The translations under genes were made by a program, and so were the position numbers. Positions 1 through 64,000 of a stretch of 64,000 bases of DNA are shown here, piece by piece (the first letter of the stretch is position 1; each line of letters opens with the position of its first letter). The notes beneath the pieces were generated by a model. It saw only the letters and a program-made list of their open reading frames with translations, did not search any database and had not been told where the DNA came from. Source of the DNA: Anaerolineae bacterium (GTDB taxonomy: Bacteria; Chloroflexota; Anaerolineae; UBA1429); the NCBI GenBank assembly GCA_963675785.1, contig OY776562.1, positions 256,001 to 320,000 of the forward strand, in the 5' to 3' direction.

Positions 1-873
1 CTCATAGTCGGTGGGGTCGTGGGCGGGGGTCACTTTGACGGCGCCAGTGCCGAATTCCTTCTCCACAGCCTCGTCGGCGATAACCTTGATGCGGCGATTG
101 ACTACCGGCACCACCAGCTCTTTGCCGATCATATGTTGGTAGCGTTCATCTTCGGGATGTACTGCCACAGCGGTATCGCCCATAATGGTCTCGGGGCGGG
201 TGGTGGCCACGGTCATGCTTTCGGTATGGTCCGGCGTCCAATAGCGCACGTACCAAAGATGGGCAGTTTCATCCTCGTGCTCTACCTCGAGGTCCGAAAT
301 GGCTGTGCCGCATCGCGGGCACCAGTTCACCAGGTATTGGCCGCGGTAAATGAGCTTCTTTTCATAGAGGCGTACAAAGGCTTCGCGTACAGCACGAGAA
401 AGGCCGTCATCGAGGGTGAAACGCTCGCGCGACCAATCACAGGAGACGCCCATACTACGCTGTTGGTTGGTGATGCGGTCGAGGTATTCGTCTTTCCAGG
501 CCCACACCTCTTGCACAAACTTTTCCCGGCCGAGTTCCTGGCGACTGATGCCGTTCTTGGCCAGTTCGCGTTCCACTACGTTTTGTGTGGCAATACCGGC
601 ATGATCGGCGCCAGGCACCCACAGGGTAGCGTCGCCCAGCATACGATGGTAGCGAGTGAGGGCATCTTCAACAGAGGAGGTGATTGCATGGCCAAGATGC
701 AGGATGCCGGTGACGTTGGGTGGCGGCATAGAGATGACAAAGGTTTTTTTGCTCTCGTCATCAACAGGCTTGAAATAACCCTCTTCTTCCCACCATTGGT
801 ACAATGCCTTTTCGACGTTCGGAACGTCGTAGGTCTTGGCCATTTCCTCAGGAAGCGGCACTTTCCTCTTCAT
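1..873 (-). CDS. valS: Valine--tRNA ligase, N-terminal part (runs off the window start)
   Basis: Not in the ORF track. Manual minus-strand translation from ATG at 873 gives MKRKVPLPEEMAKTYDVPNVEKALYQWWEEEGYFKP...FVISMPPPNVTGILHLGHA (class I HIGH motif in ValRS context). AGGAG SD upstream. Confidence 0.95.
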   Translation of the reverse strand, partial: MKRKVPLPEEMAKTYDVPNVEKALYQWWEEEGYFKPVDDESKKTFVISMPPPNVTGILHLGHAITSSVEDALTRYHRMLGDATLWVPGADHAGIATQNVVERELAKNGISRQELGREKFVQEVWAWKDEYLDRITNQQRSMGVSCDWSRERFTLDDGLSRAVREAFVRLYEKKLIYRGQYLVNWCPRCGTAISDLEVEHEDETAHLWYVRYWTPDHTESMTVATTRPETIMGDTAVAVHPEDERYQHMIGKELVVPVVNRRIKVIADEAVEKEFGTGAVKVTPAHDPTDYE

Positions 874-894
874 GACATTCTCCTGCGCATGCAA

Positions 895-1135
895 ACAAAA
901 TAGCCCTTTTCGTCTCCGAAGACGAAAAAGGGCGTTTTCCGCGGTACCACTTCGGTTCGGCAATGATGATTGCCGCACTCTTAGCTGTAACGGGCTTTCC
1001 CGCGCTAACCTACTGTGATTTCGGAAAGCGGACTCTCAGGCGACTCGGGGCGTGCTTGCCGTAAAGAGCTCTCAGTCAGCGGCTCTTGTTTCCTGTCGGC
1101 GAGTGATGCGCCCACTCCTCCTGATCAACGTCTTC
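895..1135 (-). promoter_or_regulatory. T-box riboswitch leader of valS
   Basis: Minus strand carries the T-box core GTGGTACCGCG (940-950), a terminator hairpin (903-933) followed by a U-rich tract, AGTA/GAAA stem II motifs, a CCGTTA box, and GCTGA/AG motifs in stem I. Possible Val specifier GUC at 1042-1044 (tentative). Confidence 0.9.
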
Positions 1136-1267
1136 AATATTTTAACATGCTCTAGTTTGGCCGTCAATCGCGTCATTTTTGCGCATAGTGAGCTGTTGAC
1201 AGGTATCTTGAGCCCCCCTAAAATACCGGGCACAAGTCATGCTAGCAATCAGAGACTGTGTGGGTGA

Positions 1268-1924
1268 GTGGTGAGCAGTCAGGACCTAACTTACAAGATA
1301 CCTGCGGGTCAGGCCACCGCACAACTAGAGGCCAAAGCCTCCTTGTTCATTGCCACCGTGGGGCCTGCCGAATCGGTTGAGGTCGCCCGGGCCTTTATCC
1401 AGCAGGTCGCTTCCCAATATGCTGATGCCGACCATAACGCCTGGGCTTTCAAGATCACAGAGGGTCCTCAGGCAGAGATCGGTTCCTCGGACGACGGCGA
1501 ACCTGGTGGAACGGCAGGGCGCCCCATGCTGGCTGTGCTCAGTGGCAGTGATGTGCGCCAGGTGGTAGTGGTGGGTACGCGTTACTTTGGCGGGGTCAAG
1601 CTGGGCACCGGCGGATTAGTGCGCGCTTACGGGGGCGTTGCTCGCGAGGCGCTCAAGGTTTTGCCTACGCTCGTATGTCGATTGTACCAGTTGGCTACGA
1701 TCACTGCAGATTACACTTTGTACGGTAGCATCAAGTACCTTTTGCCACAGCATGATGTGCGGGTTATGGATGAGCGCTTTAGTGATGCGGTCGAGCTGGA
1801 TATTGCCGTGCCTTTTGATGGTGTGGCAAGCGTCGGTTCGATCCTGCGTGAACTGTCTAACGGGGGGATCATGTTGGCCCACTCTTTGACGGACGTTGTT
1901 TACATGGAGGACACATCAGCATGA
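1268..1924 (+). CDS. YigZ/IMPACT family protein
   Basis: Motifs DADHNAWA, SDDGEPGGTAGRPML and RYFGGVKLGTGGLVRAY. Confidence 0.9.
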   Translation: MVSSQDLTYKIPAGQATAQLEAKASLFIATVGPAESVEVARAFIQQVASQYADADHNAWAFKITEGPQAEIGSSDDGEPGGTAGRPMLAVLSGSDVRQVVVVGTRYFGGVKLGTGGLVRAYGGVAREALKVLPTLVCRLYQLATITADYTLYGSIKYLLPQHDVRVMDERFSDAVELDIAVPFDGVASVGSILRELSNGGIMLAHSLTDVVYMEDTSA

Positions 1925-2841
1925 AAGTGATGCGAATTGGCGTTGCGCTTGTTCTGCTGTGTGTGAGCCTAGCTGCCTGTGGCAAAGAGCCTGGCGTGGC
2001 GGTGGTTGTTGGCAGCTCTGACGATATCGATCAGGTGGTCATTGGTCAACTCACGGTGATGATGCTGGAAGAATATGGCTATGACGTGGTTGACCGCGTG
2101 GGAATGGGTTCGATGGATGGTGTGCGCAGTGCCTTTGAATCGGGGCGAGTGGATATCCTCTGGGCCTACTCGGGTGATGTCTGGCAAGATATGCTTGAGC
2201 ACGATCAACCGATCAAGGATTCTGAGACATTGCTGCGTCGTATCAATGAAGATGAGGCGGCTAATGGCCTGACCTGGCTGGGCCCCTGGACACAGACGCG
2301 AAGTGCAACCATTGTCACTTCTCCGACGCTGGCATCCACAACCTATTCCATCAGCGGCTTGGCCTCGTACATGTCGTCGGTTGATCCTTCTACGAGCGTT
2401 TGCGTGCCAGAGGGTATGATGGGCGCCGTATCGGGTCTTAGCGGCCTGATAAAGGTGTACGGCATGGATTTTCTTGCCGAGGCCATCATTACTACGGATC
2501 AAGAAGGCGCGTATAATGGTGTGGCTGAGGGCACGTGCGACTGTGCTCTGGGATATACCGATTCTCTACAAGTCCGCCAGTTGGGGTTGGTCTCTCTCGT
2601 AGATAATCTTGGCTTTTTCCCCGTTTCATATATCGTTGTGGGCGTCAATCAGCGTATCCTCGATGATCCCGATCTGACCTATTATTTGGAGGCGCTTGGC
2701 GATTCACTTTCATATGAGACCCTAGATGACCTGGTGGATGACTATGTTTCTTCGGATGAATCTGACCTCGTACTCAAGACGTTTTTGCGCAATAACGACT
2801 TGCTCTCTCTTTCTCCAGAGAATGCTGTTACTGCCGAATGA
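1921..2841 (+). CDS. Glycine betaine/osmoprotectant ABC substrate-binding lipoprotein (OsmF/OpuAC-like)
   Basis: Lipobox LAAC; VVVGS; GRVDILWAYSG; LVDNLGFFP. Confidence 0.75.
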   Translation: MKVMRIGVALVLLCVSLAACGKEPGVAVVVGSSDDIDQVVIGQLTVMMLEEYGYDVVDRVGMGSMDGVRSAFESGRVDILWAYSGDVWQDMLEHDQPIKDSETLLRRINEDEAANGLTWLGPWTQTRSATIVTSPTLASTTYSISGLASYMSSVDPSTSVCVPEGMMGAVSGLSGLIKVYGMDFLAEAIITTDQEGAYNGVAEGTCDCALGYTDSLQVRQLGLVSLVDNLGFFPVSYIVVGVNQRILDDPDLTYYLEALGDSLSYETLDDLVDDYVSSDESDLVLKTFLRNNDLLSLSPENAVTAE

Positions 2842-2851
2842 TTGATAGGTT

Positions 2852-4831
2852 GTGGTGATGTCTTTTGCAATTGGTGTTGATACAGGTGGAACCTATACAG
2901 ATGCAGTTTTGATTGAACAGGAGAGCGGCCGTGTAGTGGCCAGCGCCAAATCTCTGACGACACGCTCCAACCTCGCTGCAGGTATCCGCTCAGCACTCAC
3001 TGCGGTCATCCAACAGCAGCATCCTTCTATTGGCATGGTGTCTCTTTCCACCACACTGGCCACTAATGCCATTGTGGAGAACAAAGGCGCGCGTATTGCC
3101 GCACTTCTTGTGGGCTATGCCGGCCGTATTCCGCCCGATGTGAACCTCGTCCGTGAACTGGGCACTGAGCAGATCGTTTTTATTCAAGGTGGGCATAACG
3201 TTGACGGCAGCGAATTCGCTAATTTGGATGAATTGGCCGTCAAACGTGTTGTTCAGCGTCTTGCAGGCGAGGTAGATGCCTTTGCCGTATCGGGCTTTTT
3301 TGGCACACGCAACCCTGAGCATGAGCAACGTGTGCGCGAGATCATTTTACGGTCAACCAATTTACCAGTTACTTGCGGCCACGAATTGACTCACGAGCTG
3401 GATGCTATCCGTCGGGCGGCGACAGTTGCACTGAACGCCAGACTGATTCCCCTCTTGTTCGATCTCATTACTGCCGTTCAGCATTGTCTCGTCGAGCATA
3501 GCATCGAGGCGCCTCTCATGGTCGTCAAAGGGGATGGTTCCCTCGTTTCAGCACCCGTGGCGCTAGAGCGCCCTGTTGAAACCATCCTATCTGGGCCAGC
3601 CGCCAGTCTTGTCGGAGCTGCATTTCTCGCCAACAAAAAAGATCTATTCGTGGCCGATATGGGGGGGACAACTACGGATATCGCCGTGCTGCGTGGCGGA
3701 CGTCCCAATATCACCGAAAAAGGCGCTCAGGTTGGTGAGTGGCGTACCATGGTCAAAGCGGTGGATGCACACACGGCCGGTATTGGCGGCGATAGCCGTG
3801 TCTACTGGGATGAGAATGGCGAGCTTGCGGTAGGGCCACGGAGGGTCATCCCAATCTCTCTGTTGGCCATGCAACAACCCGGTGTGGTCGAAACGATGGT
3901 TCATCTGGCTATGGTCTCTGAGGGGCTTGAACCTTATGCCTGGGAATGGATGATGCTGGTCAGGCCAGAGAGAATGCCTGACGATGGTGTCTGGGGAGCT
4001 GTCAAGCAGGGTCTGGCTGAAAAAGCGTTACCTTTGGTGCAAGTGAACGAGCTGTTAGTTCATCCCCAACTATATGGGCGTCAATTGAAGGACTTTGAAG
4101 CTCAAGGCGTGCTGCAACGAGTTGGATTTACTCCTACTGATGCTGCCCATGTATTGAACAAGCTTGATATTTATGATGGACGTGCCGCTTGTGTTGCTGC
4201 AGAGGCAATGACTGGCGGATCAATGACGACGACTGCGCTGTGTGAACGCGTATTTGAGCAGACGGTCGATCAGATGGCAGAATGCATCGCGCTCAAGGCA
4301 TTGGCCGAGGATGGACTCACAGATGGCTCGTCTGTGCCCTTTGGCGGCCTTGTTAGCCATGCCGTGCGCGCAAATGGGGATGGTATGTTGGGTTTTGGTC
4401 TGCGTTTACACCGGCCACTGGTAGCTGTGGGGGCGCCGGCGCATACGTTCTTCCCTGCTGTGGCCGCGCGTCTTCATGCAGATCTCTCCATACCAAAGAA
4501 TGCGGGCGTGGCCAATGCGGTGGGGGCTGTGGTTGGCTCGGTTGTGCAGGTTGCTCGGGCACTGATCATTCCCGATGAGTTGAACGGCGAGGTTCGCGTT
4601 CATCTACCTGAGGTTATGGTGCGCTGTGCCGATCTGGAGCAGGCAGAGGCATACGCTTGCGCTCAGGTTGCGGTACTGGCTGAGGCTTTAGCAAAACGTG
4701 CTGGCGCGGGGCAGGTAACGGTCTCGGTGAAAACTTTGCGCAAGACGGCCCCTGTAGGGCAAACCCCAGGAGCCACAGCTGTAATCGAGATTGTGATAGA
4801 GGCCACAGCTGTAGGACGCCCGGCATCATGA
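2852..4831 (+). CDS. Hydantoinase/oxoprolinase A family protein
   Basis: GVDTGGTYTDAV, STTLATNAIVE, ETILSGPAAS, DMGGTTTDIA, VANAVGA. Confidence 0.9.
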   Translation: MVMSFAIGVDTGGTYTDAVLIEQESGRVVASAKSLTTRSNLAAGIRSALTAVIQQQHPSIGMVSLSTTLATNAIVENKGARIAALLVGYAGRIPPDVNLVRELGTEQIVFIQGGHNVDGSEFANLDELAVKRVVQRLAGEVDAFAVSGFFGTRNPEHEQRVREIILRSTNLPVTCGHELTHELDAIRRAATVALNARLIPLLFDLITAVQHCLVEHSIEAPLMVVKGDGSLVSAPVALERPVETILSGPAASLVGAAFLANKKDLFVADMGGTTTDIAVLRGGRPNITEKGAQVGEWRTMVKAVDAHTAGIGGDSRVYWDENGELAVGPRRVIPISLLAMQQPGVVETMVHLAMVSEGLEPYAWEWMMLVRPERMPDDGVWGAVKQGLAEKALPLVQVNELLVHPQLYGRQLKDFEAQGVLQRVGFTPTDAAHVLNKLDIYDGRAACVAAEAMTGGSMTTTALCERVFEQTVDQMAECIALKALAEDGLTDGSSVPFGGLVSHAVRANGDGMLGFGLRLHRPLVAVGAPAHTFFPAVAARLHADLSIPKNAGVANAVGAVVGSVVQVARALIIPDELNGEVRVHLPEVMVRCADLEQAEAYACAQVAVLAEALAKRAGAGQVTVSVKTLRKTAPVGQTPGATAVIEIVIEATAVGRPAS

Positions 4832-4907
4832 CATAAAGTTCCCGCTTTGCCGAACTGCGTTGTGTCGGGTATTATGAAAGAGTGTATCGTAGACTACCTG
4901 ATATTAA

Positions 4908-6681
<1,774 letters not shown>

Positions 6682-6685
<4 letters not shown>

Positions 6686-6969
6686 ATCCCTGGTTCAAGT
6701 TCTTGCTCTGGATCTTTGTCGGCGGGTTTGCTGGGTTGATGCATCTATATCGCCTAAAGAGCCTGGTGATGCAGTCTGCTGCTTTGTCCGATGAAAAGGC
6801 GCAAAAAAATTTGACACGCTTTGCTCCCTTGCGCATCCTGATGTTCGTTCCCATTTTGCTTGCTGCGGCTTATTCTGGATTGCCTGCCTGCGTTGGTTTT
6901 ATTCTAGGTATGGTATCGGGCAGAGTGGTCGGAGCCTACCTATTCCAGTCGACAACGTCGTTAGACTAG
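6682..6969 (+). CDS. atpR: N-ATPase AtpR-like membrane subunit
   Basis: 95 aa with three hydrophobic segments and intramembrane Arg residues (PLRILM, GMVSGRVV); lies between atpC and atpB. Confidence 0.65.
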
Positions 6970-6988
6970 ATAAAAAGAGAGTACGGTT

Positions 6989-7651
6989 TTGGACAGCGTC
7001 TTCCCACAGCAAGTGCTTGGCTCTTTGCGTGACTCGGTGGTGCACACCTGGGTTATCATCCTAGCTGTTGCTGTGTTCTGCATCATCACCTTTCGCCGGT
7101 ACAGTGCCTTTGAACCGGCTCCGTGGCAGATGTTGGTTGAGCAGCTTGTAGAATATGTAGAGAATCTTGTCACCTCTACATCTGGAAGATCGCTTCCGCA
7201 GGCTACCTGCTTTCTTACAACGATGCTGATTTTTGTGGCTGCGGCGAACATTTTGGGTATGTTCCCGGGATTGAATGCGCCCACTAGGGATTTGAACGTA
7301 ACCCTGGCGCTCTCACTCGTTTCGCTGATAGCCATGTGGGTGTTTGCTATTCGGAAACGGGGGTTAAAAAGCTATCTTAAATCGCTTGTAACACCTGTTT
7401 TCATGTTGCCATTTAACATCTTGTCCATGATTAGCCGTGTTTTATCGATGACGCTCCGTCTTTTTGGCAACATATTTGCTGGGGAAATGGTCGTAGCGGT
7501 TGTGTTCTACATAATGCCGCCGATTGCCCCTCTTCTTTTTACGGTGTTGAGCCTGGTTACATCGATTCTTCAGGCTATGGTATTTACCATTTTGACCTTT
7601 GTGTTCATTGTGGATGCACTGGGTGATGAACCCGAGACAACCAATAGCTAG
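6989..7651 (+). CDS. atpB: F0 subunit a
   Basis: APTRDLNVT and SRVLSMTLRLFGNIFAGE containing the essential Arg. Confidence 0.95.
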   Translation: MDSVFPQQVLGSLRDSVVHTWVIILAVAVFCIITFRRYSAFEPAPWQMLVEQLVEYVENLVTSTSGRSLPQATCFLTTMLIFVAAANILGMFPGLNAPTRDLNVTLALSLVSLIAMWVFAIRKRGLKSYLKSLVTPVFMLPFNILSMISRVLSMTLRLFGNIFAGEMVVAVVFYIMPPIAPLLFTVLSLVTSILQAMVFTILTFVFIVDALGDEPETTNS

Positions 7652-7683
7652 ACTTGGCCTTGTACTGAAAGGAGTTCCAGACG

Positions 7684-7953
7684 ATGGTTTCAGAAAGTCT
7701 TCAATTCGCGACCGTGACAACCATAACAGTTGGTGCAGCAATTGTGCTGGGCACCATCACCGCCTGCATCATGGAAGGTAAGGCGGTCGCCAAGGCCTTT
7801 GACAACATGGCGCGGCAGCCAAGTGTGGCTGACAAAATCCGCGGCTTGCTCTTTGTCTCTATGGCTTTGCTCGAATCGACCGCCATCTATGTTCTGCTCA
7901 TCTGTCTCATTCTGCTGTTTGTGAACCCATTCCAGGGTGCCTTTAACTTTTAG
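7684..7953 (+). CDS. atpE: F0 subunit c with Na+-binding signature
   Basis: ARQP loop; Glu in helix 1 (IMEG) and ESTAIY in helix 2. Confidence 0.95.
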   Translation: MVSESLQFATVTTITVGAAIVLGTITACIMEGKAVAKAFDNMARQPSVADKIRGLLFVSMALLESTAIYVLLICLILLFVNPFQGAFNF

Positions 7954-7964
7954 GAGAGTATTGC

Positions 7965-8750
7965 ATGCTCGATATTGACCTGTCCACATTGCTCTGGGAG
8001 ACGGTCAACTTTTTGGTTCTCTTCCTGCTCTTGTATTTTTTGTTGTTTCGCCCCCTGAAGCGCAAGCTCAATGAGCGCTCTCAGGTCATTGCGAATACGT
8101 TGCAGAGCGCACAGGATCAGGAAGCTGAAGCTAAGCGCATGCGGCTTGAATATGAGGAGCGGCTGCGCAATGCCCAGCAAGAGGCTGATGAGCTTGTGGC
8201 CAATGCCCAGCGCGAGGCGGCCCAAAAGAGCGCTCAACTTGTGCGTGAGGCTCGTGAACGCCTTGACCGCATGACCGAGCAAATGCGCTCTGAATATACA
8301 CGCCAGCGTGAAGAGATTGTCGCGCAAAACTATGAGCGAATACTCGATGTGATCGTTGACTTGTCTGGCAATGTGGTTCAGTCGGTAACGACACGGCGCT
8401 CTCATGACGACCTTGTGCAGAACTTTATGGCTAGTATTTACCAGATGCCCCAGGAAGAAGTCACGACGTACCGCAGAGTGATGATGCAGCGTCAACCACT
8501 CGCAATTGTGACAACCCCCGTTGCGCTGACTGCTGAACAAAGCAAGACTTTGGCAGATACGCTTTCTTCGCTCATCGACCGTCCTGTCGAACTGCAGGTG
8601 CATATCGCGCCCGAACTTGTGGCCGGCATTCAGGTACGCCTGGGTGATCGCCTGATCGATAATTCAGTCCGTCAGCAGATGAATCGAATTCGTGATCGAG
8701 CAAGAAAGGACCTCATAGCAAGTTTTAGCTCAGAGGCCCAAGATGAGTGA
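7965..8750 (+). CDS. atpF: F0 subunit b fused to a delta/OSCP-like C-terminal domain
   Basis: N-terminal TM segment (WETVNFLVLFLLL), coiled coil, then delta-like PELVAGIQVRLGDRLIDNSV. Confidence 0.9.
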   Translation: MLDIDLSTLLWETVNFLVLFLLLYFLLFRPLKRKLNERSQVIANTLQSAQDQEAEAKRMRLEYEERLRNAQQEADELVANAQREAAQKSAQLVREARERLDRMTEQMRSEYTRQREEIVAQNYERILDVIVDLSGNVVQSVTTRRSHDDLVQNFMASIYQMPQEEVTTYRRVMMQRQPLAIVTTPVALTAEQSKTLADTLSSLIDRPVELQVHIAPELVAGIQVRLGDRLIDNSVRQQMNRIRDRARKDLIASFSSEAQDE

Positions 8751-10416
8751 TTCATTTGCTCCACCGCCAGGTGCATCTTTGGATCCTTCTCAGGGAGCTG
8801 TGCGAGATGAGCGGGCACCTACTATTGGCCCCGGGCAGATTACCATTCGTACGCGTCGCAGCCCGCAGGAAGAGTTTCCACGGCCTGTTCTCCAAAAAAT
8901 GGCCCATGCTCCGCAAGAGTCGCTTTCCGCGTTGTTGTCTTCGATTGTGGAGCAAAGCCGTCGTCCTCATCCGGGGTTGTTGGTTCGTGAGATTGGCACT
9001 GTGCGTCAGGTGGGTGATGGTGTTGCTTCGGTCTGGGGACTTCCAGGGGCCACCACTGACGAGATCCTCCAGTTTCCTCATGGTGTAACTGGCCTGGTAA
9101 TGAACCTCGAAACCAGTTACGTAGACTGTATTTTGCTCGGATCTGATGAAGGCATTCAGGGCGGCGATCTCGTCTGGTCGACGGGTAAACGTATCGCCGT
9201 ACCTGTGGGCGATCGCCTTTTGGGGCGTGTTGTCGATCCTTTGGGCACGCCACTAGATACACTTGGTCGCTTGTTTGCCGATGAACTGCGATTCATTGAA
9301 CGGAACGCCCCTGGCGTCGTTGAACGGCAACCGGTTGCCGAGCCGTTGCAGACTGGCATCAAGGCAGTGGATGCGATTGTCCCTATTGGGCGGGGCCAGC
9401 GCGAGCTCATCGTGGGGGATCGACAAACAGGTAAAACGGCCATTGCCCTGGATGCAATCATCAACCAACGGGGGCAGGATGTGGTCTGCATCTATGTCTC
9501 CATCGGGCAACGCAAGTCGGCAGCACTCGATGCTATCCGCATTCTTGATGATGCCGGAGCTATGGAACATACGGTCGTAATTATGGCCGCTCCCGATGAT
9601 CCTCCTGCACTTGTGTACATTGCACCTTATACAGGAGCAACCATCGCCGAATCTTTTATGGATCAAGGCCGCGATGTGCTGATCGTCTACGACGACCTGA
9701 CCAAACATGCTGATGCTTATCGCGAACTCTCGCTCTTGCTTCGCCGCCCACCCGGACGTGAGGCTTATCCCGGCGATATCTTTTATTTGCATTCGCGTTT
9801 GCTGGAGCGTTCGGGCCGTCTGAACGACAGCCTCGGCGGAGGCAGCATTACGGCTTTGCCCATTGTAGAAACGCGGCGCGGCAATATCTCTGCTTATGTA
9901 CCCACCAATCTGATCTCAATTACCGACGGACAGATTTATCTCAGCCCTGAGTTGTTCAATCAGGGGTTCAAGCCGGCTATTGATGTGGGACTTTCTGTTT
10001 CGCGCGTAGGTGGCGCTGCGCAAACGCCGATTATGCGCCAAGTAGGCGGACATTTGCGACTTACGCTCTCACAGTATGAAGAAGTGGCCCAGTTCAGTCG
10101 ATTCGGTACTGAAGTGGACGAGATGACGCGGCGCCAGATTGTACGTGGCGAACACCTTCGTCAGGCACTCAGACAGATTCCTTATACGCCCCTTCAACTC
10201 TCGCGGCAGATTCTGGTGCTCTATGCCGCTGGAGAGGGGTATATGGACGATATTCCTCTTGCGGAGGTGGAACGTTTCGAGAGAGAACTTTGGGCCTTTG
10301 CCATTCGAGAGTATCGCTCTATCGTTCGCCGCGTGGACGAGGATCATGTACTCGATGATCGTTTGACCGGGGATATGAAAGACCTTCTAGAGGCTTTTGT
10401 CAGCAGGTTTGCCTAG
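8743..10416 (+). CDS. atpA: F1 ATPase alpha subunit
   Basis: GDRQTGKT, RRPPGREAYPGDIFYLHSRLLER, GLSVSRVG. Confidence 0.97.
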   Translation: MSDSFAPPPGASLDPSQGAVRDERAPTIGPGQITIRTRRSPQEEFPRPVLQKMAHAPQESLSALLSSIVEQSRRPHPGLLVREIGTVRQVGDGVASVWGLPGATTDEILQFPHGVTGLVMNLETSYVDCILLGSDEGIQGGDLVWSTGKRIAVPVGDRLLGRVVDPLGTPLDTLGRLFADELRFIERNAPGVVERQPVAEPLQTGIKAVDAIVPIGRGQRELIVGDRQTGKTAIALDAIINQRGQDVVCIYVSIGQRKSAALDAIRILDDAGAMEHTVVIMAAPDDPPALVYIAPYTGATIAESFMDQGRDVLIVYDDLTKHADAYRELSLLLRRPPGREAYPGDIFYLHSRLLERSGRLNDSLGGGSITALPIVETRRGNISAYVPTNLISITDGQIYLSPELFNQGFKPAIDVGLSVSRVGGAAQTPIMRQVGGHLRLTLSQYEEVAQFSRFGTEVDEMTRRQIVRGEHLRQALRQIPYTPLQLSRQILVLYAAGEGYMDDIPLAEVERFERELWAFAIREYRSIVRRVDEDHVLDDRLTGDMKDLLEAFVSRFA

Positions 10417-11316
10417 ATGGAAGACATCGAACGCATCAAGGAACGCCTCGATAACATCCGCAGTGTAGAACCCATCATTACTTCTCTGCGGACGATTTCG
10501 GCCGGTGCTTGGCGGCAGGCGTTGCGTCGACGCGAGGCTACGGGCATGTACCTTGAAAATCTCTCAGCAACACTAGGGGGCTTGCTCTCGGGCGTGTCGG
10601 CCGAGTTGATTCATAACAAAGGTGTGGTGGATTCCCTTAGCTCCCCCCAGCGTGTGATCATGTTGGTTATTGCTTCAGAGCGAGGGCTGTGTGGCGCCTT
10701 TAATGATGTCATTCTCGATGGTGCACTCAATTTACTTCAGCAACAGCGCATGGTCAGTGACCAAGTGCAGGTTATTACGATAGGAGAACGCGCGCGTCTT
10801 TGCGTTTCTACGCATTACGAGCTGCTTGACCATATCTCTCTCCCCATGACCCGCGTTGTTCCTTTTTCTGCCGTACGCGATCTAGCACTTGATCTCCAAA
10901 ACCAAGTTTTCTCGGGGCAAGTTGATGCTGTCTACACTATCTCGACAGACTATGCTTCTACTGAGGTATTACCTCCCAAAGCTCGTGTCTGGCTTCCTGT
11001 CGAACGTGACGCCCTGGATATCAGCTTCGAGGCCTGGCCTCCCCCGATTGTGGAAGGTGACCGCGAACGGCTCGTTGCCCATACCCTTGAAGAAGTAGCG
11101 CTGCTGCGTCTCTATCGTGCTTTTATCGAATCGGCAGCTGCCGAGCAGGCGGCGCGGTTCCGTGCTATGGAAGCGGCTAGCACGAACCTCGTCCGACTCA
11201 TTGAAGAATTAACGCTTACATACCATACGGCCAGACAGCAGGCTATTACGACTGAGATGATCGAATTAGCCACTTCTGCCGGTTTACTGCGCGATACAGG
11301 TGAGAATAGTAGGTAG
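10417..11316 (+). CDS. atpG: F1 ATPase gamma subunit
   Basis: SERGLCGAFN, EQAARFRAMEAA, RQQAITTEMIE. Confidence 0.95.
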   Translation: MEDIERIKERLDNIRSVEPIITSLRTISAGAWRQALRRREATGMYLENLSATLGGLLSGVSAELIHNKGVVDSLSSPQRVIMLVIASERGLCGAFNDVILDGALNLLQQQRMVSDQVQVITIGERARLCVSTHYELLDHISLPMTRVVPFSAVRDLALDLQNQVFSGQVDAVYTISTDYASTEVLPPKARVWLPVERDALDISFEAWPPPIVEGDRERLVAHTLEEVALLRLYRAFIESAAAEQAARFRAMEAASTNLVRLIEELTLTYHTARQQAITTEMIELATSAGLLRDTGENSR

Positions 11317-11327
11317 AAATCGAATAG

Positions 11328-11355
11328 TTGCACCAACGGATAGATGTGCTACACT
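11328..11355 (+). promoter_or_regulatory. Putative sigma70-type promoter for the leader/VIT1 operon
   Basis: TTGCAC-N16-TACACT with an extended -10 TG at 11347-11348. Confidence 0.5.
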
Positions 11356-11392
11356 ACGATTGATAGGTATGTGAAGGAGTGTGCTGAGCTTT

Positions 11393-11638
11393 ATGTTGGA
11401 ACGTGAACCCGATCCTGACCCTTTGAGTCCCGAGCCTCCGAGTACTTTGGCGGGTGCTGAATCCGCCAAACTCCAAACCAGAGCTTTTTCAGACGCTCTA
11501 TTTGTCCCCGATTATTCATTCGAGAAGGCAAATGCTCACCTTCGGGCTAGTGTTCGTACACTGGTCAGATTTGAGGTTGTCTTCAGCCGTTTTCTCTCTC
11601 TGTTCTTTCCTACACTACTCATCGCTCGCCGTGTGTGA
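11393..11638 (+). CDS. Putative proline-rich leader peptide (uORF)
   Basis: AAGGAG at 11374-11379; reads MLEREPDPDPLSPEPP..., with 6 Pro and 5 acidic residues in the first 16 codons. SD spacing is long (13 nt). Confidence 0.45.
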   Translation: MLEREPDPDPLSPEPPSTLAGAESAKLQTRAFSDALFVPDYSFEKANAHLRASVRTLVRFEVVFSRFLSLFFPTLLIARRV

Positions 11639-11684
11639 ATTTTATCTGGCGAATAGATGAATTGAGGTAGAGTGGGAGAGAATA

Positions 11685-12281
11685 ATGAGTACTAGATCTG
11701 ATCAGTTGCAAAAAAGAGTCGATGAATATCGCGAGATTTCGCGTGTAGATACAGTTGGCCGCCGTGTTTTCGCGACCAGCGCCTTTGACGGCATCCTGAC
11801 GATGTTGGGTGTTGTCATGGGTTCGTTTGTTGCCAATGTCAATGATCCGCGGATCATTTTGGCCACCGGATTTTCAACAGGTTTGGCCATGGGTATTTCG
11901 GGCCTATGGGGTTCTTATATGACCGAAACCGCCGAGCGTAAGCACGAGATTCACGAACTCGAGCGTGCCATGTTGACAGATATGAAGGATACGCGACATA
12001 GCCGCGCCTCTCAGTTCGCTGTGCTTTCTCTGGCTGCGCTTGATGGGCTTTCACCGCTGTTGGCTGGTGCTGTTGTATTGATCCCCTTCTTCTTTACCAG
12101 TTTATTGAGCAGCATCACCACGGCCTATATCATTGCCCTGGCTGTAGCTCTGGTAGCCCTCTTTGGGTTGGGGGTTTTTCTTGCCCGCATTTCGCGTGAC
12201 AACATTCTCAAATCAGGTGTGCAAATGATCGTAGCCGGTATTGTCTGTGTTGTGATGAGCTTTTTCTTGGGGTCTATCTAA
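11685..12281 (+). CDS. VIT1/CCC1 (TIGR00267-like) divalent metal transporter family protein
   Basis: AFDGILTMLG, LAMGISGLWGSYMTETAER, five hydrophobic helices. Confidence 0.85.
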   Translation: MSTRSDQLQKRVDEYREISRVDTVGRRVFATSAFDGILTMLGVVMGSFVANVNDPRIILATGFSTGLAMGISGLWGSYMTETAERKHEIHELERAMLTDMKDTRHSRASQFAVLSLAALDGLSPLLAGAVVLIPFFFTSLLSSITTAYIIALAVALVALFGLGVFLARISRDNILKSGVQMIVAGIVCVVMSFFLGSI

Positions 12282-13222
12282 TGCAGTCGATCGCTACCAT
12301 TTGGAATCGCGTCATACTTTTGGTGGCTGGATTCATTATTGGTTGGAACCTCTCCAATTATTGGACAGCTGCGCCTGAGCAAATTTCGCATCAGCGAAAC
12401 CGCCTCTGGATGGGGGCGGTTCTTGGGTTGGCGATGTTGGTTTGGCTTGCCGTCGATGAACCCGCTACTGCCATGTTTGGCCTCTTGATCGTGCTGTTTA
12501 CGGCTTTTGTGGCCTACATGGGCAGCGCCAGAGAAGCCAGTGGCACGCCTGAGCCCTGGCCACGTCCACGGCCGTTACGTAAATCCACTTTGCAGGATAA
12601 GGTTCTCGTTGTGTTAGTCTCTTTTGGCGAGCCGGCGAGTTATGATGGCCCTGCGCCCTGGGCTTGGCAGTTGGCCTGGCTTGCCCGCCTTGGAGAAAAG
12701 GTGCCCTCTTGGTTTTCACGCCCGCGTACGTACGCGCGCATCCGCAAAGGGGTTATGGCGAGCGGAGTGCAGGGGAGTTTAGATTCCTGGGTGAGTGGGC
12801 TTCAGGAGGCACTTGCAGAGAGTCTGAACGGCAGTTTTGCCTGTATCAAAGGCTACGAGTTTGTCAAACCAGGACTAGCTAGTACATTGGCACATGCCGC
12901 CGAAGATGGCTATACTCGCTTTATTCTGGTTCCTTTGGGACCGATAGATGAGGCGGCGGTTTCTGCTGCCGTCAAGCAATCTCGCATCAAAGAAGTTGGT
13001 GTTCAGGTTGTGGTCATGCAGCCCGAGCAGCCTTTGGGCTGGGATCAAGCTTTTGCTGTTGAGCGATTGCAACTGTTGATGAGTGGTCGGCCAGCCCAAG
13101 CCCCGGCAGTGGCGCCGCAAGAGTATTCAAAAAGTCTGGATGAACTAATTAGAACTGAGGCGTTTCGAAAGGGTTGGGACGCGCAAGTGGAGCCAGTAGC
13201 TTTTAATACAGAACTGCGCTGA
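12281..13222 (+). CDS. Membrane-anchored protein with a chelatase-like (ferrochelatase N-domain-like) soluble domain
   Basis: Three N-terminal TM segments, then VLVVLVSFGEP...YARI...FVKPGL...GYTRFILVPL. TAATG overlap with the upstream gene. Confidence 0.5.
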   Translation: MQSIATIWNRVILLVAGFIIGWNLSNYWTAAPEQISHQRNRLWMGAVLGLAMLVWLAVDEPATAMFGLLIVLFTAFVAYMGSAREASGTPEPWPRPRPLRKSTLQDKVLVVLVSFGEPASYDGPAPWAWQLAWLARLGEKVPSWFSRPRTYARIRKGVMASGVQGSLDSWVSGLQEALAESLNGSFACIKGYEFVKPGLASTLAHAAEDGYTRFILVPLGPIDEAAVSAAVKQSRIKEVGVQVVVMQPEQPLGWDQAFAVERLQLLMSGRPAQAPAVAPQEYSKSLDELIRTEAFRKGWDAQVEPVAFNTELR

Positions 13223-13241
13223 ACAGCGAACGCTCCGAGAC

Positions 13242-13267
13242 GCCCATGCAGCTTGCATGGGCTTTTT
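13242..13267 (+). terminator. Intrinsic terminator
   Basis: GCCCATGCA-gct-TGCATGGGC followed by TTTTT. Confidence 0.75.
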
Positions 13268-13286
13268 GTTATAGAGGAGGAACGTC

Positions 13287-14786
13287 ATGGCTGAATCGAT
13301 CATTCATCCCGTTGGTGATCCCTGCTCTGTTGTCATCTTTGGCGCTTCAGGCGACCTTACCTGTCGCAAACTTGTCCCCGCTCTTCATACTCTGAGCTGC
13401 GAAGGACTCCTCGCAGATGAAACACGCATTATCGGTGTGGCCCGTAGCGATTTAGAGACTGAGGATTGGCTGAACAGCCTTGAGGAGGGTGTGCAAAGCT
13501 ATGCCCGGCTCAATCCTGCCTTTTGTGAACGCTGGCCCTCCTTCCGAAGGCGTATGTCCTATCATCGCGGGAGCTACGATGATTCTGTTACCTACACTCA
13601 ATTAGCCAGCTTATTGCAAGAACAGGACGAGTATTCCGGCACATCCGGTAACCGTCTCTTCTATTTGGCTGTGCCTCCGCAGCTCTACCCTGTCATCGTC
13701 GAACAGTTGGGCCGCGCTGGCTTGAACCGGTCTACAGGTTGGGTGCGTATTGTCATCGAGAAACCCTTTGGCCATGACCTGGCCAGCAGCACCGAACTCG
13801 ATGAACAGGTTCATGCCGTTTTTGAAGAGGAGCAGGTTCTTCGCATTGACCACTATTTAGGCAAAGAGACCGTCCAAAATCTCTTGATGTTCCGCTTTGG
13901 CAATGCCATTTTTGAGCCGCTTTGGAACCGAAACTATGTGGACCATGTGCAGATTACCATGTCAGAGACGGTAGGCGTGGGGCATCGAGCGGGTTATTAT
14001 GATCGCGCAGGTGTTGTGCGTGACATGCTGCAAAATCACTTGCTGCAGTTACTGACTTTGACGGCTATGGAGCCGCCAGCGGCTTTTGATGCTCGCTCGT
14101 TGCGTGACGAAAAGGTCAAAGTACTCAAGGCTATCTGTGCTAACCCTCCTCGCGAAGGGGTGTGGGGGCAGTATCGCGGGTATTTGAATGAACCCGACGT
14201 GACCATTGGTTCCAAGACGCCGACCTATATTGCCCTCAAAGTGATGGTTGATAACTGGCGTTGGCAGGGCGTGCCTTTTTATGTGCGTAGCGGTAAAAAT
14301 CTGGCCTATAAAACGACTGAAATTACCCTGCAATTCAAGCAGCCGCCGCACCTTTTATTCCCCAATGTAGGCAGTTTGGCACCGAATAGACTGGTGCTTT
14401 ACATCCAACCCAACGAGGGCGTGCATCTCTCTTTTGGCACCAAGCAGCCCGGCTTTGGTATGCACCCGCAAACTGTGAATATGATGTATCATTACGGACA
14501 AACCTATGGCGAGCAAGCGTTGCCAGATGCCTACGAGCGGCTGCTTCTTGATGCCATGCAGGGCGACGCCTCGCTGTTTGCTCGCAGTGATGAAATTCAG
14601 CAAGCCTGGACCATCGTTGAGCCGCTGCTCCAGGGGCATGAGCCCGTTGTGTATGAGCCGGGATCGAGTGGCCCTGATGAGGCCGACGCGTTATTGACTG
14701 TTGATGGTAGAAACTGGAGCCCCTTGCGCGAGGATTATGGCGGACAGTATGTTCGCGGCGAAGCATTTAGCGCCGATGATGAATAG
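13287..14786 (+). CDS. zwf: Glucose-6-phosphate 1-dehydrogenase
   Basis: IFGASGDL, EKPFG, RIDHYLGKE, RDMLQNH, AYERLL. Confidence 0.97.
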   Translation: MAESIIHPVGDPCSVVIFGASGDLTCRKLVPALHTLSCEGLLADETRIIGVARSDLETEDWLNSLEEGVQSYARLNPAFCERWPSFRRRMSYHRGSYDDSVTYTQLASLLQEQDEYSGTSGNRLFYLAVPPQLYPVIVEQLGRAGLNRSTGWVRIVIEKPFGHDLASSTELDEQVHAVFEEEQVLRIDHYLGKETVQNLLMFRFGNAIFEPLWNRNYVDHVQITMSETVGVGHRAGYYDRAGVVRDMLQNHLLQLLTLTAMEPPAAFDARSLRDEKVKVLKAICANPPREGVWGQYRGYLNEPDVTIGSKTPTYIALKVMVDNWRWQGVPFYVRSGKNLAYKTTEITLQFKQPPHLLFPNVGSLAPNRLVLYIQPNEGVHLSFGTKQPGFGMHPQTVNMMYHYGQTYGEQALPDAYERLLLDAMQGDASLFARSDEIQQAWTIVEPLLQGHEPVVYEPGSSGPDEADALLTVDGRNWSPLREDYGGQYVRGEAFSADDE

Positions 14787-14805
14787 CGTTTGATTGGGAG
14801 GCAGT

Positions 14806-16299
14806 ATGGCATCGGATAAGCAGACTCGCCCTGTGCGGGTGAGGATCGCACCCAGCCCAACGGGCAATTGCCACGTCGGCACAGCTCGCAACACATTGTA
14901 CAATTATCTGTTTGCGCGCCAGCATGGTGGACAGATGATTCTGCGCATCGATGATACCGATGCACGCCGCAGTACGGTAGAATCGGAACATGGCGTTCTA
15001 GCTGGTTTGCGCTGGTTGGGACTCGATTGGGATGAGGGCCCCGATGTAGGCGGCCCCTTTGGTCCCTACAGGCAGTCTGAGAGGATGGCTTACTATCAGG
15101 AGGCCGTGCAGCAGCTGCTGGATGCGGATCGTGCCTATTATTGTTTTTGCACGCCGGCAGAATTGGCAGTCGAACGAGAAGCCGCGGTAGCCGCAGGCCA
15201 GCCGCCGCGTTATAGCGGCAAGTGCAGCACCCTTTCTCGGCATGAGGCGGAAAGCCGTGTGGCTATGGGCGAGCCATACGTGGTGCGTTTGCGCATTGCC
15301 CCCGGCATGATGGCCTTTGATGATCTCGTACGTGGTGAAATCACCGCGGACGCAAGCCTATTGGGCGATCCGGTGATCATCAAGGCGGATGGCATGCCCA
15401 TGTACAGCCTGGCAACAGTGGTGGATGAGGAGATGATGCACATCTCGCACGTGCTGCGCAGCGCCGAGCACATCAGCAATACTTTTTTGCAGCTTCAGCT
15501 CTGTGAGGCTCTGGGGTACGAACCGCCGTTGTTTGCCCATCTGGCCCTGCTGCTCAATCCAGACCGCACCAAGATCAGCAAGCGCGATGGTGCCGTCTAT
15601 ATTGGTGAGTTTCAGCAGATGGGCTATTTGCGCGAGGCCATGATCAATCACCTGGCTCTCAGTGGTTGGAACCCGGGGACCGATAAGGAGCTGTATACAC
15701 TGGACGAGCTGGTGCAGGCCTTTTCCATCGAGCGCTGCAGCCGGGCGGATGCCATTTATGATCGCCCCAAGCTATTATGGCTCAATGGGCAGTATATCCG
15801 CCAGTTGGGGCATGATGAACTCGCTGAACTGACGATGCCGTTCTTGCAGCAGGCTGGTTTTGAGGTTCCTAACATAGAGGCCCCTCTTGATTATGTGGGG
15901 AATGTTCTGGCCTTGGAGCAGGAGCGGCTCAAGACCTTGGCCGACGCCCCCGAGACGACGGCCTATTTCTTCAAGGAGCCAGACGCGGCGGCCTGCGTGG
16001 AGATCCTCACACAAAATCGTTACGCCAAAAAACACACCTTGGCTGAATTAGGCGAGGTATTGGGGCAGTTGGCCGATACGCTGCAAGCGCTGGAAGAGTG
16101 GAGTGAGACGACACTTGAGCAGGTTCTGGAAGAAAAACTAGAAACGCTGGGCTGGAAGCGCGGCGAGTTGTACATGCCGGTACGCATTGCCGTGAGTGGG
16201 CGCTGGGCGACGCCAGGCGTTACCGAGATGTTGGTTGTGATGGGCAAGGAACGGGTAGTGCGCCGTTTGCGCAACGTTCGTGCTGCTACCCTTTGCTAG
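14806..16299 (+). CDS. gltX: Glutamate--tRNA ligase
   Basis: RIAPSPTGNCHVG, LRIDDTD, YRQSER, CFC...YSGKC, KISKR, and an anticodon-binding domain. Confidence 0.92.
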   Translation: MASDKQTRPVRVRIAPSPTGNCHVGTARNTLYNYLFARQHGGQMILRIDDTDARRSTVESEHGVLAGLRWLGLDWDEGPDVGGPFGPYRQSERMAYYQEAVQQLLDADRAYYCFCTPAELAVEREAAVAAGQPPRYSGKCSTLSRHEAESRVAMGEPYVVRLRIAPGMMAFDDLVRGEITADASLLGDPVIIKADGMPMYSLATVVDEEMMHISHVLRSAEHISNTFLQLQLCEALGYEPPLFAHLALLLNPDRTKISKRDGAVYIGEFQQMGYLREAMINHLALSGWNPGTDKELYTLDELVQAFSIERCSRADAIYDRPKLLWLNGQYIRQLGHDELAELTMPFLQQAGFEVPNIEAPLDYVGNVLALEQERLKTLADAPETTAYFFKEPDAAACVEILTQNRYAKKHTLAELGEVLGQLADTLQALEEWSETTLEQVLEEKLETLGWKRGELYMPVRIAVSGRWATPGVTEMLVVMGKERVVRRLRNVRAATLC

Positions 16300-16343
16300 A
16301 CATGTTGTGGTTAGAGACACGCTGCCGTTAGTGAGGTGATGCT

Positions 16344-17150
16344 ATGCTGCTGGACAAGCAAAAGAATGCTGATCGTTTCGAGGGTTTTGCCGATCTCTAT
16401 GACGCGGTTCGCCCACGGTGCCCCGAGTACATTCTCAATATTTCACGGCGATACCTGGGCCGGAACCCTGAGGTGGTTGTGGATATGGGCTGTGGCACGG
16501 GCCTCTCTACAGTGGCTTGGGTGGGAACGGCCAGCCATATCGTGGGTCTGGAACCTGGCGATGACATGCTGATTGTGGCCCGGGCCAGGGCAGCGGATAT
16601 CGCCGAGATCGAGTTTGTGCAGGCCTTTGCCGATAATACCGGCTTGCCCGTGAATTACGCCGATGTAGTGACCTGCTCGCAATCCTTCCATTGGATGGAG
16701 CCGCAGAGTACCTTGACGGAAGTGAATCGTATTCTCAAGCCGGGCGGACTGTTCCTGGCTTTTGATTGCGATTGGCCTCTGGTTTGCGATTGGCGCGTTG
16801 AAAAGGCTTACGCCGAGCTTGAAGAGAGAATTGCCGAGTGCGAAGCGGGTATGCCGGATGTTCAGGAATCGTATTCCAAGTGGCCCAAGAACAAGCATCT
16901 GGCCAATATCGAGAAGAGCGGCTATTTTCGTTTTGCACGAGAGATTGTCTTTGCTACACAAGAGCCCTGCACAGCCGAGCGTTTTATCGCTATATCCAAG
17001 AGCCAGGGTGGCATACAGTCCCTATTCAAGAGGCATCCGGAGGCAATTATGCCTGCTTGGGAGGCCTTTGAGCGCACAGCGCGAGAGTGCTTGGGCGAGG
17101 GCAATGTTGAGACCGATTTTTGCTATCGCCTGAGAATTGCAGTGAAATAG
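16344..17150 (+). CDS. Class I SAM-dependent methyltransferase
   Basis: VVDMGCGTGLST, CSQSFHWM, RILKPGG. Confidence 0.9.
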   Translation: MLLDKQKNADRFEGFADLYDAVRPRCPEYILNISRRYLGRNPEVVVDMGCGTGLSTVAWVGTASHIVGLEPGDDMLIVARARAADIAEIEFVQAFADNTGLPVNYADVVTCSQSFHWMEPQSTLTEVNRILKPGGLFLAFDCDWPLVCDWRVEKAYAELEERIAECEAGMPDVQESYSKWPKNKHLANIEKSGYFRFAREIVFATQEPCTAERFIAISKSQGGIQSLFKRHPEAIMPAWEAFERTARECLGEGNVETDFCYRLRIAVK

Positions 17151-17174
17151 GCAGTACCGACACCAGATACAAAT

Positions 17175-17212
17175 GAAAAAAGGAGGAGGAAGCCATGCTT
17201 TCTCCTCCTTGG
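17175..17212. terminator. Bidirectional terminator
   Basis: AAGGAGGAG...CTCCTCCTT hairpin between convergent genes. Confidence 0.7.
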
Positions 17213-17214
17213 TT

Positions 17215-18090
17215 TTATAGTTCGGATTCTAGAATGCCCCAGATGCGCGTTAATTCGCGAGAGATGGGCAGGTCGGGCCAAACGGTAACCGGTTGGCCCT
17301 GAAGGGCCGCTTGGGTAACGCCCGTATCAAAGGGCAGTCGCCCCAAAACACGAATGCCACGTGTTTGGGCAAAAGCCTCAATAGCGTCAGCGCGCTCGGG
17401 GTTGATATCTGCTTTGTTGATGATGATCATGGCTGGCACGCCAAAGTGGGTTGTGGTTTGCAGCACGCGTTCGAGGTCATGTTCGCCTGATACGGTGGGT
17501 TCTACCACCAAAATAGCCAGATCGGCGCCAGAGCAGGCCGAGATGACCGGGCAACCAATGCCTGGCGGCCCGTCCACTAGCAAGAGTTTTTCGCCATTGC
17601 GGCTGGCCCACAGCGCCGCCGATTGCTTGACCGTACTCACCAGCTTGCCCGAGTTCTCTTGGGCAGCATAGAGATGGGCATGAAACAACGTGCCATAGCG
17701 CGAGCTAGAGCGATACCACTCGCCAGCGTGAGAGGGCGTCATTTCGATGGCCTCGGCGGGGCATTCGTAATAGCAGGCCGCACAGCCCTCGCAAGCGGTA
17801 TCATCGATAGTGAATGCGCCGCTGTTGTTGCGCACGGCCTCAAAGCGGCAAACCTCCCGGCAGCGCCCGCAGGCAATGCAGGCATCTTGTTGGATGGCAG
17901 CTAACTGCCCAGAAATGAAATCGTTCTGTTCTTCGAGTTGAGGATCGAGCAGGAACTCGAGATTGGCTGCGTCGACATCGGCATCGGCCAGCACCAGCTT
18001 GTGATTGGTGGAGGCCAGATGTGCCAATGATGCCGTCACCGAAGTTTTGCCCGTGCCGCCCTTGCCAGAGAGGATGACCCACTGTTTCAT
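17215..18090 (-). CDS. MinD-superfamily P-loop ATPase with an inserted 2x[4Fe-4S] domain
   Basis: SGKGGTGKT, two CxxCxxCxxxC motifs, DGPPGIGCP. Confidence 0.92.
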   Translation of the reverse strand: MKQWVILSGKGGTGKTSVTASLAHLASTNHKLVLADADVDAANLEFLLDPQLEEQNDFISGQLAAIQQDACIACGRCREVCRFEAVRNNSGAFTIDDTACEGCAACYYECPAEAIEMTPSHAGEWYRSSSRYGTLFHAHLYAAQENSGKLVSTVKQSAALWASRNGEKLLLVDGPPGIGCPVISACSGADLAILVVEPTVSGEHDLERVLQTTTHFGVPAMIIINKADINPERADAIEAFAQTRGIRVLGRLPFDTGVTQAALQGQPVTVWPDLPISRELTRIWGILESEL

Positions 18091-18947
18091 TGCGTCACCG
18101 CCTGGCTGATGGCCTGATAAAGCGCTAGAAAACGCTCGCGATATTCGGGCAGGGCATCATAAATGGTCTCGCCATCCGAATAAGCGCGAGCGATGCGCCG
18201 ATCCAGGGGGATTTTCAGCAGAATAGGAATGTTTTCTGCTGCGCAGTAATCCTCGACAGCGCTGTTGCCAATACCATCGCGGTTTAGCACCACGCCCACC
18301 GGGAGGCCAAGCTCGTTGCGAGCTACTTGTATGGCCATCTTGAGATCGTGCAGCCCAAAAGGAGTGGGTTCGGTAACCATCAGACAGTAATCGGCGTCGC
18401 GAAGCGTCTCTACCACGGGGCAGGAGGTGCCCGGCGGCGAATCTAGGATAACTACATTCTGCCCAACGGTTTGTGCTTGCTGTTTGACGGCACGAATAAT
18501 GGGCGGTGCCATGGTCACGCCCACGTTCATAACACCCTGTACAAAATGCAGCCCTCTGCCCTGGCCCAGTTCAACCACGCCAAGGGGGACGGGCATCTCG
18601 CTAATGGCCCCTTCTGGGCATTGCAAGGTACAGCTTCCACAGCCGTGACAAAGCTGATCGAACACGAGCACCTTGCCCTTGATGACGGCTAGGGCATTGT
18701 ATTGGCAGACCTCGGCACAGCGACCGCAACTGGTGCACAAAGCCGCATCGACACGTGGCACCAGGTTGTAGATGGTCTCGCGCTCAACAATCTCGGGTTT
18801 GAGAAAGAGGCTCGCGTTGGGCTCTTCGACATCGCAATCGGCCAAGGTGATGCGTTTGCCTACATCGGCCGCCAGGGTGATGGCCAGGTTTGTGGCTATA
18901 GTCGTCTTGCCGGTTCCACCTTTGCCGCTGGCAATGGCAATAATCAT
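18087..18947 (-). CDS. MinD-superfamily P-loop ATPase with an inserted 2x[4Fe-4S] domain (paralog)
   Basis: ASGKGGTGKT, DCDVEEPN, ferredoxin motifs, DSPPGTSCP, EPTPFGLHDL. Confidence 0.92.
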   Translation of the reverse strand: MIIAIASGKGGTGKTTIATNLAITLAADVGKRITLADCDVEEPNASLFLKPEIVERETIYNLVPRVDAALCTSCGRCAEVCQYNALAVIKGKVLVFDQLCHGCGSCTLQCPEGAISEMPVPLGVVELGQGRGLHFVQGVMNVGVTMAPPIIRAVKQQAQTVGQNVVILDSPPGTSCPVVETLRDADYCLMVTEPTPFGLHDLKMAIQVARNELGLPVGVVLNRDGIGNSAVEDYCAAENIPILLKIPLDRRIARAYSDGETIYDALPEYRERFLALYQAISQAVTQ

Positions 18948-18956
18948 GGCATCCCC

Positions 18957-19775
18957 CTAGAGCTCAAGCACGGTGCCCGAAGGGCAATCATGCACGCGTT
19001 CACCCAAGCGTTCTCGTAAAAAGGTGATGGCTACATCGCCCGTGCAGTGATTCAGATAGATATCGGGGCCATCTTCGGCGACGAGTGTCTCGACGATAGC
19101 CTCTAATTCTTCTGATGAGGCAACGAGCAAATGAGTTCCACCGATGATGGCCGTCAGTGGCTCGCTGTACTGCCTTCTGACTGTAGCCAGGGTATTGCGC
19201 AAGCCAGCATGGCAGCATCCGCATAACAAGGCGATGGAACCATCGAGTTTGAGCACTAACGACATATCGTCGGCATAATCGTCCTGGACGATTTGACCAT
19301 CGATTTCTGCATAATGGCGTGTACTGGATCCCATGGGGTAGGGGCGGGGGGCAATGATGCCGGTGGTGCATACGCCCTCGATGATCTCCACGGGTTCATC
19401 GGACAGGCGCAGGTCCGCCAGATCGTGCAGCTCGGTCACATCTTCACGAAAGCCAATGGGCGTCATGTGTCCTTCTCGTAGCGAGAAACGACTCCGCAAT
19501 AGGGCGGATAGGCCGTATACTGGCATGCCCAGATGATGCCGTAGATACTCGAAAAGGCCGCCCGTATGGTCGCCATGGGCATGGCTAAGGCCGATGGCTT
19601 GAAAGGGCGTATCGGTAAATCCCAGTTCGGTCAGGTTATGTGATAACGCGGCATACGAGTCGCCCGTATCCCAGAGGATGGCGCCAGCGGGCGTTTCGAT
19701 GGCAAAGCAAAGACCGTGTTCAACAACGAGTTCGGGTTTACCGCCGTGGTTATCAATGATACAGGTTAGTTTCAT
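18957..19775 (-). CDS. MBL-fold metallo-hydrolase
   Basis: EHGL, SHAHGDHTGG, GCCHAG, GGTHL, HCTG. Start moved to the ATG after AAGGAG. Confidence 0.9.
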   Translation of the reverse strand: MKLTCIIDNHGGKPELVVEHGLCFAIETPAGAILWDTGDSYAALSHNLTELGFTDTPFQAIGLSHAHGDHTGGLFEYLRHHLGMPVYGLSALLRSRFSLREGHMTPIGFREDVTELHDLADLRLSDEPVEIIEGVCTTGIIAPRPYPMGSSTRHYAEIDGQIVQDDYADDMSLVLKLDGSIALLCGCCHAGLRNTLATVRRQYSEPLTAIIGGTHLLVASSEELEAIVETLVAEDGPDIYLNHCTGDVAITFLRERLGERVHDCPSGTVLEL

Positions 19776-19852
19776 CGTTACTCCTTGCGCAAGATATCTC
19801 ATGCTAAGCCGGTGAGCATTGTTCGTCAAGGCGTCATTGGGAGAGTTCATAG

Positions 19853-19880
19853 ACAGAGGCGGGGTTGCCCCCGCCTCTGT
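19853..19880 (-). terminator. Hairpin/terminator downstream of the peroxiredoxin
   Basis: ACAGAGGCGGGG-ttgc-CCCGCCTCTGT. Confidence 0.6.
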
Positions 19881-19904
19881 GCACTGTTTTGTCGAAAGGA
19901 GTCT

Positions 19905-20603
19905 CTATTCTTCTCCCGGCTTCCACTGTTCCCAAACGCGCCCAACGAGGTTGGGGCCTGGTTTGAGTGTCTTTTTGCCGGGTTGCCAGCCAGCGGGTGT
20001 AACCTCGCCGGTAGCTGCAACATACTGGAAGGCCTTGATCTGTCGGATCAGCTCGTTCACATTTCGGCCAACTTCGGGAGTCATGATTTCGGCGGCGCGG
20101 ATAATGCCTTCGGGATCGATCAGGAAACGACCGCGAATATCCACAGCCGAATCTTCATCGTATACGCCGTAAAGGGTGCCGATGCGGCCATTGCCGTCAT
20201 TCAGCATGGGCCAGGGGAAACCGCCGTCTACCATCTTGGTAAGTTCTGTCTCTTGCCAGATTTTGTGTACAAAGTGGCTATTGGTGCTGGCTGCGAGAAC
20301 CTGAACTCCGAGTTCGTCGAAATCAACTTTGCGGGCAGCGACCGCTGCCAATTCTGTGGGTCAAACGAAGGTAAAGTCACCGGGGTAAAAGCAGAGGACA
20401 GTCCACTTGCCTGCATAATCTGACAGGCTGACCTTTTTGAATCCGCCTTCATAGAATGCCATTGCTGTGAAATCTGGAGCGGGTTTTCCAACTCTTGCGG
20501 TGCTCATTGCGACCTCCTCAGGTTGCTGTGGTGCCGCTTCTTTGCCTTGAGTATCTGGTGGCTGCGGCACGGGCTCGACACAGGAAATCTTTTCTTCTGC
20601 CAA
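19905..20603 (-). CDS. prxU: Selenocysteine-containing peroxiredoxin (AhpC/PrxU type); a single gene read through UGA at 20361-20363
   Basis: The two track ORFs are in frame: [19 protein letters not shown] places UGA at the peroxidatic Cys of FTFVCPTE. TTG start after AAGGAG; C-terminal TPAGWQPG. Confidence 0.92.
20334..20349 (-). promoter_or_regulatory. Putative bacterial SECIS hairpin
   Basis: GGCAGC-GGUC-GCUGCC begins 11 nt after the UGA. Confidence 0.75.
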
Positions 20604-20679
20604 GTCAGTCTCCTTTCATGTTTTTCTCAGTGCAACCTTATCATGTTCGTTCTGTCACTAGACGTCAAGAGGGAAAAAT

Positions 20680-20715
20680 AAAAAAAGGGGCGACCAATAG
20701 GCCGCCCCTTTTTTA
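20680..20715. terminator. Intrinsic terminator
   Basis: AAAAAAGGGGCG...CGCCCCTTTTTT. Confidence 0.8.
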
Positions 20716-20723
20716 TGTGTAGA

Positions 20724-21896
20724 TTAGGCAGTTTTGGGACGCGGCGTGAACCAGATGACGCTGATAACAGCGGCAACCCCAATAAGGCCTGTGATGATAA
20801 AGGTAGTCGAAAGGCCCAAATTGTTGGCAAAAAGACCGCTTACAGCTGGCCCAGCTACCATGCCAATGGCATAGATGGATTGGAAAAAGCCCATGGCTGC
20901 ACCGCGCTTTTCATCCGGAACAGCCCCTACTGCACCTGCCATCATCACTGGTGATGCAATACCTACGCCAACGCCGTGCAAGGCACGTAGGGCCACCATG
21001 ATACCAAAGGTGCCTGCCAGCGGTGTCAGCAGAGTGGCTGCGGTCGAGCAGCCTAAGCCTAGAGCCACAGTCCAACGAACCCCAAGGCGATCGGCAATGG
21101 CGCCACCAAAAAAGGAAGTGAAGGCATAAGTACCTTGCCAAGTGGACATGAGGATGCCCAGCATGGATTCTGTGGTGGCAATGCCCGTTTCATTGGCAAA
21201 AACCGGCACAAAAGCATGGGTCATTGACCATGAAAGATACTGATTGAGGAGGGCAAAGATGGACATGGCCAGCACCATGGGTACGGCGCCGACACTGAAC
21301 AAGGCCTTGAAGGATACAGGATCTTTATCAGCAACAGCCGGCTCTTTGACGCGAACCAAAATGATCAGCGCAGTGGCAAGCCCGAGGCCAATGCCGACGA
21401 TAAAGGGAACGCGAATCCCCACGGCATCTGCTAAATAGCCGCCCAGCATTGATGAGAGCGTCATACCAATTGCAGATAACGCCGTTGCCAAGCTTGTTGC
21501 CTTGGTGATCTCGTTCGAGGGATAAGTAGATACCAGCATGACGCTCAGCGGCACCCAACAAGCGGCAGCCATACCAGCAAGGCCACGGCCCAGCATCATC
21601 ACGGGGCCAGTGGGGGCAATGAGAAAAGCCGCACAACTCAGCGCACCGAAAAGTGCTCCGGCGATGACAAAGGGTTTGCGACGCCTCATACGATCCGAGG
21701 CGATCCCCACGGGAATCCTCAAGATGAGCTGCGTGAGGCCATAAGCCGCCACGATGATGCCAACGATGGACAGCGAACTAACATGCTCTTCGGCGTACAC
21801 CGAGAGATAACCGTTATAGATGTAGATCGAACTCCAAAAAAGTGGGATACAAACCAAGAGCAGACGTCTTGTTGCCAGTTTATTCACCGAGCACAA
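20724..21896 (-). CDS. MFS transporter
   Basis: About 12 hydrophobic segments; GIASDRMRRRK and IADRLGVR loop motifs. Confidence 0.9.
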   Translation of the reverse strand: MCSVNKLATRRLLLVCIPLFWSSIYIYNGYLSVYAEEHVSSLSIVGIIVAAYGLTQLILRIPVGIASDRMRRRKPFVIAGALFGALSCAAFLIAPTGPVMMLGRGLAGMAAACWVPLSVMLVSTYPSNEITKATSLATALSAIGMTLSSMLGGYLADAVGIRVPFIVGIGLGLATALIILVRVKEPAVADKDPVSFKALFSVGAVPMVLAMSIFALLNQYLSWSMTHAFVPVFANETGIATTESMLGILMSTWQGTYAFTSFFGGAIADRLGVRWTVALGLGCSTAATLLTPLAGTFGIMVALRALHGVGVGIASPVMMAGAVGAVPDEKRGAAMGFFQSIYAIGMVAGPAVSGLFANNLGLSTTFIITGLIGVAAVISVIWFTPRPKTA

Positions 21897-22923
21897 CCTC
21901 TCTGTTCTCGCGCGCCGAGAGATAGAGTGCGTCGATGAGTTTCATCATGGTAAGGCCATGTTGAGCCGACGCTGGGGGGGGCGTATCGTCTATCAGGCAA
22001 CGCACAAAATCACCAACTGCTGTGGGGCACTTGTCCGGGTAGAGCCGAGGTTCGACCCGAGTCAGCGTGCCACCCAGGTCTTGCAGACCAAAAGCCTCGA
22101 ATTCATATCCTTCACCGGTGTTGCGCTGGATCGCCGCTCCTTTGGTGCCATAGAGCGCCGTCAGCATGTCTTCGCGCTGATCGGTGCCGCCGGCCCAACT
22201 CGCCTCAAGCGAGAGGGTGACGCCGTTATCCAGACGGATGAGTGCGGTAGCTAAATCTTCGACGTCGTATTTGACACCCATCTCACTGGCTAGGCGTTGC
22301 CCCAGTCCTCCAAAGGTCGAAGCGCTAACCGTAATCGTTTTCGGATAGCCCATCATCCACATGGCCAGGTCCAAACGGTGAACGCCCAGGTCGATCAGCG
22401 GCCCGCCACCGGAGAATTCTTTGATACCAAACCAACCACCCGGCTTGGGAATGCCGCGAGCGCGCAGCCAGCGCGTCTTGACATAGTAAATATCGCCTAG
22501 GTGTCCTTCATCGACATAATGCTTTAGCCACTGAGCCTGAGGCGTATAGCGCCAATTAAAATGGATCATCAACTTTTTGCCAGCTCTCTCAGCGGCGTCG
22601 GCCATGGCCTGAGCTTTTTCAGCGTTGAGGGCCATGGGCTTTTCGCAGAGCACATTCACGCCCGCTTCTAGTGCGGCAATAGTTACTTTGTCGTGCAAAA
22701 AGTTGGGCAGGGCGATGCTGACGGCATCGAGGTTCTCTTGTGCCAGCATGTCCTCATAGCTCGAATAGACGGCCGCCTCGGGGTAAAGAGCGGCATACTC
22801 TTGCAGGCGTGCCGAATCTACATCGCAGATGGCGGCAAGCTCGGCGTCGGGTAGTTCATGATAACTCTTGGCGTGGTTTTTGCCCATGCCGAGGCCAATA
22901 ACGGCGGCTCGAATTGACATCAC
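21880..22923 (-). CDS. Gfo/Idh/MocA oxidoreductase
   Basis: IGLGMG, CEKPMA, GGGPLIDLGVH. Confidence 0.92.
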   Translation of the reverse strand: MMSIRAAVIGLGMGKNHAKSYHELPDAELAAICDVDSARLQEYAALYPEAAVYSSYEDMLAQENLDAVSIALPNFLHDKVTIAALEAGVNVLCEKPMALNAEKAQAMADAAERAGKKLMIHFNWRYTPQAQWLKHYVDEGHLGDIYYVKTRWLRARGIPKPGGWFGIKEFSGGGPLIDLGVHRLDLAMWMMGYPKTITVSASTFGGLGQRLASEMGVKYDVEDLATALIRLDNGVTLSLEASWAGGTDQREDMLTALYGTKGAAIQRNTGEGYEFEAFGLQDLGGTLTRVEPRLYPDKCPTAVGDFVRCLIDDTPPPASAQHGLTMMKLIDALYLSARENREVVLGE

Positions 22924-22934
22924 TATCTCCGATT

Positions 22935-23981
22935 CTACGAATCCAGGCGAACTTCATGTCCTGTCTCTGATGACTTGTAAACGGCGTCCAGAATAGCCTG
23001 GACGTCCAGTACCTGCCAAGGCTTGACCAGACATTCGGCCTCGCCGCGAAGGCATGCGCAGAAATGGGCAATCTCTTGCGTGTGGCCTCGCACCTCGGGC
23101 AACTCTTGGGGCGTGATATCAACGAGTGCGTCGTGCGCCTCGGAATAGATTTGCAGTGGGCTCATTTTAGCGCCGCCCCCTGTTCCCAAAATGCGGGTTT
23201 CGCCAAAGGAGGCCTCGATGTTGGAGGCCCAGGTGGCCCTAAGGATTAGTGTTGCATCGTTATCAAAACGAATCATAGCCAGGCCGGTATCATCGACGTC
23301 AAAAGTGCTGGCATCCCAATGTGCCCACTTGCCGCTGGAAACCTCGGGGCGATTGCCAAAGGCAGCATACGTGGCGCCCATCACCGAAACAGGGCGTGGA
23401 TTGCCCATCAACCACAGGGTGAGGTCCAAAGCGTGCACACCAATGTCAATCATGGCGCCGCCACCTTGAAGGTTCTTGTGGGTGAATACGCCCCAACCGG
23501 GGATGCCACGTCGGCGCAGGTAGGTGCCTTCGCCGTAATAGATCTCGCCAAGGTCGCCAGCTTCGATAAAGCGCTTGAGCAGTTGCGCTTCAGCACCAAA
23601 GCGCTGCTGCAAACCGATTTGCAGCAGTTTGCCGGATTTTTCGGCGGCGGCTACCATGGCTTGCCCCTCAGCCAGGTTCATGGCGATGGGCTTTTCGCAA
23701 AGGACATTACACCCTGCCTCTAGGGCATCGATGGTGGACTGTTTGTGAGCAAAGTTGGGCGTACATACCGAAACGGCATCCAACTTTTCGGCATTGAGCA
23801 TCTCCGTGTGGCTCTCGTAAGCGTGGGGGATGCCTAGCTTGTCGGCAACGGCTTGTGCCTTACCCGGCACCACATCACAAATCGCAACGATCTCTACACC
23901 CTCTTGCGCCAAATAGCCCGGGATGTGGGCATCTGTGGCGATACCACCGGCACCAATAACGCCAATTCGCAGCGTTTTCAC
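22935..23981 (-). CDS. Gfo/Idh/MocA oxidoreductase
   Basis: IGAGGIA, CEKPIA, GGGAMIDIGVH. Confidence 0.92.
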   Translation of the reverse strand: MKTLRIGVIGAGGIATDAHIPGYLAQEGVEIVAICDVVPGKAQAVADKLGIPHAYESHTEMLNAEKLDAVSVCTPNFAHKQSTIDALEAGCNVLCEKPIAMNLAEGQAMVAAAEKSGKLLQIGLQQRFGAEAQLLKRFIEAGDLGEIYYGEGTYLRRRGIPGWGVFTHKNLQGGGAMIDIGVHALDLTLWLMGNPRPVSVMGATYAAFGNRPEVSSGKWAHWDASTFDVDDTGLAMIRFDNDATLILRATWASNIEASFGETRILGTGGGAKMSPLQIYSEAHDALVDITPQELPEVRGHTQEIAHFCACLRGEAECLVKPWQVLDVQAILDAVYKSSETGHEVRLDS

Positions 23982-24002
23982 GGTCTTCCTCCAGAGCAAT
24001 CT

Positions 24003-25529
24003 CTATTCGATGTTCGAAACAGCGTCAAAAGATGGTTTGAGTGCATTGTAGAGCGAATGATATACCTGATAGTAATCCTCATAGACCGACACATTGTCTT
24101 TGATCGGGTCCATCGGGTTTTGCACCTGGATGGTTGCACTGCAAGCCTGTTGTACACTTTCGAAAACGCCGGTACCTACGCCAGCCAAAAGCGCGGCGCC
24201 GTAGGCTGTGCTTTCAGTGACATTGACCGTGACAAGTTCTGTGCCAAACACGTCGGCCAGAATCTGCCGCCAGACCTGGCTACGCGCCCCACCACCTGAA
24301 GCGCGAATCTGGGTGATGGGCACGTTCATGTTCTTTAGCAGTTCCAGCGAGTCGCGCAGGCTGTAAGCTACGCCTTCCATCACCGCCCGCATGAAATAGC
24401 GCTTGTCATGGCGTAGGGTTAGCCCAAAGAAGGTCCCCCTTGCGTTGGGATCGGGGTAGGGCGTGCGTTCGCCGGTGAGGTAGGGCAAAAAGATCAGCCC
24501 TTCGCTACCCGCGGGTACCTGTGAGGCTTCGGCAGTCATGATTTCATAGGGATCGACGCCGGAAAGATGGCCGATGGTCTTTTCTTCCAGCGCCAACGTA
24601 TCTCTCAGCCACCTAAAAGAGCCGCCAGCAGAGAGGGTGACGCCCATGACGTGCCACTTTTGGGGGACGGCATGGCAAAAGGTGTGCAACCTGCCGCCTG
24701 GCTCTAGGTTAGGTTTGTCAGTATAGGCAAACACTACGCCCGATGTTCCCATGGTCACTGAAACCAGGCCCGGCTCGACGATGCCGTTGCCCACGGCGCT
24801 GGCGGCCTGGTCTCCGCCGCCACCCACCACAGGGGTTCCCTGCTTGAGGCCAGTGAGTTCGGCAGTTTGCAGCGTAATTTCGCCAGTGACCTCGAACGAT
24901 TCGACGCAGCGCGGCATCCACTCGCGGGGGATGTCCAAGGCGTGGAGCACCTCGTCACTCCATTGCCGCTTGCTCACATCCAACAGCACTGTGCCCGAGG
25001 CATCTGAGACTTCGGTGACGTATTCTCCAGTTAGCCGGTAGCGAATATAGTCTTTGGGCAGCAAGGTTTTGGCCGTCTGAGCATAAACCTCGGGCTCATG
25101 GTTTTTCACCCAGATGATCTTGGGAGCGGTAAAACCGGGCATGGCGGGGTTGAGCGTCAGGCTCAAAAAGCGCTCGCGGCCTACCGTATCCATAATCCAT
25201 TCACACTCGGCGGCAGTCCGCTGGTCGTTCCACATGATGCATGGACGTAACACGTGTCCCTCGGCATCTAGCATCACCAGGCCGTGCATTTGGCCGGTCA
25301 TGCCAATGCCGCGAATCTCGCTGGCATCGACACCAGTCTTTTCCAACGTGGTGCGAATGGAACGGATTGTCGCTTGCCACCAATCTTCAGGGTCTTGCTC
25401 TGCCCAAAGCGGGTGTGGTGTGTACAAGGGGTATTCGGAAAGCGTTCTACCAATAACCTGGCCATCTTTGTCAATCAATAATGCCGTAGCGCCCGTGGTG
25501 CTAATGTCAATACCAAGTAGATAAGTCAT
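24003..25529 (-). CDS. xylB: Xylulokinase (FGGY family)
   Basis: LGIDISTT, GQMHG, WNDQR, GGGDQ, FLPYLTGERTP, GGGARS. Confidence 0.88.
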   Translation of the reverse strand: MTYLLGIDISTTGATALLIDKDGQVIGRTLSEYPLYTPHPLWAEQDPEDWWQATIRSIRTTLEKTGVDASEIRGIGMTGQMHGLVMLDAEGHVLRPCIMWNDQRTAAECEWIMDTVGRERFLSLTLNPAMPGFTAPKIIWVKNHEPEVYAQTAKTLLPKDYIRYRLTGEYVTEVSDASGTVLLDVSKRQWSDEVLHALDIPREWMPRCVESFEVTGEITLQTAELTGLKQGTPVVGGGGDQAASAVGNGIVEPGLVSVTMGTSGVVFAYTDKPNLEPGGRLHTFCHAVPQKWHVMGVTLSAGGSFRWLRDTLALEEKTIGHLSGVDPYEIMTAEASQVPAGSEGLIFLPYLTGERTPYPDPNARGTFFGLTLRHDKRYFMRAVMEGVAYSLRDSLELLKNMNVPITQIRASGGGARSQVWRQILADVFGTELVTVNVTESTAYGAALLAGVGTGVFESVQQACSATIQVQNPMDPIKDNVSVYEDYYQVYHSLYNALKPSFDAVSNIE

Positions 25530-25636
25530 GCATCCCTCCACTTTTGCTCCGCTGATGATACAGCCCCTGCGAATATCGAGCAAGTAAAAAGGGCGAGACA
25601 TTCAGGATGCGAATGTCCCGCCCTAGCTGGTGGTGT

Positions 25637-26368
25637 TTAGCGTTCGTTGCGGATGGTGCCATCTTCCATGTGGTAAGTGTAGCCAGCAAACTCTTGGACT
25701 ACCGGGTCATGAGAGGTCATCACGATGGTGATCCCCAGCGTCTCGCAGATGGTGGCAAAGGTCTTCATCACGGTGCGGCCGGTGGTGCTGTCCAATTCGC
25801 CAGTGGGTTCGTCGGCTAGAATAAGGCCAGGGTGAGCGGAGATGGCTCGGGCAATGGCTACCCGCTGCTGCTGGCCGCCAGAGAGTTCCTGGGGGCGGTG
25901 TTTGGCGCGGTCACTGAGGTCTACGAGTTCGAGACATTCAGCCACACGCTGGTGCCGCTCTTTACGTGGCATGTCAATCATGCGCAGGGGCAAGTCGACA
26001 TTCTCCTCGGCCGAAAGGGTGGGCATGAGCGCAAACTGTTGAAAGACGAAACCAATTTGCGTACGCCGAAGCTGGGTTAGCTCTTCATCTGACAGATCGC
26101 CCAGGTTCTGGCCAAATAGAACCATCTTTCCGCTAGTGGCGCGGTCCAGCCCTCCCATGATGTTGAGCAGAGTGGTTTTTCCCGAACCTGATCGGCCCAT
26201 GAGGGCTATGTATTCGCCTCTTTTCACGTAAAAGTTGGCGCCGCGCAGAGCATATACTTCACGATCATCTACCTGAAAGGTGCGATGGACATCAACGCTT
26301 TGGAGGACGACGTCTTGTATAGGAGTGCGTATTTCGGTGTTGTCGGTCATGTTAGTCTGCGTCGCCAC
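25637..26368 (-). CDS. ABC transporter ATP-binding protein (LolD/MacB-like)
   Basis: GRSGSGKT, LSGGQQQRV, ADEPTG. Confidence 0.92.
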   Translation of the reverse strand: MATQTNMTDNTEIRTPIQDVVLQSVDVHRTFQVDDREVYALRGANFYVKRGEYIALMGRSGSGKTTLLNIMGGLDRATSGKMVLFGQNLGDLSDEELTQLRRTQIGFVFQQFALMPTLSAEENVDLPLRMIDMPRKERHQRVAECLELVDLSDRAKHRPQELSGGQQQRVAIARAISAHPGLILADEPTGELDSTTGRTVMKTFATICETLGITIVMTSHDPVVQEFAGYTYHMEDGTIRNER

Positions 26369-27416
26369 GATGTGTAATCCTCTCCCACAAGCGGCTTCCC
26401 TGAGAAACTATTCGGGAGCCCAACTTGTGGTTGTCTGCTTCCGTCTGCCAGCCAGCTAGAGCCTGAGCCGAACGTGCTCGGCGTGAGGGGAGTGCTTCTA
26501 GCCCCGAGGCGGCTTTGACGAGAATACCGTCTTCGGTCATCTCGATTTCTGCGAGATCACTGATACCCAACTGCTCGACATAATCCTTGGGCAATTGCAG
26601 TCGGCCAGCACCATCCACCACGGCATATTCATGATAGGTGATATGATGATTGGCCTGCTCAGTATCTAGGTCGAGGTTCATTGGTACTTCAGCTTCATTG
26701 CCGTTGGCATGCACACGACGGTATCGCTCGCTGCTGGTTCTGCCATCACGAATTGATACTACACGGTCAACCTGATCAGCAACCTGAATATCATGGGTGA
26801 CGGTGACGATGGTGATGTTATGGCTGCGGTTCATTTGGCGCAGCGTATTGAGAATGTTTTGGGACGTCGTCGTGTCGAGTTCACCTGTAGGCTCATCGGC
26901 AAGCAATAGAACCGGCTTGTTCGAGAGTGCCACAGCGATGGCAGTGCGTTGTTGCTCGCCGCCCGATAACTGATGCACACAATGGTCTTTGCGTTCCCAA
27001 AGTCCTACTTCGCGAAGGAGCTCTTCAGACCAAGCATGTCGCTCATCGGGCAGTTCGCCCGTCAAAATCATGGGCAATTCGACGTTATCTTGCAGCGTCA
27101 TGTAGGGGATGAGGTTTCTAGAGGGCTGCTGCCACAAAAAGCCCACCCGTTCCCTGCGATAGCGCGTGATCGCCGCGTTGCTCAATTTCAGCAGATCCTG
27201 ACCATCCACAATGGCCCTGCCGGCCGTTGGTCTATCCAGGCCGCCGAGGATGTTCAGTAAGGAAGACTTGCCGCTGCCGCTGGGCCCCACAATAGCCATA
27301 AACTCGCCGCGGTCGACGAGTAAATCGAGGCTTTGCAGCGCGACAACTTCCAGATCTTTGATTTTGTATATTTTGACGAGACCCTCACAGAGGATCATGG
27401 TCTCGCTTCCAGTCAT
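26352..27416 (-). CDS. ABC ATP-binding protein with a C-terminal AbrB/SpoVT-like extension
   Basis: GPSGSGKS, LSGGEQQR, then VVDGAGRLQLPKDY. Confidence 0.88.
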   Translation of the reverse strand: MTGSETMILCEGLVKIYKIKDLEVVALQSLDLLVDRGEFMAIVGPSGSGKSSLLNILGGLDRPTAGRAIVDGQDLLKLSNAAITRYRRERVGFLWQQPSRNLIPYMTLQDNVELPMILTGELPDERHAWSEELLREVGLWERKDHCVHQLSGGEQQRTAIAVALSNKPVLLLADEPTGELDTTTSQNILNTLRQMNRSHNITIVTVTHDIQVADQVDRVVSIRDGRTSSERYRRVHANGNEAEVPMNLDLDTEQANHHITYHEYAVVDGAGRLQLPKDYVEQLGISDLAEIEMTEDGILVKAASGLEALPSRRARSAQALAGWQTEADNHKLGSRIVSQGSRLWERITHRGDAD

Positions 27417-27465
27417 ATCAGCCTTTCTCTCGCACATCAGAGGCGCTCTTGTACAACGTGCAGGC

Positions 27466-28854
27466 TTACTGCCCGAGAACAACCTGACCTTCTTCAAGGC
27501 CCGAAAGAATCTCTACGCGATCATCACTGATGATGCCTACTTCGATATCAACGCGGCTCTCTACACCGTCAATTTCGACGAGTACAAAGTAGCGGCCGTT
27601 GTATTCGCGCAATGCTGCAGGAGGGAGCCAGAGAGCGTCTTCGTGTTCTTCGATGACAGCTGTGATAATGCAGCCCGCCCCCGACTTGAAGTCATCCTGA
27701 GTCATATCCATCGAGATATGGATCAGAGGATCATCTTCGTCCAGGTCAGAAGCCCCACTGGTCCCGTAAGGGTAGGGCATCAATTCTATGATGCCTTCAT
27801 ATGTCTGGCTCGACATGGATGAAAACACGATGCTGACGTCCATACCTTCCCACAATTCCGAGATATCTGTGGAGCCAGGATCGCTCGTGATCTCGAGCTC
27901 GGAATCATCGGCAACGATAACCTGTGTCTTGTAGGCAGTTATCGTTGCGCCTTCACTGGGGGCTACAGCGCTAACCGTGCCGTCGATCGTAGAATAGATT
28001 CGGGTTTGGTCCAGTCTTATCTGCACCTGCTCAAGGGAGATTCGCGCCTTTTCGACGGCGTTAACCAGCTGGGGGTCGATTTCATCTTCGAGTTGCTGGA
28101 GTGCAAGCTCAGAGAGCCTAAGTTGTTGCTCCATGATCTGCACGTCGATTTCATGCTGGCTGACGGCAGCCACCGCTTTGTTATAGTTAGCCTGGGCAGC
28201 CTCATAATTTAGCGTCGCTTGCTGTAGATTCAACGCTTCTGAGCTGGCTTCATAACCAGGTTGCGAAGTACGTCGGTCATAAGCTGCTTGAGCTTGCTGG
28301 AGTGTTATTGCCGCTTTTTCCAAGTTGATTTCTTGAATTGTCAGATCTTCGTCAACCGTCGATTGCTGCAACTCTTGTAGCTGTAACTGTTTGATAGTGA
28401 GGTTAATCTGGGCTTGCTGGATGGAATACTCTAGTGAATCAGATGAACTATTGAGGTTGTTCTCGGCGTTATCCAGATCGATTTGCGCCTGTGCCAGGCT
28501 GCTCAAGATATCGTCGTTCTCAAGTTCTATCAAGAGTGTGCCAGCTTCGACCACATCACCGCGCTGGACGTAAACGGCTTTGACCCGGCCAGCAACAGGG
28601 AAAGAGAGATCCTCTTCCAGAACAGGAGAAACGTTGCCGCTGAGTTCGACACTTTTGACAACAGTGCCTCTCGAAACGACATAAGTAGGAGTTTCAGGAC
28701 TTTCTGGAGGGGGGATAGGCGTCGGTGTGGCTGAGGAATTAGAAGACCCACTCTCGCTTGTTTGCTCTTCTGTCGTGTTGGCGCAGCCAACCATGGTGAA
28801 TAAGAGTGTTGCGAGCAGCAGAATACTCAAAAAAGTGTACAAACGACTGCGCAT
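27466..28854 (-). CDS. Efflux membrane-fusion/adaptor lipoprotein (HlyD/MacA-like)
   Basis: Lipobox MVGC, lipoyl-like half motifs, long coiled coil, C-terminal VEILSGLEEG. Confidence 0.88.
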   Translation of the reverse strand: MRSRLYTFLSILLLATLLFTMVGCANTTEEQTSESGSSNSSATPTPIPPPESPETPTYVVSRGTVVKSVELSGNVSPVLEEDLSFPVAGRVKAVYVQRGDVVEAGTLLIELENDDILSSLAQAQIDLDNAENNLNSSSDSLEYSIQQAQINLTIKQLQLQELQQSTVDEDLTIQEINLEKAAITLQQAQAAYDRRTSQPGYEASSEALNLQQATLNYEAAQANYNKAVAAVSQHEIDVQIMEQQLRLSELALQQLEDEIDPQLVNAVEKARISLEQVQIRLDQTRIYSTIDGTVSAVAPSEGATITAYKTQVIVADDSELEITSDPGSTDISELWEGMDVSIVFSSMSSQTYEGIIELMPYPYGTSGASDLDEDDPLIHISMDMTQDDFKSGAGCIITAVIEEHEDALWLPPAALREYNGRYFVLVEIDGVESRVDIEVGIISDDRVEILSGLEEGQVVLGQ

Positions 28855-29026
28855 AAAATACGCCCCCTTGCTTACAAAACTGCGCCTACGCTACGGCTAT
28901 TTAGCGTATAAACTGTGGCGCATCATAGCAATGCTACAGAGGTAGTGTCAAGTTCCCAACAAAAAGATATATAAAGATAAAAGACAAAGGGCCGCCCAAA
29001 TCATGGACGGCCCTGTTTTGCCAGAT

Positions 29027-29479
29027 TTATTCTTCTTCGGCTTCCACTTTGACCTTGACGGTCAGGGTGACATCCTGATGAATACGAATGCTTACTTCGT
29101 GGGTGCCCAGCTCCTTGATTGGCTCGTCAAGGAGAACCTTGCGCTTGTCGAGATCCTTGCCAACCTGCGCCGAGAGTTTCTTGGCAATATCAGCCGCTGT
29201 GATCGACCCATACAGCCGATCCGCTTCGCCTACCTTAGCCTTGAAGAGCAATTCAACTTCGCCAAGACCGGCGACCAGCTCTTCAGCACTCTTGCGAGCT
29301 TCAGCGTCGTGTTTGGCCTGGGCAGCGAGTTGCTGCTCAACGTGGGTGCGGGCTGCCACTGTTGCCTGTTCTGCCAGACCGCGCGGCATCAAATAGTTGC
29401 GAGCATAACCGGCAGCAACGTTCTTGATTTCGCCAGCGTGCCCCAAACCTTTTACATCCTTCAAGAGGATCACTTCCAT
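29027..29479 (-). CDS. rplI: 50S ribosomal protein L9
   Basis: [32 protein letters not shown]. Confidence 0.97.
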
Positions 29480-29605
29480 GAATCCGCTCCTCCGATAATC
29501 TGCGTTTCAGGAATGATACACCAGATAGGAATGTGCAGCAAACTAGCCTGCTGCAGAAATCAAACGCGGGAGCATCGTTAGCTCCCGCGTTTGGTATTGC
29601 GCGTC

Positions 29606-30673
29606 TTAGCCGATTTTGTTGCCGCAATTGCTGCAGAATTTACTTCCAGCGGGGTTCTCTTGGCCGCAGTTGCCGCATTTGGCCGCAGTTGCCATCTGCG
29701 TTCCGCAGTTGCTGCAGAATTTGCTGCCCACTGGGTTCTGATGGCCACAGCTGGCGCAAAAGATTGCGCCGGCCGCCGCAGCACCAGCTGCTGGCGCTGC
29801 CTGCTGTGGGGCTTGCCCTTGCTGGTTGTTCAAGCCTTGGGATAGCATATTGGCCATAGCTAGGCCAGTGCCCAGGCCCAAGCCGGTCTGCATGGTACCG
29901 GCGGTTCCCTCGGTGGTAGCTGCGTCGCCAACCGCACGGGCGGCCTTGAATTTCATGTAACGGTCCATATCGCCGATGGCGCCCATCGAGGCAGCCTCGT
30001 CGATCGCCGCGCTGGTCTCTTCGGTGGGGCTGATGGAGAGGACATAGAGCTGCATGAGTTGTAAACCGACTGCTGTAAAGTCATCAGTGAGTTTGACACG
30101 AGCAGCCGCCGAGAGTTCTTCGAACATGGCGGGGAGATCAAGGATCGACTTGACGTTACTGCCCAGCAGGTCAGTCAACCGATTGATGATCATGCTGCGC
30201 AGGTAGTTATCGATGTCTTTGGTGCTATAGTAGCCCCGTGCACCAACTACCTGATCGATAAAACGCTGTGGCTCGGCGATGCGCATGCTATAGGTACCGT
30301 GTGCTCGAATGCGTACCATACGCAGCACCTCATCGCGCAAGGTGATGGGCTCAGGTGTGCCCCATCGCTGATCGAGCATGTCACGAGTGCTGACAAAGTA
30401 GCACTCAGCGGTAAAAGGTGTGGTGCCGCTGAACAACCCTTCTACCAGGCGCCCAAGCAGGGGAATATTGGCAGTGGTGATAGTATGCCTTCCCGGTTTG
30501 AACGTATCGAGGGCTTTGCCATCGCGCATGAATACGGCGGCCTGCCCTTCGCGTACGATGAGCTGAGAGCCAATGCGAAAGTCTCCAGAACCCGTCTCTG
30601 GTACACGATGAACGAGTTCTTGGGCCATAGAGTCAGAATATTCGATGACGTCAAGAATTCTGGCCACGGTCAT
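29606..30673 (-). CDS. SPFH/band-7 domain protein with C-terminal double zinc ribbon (YdjI-like)
   Basis: GSQLIVREGQAAVF, RWGTPEP, and two CxxCG..N..GSKFCSNCG repeats. Confidence 0.88.
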   Translation of the reverse strand: MTVARILDVIEYSDSMAQELVHRVPETGSGDFRIGSQLIVREGQAAVFMRDGKALDTFKPGRHTITTANIPLLGRLVEGLFSGTTPFTAECYFVSTRDMLDQRWGTPEPITLRDEVLRMVRIRAHGTYSMRIAEPQRFIDQVVGARGYYSTKDIDNYLRSMIINRLTDLLGSNVKSILDLPAMFEELSAAARVKLTDDFTAVGLQLMQLYVLSISPTEETSAAIDEAASMGAIGDMDRYMKFKAARAVGDAATTEGTAGTMQTGLGLGTGLAMANMLSQGLNNQQGQAPQQAAPAAGAAAAGAIFCASCGHQNPVGSKFCSNCGTQMATAAKCGNCGQENPAGSKFCSNCGNKIG

Positions 30674-30706
30674 ACTCCTTGAAATCGCGCCTGCAAATGC
30701 GGGCGG

Positions 30707-31225
30707 TTAAGCCAGGATGACGTCCTGGCGCTGGCTGTAAGTGTTGTTCAATTTTTCGAGCAACAGGATGAGTTCGTTCGTAGAAACCGCAGTATCGCCG
30801 CCACTCAAAGCCGCAGTTTCTAGCTGGGCAATGCGAGAAGCGAGCTCGTCCAAATTCTCCAGCATGGCTTCATCGAACTGATAAAGCCGATCCAGCACGT
30901 CCTCATCTACTTTGACGGCATCAAACAGGCCGGCATAGCCATAGCTAGCCGTCTTGATGCGATCGATGAGAACCTGGAGTTTGGTCACAGCGCGCTCTAG
31001 TTTGAGCGTAGCCGAGAGGTCTCCCGCTTCGGTCAAAGTGCGCTGTACGTTCGCCAGTCTGCTGAGCTGTTCTTCGAGTTGGCGCGCTACGTGATCTCGC
31101 AAGAGCTTGTCTGCGTCACGGCGTTTCTCTTTGCGCTGATAACCGCCGATACCGGGGATTTTATCCATCAGCGCTTCGACCTTGTTCTGCGAACGCTGGA
31201 CGCGTTCGTTAAGATCCTCAACCAT
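30707..31225 (-). CDS. Conserved hypothetical helical protein
   Basis: KIPGIGGY..KEKRRDADKLLR, ASYGYAGLFD; AAGGAGG SD; same orientation as the SPFH gene. Confidence 0.75.
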   Translation of the reverse strand: MVEDLNERVQRSQNKVEALMDKIPGIGGYQRKEKRRDADKLLRDHVARQLEEQLSRLANVQRTLTEAGDLSATLKLERAVTKLQVLIDRIKTASYGYAGLFDAVKVDEDVLDRLYQFDEAMLENLDELASRIAQLETAALSGGDTAVSTNELILLLEKLNNTYSQRQDVILA

Positions 31226-31323
31226 GGAGCCCTCCTTTGGCTGCGTGCATCACATTCATAGTCTATACGCAACTAGAGCCGTCTGGGTCGCACCTCTATT
31301 CTATCGCAGTCATCTAGTGGTGT

Positions 31324-32016
31324 CTATGCAGGGCTGGGTTGAGTTTTTCTCAGATATAGATGAAAGGGGCACATCGTCTGTAAAGGGCATGTTGAGCATT
31401 CGGGATTTCTGGCATGGCAAAGCGTTCGGCCATGCTGAATCATTAACAAGTGCAGTGGATAGTACAACTCACTTGGGGTGGCCTCTTCTAAAAGCTCCTG
31501 GGTCTTTTCAGCAGTCATTTTTTCGGGTACAAGGCCTAGCCTGAGGGCAACGCGGTGAACGTGGGTGTCCACGGGCATGGCTGGAACATGCATAGAAAAG
31601 AGCATGACGCAGGCAGCCGTCTTGGGCCCTACGCCTTTAAGGCTGGTAAGGTAGGATTTGATCTCTTGAGGTGGTAGCTTGGTGAGTGCATTCAACGATA
31701 GTTCCCCCTGATCTTTGAGGACTTTTCGGAGAATGGCCTGAATTCGCGGCGCTTTGATGTTGGCTAATCCACCGATACGTATAGCTTCAGCAACGGTTTC
31801 TGTGGGGGCTTCCACGACCTTTTGCCAGGTGGGAAAGGTGTCGGTCAGGTTCTGGTAAGCGCGTGCTGTGTTCACATCGGCTGTGTTTTGCGAGAGAATT
31901 GTCAGCACCAGCTCATCCAGCGGCGGGCGCTGCGGTTTGATCTGGGGGGCTCCATAATAGCCAAGCAGAGTTTCGTGTACTGTCTGGATGGAGGGGGCAG
32001 TATAGTCAGAGAGCAT
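31324..32016 (-). CDS. nth: Endonuclease III
   Basis: ILSQNT, HhH motif LKGVGPKTA, PVDTHV, C-x6-C-xx-C-x5-C Fe-S motif. Confidence 0.92.
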   Translation of the reverse strand: MLSDYTAPSIQTVHETLLGYYGAPQIKPQRPPLDELVLTILSQNTADVNTARAYQNLTDTFPTWQKVVEAPTETVAEAIRIGGLANIKAPRIQAILRKVLKDQGELSLNALTKLPPQEIKSYLTSLKGVGPKTAACVMLFSMHVPAMPVDTHVHRVALRLGLVPEKMTAEKTQELLEEATPSELYYPLHLLMIQHGRTLCHARNPECSTCPLQTMCPFHLYLRKTQPSPA

Positions 32017-32067
32017 ATCGCCTCCATAGAAAAAGAGGGCGGAGTTCATCCGCCCTCACGGTTGGAC

Positions 32068-32274
32068 CTAGTTTTCTTCGGGGGTTACGGCAGCGTTTAG
32101 ATCTGTCAACATGGCGTCGACATCTATGCCGTGGGCCATAGCACCCTGCTCGAGGTTCTCAAAGCGTGCGGCTGCACAGCCAAAGCACATCAGCCCGTGC
32201 TTTAAAAAGACCTCGATCGTCTCTGGCCACTGTCGTACGATATCCGAAACCAGCATATCTTTGGTAATAACCAT
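32068..32274 (-). CDS. DUF1858 domain protein (HCP-associated redox disulfide)
   Basis: ITKDM, GLMCFGC, HGID. Confidence 0.85.
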   Translation of the reverse strand: MVITKDMLVSDIVRQWPETIEVFLKHGLMCFGCAAARFENLEQGAMAHGIDVDAMLTDLNAAVTPEEN

Positions 32275-32428
32275 AGCTGACTCTTTCCTTTGTAATCATT
32301 AACCTATCTGCTATTATGCCTCGTGTTGACGCTCTTTGCAAGAACTGTTGTAATAGGCACTACCGGTATGGGGTAGTCCTAAAATCGAGACGTTTTGAAT
32401 CAACTATGGGTAAGAGTATGATGTTCGC

Positions 32429-33178
32429 ATGAAAAAGAGCACTATATTCGATGATAGAGCAATCACATTAGGGCACCCCAGTTATGTGTGGCGTGAGGGC
32501 CAAGAACGCCGGCTGGCCATGATTCGCGAGGTGGTGTCACTAGAAGGCGCGCGCATTCTCGATTTGGGTTGCGGTCTGGGTATGTATGTGCTCAAGTTCC
32601 GTGAATTCAGCGATGAGGTGTACGGCGTGGATGTGGACGCGGAACGTGTGCAAGAGGCTTTGCGTACGTTACCCAATATTTATGAATCTACTGCCGAACA
32701 ACTCCCTTTTGATTCGAATTTCTTTGATCTCGTGCTCTCCAACGAAGTGTTCGAGCATGTAACCGACGATCGCCAGGCAGTGAGAGAAGCAGTACGCGTG
32801 CTGCGCCCTGGAGGGTCGTTGGTGGTGTTTGTTCCCAATAGGGGCTATTTCTTTGAGACACATGGCTTCTATTGGCGAGGCAAGTACCATTTCGGCAATA
32901 TTCCCTTGATCAATTATCTGCCTACCAAACTGCGGAACAAGCTTTGCCCTCACGTACGTGCCTACAAGCGAGCCGATCTGCGGGCTCTCTTCGAGGGCCT
33001 TGATGGTGAGATCGTGGTGCATCGCTGCATTTTCGCTGGCTATGACAATATTGTGGCGCGTCACCCCCGGCTTGGGCGGTTCATTCGGTGCTTTTCGTAT
33101 GCCATGGAACCTTCCTTCTTACAGTGGTTGGGGCTGTCCCATTTTCTCGTTTTTCGCAAGAGTGATAAGGCGGAATGA
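32429..33178 (+). CDS. Class I SAM-dependent methyltransferase
   Basis: ILDLGCGLG, EVFEHV, RVLRPGG. Confidence 0.9.
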   Translation: MKKSTIFDDRAITLGHPSYVWREGQERRLAMIREVVSLEGARILDLGCGLGMYVLKFREFSDEVYGVDVDAERVQEALRTLPNIYESTAEQLPFDSNFFDLVLSNEVFEHVTDDRQAVREAVRVLRPGGSLVVFVPNRGYFFETHGFYWRGKYHFGNIPLINYLPTKLRNKLCPHVRAYKRADLRALFEGLDGEIVVHRCIFAGYDNIVARHPRLGRFIRCFSYAMEPSFLQWLGLSHFLVFRKSDKAE

Positions 33179-33182
33179 TACA

Positions 33183-35012
33183 GTGATTGTACGTTTTGAA
33201 CCGTCGGGTAAAAGGGCCGAGGCTCGGGCTGGCCAAACCATTTTGGAAGTAGCCCGTGAGGTTGGTGTGGATATCGAGGCTGTTTGCGGTGGACGAGGCA
33301 CCTGTGGCAAGTGCAAGGTGATCGTCGCCGATGGCCTTTCTCCACTTACAGATCAAGAGAAAAAGCTTATCAGCGAAGATGAGATTCGCAGAGGGTATCG
33401 TCTGGCTTGCCAGACGGTAGTGCTCGCGGATACGGATGTGGTTGTGCCCGACGAGTCGACGGTTTCTCGCGTGAGCATTCTTTCAGATGCTAGTGGTGGA
33501 GAGGTCGAACTCGATGCCTGGGTCAAACACTATACAGTGATGGTTCCTGATTCCACCTTGGCTGACCAAACGCCCGACTGGGAGAATGTTCAGGATGTGC
33601 TCTATCGCCAGTATGCCATCAAACCTGGTGTTACCCTGGGCGCCCTGAGAGAACTTCCTTCCGTATTGCGTGAGAATGAGCGGAACCTCGATGTCGTTCT
33701 GGTGGATGATACGGTTGTACGCTTTCGAGCGAGCGATTGCGATATCCCGTTACTGGGCATTGCCTTTGATATCGGTACGACGACGGTGGTGGGCTATCTA
33801 CTGGATTTGGAGCATGGCAACCAGCTAGCCGTGGCTTCTCGACTCAATCCGCAAACGCGCTATGGTGATGATGTCATCTCGCGCATCGGTTATGTAAGCG
33901 CTGCTGCTGATGGGTTGCTTACCTTGCAAAAGACAATTCTTGGGGCGCTCAACGAGATAACGCGAGAATTGCTAGAGCATTCTGGCTATTCTACAAACGA
34001 TGTTTACGCCTCGACTATTGTTTGCAATACAACCATGCATCATCTCCTGCTCGGCTTGGACCCCACCTGGCTGGCTCAGGCACCTTATGTGCCCGTTACC
34101 AGCCAGATGCAAGAGCTTCGGGCGAGCCAATTAGGTTTGGATATTCACCCAATGGGGTTGGTGGTAGTGCTGCCCAATATCGCGGGTTGGGTGGGGGCCG
34201 ACACAGTGGGCGTCATCCTGGCGACGCGGCTTTATGAACAGGATGAACCGGCCTTGGCCATCGACATTGGCACCAACGGCGAGATGGCGCTGGGTACGCG
34301 GGAGCGTGTGGTGACTTGCTCTACAGCAGCAGGCCCGGCCTTTGAGGGCGCCCACCTGAGTTGCGGTATGCGTGCCGCCGATGGGGCCATTGAGGGCGTG
34401 ACCATGGATGACGATGTGGCTCTTCGCGTTATTGGTGGAACGGCGCCTCGCGGCGTCTGCGGTTCAGGGTTGGTTGACCTGGTAGCGGCCATGTTGCAGT
34501 CGGGCGTGCTGACATCTACGGGGCGCTATGCCTCCGCCGAACGTTTGCGGCAGGAGGGCTCGATTCGGTTGGCGGATCGCTTAATTGGTAGTGGGCGCAA
34601 TCTGGAATTCGTGCTGGTTTCTGCAGAGGAAGGAGCCGGAGGGCGTCCAGTGATGATCACTCAACGGGATATTCGCGAACTGCAACTGGCCAAAGGCGCT
34701 ATTCGGGCAGGCATCGAGATCCTCTTGAACGAACTGAATCTGTGCCATGAGGATGTCCGCAAGGTGTATTTGGCCGGCGCTTTTGGTAACTATATCGATC
34801 CTGATTCAGCATTGGCCATTGGGTTGATGCCTCATTTCGAGAATGCCCAGGTGATCCCGGTGGGAAATGCGGCTGGTGCCGGCGCACGTATGGTGCTTCT
34901 TTCGAATGCACTGCGCCAGCGTACGCCCGGACTTGTCAACACATTGGAATACATCGAGCTGTCGGCTGTCAAGACATTTCAGGAACGCTTCGCCGAAGCG
35001 ATGACTTTTTAG
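33183..35012 (+). CDS. ASKHA/DUF4445 reductive activator of corrinoid proteins (RACo-like) with N-terminal 2Fe-2S domain
   Basis: CGGRGTCGKC...RLAC, DIGTTTV, DIGTNGE, AGPAFEG, LQLAKGAI, LAGAFG. Likely GTG start at 33183. Confidence 0.92.
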   Translation: MIVRFEPSGKRAEARAGQTILEVAREVGVDIEAVCGGRGTCGKCKVIVADGLSPLTDQEKKLISEDEIRRGYRLACQTVVLADTDVVVPDESTVSRVSILSDASGGEVELDAWVKHYTVMVPDSTLADQTPDWENVQDVLYRQYAIKPGVTLGALRELPSVLRENERNLDVVLVDDTVVRFRASDCDIPLLGIAFDIGTTTVVGYLLDLEHGNQLAVASRLNPQTRYGDDVISRIGYVSAAADGLLTLQKTILGALNEITRELLEHSGYSTNDVYASTIVCNTTMHHLLLGLDPTWLAQAPYVPVTSQMQELRASQLGLDIHPMGLVVVLPNIAGWVGADTVGVILATRLYEQDEPALAIDIGTNGEMALGTRERVVTCSTAAGPAFEGAHLSCGMRAADGAIEGVTMDDDVALRVIGGTAPRGVCGSGLVDLVAAMLQSGVLTSTGRYASAERLRQEGSIRLADRLIGSGRNLEFVLVSAEEGAGGRPVMITQRDIRELQLAKGAIRAGIEILLNELNLCHEDVRKVYLAGAFGNYIDPDSALAIGLMPHFENAQVIPVGNAAGAGARMVLLSNALRQRTPGLVNTLEYIELSAVKTFQERFAEAMTF

Positions 35013-35028
35013 CAATGTCAAAAGGCCT

Positions 35029-35057
35029 TTGACATGCACAAAAGCATTGGCTATACT
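35029..35057 (+). promoter_or_regulatory. Sigma70-type promoter upstream of yvcK-gap
   Basis: TTGACA-N17-TATACT; implies the true yvcK start lies downstream of the track start. Confidence 0.7.
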
Positions 35058-35066
35058 GACAATGGC

Positions 35067-36035
35067 GTGTTGAGCAAAGATCATGTGCCGTCTCGTGTGG
35101 TAGCATTGGGCGGGGGACATGGTTTGTCGACACTGCTCAGGGGCTTGAAGGATCGAGTTCCCGATTTAACAGCAATTGTCTCGGTGGCCGATGACGGTGG
35201 CAGTTCGGGATTGCTTCGCCAGGAGCTGGGGCTTCCTCCTCCGGGTGATTTGCGAGATTGCATTGCCGCAATGGCTGAAGCAGAGCCGCTCATGCAGCTC
35301 TTGTTTCAATATCGTTTCGGTCGAGACTCTCATTTAGAAGGGCATTCGTTCGGGAATTTGCTCATTGCCGCGATGAGCGGCATTACGGGCGATTTCGAGA
35401 ATGCCATTGCCGCCGTGAATCAGGTGCTAGCCGTCAAAGGCCGCATCCTGCCATCGAGCCTTGATGATTTGGTACTGTGTGCTGAAAGTGCTGCACCTGA
35501 AGAAGTCAATGGCTCTCGCCTTCTTGAAGGCGAAGCGTGCATCGGCACGAGCGCGGGGCGTATCGAGCGGGTTTACATCAGACCCGAGAGGGCACGTGGA
35601 TATCCCCAGGCGATTCAGGCCATCCTTGCGTCCGATTTGGTGATTCTGGGGCCGGGCAGCCTTTATACGAGTGTTATCCCGAATCTGCTGATTCGGGATA
35701 TTCGCGAGGCGATCATTGCCAGCGGGGTTCCCGTGTTTTACATCTGCAATGTAGCAACGCAGATGGGTGAGACCAGCGGCTACAATGTGGGCGATCATTT
35801 GTGTGCACTTGAAGAGCACACACTGCCGGGTCTGGTCACTCGGGTTCTAGCCAATGGCAATCTTTCGGTTGACCTGACAGGCGACGAGATCACGCGTTTT
35901 GTAGAGCCCGTGACTGGTGAGTATGCAAAGCGCACGTCTTTTTATGATCTCGTTGATGAGCAAATGCCCTGGCGACATGGCGCCCAGAAACTAGCGGAGG
36001 CCGTTTTGATAGAGTATCACGCCCTGATGGGCTGA
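35067..36035 (+). CDS. yvcK: YvcK/CofD-like gluconeogenesis factor (start uncertain)
   Basis: [36 protein letters not shown]. Confidence 0.88.
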
Positions 36036-36118
36036 TATCATATGTGCACGGGCTGTATTGTGGAAATGCGGCTAGAGCACGGATGTGGCAGCAACGTTGG
36101 TGTAAAAAGGAGTTCAAA

Positions 36119-37132
36119 ATGACCATTCGTGTAGGTATCAACGGTTTCGGTCGTATCGGCCGTCAGTCTTTCAAGGCTATGGTTAGTCGCTATGGCGACG
36201 AGATTGACGTTGTAGGCGTCAATGACCTGTATCCCCCTTCAACTTTTGATCTGCTCCTTCGCTACGACTCGGTTTATGGCAAGTTTGACGCCGACGTCGA
36301 AGTGATTGATGGCGGCCTCAAAGTCAACGGCAAGACGACCAAGTTCTTTGCCGAGCGCAACCCATCTGACATCCCCTGGGGCGACCTGGATGTAGACGTT
36401 GTGGTCGAATCCACTGGCTTTTTCACCAAGGCCGATGGCGCTCGTGGCCATGTGGCTGGCGGCGCCAAAAAGGTGCTCATCAGCGCCCCGGCTTCTGGTG
36501 AGGATATCACCATTGTGATGGGTGTGAACGAAGAAGATTACGATCCCGCCAAGCACACCATTCTTTCGAACGCTTCTTGTACCACCAACTGCCTTGCTCC
36601 TGCTGCCAAGGTTGTCAACGACAACTGGGGTATCGTTCGCGGTCTCATGACCACCGTGCACTCTTACACCGGTGATCAGCGCATCGTCGACACACCGCAC
36701 AAGGATCCCCGTCGCGCTCGCGCTGGCGCCTTGAACATTATCCCGACCACCACTGGCGCCGCTAAGGCAGTCGCGTTGGTTATTCCTTCGCTCAAGGGCA
36801 AGTTCGATGGTATGGCCATGCGAGTCCCGACACCGACCGTCTCCATTGTCGACTTTGTTGCCGAGCTCGAAAAGCCCGCCAAGATCGAGGAAGTCATCGC
36901 TGCTTTCAAGGCCGCAGAGGCTGGCTCGATGGCCGGGTTCCTTGGCGTTAGCGAAGAGCCCCTCGTTTCCATGGACTTTCGTGGCGACCCCCGCTCTTCC
37001 ATCATTGATGCTGCTTCGTGCATGATGGTTGGCGATAACATGCTCAAGGTTGTTAGCTGGTACGATAATGAGTGGGGCTACTCGAACCGCGTGGCCGATC
37101 TCATCGCCTACATGGGCAACAAGGGCTTCTAA
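36119..37132 (+). CDS. gap: Glyceraldehyde-3-phosphate dehydrogenase type I
   Basis: [28 protein letters not shown]. Confidence 0.98.
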
Positions 37133-37148
37133 GTCCGGACGTACAATT

Positions 37149-37181
37149 AAGCGGGGAGGATATTCATCCTCCCCGCTTTTT
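37149..37181. terminator. Bidirectional terminator
   Basis: AAGCGGGGAGGAT...ATCCTCCCCGCTTTT. Confidence 0.85.
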
Positions 37182-37183
37182 CT

Positions 37184-38200
37184 TTAATGAAGGCGCTTTC
37201 TCAATGAGATGGCCGCCTTGATTAGCTTGTCTACGGCTGGACGATAGATGTATTCATAGGCCCCGGCATAGCGTTCGGTCCATCCACCAAATCCCGCTTT
37301 GAATCTCCCCACGCCGCCCAGGTCGTGTTCCTCCGCATCGATATCCACATCAGGAATACCCCAGAGATCATAGCGCGTACAGCCCTGTTCGTGGGCCCAC
37401 ACCATGGCTTCATATTGCAGCTGGTGATTGGGCATGAGTTCGCGATGTTCATTCAACGAGCCGCCGTACATATAGATGGCTTCCTCTCCAAAGGCGGGTA
37501 CCATAATACCAGCGATGGGCTTTTCTTCCAGGTAGGCCATTATCAGAACGGCTTGGCCTTCGCGCTCAAATTCCTCAAAGGCCTGGGTGTAATAGGCCTG
37601 GCTGTGTATGCCAAATTCGTCACGCTCGCCAGTAACTTGCATGATCTGGTAAAAAGCATCGAGGGCTTCAGCACCCTGCCGCCGCACCTCTACGCCGCGC
37701 TTGGCCGAAAGACGAGTGTTATAGCGCCACTTGGATTTGAAGGAAGCCAAAATCTCTTCGGGCTCATAAGAAACATCAATGACGATAGTGCGGCGAGGCT
37801 GGATCTCTTGTGCGTTGGGGACGAAACCAGCAGCTTCTAACCAATCCCAGGTGGTGCGTTCAGCATCCAGAGTGTTAGGCTCGATCTTGAGGCTGATAGC
37901 GCGCATTTGCCGGGCCGTTGTGTGGAGTGCTTGCAGCAAGAGGGATCGCGTTTCATCAGTTTCCTGCAAAAAGAGAGGGCCTTTGGGGATATAGCCGATG
38001 CTCAAGGGGCCCGCTTTGCGAAAGAGAACTTGGACTCCAGCGACGGGGTGCCCCTCATGATCGACGATGAGCCGCACGGCTTGCCAGCCAAATTGTGATT
38101 TGAGATCACCCCAGCCCCAGCTTTGCAGAAGGTGTGGGCAATGTGCATGGGCAAGAAAACCAGACCACTCGGCAGGGTGGTTGCATACATGAAAGGACAT
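37184..38200 (-). CDS. FemAB/FemX peptidoglycan bridge peptidyltransferase
   Basis: LLQSWGWG, YIPKGP, KWRYNTRLS.KRGV, YDLWG, FKAGFGG. Confidence 0.9.
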   Translation of the reverse strand: MSFHVCNHPAEWSGFLAHAHCPHLLQSWGWGDLKSQFGWQAVRLIVDHEGHPVAGVQVLFRKAGPLSIGYIPKGPLFLQETDETRSLLLQALHTTARQMRAISLKIEPNTLDAERTTWDWLEAAGFVPNAQEIQPRRTIVIDVSYEPEEILASFKSKWRYNTRLSAKRGVEVRRQGAEALDAFYQIMQVTGERDEFGIHSQAYYTQAFEEFEREGQAVLIMAYLEEKPIAGIMVPAFGEEAIYMYGGSLNEHRELMPNHQLQYEAMVWAHEQGCTRYDLWGIPDVDIDAEEHDLGGVGRFKAGFGGWTERYAGAYEYIYRPAVDKLIKAAISLRKRLH

Positions 38201-38229
38201 AAAAGCCCCCGTTGGCAAGATAATAGGAT

Positions 38230-39813
38230 TTAGAGTGGCACGATCAAATTGAACTGAGACCCAGCCCCAACGGTGCTTTCGACCGTGATTGTTCCACCGA
38301 TCAGTTCGGCCATCTCTCTGGCAATAGAAAGCCCCAGGCCGAGGCCACCATGTCGCCTTCGCAACGAATCTTCCACTTGGTAGAAACGATCAAAGATACG
38401 TTCGAGCTGTTCAGGTGCAATGCCAATGCCCGTGTCTACAACAGCGATCGTCAGGTCGCCATGATCCTCTGAGGCGGAGACCGTAATCGTGCCCCGATCC
38501 GGTGTGAATTTGACGGCGTTGGAGAGCAGACTCGCCAGAATGAGGTGCAGAATTTCCTGATCGGTATTGATCTCGATATCGCCTTTTGGGAGTTTGACCT
38601 GCACAAGCTGTTGTTTTTTTTCGGTGAGTAGTTGGATATCCCGAACGGCATCGGCAACGGTGTCGGCGACGCTAAAAATTGTCATCGAGATTTGTGCTTG
38701 TCCGGTATCGATGCGTTGCAGGCTGATCATCTCGTCAATGATAGAGCGGAGTTGCATGGCTGCCTGGGTAACCTGGCCGAGATGTTCGGCTACTTGGCCG
38801 GTAGCTTCATCCTCTAGCAGGGCAGCATAGGCCAGCACTACGGCCAGCGGCGAACGCAATTCGTGGGCGGCGATATTGATGAATTCGCTCTTGAGATGAT
38901 CCAATTCGGCAAGCCGCTCATAGGCATCGCTGATCTCACGAAAGAGGCGGGCGTTTTCGATGGCGATAGCCGCCTGGCTGCCCAGCACTGAGAGCAGCTC
39001 AATATCGCTTTGGTTAAAGGGGGTTGTCTGATTAATACGGGCGACGTTCAATACACCAATGGGCTGATCTTTGAGAACAAGCGGTAGGGAGATAGCTGTA
39101 GAGACCCTGGACGCGCCAAAAGTCAGCTCGGTCCACTCGTCTATTTCAAATTCGCCTTGCAATACTAGGGGTTCTCGTGTCTCCAACGCTCGCCCTGCAT
39201 GTCCTTGGCCGAGCTTGGGGCCCTTGGTGTTCGAGATGTGTTCTGGTAATCCTTCATTGGCAAGAAGATGTAATCGCTCATCTTTGCCAAGCAGCATGAG
39301 CGTAGCGGTTTCGGCGTTCATTTCTTGTTGGGCAATTTGTACCACATGCTGGGGGGCATCTTCGGCTTCGGCAGCGCTCATGAAAACCTGGCTGAGATTC
39401 AAGAGGGGAATGAGCGCGCGCAGGCGAGCCGTTTCGTCCTGGTTGCGTTTGCGCTCCAGGGCGCGATCTACCGCAGCGGCGAGCTCGCGTGGGCGGAAGG
39501 GCTTGAGCACGAATTCATAGACGCCAAGTTGAATCGCCTCAATGGCGGTCTCCAAGGTGCCGTATCCGGTCATCACTACAGCTACAATGCCGGGTTGCAG
39601 CTCGCGGATAGCCTTGTAGGCATCGAGGCCGCTCATACCGGGCATTTTGATGTCAGTAATAAGGACGTCAAAGGGTTGTTGTTCTGCCAATTCCAGTGCT
39701 TCTTGGCCTGAAGACGCCTCGATTGGATCATACCCCGCAACTTGAAGGACGCGCGTACACATGACGCGCAGATCGGTTTGATCTTCGGTTACTAGTATTC
39801 TTGGATTGGGCAT
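38230..39813 (-). CDS. Hybrid sensor kinase (REC-GAF-HisKA-HATPase)
   Basis: DIKMPGMSG, AHELRSPL, NAVKFT, DTGIGI, GLGLGL. Confidence 0.93.
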   Translation of the reverse strand: MPNPRILVTEDQTDLRVMCTRVLQVAGYDPIEASSGQEALELAEQQPFDVLITDIKMPGMSGLDAYKAIRELQPGIVAVVMTGYGTLETAIEAIQLGVYEFVLKPFRPRELAAAVDRALERKRNQDETARLRALIPLLNLSQVFMSAAEAEDAPQHVVQIAQQEMNAETATLMLLGKDERLHLLANEGLPEHISNTKGPKLGQGHAGRALETREPLVLQGEFEIDEWTELTFGASRVSTAISLPLVLKDQPIGVLNVARINQTTPFNQSDIELLSVLGSQAAIAIENARLFREISDAYERLAELDHLKSEFINIAAHELRSPLAVVLAYAALLEDEATGQVAEHLGQVTQAAMQLRSIIDEMISLQRIDTGQAQISMTIFSVADTVADAVRDIQLLTEKKQQLVQVKLPKGDIEINTDQEILHLILASLLSNAVKFTPDRGTITVSASEDHGDLTIAVVDTGIGIAPEQLERIFDRFYQVEDSLRRRHGGLGLGLSIAREMAELIGGTITVESTVGAGSQFNLIVPL

Positions 39814-39857
39814 TTAGTGAACCTCAATACATGCAGCAGCAATAATAGGGTGTGTTT

Positions 39858-40568
39858 TTAACTGGGCTCGTTGCCCGAGACAAGATAGCCGCGCCGCAGG
39901 ATATTCTTGAGATAAATCGGATTACGCGGATCGGGTTCGATTTTATCTCGAACATTCTTGACATGTACGCGCACCAAATCGGGCATACCGGTTCCCGCCG
40001 GATACCCCCAAACTTGCTGCAAGAGCGCGTCTGTAGAATATACTTGATTTGGGTGATTGATCATGAAAAAGATGAGTTCGAACTCGACGGGCGTCAACAA
40101 GACGATACGATCAGGTGTGGCAAGTTCATAAGTCTTGCAGTTCAGTACGAGATTACCAACTTCAATAAGTTCAGACATGGAACCATCGAGCCCGGCACTA
40201 GAGCGGCGTAACAGCGCTTTGACGCGCAATTGCAGCTCGCGCAGCTCAAATGGTTTGGTGACATAATCGTCGGCGCCAGCTTCAAAGCCATCGATTTTGT
40301 CCTCAATGTCGCTCTTGGCCGTCAGAAAAAGGATGGGGATGTCGCGCAAGTCAGGATTGGCGCGCATATGGCGGCATACGTCAATCCCATTCATGCCAGG
40401 CATCATGATGTCCAAAACGACGACATCAGGTTTGCGTTGGCGAGCGATTTCAAGCGCATCGGCACCGCGATTGGCGACAATGATTTCATGCTCCAAACGT
40501 CGTAAGGTACGCGCTATCGTCTCGGCCACGGCCACTTCATCATCGACCACTAGGATCCGCTTTGCCAT
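39858..40568 (-). CDS. OmpR-family response regulator
   Basis: ILVVDDE, DIMMPG, GADDYVTKPF, winged-helix VRVHVKNVRDKIE. Confidence 0.93.
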   Translation of the reverse strand: MAKRILVVDDEVAVAETIARTLRRLEHEIIVANRGADALEIARQRKPDVVVLDIMMPGMNGIDVCRHMRANPDLRDIPILFLTAKSDIEDKIDGFEAGADDYVTKPFELRELQLRVKALLRRSSAGLDGSMSELIEVGNLVLNCKTYELATPDRIVLLTPVEFELIFFMINHPNQVYSTDALLQQVWGYPAGTGMPDLVRVHVKNVRDKIEPDPRNPIYLKNILRRGYLVSGNEPS

Positions 40569-40695
40569 GGGTTCACTCCCTGATCCGTCTCCGTTAGCAC
40601 AACTAGTCAGGATTATACCAGCTTGACACGTGCTTAACAACACAAACGTTTGACCTGATCCCTCAGGTGCGATAACATAATGTTGAGGTGGCAAT

Positions 40696-41127
40696 ATGAC
40701 AAACCGTTTCAAGCTCCCTGGCAAGTTACAGCTAGCCGCTACGATATGCGGCACATTTGCTGTGATCTTTGTGGTTTCATTTGCAGAAAAGGCCGTACAA
40801 GCCCGTGAGTTGTTGGCCTGGCGCAGCGAGCTAGAAGACGAGCTTGCTCAGCTCGAGCGGGAAAAAGTGAATTTGCAGACTGAACTTGCTCAGCGACAGC
40901 AGCCCGAGTGGTACGATCAGGTTCTGCGTGACGCTGGCTATGTGAACGACGGCGATGTGCGTGTAGTAGTTACTTTGCAAGAGGCAGATGAGACGGCGGC
41001 AGTGGCGGAAGATTCAGAGACGGTGAATGTTGCTTCTGAAGAGACAGTTACCAGCGGTGGTTGGTTCTCGAACGATAATTGGCAAGCCTGGCAGATGCTT
41101 TTGTGGGGAAACGAAAAGGACTCCTGA
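40696..41127 (+). CDS. FtsB/DivIC-like septum formation initiator
   Basis: Single TM segment, coiled coil, then LRDAGYVNDGD. Confidence 0.6.
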   Translation: MTNRFKLPGKLQLAATICGTFAVIFVVSFAEKAVQARELLAWRSELEDELAQLEREKVNLQTELAQRQQPEWYDQVLRDAGYVNDGDVRVVVTLQEADETAAVAEDSETVNVASEETVTSGGWFSNDNWQAWQMLLWGNEKDS

Positions 41128-41134
41128 CCGCGAT

Positions 41135-41163
41135 TTGACAAACATAGTCTCTGCCAGTATAAT
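41135..41163 (+). promoter_or_regulatory. Consensus sigma70 promoter of the tRNA pair
   Basis: TTGACA-N17-TATAAT. Confidence 0.9.
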
Positions 41164-41174
41164 CTCCTTCACGA

Positions 41175-41246
41175 TGCGGGGTGGAGCAGTGGCAGCTCGT
41201 TGGGCTCATAACCCAAAGGTCCCAGGTTCGAATCCTGGCCCCGCTA
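41175..41246 (+). tRNA. Initiator tRNA-fMet (CAT)
   Basis: Cloverleaf with 1:72 mismatch, GGG/CCC in the anticodon stem and TTCGAAT T-loop; CCA not encoded. Confidence 0.93.
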
Positions 41247-41251
41247 CTTTT

Positions 41252-41323
41252 GGCGACGTAGCTCAGTGGTAGAGCAGGGGACTCATAAGCCCTTGGTCAC
41301 TAGTTCAAATCTAGTCGTCGCCA
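41252..41323 (+). tRNA. tRNA with CAT anticodon (elongator Met more likely; Ile2 not excluded)
   Basis: GGCGACG/CGTCGCC acceptor stem, CTCATAA anticodon loop, TTCAAAT T-loop. Confidence 0.9.
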
Positions 41324-41329
41324 CACCCT

Positions 41330-41363
41330 GAGGCCCCTTTCCCGATGAGGAGAGGGCCTTTTT
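41330..41363 (+). terminator. Terminator after the tRNAs
   Basis: AGGCCC...GGGCCT followed by TTTT. Confidence 0.75.
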
Positions 41364-41897
41364 CGTTTATAGAACCGAATAGAAACAGCAAAAACGGGCC
41401 TCAACGCAGGTTTCAGAGTGCGTTCGAGACCCGTCTTTTTGTGCGTCAAACACGCCGCGAATAGCTAGGGCGAAAGTGTCCCTTGGTCAGGGCTTGTCTC
41501 CTTTTGTACTTGTGAGAATCAGTTTCATCTTTCTGCAGTATACTGATTATGCGGCAGGTGATTGTATTATTAGTATAATTAATAATACATTAGGAGATAT
41601 ATCTACACTCTTGATAGTGGGCGTCACAGTGTAAGCGATATACAAAAGCTTTCCAAGTGGATGCGGCGCAATTGCTGATTTTGGCCAAGACACCCCTGCA
41701 TTTTCGGGAATGCCATAAACGACTGTGGCACATGTGCTACGGTTATCAAGGGCCCGGAAAGTGCGAATCTGGTGTCAGCCTTGCCTGGGCATGGACGTCG
41801 TAAGTGTGGTAATTGAACACAACGAGAGATCCTGCTGGCATCTACATCAAAGCCCTTTTGCATAGACCGATGTGGGATTGGGAAAAGACGGATAAAA

Positions 41898-42905
41898 ATG
41901 AATAGAGACATTTATTTACTAACCGGTGCTGCCGGAAATCTGGGAAGTAATATTTGCCGCGAGTTAATCGCTACTGGCAAAACCGTACGTGCTCTGGTAC
42001 TGAACGGTGATCCCGCGATTGTGCATGTGCCCGAGGAGGCAGACGTCTACTTGGGAGATGTGTTGGATGTCGTTTCGCTAGATGGATTCTTTGCCGTGCC
42101 GGAGGATGCGAACATTATTGTAATCCACTGTGCTAGTATCGTCTCACTGACCCCGAGATATAGCCAGAAAGTCCATGATGTGAACATTACGGGTACACAG
42201 AATATCCTCGACCAATGCGTCAAACATGGGGTTAAAAAGCTGGTTTACATCAGTTCCACCAGTGCGATCCCCGAACTGCCAGGCAATCAGCTCATTGTTG
42301 AGGTAAACCACTACGATCCGGACCCTATCGTCGGTTATTATGGCAAGTCTAAAGCTGAGGCTTCGCAGTTGGTGATGAACGCCGTCACTCAACATGATCT
42401 AGACGCTTCGCTTGTGTTTCCTACCGGTATCTTTGGTCCCTACGATTACGGATTTGGTCTGGTTACCAGTAATATCATCAATATGGTGCAGGGAAAGATA
42501 CCTGTTGGCATAGCTGGTTCCTTCAATGCTGCGGATGTGCGTGATCTTGCCGCGGGAGTGCTCTCTTGTTGCGATAAGGGGCGAAAGGGAGAGGGCTATA
42601 TCATGGGTAACGAGACCTTGACGATGCAGGATCTGTTTGACGCGATAGCTGAAGCCAGTGGTTGCAAGAGGATAACGACAATCTTGCCCATAGGCCTAGC
42701 CAAAGTACTTGCAGTTATCGTCGAGACGGCGAGCAAGATTATCAATAAACCCACCATATTGACGAAATTCACGATCTACAATCTCGCCCGCAATAACAAC
42801 TTTAGCAGTAAGAAGGCTGTTAATGAACTGGGATATCAATTTCGCCCCTTTTCAGATACTATCCGCGATGAGGTCCATTGGTTGCGCGAACAAGGTAGAA
42901 TCTGA
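41898..42905 (+). CDS. NAD-dependent epimerase/dehydratase (dihydroflavonol-reductase-like)
   Basis: TGAAGNLG, YISSTSA, YGKSK, ADVRDLA. Confidence 0.9.
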   Translation: MNRDIYLLTGAAGNLGSNICRELIATGKTVRALVLNGDPAIVHVPEEADVYLGDVLDVVSLDGFFAVPEDANIIVIHCASIVSLTPRYSQKVHDVNITGTQNILDQCVKHGVKKLVYISSTSAIPELPGNQLIVEVNHYDPDPIVGYYGKSKAEASQLVMNAVTQHDLDASLVFPTGIFGPYDYGFGLVTSNIINMVQGKIPVGIAGSFNAADVRDLAAGVLSCCDKGRKGEGYIMGNETLTMQDLFDAIAEASGCKRITTILPIGLAKVLAVIVETASKIINKPTILTKFTIYNLARNNNFSSKKAVNELGYQFRPFSDTIRDEVHWLREQGRI

Positions 42906-42919
42906 GAGGAATTCCTCTC

Positions 42920-43196
42920 AATCGCTCAAACAGGATCTCGAAGCCGTCCCCGCGAAACTGCGAGATTTGCTGTCCTTTGCGCTTACGTGGGGCATTGGCG
43001 ATGATGTCATTCGCGACGATTGGCACCAAAAGGCTGGCGAAGCGGACAAGGAAGCGTTGGTTCAAGGCTGACGGGGAAAACGGCGGCAATCAACGCCTGG
43101 CTGGATTCGTTCGGTGTGGGTGATATGTCCGCAGAGGCAGGAGCCTTTATGTACATGATGCTCGGTTTGGACGAGATGGGGCTTTATGGGGTGTGA
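42920..43196 (+). pseudogene. Start-less, frameshifted fragment of a small hypothetical protein
   Basis: ...VPAKLRDLLSFALTWGIGDDVIRDD...ALVQG continues after a 1-nt shift near 43068 as LTGKTAAINAWLDSFG...AFMYMMLGLDEMGLYGV*. Confidence 0.55.
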
Positions 43197-43357
43197 GCAC
43201 AGCGATTTACAATCGAGTTGGGGTCAGCTAACCCTCTTCCTGTATGGAAGGGGGCGTTTTTAACGCTCATGCTTTCTGCCTCGATGGATTGGCTTGTTTC
43301 ATATATAATCGTGGTTATGGTTTCAAATCATCTGAATGCGAGAAAAAAAGTATACTC

Positions 43358-44293
43358 ATGTCGCCTCGATGCCAGATCTGGCAATCCCCAACTCACTCCT
43401 CATCTGCGCGCCTGGCTGGGCAAGCCCTTGTTGCCTCGGCGGAGCGGGCTGTCACTGAGTACACAGGGCGGCAGTGGCTGGTTCAAGAGGCCAAGGATGT
43501 CTCCGACCTGGCGTCTCACCCCGCCGCCATTCTCTCGAACGGCTCTTATGCTGTGTTTGCCAAGTTTAGCGATGCGCCGAACGGATACGAGCAATTTGAG
43601 ATCGAGATGGCAGGGCTGCGTCTTCTTTCTGAGCGCGCAGGTGTGCTGGTGCCAGTGCCCATCGGCATTATCCCAGTCAATGGTGGAAGTGTCTTCCTTC
43701 TTGAAGCTGTGCAAGCTGTTCATAGGACGCCGCACCACTGGCGGCAAGTTGGTCAGACATTGGCCCGCATCCACCAGATCAAAGGGGAGCGGTTTGGCCT
43801 GGAAACGCACAGCTACTTTGGGGCTCTCTATCAAGATAATACGCTGATGAACGATTGGCCGACATTCTATGCGGAACGCCGGCTTGTACCTGGGTTGAGG
43901 GTAGCTATCGACTCTGGCAACATGCCTGCTGATGTGGCAGCACAGGTCGAGCAGTTGATTGCACGTCTCCCTTTGGTTTGCGGCCCCAATGTTGCGCCTG
44001 CGCTCCTCCATGGCGATGCCCAGCAGAACAATTTCATTAGCAGCGAAAAGGGTGCCTACGTTATCGATCCAGCGGTGTACTATGGCACCCCGGAGATGGA
44101 TTTGGCTAGCGTCGATTTCTTTCAAGCGGTGCCGGAGGATCTTTTCGAAGGGTATCGCGAGGTGCTGCCCATTGCTCCGGGTTTCGAAGAGCGGCGTGAT
44201 TTGTGGCGTGTGTGGGGATATCTCGGCTGCGTAGCTCTTGCTGGCGAGAGTTATTTGGCCAAGTTAATCAGGGCTGTTCGTCGCTATTTGTAG
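43358..44293 (+). CDS. Fructosamine kinase family protein
   Basis: VFAK, EMAGL, FGLE, LLHGD..QNN, IDPAVYYG.PEMDL. Confidence 0.85.
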   Translation: MSPRCQIWQSPTHSSSARLAGQALVASAERAVTEYTGRQWLVQEAKDVSDLASHPAAILSNGSYAVFAKFSDAPNGYEQFEIEMAGLRLLSERAGVLVPVPIGIIPVNGGSVFLLEAVQAVHRTPHHWRQVGQTLARIHQIKGERFGLETHSYFGALYQDNTLMNDWPTFYAERRLVPGLRVAIDSGNMPADVAAQVEQLIARLPLVCGPNVAPALLHGDAQQNNFISSEKGAYVIDPAVYYGTPEMDLASVDFFQAVPEDLFEGYREVLPIAPGFEERRDLWRVWGYLGCVALAGESYLAKLIRAVRRYL

Positions 44294-44426
44294 CGTTACT
44301 ATCTATTACTCTGTATTGCATTGACGCATGCCTTTGAAGTGGGCTCTATCTAGGTTGCACTCCACTCTCTTTTCGCTTATTGTATCTCCTGTATCTCCAC
44401 GCAAATTCTTATCAGGAGCTGCCTTT

Positions 44427-45206
44427 ATGGATCCGCTTTTTTCTGTTATTTTGCCCACCTACAACCGCGCCTATGTGCTGTGGCGTGCCATACAGAGCGT
44501 CATTGCCCAAACCGAGCCACGCTGGGAGCTGATGGTAGTCGACGATGGCTCTACCGACGACACACTGCGCCTGCTAGAGGAATTTCGCGATCCACGTATT
44601 TGCACCTTTAGTATTACCAATGGCGGAGCTTCGGCGGCGCGCAACTATGGCGCACGTCAGACCCAGGCTCCTTATCTTGCTTATATCGATTCGGATAATA
44701 CATGGCACGCAGAGTACCTCGCTACCATGCTGCGAGCAATTGAAAGGCACCCCGATGGCGTGCTCTGGTATTGCGGGCAGAACACAAGCCTCTGGCAGCG
44801 CAATGCTGCTCGCACCTGGATGTTGGAGCATGTGCTGGTCGAGCCTCGTGCTCAGTATAGTCCGGAGGATGTGTTGCAATTATGCGGTGCAGATACCAAC
44901 TGCATTGTGCATACACGTCCTTTGCTTAAAGAATTGGGAGGGTGGGATGAGGCCTGTTCTTTCTTGGAGGATTGGGACTTGTTTGCCCGTTGTGTACAGC
45001 GCTATCCCAGTCGAATCTACTGGGTGCCCAAGATTCTGGTGGAGTACCGACAGGTTTACGGCGCGGCAGCCGATGGCTTGTGCGCTTCTGCCGTGCAGGA
45101 CCCCGCCCGCAAACGCGCCCAATGGCGTTATCTCGTTGAAAAGTGGCGCTCTCAGCCCGGTTTTGAAGCTACAGCGCAGCTTCTGACGGAAAAACACCTC
45201 AGTTAG
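44427..45206 (+). CDS. Glycosyltransferase family 2
   Basis: SVILPTYNRA, VDDGSTD, ARNYG, IDSD, EDWDL. Confidence 0.9.
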   Translation: MDPLFSVILPTYNRAYVLWRAIQSVIAQTEPRWELMVVDDGSTDDTLRLLEEFRDPRICTFSITNGGASAARNYGARQTQAPYLAYIDSDNTWHAEYLATMLRAIERHPDGVLWYCGQNTSLWQRNAARTWMLEHVLVEPRAQYSPEDVLQLCGADTNCIVHTRPLLKELGGWDEACSFLEDWDLFARCVQRYPSRIYWVPKILVEYRQVYGAAADGLCASAVQDPARKRAQWRYLVEKWRSQPGFEATAQLLTEKHLS

Positions 45207-45725
45207 TTTGTCTTAAAGCTATTCAGCTTCTGTTGCGATTGTGGTACTGATCAATAGGGTATCAAGTGCGTATTCGCAATATTGGCAGGTGCACACTTGG
45301 AAAATCTGAAATCACCCACGAGTGTTCATCCATAGAGGGGGCCTTTTGTCCCGCTGCCAAAGACTTTTCGATCAAGCGATATCCCAAATGTTACAAAAGG
45401 GCATCATTCCCTCATCGAGATTTCGAAAATGGGAGTATAAAGCGGTTCCAGGTATAGATGCAGGCCTTTTTCCTGCTAATACTTGCGCTATGGCTTGAAG
45501 AATGACCCTCACTAAAGTATGATAGAGGTACTTTGAACAGACTCCCCGTATTGACTCCAAACTCACCCCTTTGTTACGGCAAATGCTGGCACTGAAGGTA
45601 TGATGAAAGAGCTAGAGTAGGAGACGGCTCAAAGTGCGAGAGCGGGGCGGAATCCGACGACGGCAAACTTTTGGCCGAGAGTCGAGCCGAACAGGTGTCA
45701 TCGAGAGAAACAGGAGGATCACACC

Positions 45726-45926
45726 ATGAGCAAGAAAGAAGATCGACCTGTAGAAAAGTCCAAGGACAAGTCTAAAGACAAGCCAGTGGAAGAGCCGACC
45801 AAGAAGGCCACGGGTAAGTCCGAGGAAGAACCGACCAAAAAGTCCAAGGACAAGTCGGGCGATAAGAAGGACAAAAAGTCCAAGAAAGACAAGAAAGATA
45901 AAAAATCCAAGAAGGACAAAAAGTAA
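45726..45926 (+). CDS. Small Lys/Asp-rich low-complexity protein
   Basis: AGGAGG SD; 28 of 66 residues are Lys; the repeats use mixed synonymous codons. Confidence 0.7.
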   Translation: MSKKEDRPVEKSKDKSKDKPVEEPTKKATGKSEEEPTKKSKDKSGDKKDKKSKKDKKDKKSKKDKK

Positions 45927-46191
45927 TCTGCTGAGAGCGAAAACTGCGTAAGAGAGCAGATTGAATAAGAGCTAGACAAGGGCAAGTATATTAGTACGAG
46001 GGGCCTACTTGGACGAAACCCTGGTTGAGATTGCCTTTGGGCTCGGGGTTGTGTATGGCGAGTTTTATCATCAAACGGCGAGGTTATCTGCTTGGGTACG
46101 AGTGTTCAACGGCAGATGCCTCGCTTGTTTGTAGTAATACAATAGATCGCAAGAACTATGAGATTTTGGACAAAGGTGGAAAGCACATCCT

Positions 46192-47679
46192 ATGGAAACG
46201 AATGAAAGACGGCATCGTGATATTCTGCGGCGTATCGCCTACAAGGTGATGGTTGAGCGGGGACTGCTCCCCGATTTTTCCACCAGGGCACTCGCCGAAC
46301 TCGACCGAATTCAGGCACCGGTGACCGAGAGCGCCGGCCCCATTCGTGACTTGGCAGATCTTTTGTGGGCTTCCATCGACAACGATGATTCACTCGACCT
46401 GGACCAATTGACTGTGGCCGAGGCACTGCCAGAAGACAAAGCGCGCATTTTCGTTGCTGTGGCTGATGTGGATTCGCTGGTTAAGGATGAATCTGGTCTC
46501 GACCTACACGCTCGCCACAACACTTCTTCCGTCTATACCGCCGGCGGGATATTCCCCATGCTCCCCGAAAGGCTCTCCACCGACCTGACCTCTCTGGGAT
46601 TGAATGAAAACCGTCTGGCCATTGTCATCGAGATGGTGATTGGGCCGGACGGATCCCTTCAGAGCTCAGATATCTATATGGCGCGGGTGCGCAATCATGC
46701 CAAGCTTGTTTACAGCAGCGTTGCTGCCTGGCTGGAAGGGCGGGGAGTGATGCCCGAGGCTATCGCTGAGGTCGACGGTTTGGAGGAAAACCTGCGTCTT
46801 CAGGATGTAACAGCGCAAAAGATGAAAAACCTCCGGCATACGCATGGCGCCCTTACGTTGGAGACCATTGAGGTCAGCCCTGTGTTCGAAGGCGACGAAA
46901 TCCGCGACCTTGTCGTGGAGGAAAAGAACCGTGCGACAGAGATCATTGAGGATTTCATGATTGCGGCAAATGGCGTCACCGCGCGCTTTCTTACCGCTAA
47001 GGGATTTCCCTCCATTCGGCGCGTGGTGCGCATTCCCAAGCGCTGGGAGCGGATCGTCGAGATTGCCGACGAACACGGGTTCGAGCTCCCCAGCACTGCG
47101 GACTCAAAGGCGCTGGAAGCGTTTCTGACGCAGCAAAGAGCGGCGGATCCCACTGGGTTTCCCGATCTCTCCCTGACCGTTATCAAGCTCCTGGGTTCTG
47201 GTGAGTATGTTGCCGAAGCCCCACAAGGCACAGCCCCTGGGCATTTTGGCCTTGCCGTGAAGGACTATACCCACTCGACGGCCCCTAATCGCCGCTACAC
47301 CGATCTCATAACTCAGCGCCTTTTGAAGGCCGTCCTGGCAAAGCAGCCCTTATCTTACAGCCTTGATGAATTACAGGCCCTCGCCAAACATTGTACAGAG
47401 CAAGAAGACGTGGTAAACAAGGTTGAGAGGCAGGTTGGTAAATCCGCCGCTGCGCTGCTGCTCGAGGATAGGATTGGCGAGGAATTCGATGCCGTTGTGA
47501 CGGGTGCCTCTATCAAGGGCACCTGGGTTCGACTTTTCAGTATGCCCATCGAGGGCAAGCTAGTGCAGGGTTATGAGGGCGCAGACGTGGCCGACCGGAT
47601 GCGTGTCAAACTGGTCTCGGTTAGCGTCGAGCGAGGGTTCATCGATTTTGTGGGCCTATCTGCTCCGCACCGCAGCTGA
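46192..47679 (+). CDS. RNB-domain exoribonuclease (short RNase II/R family)
   Basis: SIDNDDSLDLDQ, IEDFMIAAN, YTHSTAPNRRYTDL, C-terminal S1 domain; no N-terminal cold-shock domains. Confidence 0.92.
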   Translation: METNERRHRDILRRIAYKVMVERGLLPDFSTRALAELDRIQAPVTESAGPIRDLADLLWASIDNDDSLDLDQLTVAEALPEDKARIFVAVADVDSLVKDESGLDLHARHNTSSVYTAGGIFPMLPERLSTDLTSLGLNENRLAIVIEMVIGPDGSLQSSDIYMARVRNHAKLVYSSVAAWLEGRGVMPEAIAEVDGLEENLRLQDVTAQKMKNLRHTHGALTLETIEVSPVFEGDEIRDLVVEEKNRATEIIEDFMIAANGVTARFLTAKGFPSIRRVVRIPKRWERIVEIADEHGFELPSTADSKALEAFLTQQRAADPTGFPDLSLTVIKLLGSGEYVAEAPQGTAPGHFGLAVKDYTHSTAPNRRYTDLITQRLLKAVLAKQPLSYSLDELQALAKHCTEQEDVVNKVERQVGKSAAALLLEDRIGEEFDAVVTGASIKGTWVRLFSMPIEGKLVQGYEGADVADRMRVKLVSVSVERGFIDFVGLSAPHRS

Positions 47680-47782
47680 TATCCGTCACGGTCTGCGTTA
47701 TGCTTGCTTTTTGAACGTTGTCCTGGTTGCTACTTGGCTTGTGTTAGGATTGATCAGAGACCCCACGAATGGGAGGCTGACC

Positions 47783-48661
47783 ATGATGCGAACACTGGAA
47801 GGCAAGATCGCTCTGGTGGCAGGGGCTACACGCGGTGCTGGCCGAGGTATCGCTGTGGAATTGGGCGCCGCTGGTGCGACGGTCTATGTGACTGGGCGTA
47901 CCACGCGCACGCACCGCTCAGAATATAATCGCCCCGAGACAATCGAAGAGACAGCCGAATTAGTGAACGCCGCTGGAGGAGTAGGTATCGCTGTGCCCAC
48001 AGATCATCTCCAACCAGAACAGGTCAAGGAACTGGTGGAGTTGATCGACACACAACACGGTCGGCTGGATATCCTGGTCAATGATATTTGGGGTGGAGAG
48101 CAGCTTGCGGAATGGTTCAAGCCAGTTTGGGAGCATTCACTGGAAAATGGGCTGCATATTCTGCGGTTGGCCGTCGATACACATATCATTACCAGTCATT
48201 TTGCACTACCGTTGCTCATTCGTAACAAGAGCGGTTTAGTGATCGAGATGACCGACGGTACCGCCGACTATAACAACGCCCATTACCGTCTGTGCATGTA
48301 CTATGATCAGGCGAAAACTTCGGTGATCCGTATGGCTTGGGCCTTGGCTCAAGAGCTCAAACCTTATGCGTGCACTGCTGTAGCATTGACGCCGGGGTGG
48401 ATGCGTTCCGAGATGATGCTAGAGAATTTCGGAGTGACCGAGGCCAACTGGCGCGATGGCGCTGCCAAGGATCCCGGGTTTATCAATTCTGAGACGCCAC
48501 ATTTTGTGGGACGGGCCGTAGCCGCGCTGGCTGCTGATGCCGACCATGGGCGCTTCACTGGGCAGTCGCTTTCCAGTATTCAATTGGCGCACGTTTATGG
48601 CTTTACCGATCTTGATGGGCGTCAGCCCGATTGTTGGAAGCACATTGAGGAAGAGGACTGA
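47783..48661 (+). CDS. SDR family oxidoreductase
   Basis: VAGATRGAGRG, LDILVND, YDQAK. Confidence 0.9.
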   Translation: MMRTLEGKIALVAGATRGAGRGIAVELGAAGATVYVTGRTTRTHRSEYNRPETIEETAELVNAAGGVGIAVPTDHLQPEQVKELVELIDTQHGRLDILVNDIWGGEQLAEWFKPVWEHSLENGLHILRLAVDTHIITSHFALPLLIRNKSGLVIEMTDGTADYNNAHYRLCMYYDQAKTSVIRMAWALAQELKPYACTAVALTPGWMRSEMMLENFGVTEANWRDGAAKDPGFINSETPHFVGRAVAALAADADHGRFTGQSLSSIQLAHVYGFTDLDGRQPDCWKHIEEED

Positions 48662-48694
48662 CGTTTTGCAGGGAGATGCCATTCAAAGGAGAGA

Positions 48695-49426
48695 ATGATG
48701 CAATGTGAAGGGAAGGTGGCGCTGGTTACAGGCGCTGCGGGCAATGGCATGGGACGCAGTATCGCGTTGACGTTGGCTCGCGAAGGGGCCAGCGTGGTAG
48801 TGAATTATCTCACCAGCAAGGCTTCGGCTGAGGCCATTGTGGCGCACATCGAGGCGCAGGGCGGTAGTGCCATGGCGGTGCAGGCGGACATTTGCAAGCA
48901 GGATGACTGCAAACAGCTGGTGGACGCTGTTATTGCGTGCTATGGCCAAGTGGACATTTGCATTGTGGGCCCTGGTGCTGGTTGGAATGCTGAACCCATC
49001 GACCAGCTCGATCCCGCTAACGCCCTGGATGACCTGCATCGTGAGGTAGCGCCGCTCTATTACCTGATGCCGCTGGTGCTTCCGGGCATGGCCGAACGCC
49101 ACTGGGGGCGGATTATGGCTATTGGCATCAACCCCACCAAGCCATCGCCAGCGCTTTCGTACAATGCTTCCAAAGCGGCGCGAGCACAGACTTTGCTGAT
49201 GACCGAAAAGACGGCCTGGAAACAGGGTGTGACGGTGAATGTGATTGGACCGGCGCCGGTGGAGGGCATCGAGAGTCTGGAAAAGGCAGTGGAACTGTGT
49301 GAGCATGGCCCTGCCTGGCAGGAACGAAGCAATGTTACACCGCAGGATATGGCCGAGGGCGTGGCTTTTCTCTGTTCGGATGCGGGGCGTTATGTGACGG
49401 GTTGCGTGCTACCTTATTCATTCTAG
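48695..49426 (+). CDS. SDR family oxidoreductase
   Basis: TGAAGNGMG, YNASK, YVTG. Confidence 0.9.
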   Translation: MMQCEGKVALVTGAAGNGMGRSIALTLAREGASVVVNYLTSKASAEAIVAHIEAQGGSAMAVQADICKQDDCKQLVDAVIACYGQVDICIVGPGAGWNAEPIDQLDPANALDDLHREVAPLYYLMPLVLPGMAERHWGRIMAIGINPTKPSPALSYNASKAARAQTLLMTEKTAWKQGVTVNVIGPAPVEGIESLEKAVELCEHGPAWQERSNVTPQDMAEGVAFLCSDAGRYVTGCVLPYSF

Positions 49427-49445
49427 GAGTAGGAGCACTGGCACT

Positions 49446-49473
49446 AAGCCTTCTCAGTAAGTGAAGGCTTTTT
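49446..49473 (+). terminator. Intrinsic terminator
   Basis: AAGCCTTC...GAAGGCTTTTT. Confidence 0.75.
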
Positions 49474-49587
49474 CTTGTTTGTCTTTCCTAGTAGTCTGAT
49501 ATCGCGAGTAGCAGTCGAGTAGGAATCGATAGGTCAAGCACTAAGGTTTATATAGGCGGTTTTGGTATAAGCGGCAAAACTGTATAG

Positions 49588-49607
49588 AATGTTAGCTAGC
49601 TAACATT
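49588..49607. promoter_or_regulatory. Perfect 20-bp palindrome, putative repressor operator
   Basis: AATGTTAGCTAGCTAACATT, overlapping a TAGAAT -10-like element. Confidence 0.7.
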
Positions 49608-49863
49608 TAAATATTGTGTGGCCGAGCGATTGATCGTATAGGCTGTCTCAGAGCGGAGTGACGCTTGATGCAGCCTATCTCAATCATTGGCAGTAGTGAA
49701 AGAGGAGGTGCTGGAAAAATACTAGGCGACGGGCTTTTTTTATGGCTGCTTGAAGTGTTCGTGATTCCGATTCAAATTTCGCCACGACTTGTGGCTGAGA
49801 AAGTAGAAAATTGCCGTTCAATGAGGCCATTTTACGATAACGATAGATATTCAGAGGACGACG

Positions 49864-51603
49864 ATGATCAAACGATTATTAGCTAGTGTTAGAGAATACA
49901 AAAAAGATTCGATTCTTGCGCCGGTTTCGGTGACCCTCGAAGTGGTTTTGGAGGTCATCATCCCGTTGGTGATGGCCAACCTGATCGATTATGGCATCAA
50001 CGCAGGCAATCTGAACTATATCTGGCGAACCGGTGGCTTATTGGTCTTAGCTGCCATGTTCTCGCTGCTTTTTGGCGCACTGGCGGGGAATTTCGCCGCC
50101 AAAGCCGCTGCGGGCTTTGCCAAGAACCTGCGGCAAGACATGTACTATAATGTGCAGAATTTCTCGTTTTCCAACATTGACAAATTCTCCACAGCAAGCC
50201 TGGTTACACGCTTGACGACTGATGTGACCAACGTGCAGAACGCCTACATGATGATTGTCCGCGTGGCGGTGCGCAGCCCAGTCATGCTGATTTTCTCGCT
50301 TATCATGGCGTTCAGTATCAACAAAGAGCTTTCATTGATCTATCTCGCCGCTATCCCCTTTTTGGGCTTTGGTTTGTATCTTATTATGAGCCATGCGCAT
50401 CCCATCTTTGAGCGTGTGTTTCGTACATACGACAAGCTAAACAACATGGTCCAAGAGAACCTACGCGGCATTCGCGTGGTCAAATCTTTCGTAAGAGAAG
50501 ATCACGAAGAGAAAAAGTTTGGCGATATTTCAGAGAGAATCTACAACGACTTTTCCAAGGCCGAGAAACTGCTTTCCTTCAATATGCCGCTGATGCAGTT
50601 CTGCATGTATGCCTGTACACTGCTGGTCTCGTGGTTTGGGGCCAAATTGATCGTTGGCGGATCGATGAGCACTGGCCAGTTGATCAGCCTCATCTATTAT
50701 GCGATGCAAATCCTGATGAGCCTGATGATGCTCTCCTTTGTGTTCGTGATGATTACGATTTCGCGGGCCTCGGCAGAAAGAATCTGTGAGGTGCTCGCAG
50801 AAGTGCCTGATCTGCACGATAACGACGCCCCGAATTTTCATATTGCGGATGGCTCGATTCGGTTTCGGGATGTGGATTTCAGCTATGCCAAGGATAAAAA
50901 CAGGTTGTGTCTCCGTCGGGTGAATCTGGATATCGAATCGGGGCAGACCATTGGCATTATCGGGGGAACGGGTAGCTCCAAAACAACGCTGGTGCAGCTC
51001 ATCCCGCGCCTCTACGATGTGACGGATGGTGCTGTGCTGGTGGGCGGCGTGAATGTGCGCGATTACGATATCGAGGCACTGCGCCAGCAGGTGGCCATGG
51101 TGCTGCAAAAGAACACGCTGTTTTCTGGCACGATCAAGGAAAACCTTCGATGGGGTGATGAGGATGCCTCGGATGAAGAGTTGGTGCGCGTTTGCAAGCT
51201 GGCTCAGGCGGATGATTTCATTCGCAGCTTCCCGGATGGATACGATACCCATATCGAACAGGGTGGCACGAACGTATCTGGTGGGCAAAAGCAACGATTG
51301 TGTATCGCCCGGGCGTTGCTGAAAAAGCCCAAGATATTGATTTTGGATGATTCGACCAGTGCCGTGGATACCAAGACGGACGCCCAGATTCGCAAGGCGT
51401 TCCGCGAGGAAATACCGGATACGACCAAGCTGATCATCGCACAGCGCGTGGCCTCGATCGAGGATGCTGACAAGATCATTGTGATGGAAGATGGTCGGAT
51501 TGACGCTGTGGGAACACACCAAGAGCTTTTGGCGCATAACCCGATCTACCAAGAGGTCTATCATTCACAGGTACGGGGCGCGAGCTTGAATGGGGCGGCA
51601 TGA
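49864..51603 (+). CDS. Heterodimeric ABC exporter subunit A (TMD+NBD, degenerate site)
   Basis: GGTGSSKT, VSGGQKQR, ILDD, IAQR. Confidence 0.93.
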   Translation: MIKRLLASVREYKKDSILAPVSVTLEVVLEVIIPLVMANLIDYGINAGNLNYIWRTGGLLVLAAMFSLLFGALAGNFAAKAAAGFAKNLRQDMYYNVQNFSFSNIDKFSTASLVTRLTTDVTNVQNAYMMIVRVAVRSPVMLIFSLIMAFSINKELSLIYLAAIPFLGFGLYLIMSHAHPIFERVFRTYDKLNNMVQENLRGIRVVKSFVREDHEEKKFGDISERIYNDFSKAEKLLSFNMPLMQFCMYACTLLVSWFGAKLIVGGSMSTGQLISLIYYAMQILMSLMMLSFVFVMITISRASAERICEVLAEVPDLHDNDAPNFHIADGSIRFRDVDFSYAKDKNRLCLRRVNLDIESGQTIGIIGGTGSSKTTLVQLIPRLYDVTDGAVLVGGVNVRDYDIEALRQQVAMVLQKNTLFSGTIKENLRWGDEDASDEELVRVCKLAQADDFIRSFPDGYDTHIEQGGTNVSGGQKQRLCIARALLKKPKILILDDSTSAVDTKTDAQIRKAFREEIPDTTKLIIAQRVASIEDADKIIVMEDGRIDAVGTHQELLAHNPIYQEVYHSQVRGASLNGAA

Positions 51604-53503
51604 TATGAAAAAGAACACTGTAAACAACATGCAAAAAGGCAGAGGGCCCGTTAGCTGGAAGGCGACAGGGCGCTTACTTGCTTATATCATCAGGGACTAC
51701 AAGCCCCAGTTCATCATCGTGGTGATCTGCATTCTGGCCAGCACTTTGGCGGGTGTGGCGGGCTCCCTATTTCTGCAAGTCTTGATCGATGACTATATCA
51801 CGCCACTGCTAAAGGCGGCTAACCCAATATTCTCGGGGCTGCTGCGGGCTATTGCGATCATGGCCGGGATCTATTTGGTGGGGGTTGTGACGTCACTGTT
51901 TTACAACCGCACCATGGTCACCATCTCGCAAGGCATTTTGAAGAAAATACGCGACGAGATGTTTGCCCATATGCAGGCGCTGCCCATCAAGTATTTCGAT
52001 ACGCATACCCACGGCGACGTAATGAGCCGCTATACGAATGACACCGACGCGTTGCGAATGATGATCTCGCAAAGCGTTCCGCAGGTACTAGCGGCTTTGA
52101 TAACGGTCATCTCGGTGTTCTTTGCCATGCTGTTCCTTAGCCCTTTGCTGACACTGTTGGTGGTGATTTGGGCGGGGCTGATGCTGACCATTGCCAGCAA
52201 AATCGGCGGCAATTCAGCGACCTATTTTGTCGCACAGCAGAGCTCGATTGGCGTGGTCAATGGCTATATCGAGGAGATGATCAACGGGCAAAAAGTTGTC
52301 AAGGTATTCTGCCACGAGGATGAGGCCAAAGAGGGATTCAATGTGCGCAACGAACAGTTGTGCGAAAACTCTACTCAGGCCAATAAGTTCGCCAACATCC
52401 TGATGCCTATTATGGGCAACATGGGGCACTTGTTGTACGTACTCGTTGCCATTGCCGGCGGCGCCCTGGCGATCGAGGGGATTGGTGGATTGACGTTGGG
52501 CGCCATTGCCTCGTTCTTGACGCTGGCACAGAACTTTACGCGGCCCATCAGCCAGATTTCACAGCAGGTGAACTCGATTGTGATGGCGTTGGCGGGCGCA
52601 GAGCGCATCTTTAACCTGATGGATGAACAATCAGAGCAGGACGATGGCTATGTGACGCTGGTGAACGCCAAGCGCGAGGGCGACGAACTGGTGGAGAGTG
52701 TAGAAATGACCGGCCTGTGGGCCTGGAAACACCCGCACAAGGCCGACGGCACGGTGACCTATACCGAGTTGGCTGGCGACGTACGCCTTTTCGATGTGGA
52801 TTTCAGCTACGAGCCCAACAAGCCGGTACTGAAGGATATCTCGCTCTATGCCAAGCCGGGGCAAAAGATCGCCTTTGTGGGGGCTACGGGCGCGGGCAAG
52901 ACGACTATCACCAACCTCATCAACCGCTTTTACGACATCGAGGATGGCAAGATTCGCTACGACGGCATCAATATCAACAAGATCAAAAAAGATGACTTGC
53001 GCCGCTCGCTGGCCATGGTGCTGCAGGATACCAACTTGTTCAGCGGCACGGTGATGGAGAACATCCGCTACGGACGGCTGGATGCGACCGACGATGAGGT
53101 GATCCACGCGGCGCAGTTGGCCAATGCCCATGATTTCATCATGCGGCTGCCCAATGGCTACCAGACGATGCTTTCGGGCGACGGCAGCCAGCTCTCGCAG
53201 GGGCAGCGGCAGTTGCTCTCCATTGCGCGGGCGGCGGTGGCCGATCCGCCGGTGATGATTTTGGACGAGGCCACCTCCAGCATTGATACGCGTACCGAGG
53301 CGCTGGTGCAGCAGGGCATGGACAGCCTGATGGAGGGTCGCACGGTGTTCGTCATCGCCCACCGGCTCTCCACCGTGCAAAACTCTCAGGCCATTATGGT
53401 GCTGGACCACGGGCGCATCATCGAGCGCGGCGACCACGAGTCGCTGATTGCCCAAAAGGGCGAGTACTATCAGCTCTATACGGGTGCTTTAGAGTTAGAA
53501 TAG
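51590..53503 (+). CDS. Heterodimeric ABC exporter subunit B (TMD+NBD)
   Basis: GATGAGKT, LSQGQRQL, ILDEATS, IAHRLST. Confidence 0.93.
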   Translation: MGRHDMKKNTVNNMQKGRGPVSWKATGRLLAYIIRDYKPQFIIVVICILASTLAGVAGSLFLQVLIDDYITPLLKAANPIFSGLLRAIAIMAGIYLVGVVTSLFYNRTMVTISQGILKKIRDEMFAHMQALPIKYFDTHTHGDVMSRYTNDTDALRMMISQSVPQVLAALITVISVFFAMLFLSPLLTLLVVIWAGLMLTIASKIGGNSATYFVAQQSSIGVVNGYIEEMINGQKVVKVFCHEDEAKEGFNVRNEQLCENSTQANKFANILMPIMGNMGHLLYVLVAIAGGALAIEGIGGLTLGAIASFLTLAQNFTRPISQISQQVNSIVMALAGAERIFNLMDEQSEQDDGYVTLVNAKREGDELVESVEMTGLWAWKHPHKADGTVTYTELAGDVRLFDVDFSYEPNKPVLKDISLYAKPGQKIAFVGATGAGKTTITNLINRFYDIEDGKIRYDGININKIKKDDLRRSLAMVLQDTNLFSGTVMENIRYGRLDATDDEVIHAAQLANAHDFIMRLPNGYQTMLSGDGSQLSQGQRQLLSIARAAVADPPVMILDEATSSIDTRTEALVQQGMDSLMEGRTVFVIAHRLSTVQNSQAIMVLDHGRIIERGDHESLIAQKGEYYQLYTGALELE

Positions 53504-53551
53504 GGTTTAATGCGAACGGCCTTCTTCCCGTCAGGGAAGGAGGCCGTTTTT
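53427..53551 (+). repeat. Direct repeat copy 1: last ~25 codons of the ABC gene plus terminator
   Basis: gcggcgaccacgagtcgctgattgcccaaaagggcgagtactatcagctctatac...gaatag, then hairpin aacggccttcttcccgtcagggaaggaggccgtt. Confidence 0.92.
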
Positions 53552-53560
53552 ATGTTGTTG

Positions 53561-54547
53561 CTATTGATTGACCCAAGGGTATCTGGCATCAATATAAGCC
53601 AGCCAGTCGCTCATGCCGCAGAGTTGATGAGGCGATAGATGACCAAAGAGTTGCTCAGTGCTGATGCTGATGAATCGATCTTGAGGCTGCACCAGCCGTT
53701 TCCACACATCAGTTGCCTTGTCGCCTAGATTTCTCAAATCCGGTGAAGTTACAGTGTCAAAATCTTTGTTATGCGCTGGCGAGATGTGTAACACACTGAC
53801 TTGATTAGCCCCTAATTCGTGAGCGAGTTCCATCTCATGAGCGAGGAACTGCTGGCGCATGAGTTGGTAAAACGGTTCGTAGAACTGGGATTCAAAACAG
53901 GCAAGTAAGCCTTTGTTAATAGGACAATCATTGCGTTCGAAAAGAGGCTTGTAGATGAGCGTACGGTCAGTACCACTCTTGGCGTAGTGAAGGGAATTGC
54001 TGCTGTAGGATTCTGTGTATTTCCATTCGATGAGCACAGCTTGACGCATTCCATCCGTGCGTTCAAAGAGGACAATTGCATCAGCACTGGTAAAATTGGC
54101 TCCACGGGTCCGCTTGCTGCCTTTGCGTACCCGTTCTCCTAAATAGTTCTCTGCGCCAATCCATTCAAAGGCTACATATTGTCCGTCTTCTACTGGCAGC
54201 ATTTGTTTAATTGTGGGAAAGACGCACTGTAATATCGTTCTTAGAGCTGTAGGCTCATGGGCAAAGGGGAATAGAAAATTCACACAGCAGACCTGAGAGT
54301 CGCATAAATGATTGCTGGGCTTGTAGTCTTGCCCATCATGCCATTTGATTTTATTCGCAGCAAAGTAGGCTGGCGCGCTTTGACGGATGCAGGGAAAGAG
54401 ATTCTCCTCGGCGCAGTCACGGGGTAGGCAGAATGAGCGAAGTTTGCCGCGATAGCTGCCGTCGGCTCTGGCCGCATCAGAGAAATACGGTGAACTGGCG
54501 CGAAAAGCGGTAAGGCGAACTTTTTCCTGTTCTAAAAAGATACCCAT
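53561..54547 (-). CDS. Putative PD-(D/E)XK restriction endonuclease (PGN_0703-like)
   Basis: HLCDSQVCCVNFL, TSADA...LIEWKYTE, YQLMRQQ. Confidence 0.7.
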   Translation of the reverse strand: MGIFLEQEKVRLTAFRASSPYFSDAARADGSYRGKLRSFCLPRDCAEENLFPCIRQSAPAYFAANKIKWHDGQDYKPSNHLCDSQVCCVNFLFPFAHEPTALRTILQCVFPTIKQMLPVEDGQYVAFEWIGAENYLGERVRKGSKRTRGANFTSADAIVLFERTDGMRQAVLIEWKYTESYSSNSLHYAKSGTDRTLIYKPLFERNDCPINKGLLACFESQFYEPFYQLMRQQFLAHEMELAHELGANQVSVLHISPAHNKDFDTVTSPDLRNLGDKATDVWKRLVQPQDRFISISTEQLFGHLSPHQLCGMSDWLAYIDARYPWVNQ

Positions 54548-54707
54548 TGATTCCTCCAGCCAGATTTGACTCTTATATAGTAGCTACAAGATATCGCTCT
54601 TTCTATTTAACAGTACAGAACTATTATCGTAAACTATTAATTTGTACCTATTATAGATTACGATATTTCATATACAACTAGTTATCAGCATGGTGCCGAC
54701 CACCGAG

Positions 54708-54833
54708 TGCGGCGACCACGAATCGCTGATTGCTGAAAAGGGCGAGTACTATCAGCTCTATACCGGCGCTTTGGAGCTAGAATAGGACTTGGTGCAAAGG
54801 GTCTCCTTCCCGTGAGGGGAGGAGACCCTTTTT
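54708..54833 (+). repeat. Direct repeat copy 2: diverged ABC 3' end plus terminator
   Basis: gcggcgaccacgaatcgctgattgctgaaaagggcgagtactatcagctctatac...gaatag, then hairpin aagggtctccttcccgtgaggggaggagaccctt. Confidence 0.92.
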
Positions 54834-54870
54834 GTTGTTTCATCATTTCGAAAAATTCTTCTGTTATATA

Positions 54871-54900
54871 TTGACATAAGTCTGTGTCTGGTGGTAATAT
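54871..54900 (+). promoter_or_regulatory. Putative promoter for the 55006 gene
   Basis: TTGACA-N18-TAATAT with TG upstream of the -10. Confidence 0.55.
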
Positions 54901-55005
54901 TACTTAGGTATAAAAGCCTATTAAAGTGGCTTGGATAACTAGTGGGCTGTTTTGCTCCTGTCAAATTGCCTCTAATTCTCCATCTATAGATGGTAGGAGA
55001 ATAAA

Positions 55006-56598
55006 ATGAAATTTACTTTTTATTTGTTCAATGAGAGCGTTACAGAATTCGACAAGGCTATCAGAACAGGAAAAATTGAAGGAACTGAACCTTTTCTTCT
55101 AGTAGTTCCTAATCATGAATTACCTTTTGACTGTCAAGCTTATTTTCAGCAAAACAAAGCGACACCGCCGCGATGGTATGGTTATATTTCGGGTGCATTC
55201 AAGTTTGATCAGGCGGTCATGAATCAAGCTAATTCATTTCTATTGCTCATTAGGGTTAAAAGTAGAATATTTGCAATTACAATGGGGTATGGTTTTGCAG
55301 CTATTGATCGTGATTTTCTCGAACGCGGTTTTGGACTAAAAGTAGTCCTAAATGAAATAGATCCATCCCGCATCAAAAGCATTGACACGCGAGTAATAGA
55401 TACGACCACGAAGCAGAAACGGGTGCTTCTGAATAAAGATAGTGAATTGTACGATTTCGATTTTGACATGGAAGAAGAATTGTTAAGTGTAATCTCTGGT
55501 GTGCCAAGCAATATTGATCTGGCCAATAAGTTGACAGGGGCTGATTCTTTGAGTGTTACCTGTGATGTTCCACTAGAGGATCTGGGTAAGAAGTGTGAAC
55601 AGTTACTTACGTCATTCTATAAGGAAAATTACAAAGAGTCTTTCGGATTTATTGATAATCTTAGAGTTATAAAGGTTCCGTCACTATGTGAACAACTTGA
55701 TAAATTGCTATTACAGGCAATTGAAAATCGCATTGAAACAAAGCTTATGGTGGCATATCCGGAAATTGATACTCCTTCTCGTGTTGATGAATATCGCATT
55801 TCGACGACTAGTAGACGTACGCGGTCGGCAGATGAGCTTGATGTTAAGGCAATATACAGTTTTTTGGACGAGTTCTATTCCGAAAGGCAGATTCCTGATC
55901 TGCAAAAGATAACTGTCCAAGGTTTTGATTCAGAAGGCAATGTGGTTACAGGTAAGTATAAACTGAGAGACTACTTGACTTTTGAAACAGAACTGGACGA
56001 AGGCAGATATGTTTTCACTTTGAATAGATGGTTTCAGATAGATAGCAACTATAACGATGAAGTAAGTCGTTACATGAGTAACATAGGAATTATCCCTAAC
56101 CTAGATGGTATCTACTTGCCTCCAATTGTGTCTGGCGACCCGGAAGGGGATTATAATGAAAAAGTATCAAACGATCTCGGTTATTTGCTCTTAGACAAAA
56201 AGAATTATCCGGCTGGAGGAAGAAGCAAGATCGAAATTTGTGATCTCTATACTCCAGAAGGAGATTTAATCTGTGTAAAAAAATACAACGGGTCATCTAC
56301 TTTGAGTCATCTATTCAGTCAAGGTCTAGTATCAGCAAGATGTCTGGTTGATTTGGAAAGGTATAGACAGTTTTTCCGCACCAAGATACCTGAGAATTGG
56401 GATAGTACTCGGATAAGTGAAACTGATTTTGATCCTAAAAAAGTGCGCATTGTGTTTGCAGTTGCTTGTGCAAAAAAAGGTAGTATTATCGACTCTCTAC
56501 CTTTCTTTAGCAAAGTGAATCTTCTTCATGCACTTAGAGAGATTGAAAGACTAGGTATAGCTGTTTGTTTGTGTAAAATCGAGTTTATTGATTCTTGA
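55006..56598 (+). CDS. TIGR04141/DUF6119-like sporadically distributed protein (putative nuclease-fold defence protein)
   Basis: RIFAITMGYG, ERGFGLKVVLN, EGDYN, IEICDLYT, VKKYNGSSTLSHLFSQG, PFFSKVNL; visibly AT-rich. Confidence 0.75.
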   Translation: MKFTFYLFNESVTEFDKAIRTGKIEGTEPFLLVVPNHELPFDCQAYFQQNKATPPRWYGYISGAFKFDQAVMNQANSFLLLIRVKSRIFAITMGYGFAAIDRDFLERGFGLKVVLNEIDPSRIKSIDTRVIDTTTKQKRVLLNKDSELYDFDFDMEEELLSVISGVPSNIDLANKLTGADSLSVTCDVPLEDLGKKCEQLLTSFYKENYKESFGFIDNLRVIKVPSLCEQLDKLLLQAIENRIETKLMVAYPEIDTPSRVDEYRISTTSRRTRSADELDVKAIYSFLDEFYSERQIPDLQKITVQGFDSEGNVVTGKYKLRDYLTFETELDEGRYVFTLNRWFQIDSNYNDEVSRYMSNIGIIPNLDGIYLPPIVSGDPEGDYNEKVSNDLGYLLLDKKNYPAGGRSKIEICDLYTPEGDLICVKKYNGSSTLSHLFSQGLVSARCLVDLERYRQFFRTKIPENWDSTRISETDFDPKKVRIVFAVACAKKGSIIDSLPFFSKVNLLHALREIERLGIAVCLCKIEFIDS

Positions 56599-56676
56599 TT
56601 CTTTTTATGGTTAGGCATATATCTTGAAAATTGACCCTCTCTCCTTCCTTTCCAACTGCCATCAAGATAGCACGTC

Positions 56677-56712
56677 AAGGGGCTAAAGTTTGTCGGCTTT
56701 AGCCCCTTTTTT
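56677..56712 (+). terminator. Intrinsic terminator
   Basis: AAGGGGCTAAAG...CTTTAGCCCCTTTTTT. Confidence 0.8.
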
Positions 56713-56917
56713 CTGCCCGGAATTTCGGGTGCAAGTGCAATCTCTATGAAATTGATGCAAAATGACGGTAGTCTATCAAATATCCTGTTAAGCGATATGC
56801 GAGCAGCAAGGTTCATTACGATACTTGGTGCGATTGAGGATGGGATGGTTCATTCAGAGCATTCACTAGAGCCAAGTCTTCTCAAGTTGTATTTTATTCA
56901 TCACTCTGGAGGTATCT

Positions 56918-57913
56918 TTGCAAACCAACACTCTTTTCTCTTCCCTTTCTTTCAACCTGCCCATCGAGGCCGTGCTGAGCGGTTTGGCCGAGGGCACCGT
57001 ACACCGCGGTCAGAGCGGCATAGCGGTGCGCTGTGGCCATCGGCATTACCTGGCGGGCGAGGACCCCGCTTTTGAGGCTGCCTACTGCGCCGAGTTCTTG
57101 GTGGGCCTGGGCAGCAGCATGTTCGTGCTCTGCGGCGAGGAGGCCCTGCTGCAGCGCCTGGCCCAGGGGCCGTTGGCCGAGCGTTACCCTCTGCTAGACT
57201 GGCGCGGCTATTACGCGTTGGATACGGCCGACGCGCCCCCGCCCCAACCTCTGCTCGCTGGTTATGCCCTCGTGCCGGTAGATGCGGCGCTGCTGGCGCG
57301 GCAAGAGCTGGCTGGTCTGGATGATCTGCGCGAAGAGATGGTCTCGGAGCGGGTCAGCGTGGCGGACTTTTTGGCGCGCAGCTTTGGCCTGGCCTTGCTG
57401 CATGGCGATGAGTTGGTGGGCTGGTGCCTCTCCGAATACAACACCGCCACCCGTTGCGAGGTGGGCATTGGTGTGGCGGAAGGGCACCGTCGCCAGGGAT
57501 TGGCCACTTGTATGGCCCGTACCTTTGGCCAGTTGGCTCGCCAACGGGGCATCGAGCACATCGGTTGGCATTGCTGGAGGAGCAACCAGGCTTCAGCGAA
57601 CACGGCGCTGGCTGCCGGTTACCAATCAGTTTGTGCGTATCCGGTACTGTTTGGCTATGGCGATAATACCCTCAATTTGGCGGTCAATGGCAATATGTGC
57701 CTGCGGCGCGGAGAAGCTGAGGCTGCCGTATCCTGGTTCGGGCGGGCTTTTGCGGCGGGTAACCCGGTCTGGGCATTGCTGCCTGCGACACGGGCCTGTT
57801 TGCGATCCGGCGACGCCGAGCAGGCGCGCGTTTATTTACAGCGGGCCCTGGATAGTGGGGCGGTCGACGGTAAGACACTGGCGGACGATCCCGAGTTGGC
57901 CGATCTCCTCTAA
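56918..57913 (+). CDS. GNAT acetyltransferase with a C-terminal TPR-like region
   Basis: EVGIGVAEGHRRQGLA, WHC..SNQAS..TA..AGY. TTG start after GGAGG. Confidence 0.85.
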   Translation: MQTNTLFSSLSFNLPIEAVLSGLAEGTVHRGQSGIAVRCGHRHYLAGEDPAFEAAYCAEFLVGLGSSMFVLCGEEALLQRLAQGPLAERYPLLDWRGYYALDTADAPPPQPLLAGYALVPVDAALLARQELAGLDDLREEMVSERVSVADFLARSFGLALLHGDELVGWCLSEYNTATRCEVGIGVAEGHRRQGLATCMARTFGQLARQRGIEHIGWHCWRSNQASANTALAAGYQSVCAYPVLFGYGDNTLNLAVNGNMCLRRGEAEAAVSWFGRAFAAGNPVWALLPATRACLRSGDAEQARVYLQRALDSGAVDGKTLADDPELADLL

Positions 57914-58008
57914 CCGGCTGCTACTCTCCTCAAAGACGGGCTTGCCAATCCTCAATTTCCAGCTAGCATGTGCACAGTCTGATATATGTATGAAAAGGGG
58001 GGTGGCCT

Positions 58009-59025
58009 ATGTCGAGCATAAACGAGACGACCCGGCGCGAACGCGTTTTGTGTGCACTGCATCATCAACAACCCGATGTCTGTCCCTGGCAAATCAACCC
58101 GACGGTGGATGCCTATGCTCGGGTGGCCGAGTACCTGGGCGATGAGGACTGGATTGAGGGCGTGGGCAATCACCTGGTTTCTTATGAGGATGGTTGCTTT
58201 ATCGAAGAACGTACCGGCTTTTGGCGTGACCAGTTTGGCATCCTTTGGAATCGCACCATCGACAAGGACATTGGCAACGTCGACCAGTTACTGCTGCCCG
58301 AGGCTAGCCTGCAGGGTTACGCATTCCCTCGGCCAGATTATGCGCGAAATGCTGCCCACTTGCAGTGCCTGGTGGACGAGCACCCCGATCGTTTTCGTAT
58401 AGCCAGCATTGGGTTTTCCATGTTCGAACGCGCCTGGACGTTGCGCGGCATGGAGAACCTGCTCATGGATATGGTATTGCAGCCCCAGTTCGTCGATGCC
58501 TTGCTGGATCGCATCCTCGAATATGACTTGGCGGTGCTGGAGCACATGCTCACCTACGACGTAGACTGCATCCGTTTTGGCGATGACTGGGGCCAGCAAA
58601 AGGGGCTGATCATGGGGCCCAAGCTGTGGCATCGCTTCATCAAGCCGCGTATGGCTGCGCTCTATGGGCGGGTCAAGTCGGCCGGGCTGTATGTCATGCA
58701 GCATTCTTGTGGTGATATACAGGGCCTCTTCCCCGATCTCATCGACATGGGCTTGGACATCTTTGAGACATTCCAGCCCGAGGTGATGGACGTGGATTTC
58801 TGCAAGCGAGAGTATGGCCAGCACCTCACCTTTTATGGCGGCATCAGCACTCAGCAGGTAATGCCGCGGGTTAGCCCTGTGGAGCTGTACGCCCACGTGC
58901 ACGACATGATCCGGCGCATGGGTGTGGATGGCGGCTATATTGTGGCACCCACTCATGGCGTGCCCCGCGATGTATCGCCAGAGAACATCCTGGCCTTTGT
59001 GGATGCCGTGCAGAATCAACCCTGA
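58009..59025 (+). CDS. Uroporphyrinogen decarboxylase/MtaA-like family protein
   Basis: LRGMENLLMD, GDDWG, HSCG, FYGGISTQ, GGYIVAPTH. Confidence 0.9.
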   Translation: MSSINETTRRERVLCALHHQQPDVCPWQINPTVDAYARVAEYLGDEDWIEGVGNHLVSYEDGCFIEERTGFWRDQFGILWNRTIDKDIGNVDQLLLPEASLQGYAFPRPDYARNAAHLQCLVDEHPDRFRIASIGFSMFERAWTLRGMENLLMDMVLQPQFVDALLDRILEYDLAVLEHMLTYDVDCIRFGDDWGQQKGLIMGPKLWHRFIKPRMAALYGRVKSAGLYVMQHSCGDIQGLFPDLIDMGLDIFETFQPEVMDVDFCKREYGQHLTFYGGISTQQVMPRVSPVELYAHVHDMIRRMGVDGGYIVAPTHGVPRDVSPENILAFVDAVQNQP

Positions 59026-59070
59026 GCACGGGATTATTCTACCGATAGACTTTTGCCATGAGAGGCTGCC

Positions 59071-59253
59071 ATGCTAGCGGTGTTACGCAAAGGATTCATC
59101 CTTGGCTTGTCGATAGCTGCTCCAGTGGGGCCTGTCGGCGTGCTGTGTATGCGCCGCTCCATTGCCCAAGGGTGGCGCTGGGTTCAGGGATCGTTTCTTG
59201 TTTCTAATATGCCTGGGCCCAGTTCTTTAAAGGGCGAGACAATGCAAGGCTAA
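59071..59253 (+). pseudogene. Truncated LysE-family exporter
   Basis: GFILGLSIAAPVGPVGVLCMRRSIAQGW matches the LysE N-terminus; similarity is lost after about 36 codons. Confidence 0.75.
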
Positions 59254-59287
59254 GGTGAGCTTTTCCTTATGCGAAGGCGGTGTGAGG

Positions 59288-60412
59288 ATGAGTGATGATC
59301 AATACGATTCGCTTGATGATGAACACCGATTGCTTGAGGAAGGTGTTTTTTGCATCAAGTATTCCCGTTACGTGCAGCTAACACGCCAAAACGGCTCGCC
59401 AGTCTGTGCGGAATTTGATTGCCCTGAGCACCGCAAGTGTCTATGGGGTATCGGACTGGAAAAAGCAGAGAGGATAAGGCAAGAAGATCGAATCTGGCTC
59501 TTTGTGCTCATCGGAGTAATCATCCTTGCAGTGTCTCTTGTAGTTGGTTTCAGCCCGCGCTTGATGTCCAATGAAAGACTGCTCAAACGTTTGAGCAGCG
59601 AGGATGAAGGCGTTCAGTTAAATGCTGCTGTCGAATTAGCAGATAGAGGGAATCCTATAGCACTAGAGATATTAGAGGCCTTTCTTGATTCAGATTCGTG
59701 GGAAGAGCGTCGCGATGCTGCTGAGGCGTTGGGACATCTTGGTGATAAACAGGTGACCCCCGCTCTATGTGAACTCCTCAATGACAGCAATACGGATGTT
59801 CTAGAGGCTGTGTCCACAGCACTTGCAGAACTCGAAGATGAGACAGCCTTCGAACCACTTTTGCAGGCATTGAATGAAAGCCCTCTCAAAGATCGTTGGG
59901 CGATTGCAAGCGCATATAGCCAGATTCAAGATGAAAGAGCTATACCCGCTCTCATCGATGCGCTAGGCAGTGACGATCTCGTGACACATCATCGTGAGTG
60001 TCTGCGGGATGCTCTGTCCAATCAGGGGGAAAAGGCGATTGAAGCCCTTGTCGATTCTGTTTTAGCCGGCGGCACAGGTGCTTGGGTATTGGCACAAATC
60101 GAGTTGCAGACCGATAGTGAGATCGCGCAGATGCATGAAGCGATTACGAACCGAGATCTGGAAACGTTGGCTATTATTTATCCTTTCTTTCTGTATCTCG
60201 ATCAGGATAATGACGGGGATGATATCGACGAGAGCCTTAGTGCAGCTGAGCAAGAGATTCTGGCAGAAGCGCTTCTTGCTTGTGGGGATAAAGAGATGGC
60301 AGAGTCTTTTGCCAATTTTCACAACGAAATCTTTGGGGGAGGCAAAATCTTGCAAGATGCAGCAGACGAATGGGCAGATCAGCATGGATATATTTTCATA
60401 TTGAGTGATTGA
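59288..60412 (+). CDS. Single-TM HEAT-repeat protein with a Cys-containing N-terminus
   Basis: Repeats such as RRDAAEALGHLGD and AIPALIDAL after one TM segment. Confidence 0.8.
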   Translation: MSDDQYDSLDDEHRLLEEGVFCIKYSRYVQLTRQNGSPVCAEFDCPEHRKCLWGIGLEKAERIRQEDRIWLFVLIGVIILAVSLVVGFSPRLMSNERLLKRLSSEDEGVQLNAAVELADRGNPIALEILEAFLDSDSWEERRDAAEALGHLGDKQVTPALCELLNDSNTDVLEAVSTALAELEDETAFEPLLQALNESPLKDRWAIASAYSQIQDERAIPALIDALGSDDLVTHHRECLRDALSNQGEKAIEALVDSVLAGGTGAWVLAQIELQTDSEIAQMHEAITNRDLETLAIIYPFFLYLDQDNDGDDIDESLSAAEQEILAEALLACGDKEMAESFANFHNEIFGGGKILQDAADEWADQHGYIFILSD

Positions 60413-60584
60413 TTGTCTGTCTTCAGCATGAGTGAGATGCTGTAAAAATGCAATAAGAACATCCTTGTTATTTTTTACACTTGTAGTATAAAAGCTAGAG
60501 TCTAGTCAATGTGTTGACGTTTGGCCGCTGCTGGTATAGCCTTGGTCGGACGTGCATGAATCGGGCCTAGATAGTGAGAGAGTG

Positions 60585-61781
60585 ATGATTAGCGAACGCG
60601 TAACCGGCCACCCCGAATGTAACGAACAGCTCTTGTATTTTACCTCCAATAGCCTGTTGGCTGACGACCAGCGACTGGTGATCATCAGTGACCGCACCGG
60701 CGATGTGAATTTGTTCGTGCGCGATATGGCTACTGGCGACGAGTGCCAACTGACGGATAACGCCGAGGGTTTCCTCAAATCCTATGTTTATTTTGAGGGC
60801 CGACCCTATCAGGGCTTGGGTCGGGCCAGTGTTAGCCTGGATGCCCAGCGTGGCATCGTCTATTACCTGCAGGGCCGCGAGATTCGCGCGACTGATATGG
60901 CCGGTAATACGCATACGTTGGCGCTCACGCCGGCGGGGCAGATGACGGCCTTTACCCACATCTCGGAGGATGGCACGCGACTGGTGGTGCCCACCACGGA
61001 CGCTTATGCTCTCGATGGCGAGGTGCAGTTGGCCGGTAAGCCTGAATACGACATTGACGAGCGCGTGCAGATGAACGGTCTCTCTTCCTATTTGCATGTA
61101 TATGATACCGCGTCGGGGCATGAGGTGGCCTGCGAAGCCGTACCGCGAAGTTGGATTACCCATGTGCAGTTTGCCCCGCTCGACCGTCACACCATTCTTT
61201 ATAATCACGAGTGGCCGGCTGATTGCGGAGTGCGCCGTGTGTGGTTGTGGGATGGTGCCACCCATCACATGCTTCGCCCAGAGAATGTGGCTGAGAGCCG
61301 CAGTCGCGAGGACTGGACCTGCCACGAAATGTGGGAGCGTGACGGCAGTTGGGTCATCTATCATGGCTCTTACGCTGGCGGTAGCGAATACGAGGACCGG
61401 ATCAGGCCCAACAGCGGCCGGGGATATTTGGGTCGTGTTCGCCCCGATGGCAGTGGTTTGCGCGAGATCGCCTTTCCCGAAGGGTGGACGCAGTATGGCC
61501 ACTTTACAGTAGGTCAACCCAATTGGTTGGTCAGCGATGGCTATTACCGGCAGGGTGAGAGCGCGGCGCATCAGGGTGAATGGATCTCACTATTGCACAT
61601 GGATTGGGAGGCCGGCGAGATCGAGTGGATCCCGCTGGAGAAGAGCGGCTCGAGCTGGGATTCGCAGGATTCTCACCCGCATCCGATATTCGACCATGCT
61701 GGTCGGGCGGTGTATTTCACCTCGGATCGCGAGGGCAAGCGGGCGGTCTATCGCATTGATGTCTCGCAGTACATAGATTGA
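60585..61781 (+). CDS. Oligogalacturonate lyase-like beta-propeller, copy 1
   Basis: LYFT, SDRTG, HVQF, NHE, CHE, YGHF, SHPHP, FTSDR. Confidence 0.75.
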   Translation: MISERVTGHPECNEQLLYFTSNSLLADDQRLVIISDRTGDVNLFVRDMATGDECQLTDNAEGFLKSYVYFEGRPYQGLGRASVSLDAQRGIVYYLQGREIRATDMAGNTHTLALTPAGQMTAFTHISEDGTRLVVPTTDAYALDGEVQLAGKPEYDIDERVQMNGLSSYLHVYDTASGHEVACEAVPRSWITHVQFAPLDRHTILYNHEWPADCGVRRVWLWDGATHHMLRPENVAESRSREDWTCHEMWERDGSWVIYHGSYAGGSEYEDRIRPNSGRGYLGRVRPDGSGLREIAFPEGWTQYGHFTVGQPNWLVSDGYYRQGESAAHQGEWISLLHMDWEAGEIEWIPLEKSGSSWDSQDSHPHPIFDHAGRAVYFTSDREGKRAVYRIDVSQYID

Positions 61782-61870
61782 GGCAAGTACAGACGTTTGA
61801 CGTGCGTATAGCGCTTGGTTAGTCTGACGACAGTACACAGAATAGCCTGTGCCGTCATAGAGGGGAAAGT

Positions 61871-63034
61871 ATGAAAAGCGAACGCGTTAGTGGACATCCG
61901 GAATCCAATGAGCAGCTCTTGTATTTCACATCCAACAGTCTGTTGGCCGACGACCGGCGCATTGTGCTGATCAGCGACCGTACCGGCGACTATAATCTGT
62001 TTTTACGCGATATGATCACCGGTGATGAATGTCAGCTTACCGATAATCGTGAGGGGTTCCTCAAGTCGCATGTCTATTTTGACGGCCAACCCTACAGGGG
62101 GCTAGGGAGAGCCAGCGTCAGCCTGGATGGAGAGCGAGGCGTAGCCTATTACATCCAGGGGCGCGAGATTCGCGTGGTGGATATGCAGGGGAATATGCGT
62201 CCGTTCGCGCTGTTGCCAACTGAGCAAATGACTACCTTTACCCACGTCTCGGAGGACGGCACACGCCTGGTTGTGCCCACCACCGACGCCTATGCTCTGG
62301 ATGGCGATAATCTACTTGCTGGCAAGCCCGAATACGACATTGATGATCGTGTGCAGATGAACGGCCTTTCCTCTTATCTGCATATCTATGATACTGCGAC
62401 GGGGCGAGAAGTAGATTGCGTGATTGTGCCACGATGCTGGATCAGCCACGCTCAGTTTGCCCCGCTCGACCGAGGAACGCTGCTCTATAACCATGAGTGG
62501 CCTTCGGATTGTGGCGTACGGCGCATGTGGTTATGGGATGGTGCCAAGCATCTTATGCTTCGCCCAGAGAATCTGGCGGAGGGGCGCAGTCGTGGAGATT
62601 GGACTTGCCACGAAATGTGGGAGCGCGATGGTCTATCAATCATTTACCACGGCACCTATGTAGATGGGCGAGGCTATGTGGGGCGAGTGCGCCCCGATGG
62701 CAGCGATCTGCGCGAGATCACTTTCCCCGATGGTTGGACGCAGTATGGTCACTTTACGGTGGGTCAGCCTAATTGGCTGGTTACCGATGGCTATTATCGG
62801 CAAGAGGGCGATGGCACTGGTGAACATGGCGAATGGATTGCCCTATTGCACATGGATTGGGATGCTGGCAAAATCGACTGGATCCCCCTGGAAAAGAGCG
62901 GCTCGAGCTGGGGTTCGCAGGATGCCCATCCGCATCCCATTTTCGATCATGCCGGTCGGGCGGTATATTTCACCTCAGACCGCGGGGGCAAACGGGCGGC
63001 CTACCGTATCGATATTTCTCAATACGTCGGCTAG
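61871..63034 (+). CDS. Oligogalacturonate lyase-like beta-propeller, copy 2
   Basis: Colinear paralog of the preceding gene with the same motifs. Confidence 0.75.
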   Translation: MKSERVSGHPESNEQLLYFTSNSLLADDRRIVLISDRTGDYNLFLRDMITGDECQLTDNREGFLKSHVYFDGQPYRGLGRASVSLDGERGVAYYIQGREIRVVDMQGNMRPFALLPTEQMTTFTHVSEDGTRLVVPTTDAYALDGDNLLAGKPEYDIDDRVQMNGLSSYLHIYDTATGREVDCVIVPRCWISHAQFAPLDRGTLLYNHEWPSDCGVRRMWLWDGAKHLMLRPENLAEGRSRGDWTCHEMWERDGLSIIYHGTYVDGRGYVGRVRPDGSDLREITFPDGWTQYGHFTVGQPNWLVTDGYYRQEGDGTGEHGEWIALLHMDWDAGKIDWIPLEKSGSSWGSQDAHPHPIFDHAGRAVYFTSDRGGKRAAYRIDISQYVG

Positions 63035-63049
63035 GGTGTTTGGGCTAAC

Positions 63050-63082
63050 AAAAAGGGCGGCATTTTGTCGCCCTTTCTTTTT
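63050..63082. terminator. Intrinsic terminator
   Basis: AAAGGGCGGCA...TGTCGCCCTTT. Confidence 0.75.
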
Positions 63083-63092
63083 GCATTAGAAC

Positions 63093-63120
63093 TTGATACC
63101 TGTACGGGGTATGGTATAAT
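63093..63120 (+). promoter_or_regulatory. Promoter with a CsoR/CstR-type operator in the spacer
   Basis: TTGATA-N16-TATAAT containing ATACC-tgtacgg-GGTAT. Confidence 0.65.
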
Positions 63121-63153
63121 AGATCGGTTGTGTTTTTTGATGGAGGTGAACCG

Positions 63154-63336
63154 TTGAGCGTTTCAATTGCGAGCAATCGTTGTCCTCAGGACCATCGTTG
63201 TCCTTCTGTTCGCGTTTGCCCGGTAGGGGCCTTAAGTCAGGCGGGGAATGCAGCCCCTGTCGTCGATGAGGAAAAGTGTATCGACTGCAAGCGCTGTGTC
63301 ATGACTTGCCCTTACGGTGTGTTTCGTGAACGTTAG
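63154..63336 (+). CDS. Small 4Fe-4S ferredoxin-like protein
   Basis: RCPQDHRCPSVRVCP and CIDCKRCVMTCP. TTG start after GGAGGT. Confidence 0.85.
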   Translation: MSVSIASNRCPQDHRCPSVRVCPVGALSQAGNAAPVVDEEKCIDCKRCVMTCPYGVFRER

Positions 63337-64000
63337 GCTTCGTCCAGCGCTGTGGAATCTTTGATGTAGGCTCCCATCTGCTCGACGGCTTTGCGAGCTT
63401 CAGGCACCAGCAAGGCATAGGCAGGCCACACGTGCCACATGCCTTTGCCGACGATGAAATGTGTTTTTACGCCTTCAGCGCGTAGCTGCTCGACGAGCCG
63501 CCGTGAGTCATCAAAGAGGATGCCTTCGGTACCAGCCAGCACCAATGTCGGCGGCAGGTTATTCAGGTCGGCATACAAGGGCGAGATGAGTGGATTCCAG
63601 ACCGGCAAGCCATCAGCATAAATCTGGCCCCGTTTTAGTAGGTCGTCACCTGATAAAACGGGGTCGCGCTGCCTCATCGTAGTATAGGTGGAGCCCGTGC
63701 CCAGCAGATCAGTCCATGGGGACATGAGCACGGCTTTAGAAGGTAGGGGCAGATCAGCTTCTTTACAGGCTACCAAAAGTGCAAGTGAGAGCCCGCCGCC
63801 AGCCGAATCGCCCACCAGGCTGATATTTTCGGGTTTGTAACCCAGATCCAACAGCCAGCCATAGGCGTAAATAGCGTCACTAAGCCCAGCGGGGAAGGGG
63901 TGTTCGGGAGCCAACGAATACTCTACAAACAAAGCGCGGCAACCTGAGGCTTCACAAATACGCGGCACCAAGTCGGTGTACATCTGCATACTGCCAGCGC
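63333..64000 (-). CDS. Alpha/beta hydrolase, HSL-like esterase (5' end outside the window)
   Basis: YSLAPEHPFP, GDSAGG, SPWTD, HVWP. Confidence 0.9.
   Translation of the reverse strand, partial: AGSMQMYTDLVPRICEASGCRALFVEYSLAPEHPFPAGLSDAIYAYGWLLDLGYKPENISLVGDSAGGGLSLALLVACKEADLPLPSKAVLMSPWTDLLGTGSTYTTMRQRDPVLSGDDLLKRGQIYADGLPVWNPLISPLYADLNNLPPTLVLAGTEGILFDDSRRLVEQLRAEGVKTHFIVGKGMWHVWPAYALLVPEARKAVEQMGAYIKDSTALDEA

Follow-up and report, generated by a model that had tools for sequence, protein, structure and literature searches.

The window analysed here is a stretch of 64,000 nucleotides from an Anaerolineae bacterium (contig OY776562.1, positions 256,001 to 320,000), and the region of interest, 11328 to 11684, lies directly upstream of a gene for a VIT1-family transporter. 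An earlier note on this DNA had listed a promoter, a Shine-Dalgarno (SD) sequence, an upstream ORF, a hairpin and a C-rich tract, and every one of these can be read directly in the window. The features are as follows, with the basis for each in brackets.

11328..11355, plus strand: promoter-like site, TTGCAC, 16 nt, TGcTACACT with an extended -10 (read from the sequence)
11374..11379, plus strand: AAGGAG, SD of the leader ORF (13 nt upstream of the ATG at 11393)
11393..11638, plus strand: leader ORF, 81 codons and a TGA stop (translation; frame open in relatives)
11399..11446, plus strand: D/E/P-rich N-terminal motif, codons 3-18, EREPDPDPLSPEPPST (D/E/P count against the organism's own genome)
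11446..11470, plus strand: hairpin P1 (folding z-score; position shared by relatives)
11581..11630, plus strand: pyrimidine-rich, G-poor tract in the 3′ part of the leader ORF (base count)
11600..11622, plus strand: putative anti-RBS, the 5′ arm of a helix masking the VIT1 ribosome-binding site (RBS) (predicted duplex)
11662..11685, plus strand: 3′ arm of that helix, from the VIT1 RBS (GGGAGAG, 11674-11680) to the A of the ATG (predicted duplex)
11685..12281, plus strand: VIT1-family transporter gene, 198 aa, the proposed regulated gene (PF01988 match)
12281..13222, plus strand: second operon gene, 313 aa, with 1 nt shared between its start and the VIT1 stop (ORF; domain content)

The product of the first gene matches the VIT family PF01988 with 69 bits, against a gathering threshold of 28.1; for TIGR00267 its score of 113.9 bits is that of a related protein below the curated NCBIfam cut-off of 156.95. 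The 313-aa product of the second gene combines three TM helices with a chelatase-like domain, and its gene lies 3′ of VIT1 in 13 of the 15 scored leader-bearing loci and in none of 58 loci of the DUF211 type. At loci L128 and L129 a CNNM/CBS/CorC_HlyC gene is inserted behind the same type of leader.

The leader family was detected by reading the sequence upstream of VIT1 orthologues, which yielded 30 distinct leaders with ORFs of 50-81 codons (81 in the window, 50-76 in relatives). The parts come in one order: an extended -10, a GGAG, the D/E/P-rich N-terminus, the hairpin and the pyrimidine-rich tract, with an in-frame PLK[YFH]P block as a further part in most relatives. Among the best 80 VIT1 loci the leader is present at 18 and a DUF211-like gene stands upstream instead at 58; at one further locus the leader was found on a neighbouring contig (L051/L122). 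In a quick tree the 20 leader-linked VIT1 proteins make up one side of a branch with an SH-aLRT support of 95, and VIT1 identity across the leader-bearing loci falls to about 50%. The earlier note had suggested comparing the upstream regions of orthologues, and the outcome is positive: within one Anaerolineae subclade all VIT1 orthologues have a leader of this construction in front of them, and the leader ORF with its promoter and SD is thus a conserved feature of these genes. Profile scans, which were restricted to type-1 leaders by the 10-row alignment they used, confirmed 7 of 36 pattern matches in genomes, all in genomes already known to have the leader, and 15 of 158 in metagenomes, where VIT1 comes next in 14 and the fifteenth ends at a contig edge; no copy elsewhere turned up for the type-1 leaders covered. 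Searches with single sequences gave less: tblastn of the 81-aa ORF against 40 relatives reached a best E of 0.02, a single-protein scan of genome contigs had no match, so that an alignment-based search is needed, and a motif search of the organism's own genome with a narrow regular expression returned the leader itself only. It is mainly conservation in relatives, and not the window by itself, that lifts the leader above chance; since the leaders are related to each other, the counts given here overstate independent support.

The promoter-like site of the window consists of TTGCAC at 11328-11333, a 16-nt spacer and TGcTACACT at 11347-11355, and it does not pass a consensus promoter scan because its -35 element matches at just three of six positions. 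The distance from its -10 to the start codon is the same as that of the relatives' TGnTATAAT, and an extended -10 (TGnTAnMnT) is found 36-44 nt upstream of the start codon in 25 of the 30 leaders. All 30 carry the GGAG of the leader ORF, spaced 11-14 nt from the start codon in 29 of them. In the organism's own genome, the spacing of AGGAG peaks at 6 nt and amounts to 13 nt in 2 of 404 cases; the 11-14 nt of the leader is therefore unusual, and could signal weak initiation.

The leader ORF opens in the window with MLEREPDPDPLSPEPP / MLEREPDPDPLSPEPPST, and its TGA (11636-11638) lies 46 nt upstream of the VIT1 ATG at 11685. All 30 leaders keep frame 0 open across the first 150 nt, as against five for +1 and one for +2, and over codons 2-10 the summed entropy is 12.7 at third positions versus 2.6 at second positions. 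Relative to the consensus MFETE[SP]S[DE]P[PSA]ST, the N-terminus in the window carries an in-frame insertion of six codons (18 nt). The second conserved block, PLK[YFH]P-like, occurs in 21 of 27 leaders, in frame in all 21 that have it and at five different distances, every one a multiple of three; it is missing from the window leader. Over codons 11-17 the nucleotides themselves are fixed, with AGT in each of 25 leaders and CAA wherever Gln is encoded at that position (22 leaders), and AGTACCCCCGAYGACCAACG is likewise conserved as nucleotide sequence; the middle third of the ORF has no conservation as protein, its residues following from the hairpin arms. No match to Pfam or NCBIfam and no fold signal was found for the leader ORF. 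What these comparisons describe is an upstream ORF that is conserved, has an SD and a start codon of its own and shows a coding-type evolution, and we consider a conserved, translated regulatory leader probable.

Could the open frame instead be incidental to an RNA-only, riboswitch-like element? The nucleotide-level conservation of AGTACCCCCGAYGACCAACG would suit such an element, as would the RNA itself, which by folding (339 nt) is structured throughout; against it stand the codon-type variation in codons 2-10, an invariant SD and start codon, a frame 0 open in every leader, and indels that are multiples of three, while a search of 10800-12200 against Rfam returned no family at E up to 10. 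We regard this reading as extremely improbable. Small proteins that act on metal transporters are known, MntS and MgtS among them, and the ORF could likewise encode a small protein of 50-81 aa acting in trans on VIT1 or on the chelatase-like membrane protein. Two blocks conserved in frame at the peptide level are what one would expect of it, and so is the co-occurrence with VIT1 and the 313-aa gene; a middle third that varies as protein and is shaped by hairpin arms is not, nor are codons 11-17 fixed as nucleotides, nor a window that lacks block 2 yet keeps the RNA pairing, and with no family or fold signal either, a function in trans seems quite unlikely. Conservation of the N-terminus next to a variable remainder also suggested a RiPP precursor; this was rejected, as no modifying enzyme is encoded in the vicinity and it is the arms of the RNA hairpin that shape the variable part. 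A -1 or +1 frameshift at ACC CCC GAC was also rejected, for lack of a slippery heptamer and because the window does not contain this sequence.

The N-terminus of the leader peptide is unusually rich in aspartate, glutamate and proline. The best stretch of 10 residues in the window holds 8 D/E/P, and at least 7 are found in none of the 1651 N-termini of the organism's own genome, where the mean is 2.25 and at least 6 are reached by 0.8%; at least 5 per 10 residues occur in 26 of the 30 leaders versus 4.2% of those 1651. A destabilising sequence has been defined (10.1101/2021.02.02.429294) as more than 3 D/E/P in 10 residues within the first 20-30 residues, and all 30 leaders exceed this. The earlier note had described the N-terminus as MgtL-like, with an EPDP motif and Pro-Pro codons. 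The D/E/P-rich start is indeed general (30 of 30), whereas the literal EPDP is confined to the window (residues 5-8), L056 and L060 (residues 3-6) and, in degenerate form, L063, with no occurrence in the 25 type-1 and type-2 leaders; the Pro-Pro pair is not conserved, position 10 being occupied in 25 leaders by P (13), S (7) or A (5).

What the leader has in common with MgtL is an acidic and proline-rich N-terminus, RNA structure right after those codons and a cation transporter downstream. Peptides of the MgtL type are described as causing ribosome drop-off that depends on Mg2+ and EttA (10.1101/2021.02.02.429294, PMC11282234). The differences are considerable: MgtL has about 17 codons, with EPDP right after Met, whereas the ORF here has 50-81, which is three to five times longer and thus not of MgtL size; the motif begins at residue 3-5 and includes Ser and Thr; most leaders have the second, in-frame block; the predicted output is an unmasked RBS and not a Rho switch; and the phylum is another. 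Furthermore, mgtA encodes an Mg2+ importer while the target here belongs to the VIT family (PF01988), which is of the export type, so that the sign of control would be opposite to that of MgtL. Neither MgtL homology nor the Rfam Mg-sensing mgtA leader was detected (E up to 10, 10800-12200), and peptides of this length do not allow a homology statistic. The resemblance is functional only, and membership of one family is not supported.

Five nucleotides past the Pro-Pro codons of the window (11435-11440) begins the hairpin P1, in which TTTGGCGG (11446-11453) pairs with CCGCCAAA (11463-11470). It folds with -17.7 kcal/mol and a z-score of -3.64, and none of 200 shuffles folds equally well. Of 20 leaders folded, about 18 have a hairpin at this position; z is at or below -2 in 11 of the 20, and the stability is no greater than that of shuffles in 9. 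The sequences of the hairpin are unrelated between lineages while its position is fixed, and four of its flanking columns show several pair types, a sign of covariation; the core pairs give no covariation signal because they are invariant. Alignment with MAFFT and RNAalifold, for all leaders and for one subclade, did not align the variable loops, and the covariation term of the subclade consensus was -0.87, almost none, so that we do not count this consensus as evidence. For that subclade it suggests a pairing of the leader SD with CCUCC in codons 9-10, which is not conserved beyond the subclade and the window. The geometry agrees with the proposal that a ribosome would cover the 5′ arm of the hairpin when its P-site holds the Pro codons.

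The 3′ part of the leader ORF is predicted to pair with the start region of VIT1. The duplex of 11600-11622 with 11662-11685 reaches -24.9 kcal/mol and ranks 5-7 among 1369 natural sites of the same genome; the fold of 11590-11700 has a z-score of -4.39 (0 of 200 shuffles), and whether 111 or 339 nt are folded, the masking helix appears in the MFE as well as in the centroid structure. Among relatives, the pairing of block 2 with the VIT1 RBS of the same locus ranks in the top 5% of 500 natural sites for 8 of 18 and is weak in the others. In the MFE structure, 18 of 23 leaders have the VIT1 SD base-paired with the leader ORF, the corresponding value for 200 control genes being 45.5%; in a further run the masking test was significant in 5 of 23, and a duplex test with mononucleotide shuffles, a weak test, gave 7 of 23. 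Roughly half of the relatives show no significant masking, and the pyrimidine/purine composition explains part of the pairing. In the arrest-peptide leaders SecM-secA, MifM-yidC2 and VemP-secDF2 the 3′ part of the leader ORF pairs with the next SD, and the same is predicted for the window. Here too a ribosome on the 3′ part would open the next SD, and the PLK[YFH]P block, which by analogy may be an arrest or pause motif, coincides with that strand; unlike those leaders, the present one has no N-terminal signal or membrane segment and is acidic instead, and the block is absent from the window.

The same pyrimidine-rich stretch had been taken for a rut-like site. One could then imagine a Rho-dependent attenuation in which the position of the ribosome at the N-terminal codons and P1 gates the loading of Rho on C-rich RNA before VIT1, following the logic known for mgtA (PMC11282234). 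The genome does encode Rho, the tract at 11581-11630 contains 20 C, 5 G, 20 T and 5 A, and most of 27 leaders have a 60-nt stretch, starting about 70-95 nt past the start, with C well above G; nor is there a conserved intrinsic terminator as an alternative, a hairpin with a T-run occurring in 6 of 27 leaders at differing places, so that a terminator with an antiterminator finds no conserved site. But an excess of C over G of at least 15 per 60 nt is found in 11.7% of random segments of the organism's own genome, the tract is translated as part of the leader ORF and comes out paired in the predicted fold, and its composition is by itself explained by its complementarity to the VIT1 RBS. Two metatranscriptome-type runs gave short contigs only (11579-11807 and 11938-12247), the first of which, 229 nt from an RNA library, extends from the tract into VIT1, weak evidence against termination since it could be contaminating DNA. 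The tract is better explained as an RBS-pairing strand than as a rut site; we hold Rho-dependent attenuation to be rather unlikely, although it could act jointly with RBS masking.

Our preferred reading, towards which we lean with moderate confidence, is that of a translated cis-acting leader that would set the expression of the operon of VIT1 and the 313-aa gene through the travel of ribosomes along the leader ORF. Its output may well be the unmasking of the VIT1 RBS, which the predicted folds make plausible if not quite probable. When the 3′ part of the leader ORF is free of ribosomes, the long helix would lock the VIT1 RBS and VIT1 would be poorly translated, and ribosomes that reach the end of the leader ORF would melt the helix and leave the RBS open. 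A constitutive leader, in which the ORF merely couples translation or stabilises the mRNA and so fixes or boosts VIT1 output, would show the same coupling, as the masking helix predicts it with or without a sensed signal; it would, however, leave unexplained the kept D/E/P N-terminus, the hairpin at a fixed distance and the SD spacing of 11-14 nt, and we find it very unlikely. For the regulated, translated leader, what the ribosome would respond to can be suggested only tentatively: by analogy with MgtL, the sensor is possibly ribosome drop-off at the D/E/P block. Synthesis of the acidic and proline-rich peptide would fall in a stage when the nascent chain does not yet fill the exit tunnel, with P1 at the mRNA entrance at that moment, and this N-terminus would act as a gate at which ribosomes pause or fall off, as in intrinsic ribosome destabilisation of the MgtL type. 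The exporter would accordingly be switched on whenever ribosomes are stabilised, be it by high levels of divalent cations or by the ABCF/energy state of the cell. That the leader senses metal is something we infer.

A bolder version of this model, which we consider unlikely, is a two-part nascent-peptide sensor without a described precedent, in which an arrest peptide tuned by metal would control an iron/manganese exporter in Chloroflexota. The acidic/proline/serine block would answer Fe2+, Mn2+ or Mg2+, divalent cations abundant in these anaerobes, through ribosome stability or a contact at the tunnel exit, and the PLK[YFH]P block would cause a pause 28-35 codons downstream, about one exit-tunnel length, on the strand that masks the RBS. 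If true, ribosome destabilisation of the MgtL kind would be used for sensing far outside Proteobacteria. So far, leader peptides for which the ribosome itself serves as the sensor of ions or energy are known from a handful of enterobacterial genes, and here the same peptide chemistry is retained through deep divergence in an uncultured lineage of Chloroflexota, in another architecture: a long ORF, a hairpin, a strand masking the RBS of the next gene, and another class of transporter. In the open-access literature searched, no leader has been described before a VIT-family gene or in Chloroflexota, and no regulator for a VIT-class transporter. At about 360 nt, the leader would make a compact construct for asking how general cation sensing by ribosome destabilisation is, and it offers a handle on the unstudied pair of VIT1 and the chelatase-like membrane protein.

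Two other systems bear comparison. The yybP-ykoY Mn2+ riboswitch of the mntP and alx exporters is likewise a cis-acting 5′ leader that turns on a metal exporter, but it works as an RNA aptamer, independent of any translated ORF, and it has no match in the window. Closer in logic is ybeX/corC of E. coli, for which 10.1101/2021.02.02.429294 proposes that the level of a protein for cation efflux rises, through its D/E/P-rich start, once ribosomes are stabilised by Mg2+. There the motif is within the regulated protein, whereas here it lies in an ORF of its own upstream, together with a hairpin and an anti-RBS strand; the proposed sign of control is the same, and a CNNM/CorC-type gene stands behind the leader in L128/L129.

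The VIT-family transporter gene of the window (VIT1) is preceded by a conserved, translated upstream open reading frame with its own expression signals, which lies in the 368 nt that separate VIT1 from the ATP-synthase gamma subunit gene. The earlier note had read this frame and its start from the sequence, and both hold, as do the coordinates of the hairpin that it placed at 11446-11470, here called P1. The features of the locus are as follows:

10417-11316: ATP-synthase gamma subunit gene, last of its operon
11328-11333, + strand: TTGCAC, followed by a 16-nt spacer
11347-11355, + strand: TGcTACACT, 16 nt after TTGCAC
11374-11379, + strand: AAGGAG
11393, + strand: leader ATG
11393-11638, + strand: leader ORF of 81 codons, opening MLEREPDPDPLSPEPPST..., with TGA at 11636-11638
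11446-11453 with 11463-11470: the two arms of P1
11600-11622: anti-RBS strand, within the leader ORF, 14 nt short of its stop, complementary to 11662-11685
11662-11685: purine-rich VIT1 ribosome-binding site, extending to the first nucleotide of the ATG, with GGGAGAG at 11674-11680
11685-12281: VIT-family transporter gene (PF01988, 69 bits)
12281-13222: 313-aa gene, whose start overlaps the VIT1 stop by 1 nt

Searching 40 related genomes with the 81-aa leader product found nothing (best E 0.02); Rfam gave no match to the leader region at E up to 10, and the product belongs to no family of Pfam or NCBIfam. It was reading 5' of the VIT1 orthologues, present in 15 of 40 related genomes at 46-63% identity, that revealed a common upstream ORF. 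Scanning one genome per species with a VIT1 profile gave 247 relatives; we kept the best 80, nearly all of them labelled as metagenome-assembled genomes (MAGs) of Anaerolineae or other Chloroflexota. The leader stands at 18 of these best 80 loci (15 found by pattern, and L052, L060 and L063 by reading), and 58 have a DUF211-like gene immediately 5' of VIT1 and no leader. Elsewhere among the 80, L051 has 85 nt of upstream sequence before its contig breaks off, and the leader belonging to it is found in the same assembly on another contig (L122); neither leader nor DUF211-like gene precedes VIT1 at L075 and L078, and L108 is cut. The DUF211-like gene, so called for an apparent resemblance, is about 100 aa long and ends 15-120 nt before a TIGR00267-like VIT1 gene that falls outside the leader clade (L049, L053 and 56 others); two archaeal MAGs are among these loci. 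A quick maximum-likelihood tree places the 20 VIT1 proteins linked to a leader, the window's among them, together on one side of a branch (SH-aLRT 95). A leader-peptide profile confirmed 7 of 36 pattern matches in genomes, every one in a genome already known to carry the leader, and 15 of 158 in metagenomes, where VIT1 follows 14 of the 15 and the fifteenth contig stops 60 nt past the leader. These scans, built on the type-1 pattern described below, found no leader copy away from VIT1, and other types beside other genes could escape them. The leaders compared here comprise 30 distinct sequences (27 and a further 3).

The expression signals are common to nearly all of them. The promoter that the earlier note saw is present as sequence and failed a consensus promoter scan; its extended -10 (TGnTAnMnT) nevertheless recurs 36-44 nt 5' of the start codon in 25 of 30 leaders, the other five being one that lacks upstream sequence and four with TATAAT-like hexamers minus the TG. 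GGAG is found in all 30, at 11-14 nt from the start codon in 29. Measured in the same way, the window's own genome has a spacing peak at 6 nt and a usual range of 5-9 nt, with 13 nt in just 2 of 404 genes, so the long spacing of the leader ORF is a conserved oddity. In one subclade VIT1 itself has GGGAG 12 nt ahead of its ATG. The leader starts with ATG in 28 cases and GTG in 2, no stop interrupts the first 150 nt of frame 0 in 30/30 (frame +1 is equally open in 5, frame +2 in 1), the ORF spans 50-81 codons, and 46-145 nt separate its stop from the VIT1 start.

The N-terminus is rich in Asp, Glu, Pro, Ser and Thr. Aligning the upstream regions of VIT1 orthologues, a check which the earlier note had proposed, upheld an in-frame D/E/P-rich N-terminus in 30/30 leaders, though as three sequence types and a window variant rather than one motif:

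Type 1: MFETE[SP]S[DE]P[PSA]STP.DQR, the majority of leaders
Type 2: VT(TT)EPSEPSSP[DE]PDQP, L046 and L052
Type 3: MSEPD[PS]SD, L056, L060 and L063
Window leader: type 1 with six additional in-frame codons (DPDPLS)

Each of the 30 has more than three D/E/P per 10 residues near the N-terminus, the threshold given in a published study (10.1101/2021.02.02.429294); the window leader has 8 in 10, and at least 7 occur in 0 of 1651 N-termini of its own genome. Across 25 aligned leaders, codons 2-10 bear the signature of coding sequence, with a summed entropy of 12.7 at third positions versus 2.6 at second positions, and the second position is invariant in codons 5-10. This contradicts the reading of the leader as a purely structural RNA. 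Codons 11-17 (AGT ACC CCC GAY GAC CAA CGT) are constrained as RNA itself, since all three positions are almost fixed: AGT is used in 25/25 leaders, AGC or TCN never, and wherever Gln is encoded at its position (22 leaders) the codon is CAA. The conserved AGT ACC CCC GAY (type 1; window 11441-11446) is positioned 5' of the P1 arm, and we found neither a pairing partner nor another reason for its conservation.

P1 keeps a fixed position with respect to the D/E/P codons. Its 5' arm starts 5-12 nt downstream of the conserved AGT, and in the window its first nucleotide lies 5 nt past the Pro-Pro codons, with a stability above 200/200 shuffles (z -3.64). In type 1, GACCAACG pairs with CGTTGGTC; the core is unvarying, whereas each of four flanking columns holds between two and five pair types, with G-C, C-G, U-A and A-U all represented in one of them. 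A hairpin of unrelated sequence occupies the same place in the window, in types 2 and 3, and in L040 and L088; the covariation sought in the earlier note is seen in the flanking columns. P1 is present in about 18 of 20 leaders folded (missing in L056, weak in L044), and 11 of the 20 reach z of -2 or lower against shuffles. The leader ORF is thus both translated and structured as RNA; the pattern needs both, and neither suffices. A small protein acting in trans is possible, but the hairpin arms dictate the middle of its peptide, and the window lacks the conserved block discussed next.

This second block, TTCCCACTCAAGTAYCC, encodes FPLK[YFH]P and occurs in 21 of 27 leaders, in the leader frame every time; its distances from the AGT (84, 90, 93, 102 and 105 nt) are all multiples of three. 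Its consensus is the reverse complement of a recurrent TTGAGTGGGAA-like element at the VIT1 Shine-Dalgarno (SD) sequence of the relatives. Pairing between a strand in the 3' part of the leader ORF and the VIT1 ribosome-binding site is strong in the window and variable in relatives. In the window, the fold of 11590-11700 has z -4.39 (0/200 shuffles as stable), the masking helix recurs in the MFE and centroid structures of the full 339-nt leader, and, of 1369 natural ribosome-binding regions of its own genome, just 5 in the short version of the test and 7 in the long one pair equally well with the leader tail. Among relatives, 8 of 18 leaders have a block 2 whose pairing with its own site ranks in the top 5% when set against 500 natural sites; a further 6 come inside 13%, and 4 fail. 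Own-site pairing is seen in 5/23 by a coarser test and 7/23 by a shuffle test, and whole-leader MFE folds join the VIT1 SD to the leader ORF in 18/23 cases versus 45.5% of 200 control genes. The window has LFFPTLL in place of PLK[YFH]P and yet retains the pairing, which favours the RNA strand as the more basic feature; in-frame third-position variation in the relatives also leaves room there for a role of the peptide.

The earlier note's model was Rho-dependent attenuation, which may act alongside masking. It is compatible with the C-over-G tract (a recount of 11581-11630 again gives 20 C and 5 G) and with Rho, which is encoded, and C is well over G in a stretch 3' of P1 in most leaders; the tract is, however, translated and predicted to be paired, and 11.7% of random segments have an equal C excess. 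A hairpin with a T-run common to the leaders was not found, 6 of 27 having one at differing positions. In the window a weak, terminator-like 5-bp hairpin followed by GTTTTCTCTC (11575-11600) lies within the leader ORF immediately 5' of the anti-RBS strand and is not conserved.

VIT-family proteins carry Fe2+ and Mn2+ out of the cytosol, as established for plant, yeast and parasite members. We propose that ribosomes which translate the leader ORF to its end would open the VIT1 ribosome-binding site, and that the N-terminus would set how many get that far. A ribosome whose P-site holds the Pro codons would have its mRNA entrance (about 11 nt downstream) at the base of P1 and a nascent chain of just 10-16 residues. 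According to two sources, D/E/P-rich sequences destabilise the ribosome when the nascent chain is this short and are effective solely before the tunnel is filled, and in MgtL the EPDP motif causes drop-off that is greater at low Mg2+ and countered by the ABCF protein EttA (10.1101/2021.02.02.429294; PMC11282234). Stable ribosomes would then complete the leader, open the site and turn the exporter on. The predicted sign of control would be the same as for the efflux gene ybeX/corC, for which the first of these proposes a boost by a D/E/P start at high Mg2+ (10.1101/2021.02.02.429294). If the leader were a device for constitutive coupling, the conservation of the D/E/P start, P1 and SD spacing would be left unexplained. 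The leader resembles MgtL, as the earlier note had it, in peptide chemistry, but differs in length, homology and target gene and is not a member; it shares a predicted output with SecM/MifM-type leaders, but has no secretion or insertion signal and is not one of them. We judge it to be a real and conserved ribosome-dependent leader that acts by a mechanism which we infer. In the open-access literature searched we found no leader peptide before a VIT-family gene or in Chloroflexota, and nothing on TIGR00267.

Two observations on genes beside the leader fit a divalent-cation theme. Two metagenome contigs, L128 and L129, have an inserted CNNM/CBS/CorC_HlyC gene (PF01595, E 2.5e-45) between an intact leader and VIT1; the window's own genome has no CNNM match. 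The insertion (L128 461-1964, and L129) comprises a 52-codon ORF and the 458-aa CNNM gene, and is placed 3' of both the intact leader and the VIT1-type ribosome-binding site with its ATG. A homologue of the 313-aa gene, the second in the operon, accompanies the leader at 13 of 15 scored leader loci versus 0 of 58 DUF211-type loci; only leader-type VIT1 genes have it as a companion. Its AlphaFold model (pLDDT 85.8) has three N-terminal membrane helices and an alpha/beta domain whose best structural matches, to ferrochelatase/CpfC and CbiX, are weak (E about 1e-3 to 3e-2, ~150 aligned columns); Pfam ferrochelatase gives E 0.0086, below threshold. The ATP-synthase gamma gene lies upstream at 10 of 15 scored leader loci. 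In the window its operon (4911-11316) runs beta, epsilon, small ORF, a, c, b, alpha, gamma, the order of alternative (N-type) ATPase operons; the gamma subunit scores far under the cut-off of the 'alternate F1F0' model.

Among the runs listed, six cover the stretch with DNA-type contigs. A 229-nt contig from one metatranscriptome library, belonging to a close relative, matches 11579-11807 (leader tail, spacer and VIT1 start) in one piece; this is compatible with co-transcription of leader and VIT1, DNA carry-over also being possible. The predicted features survive all three differences listed for it, among them 11637 G>A, which turns TGA into TAA, and 11617 A>G, which turns an A-U of the masking helix into G-U. 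A strain variant in sequencing run X6 has 22 differences across 10900-12700 and none in 11328-12001: no change touches the leader or the 5' half of VIT1, and all 22 fall in the other 1127 nt.
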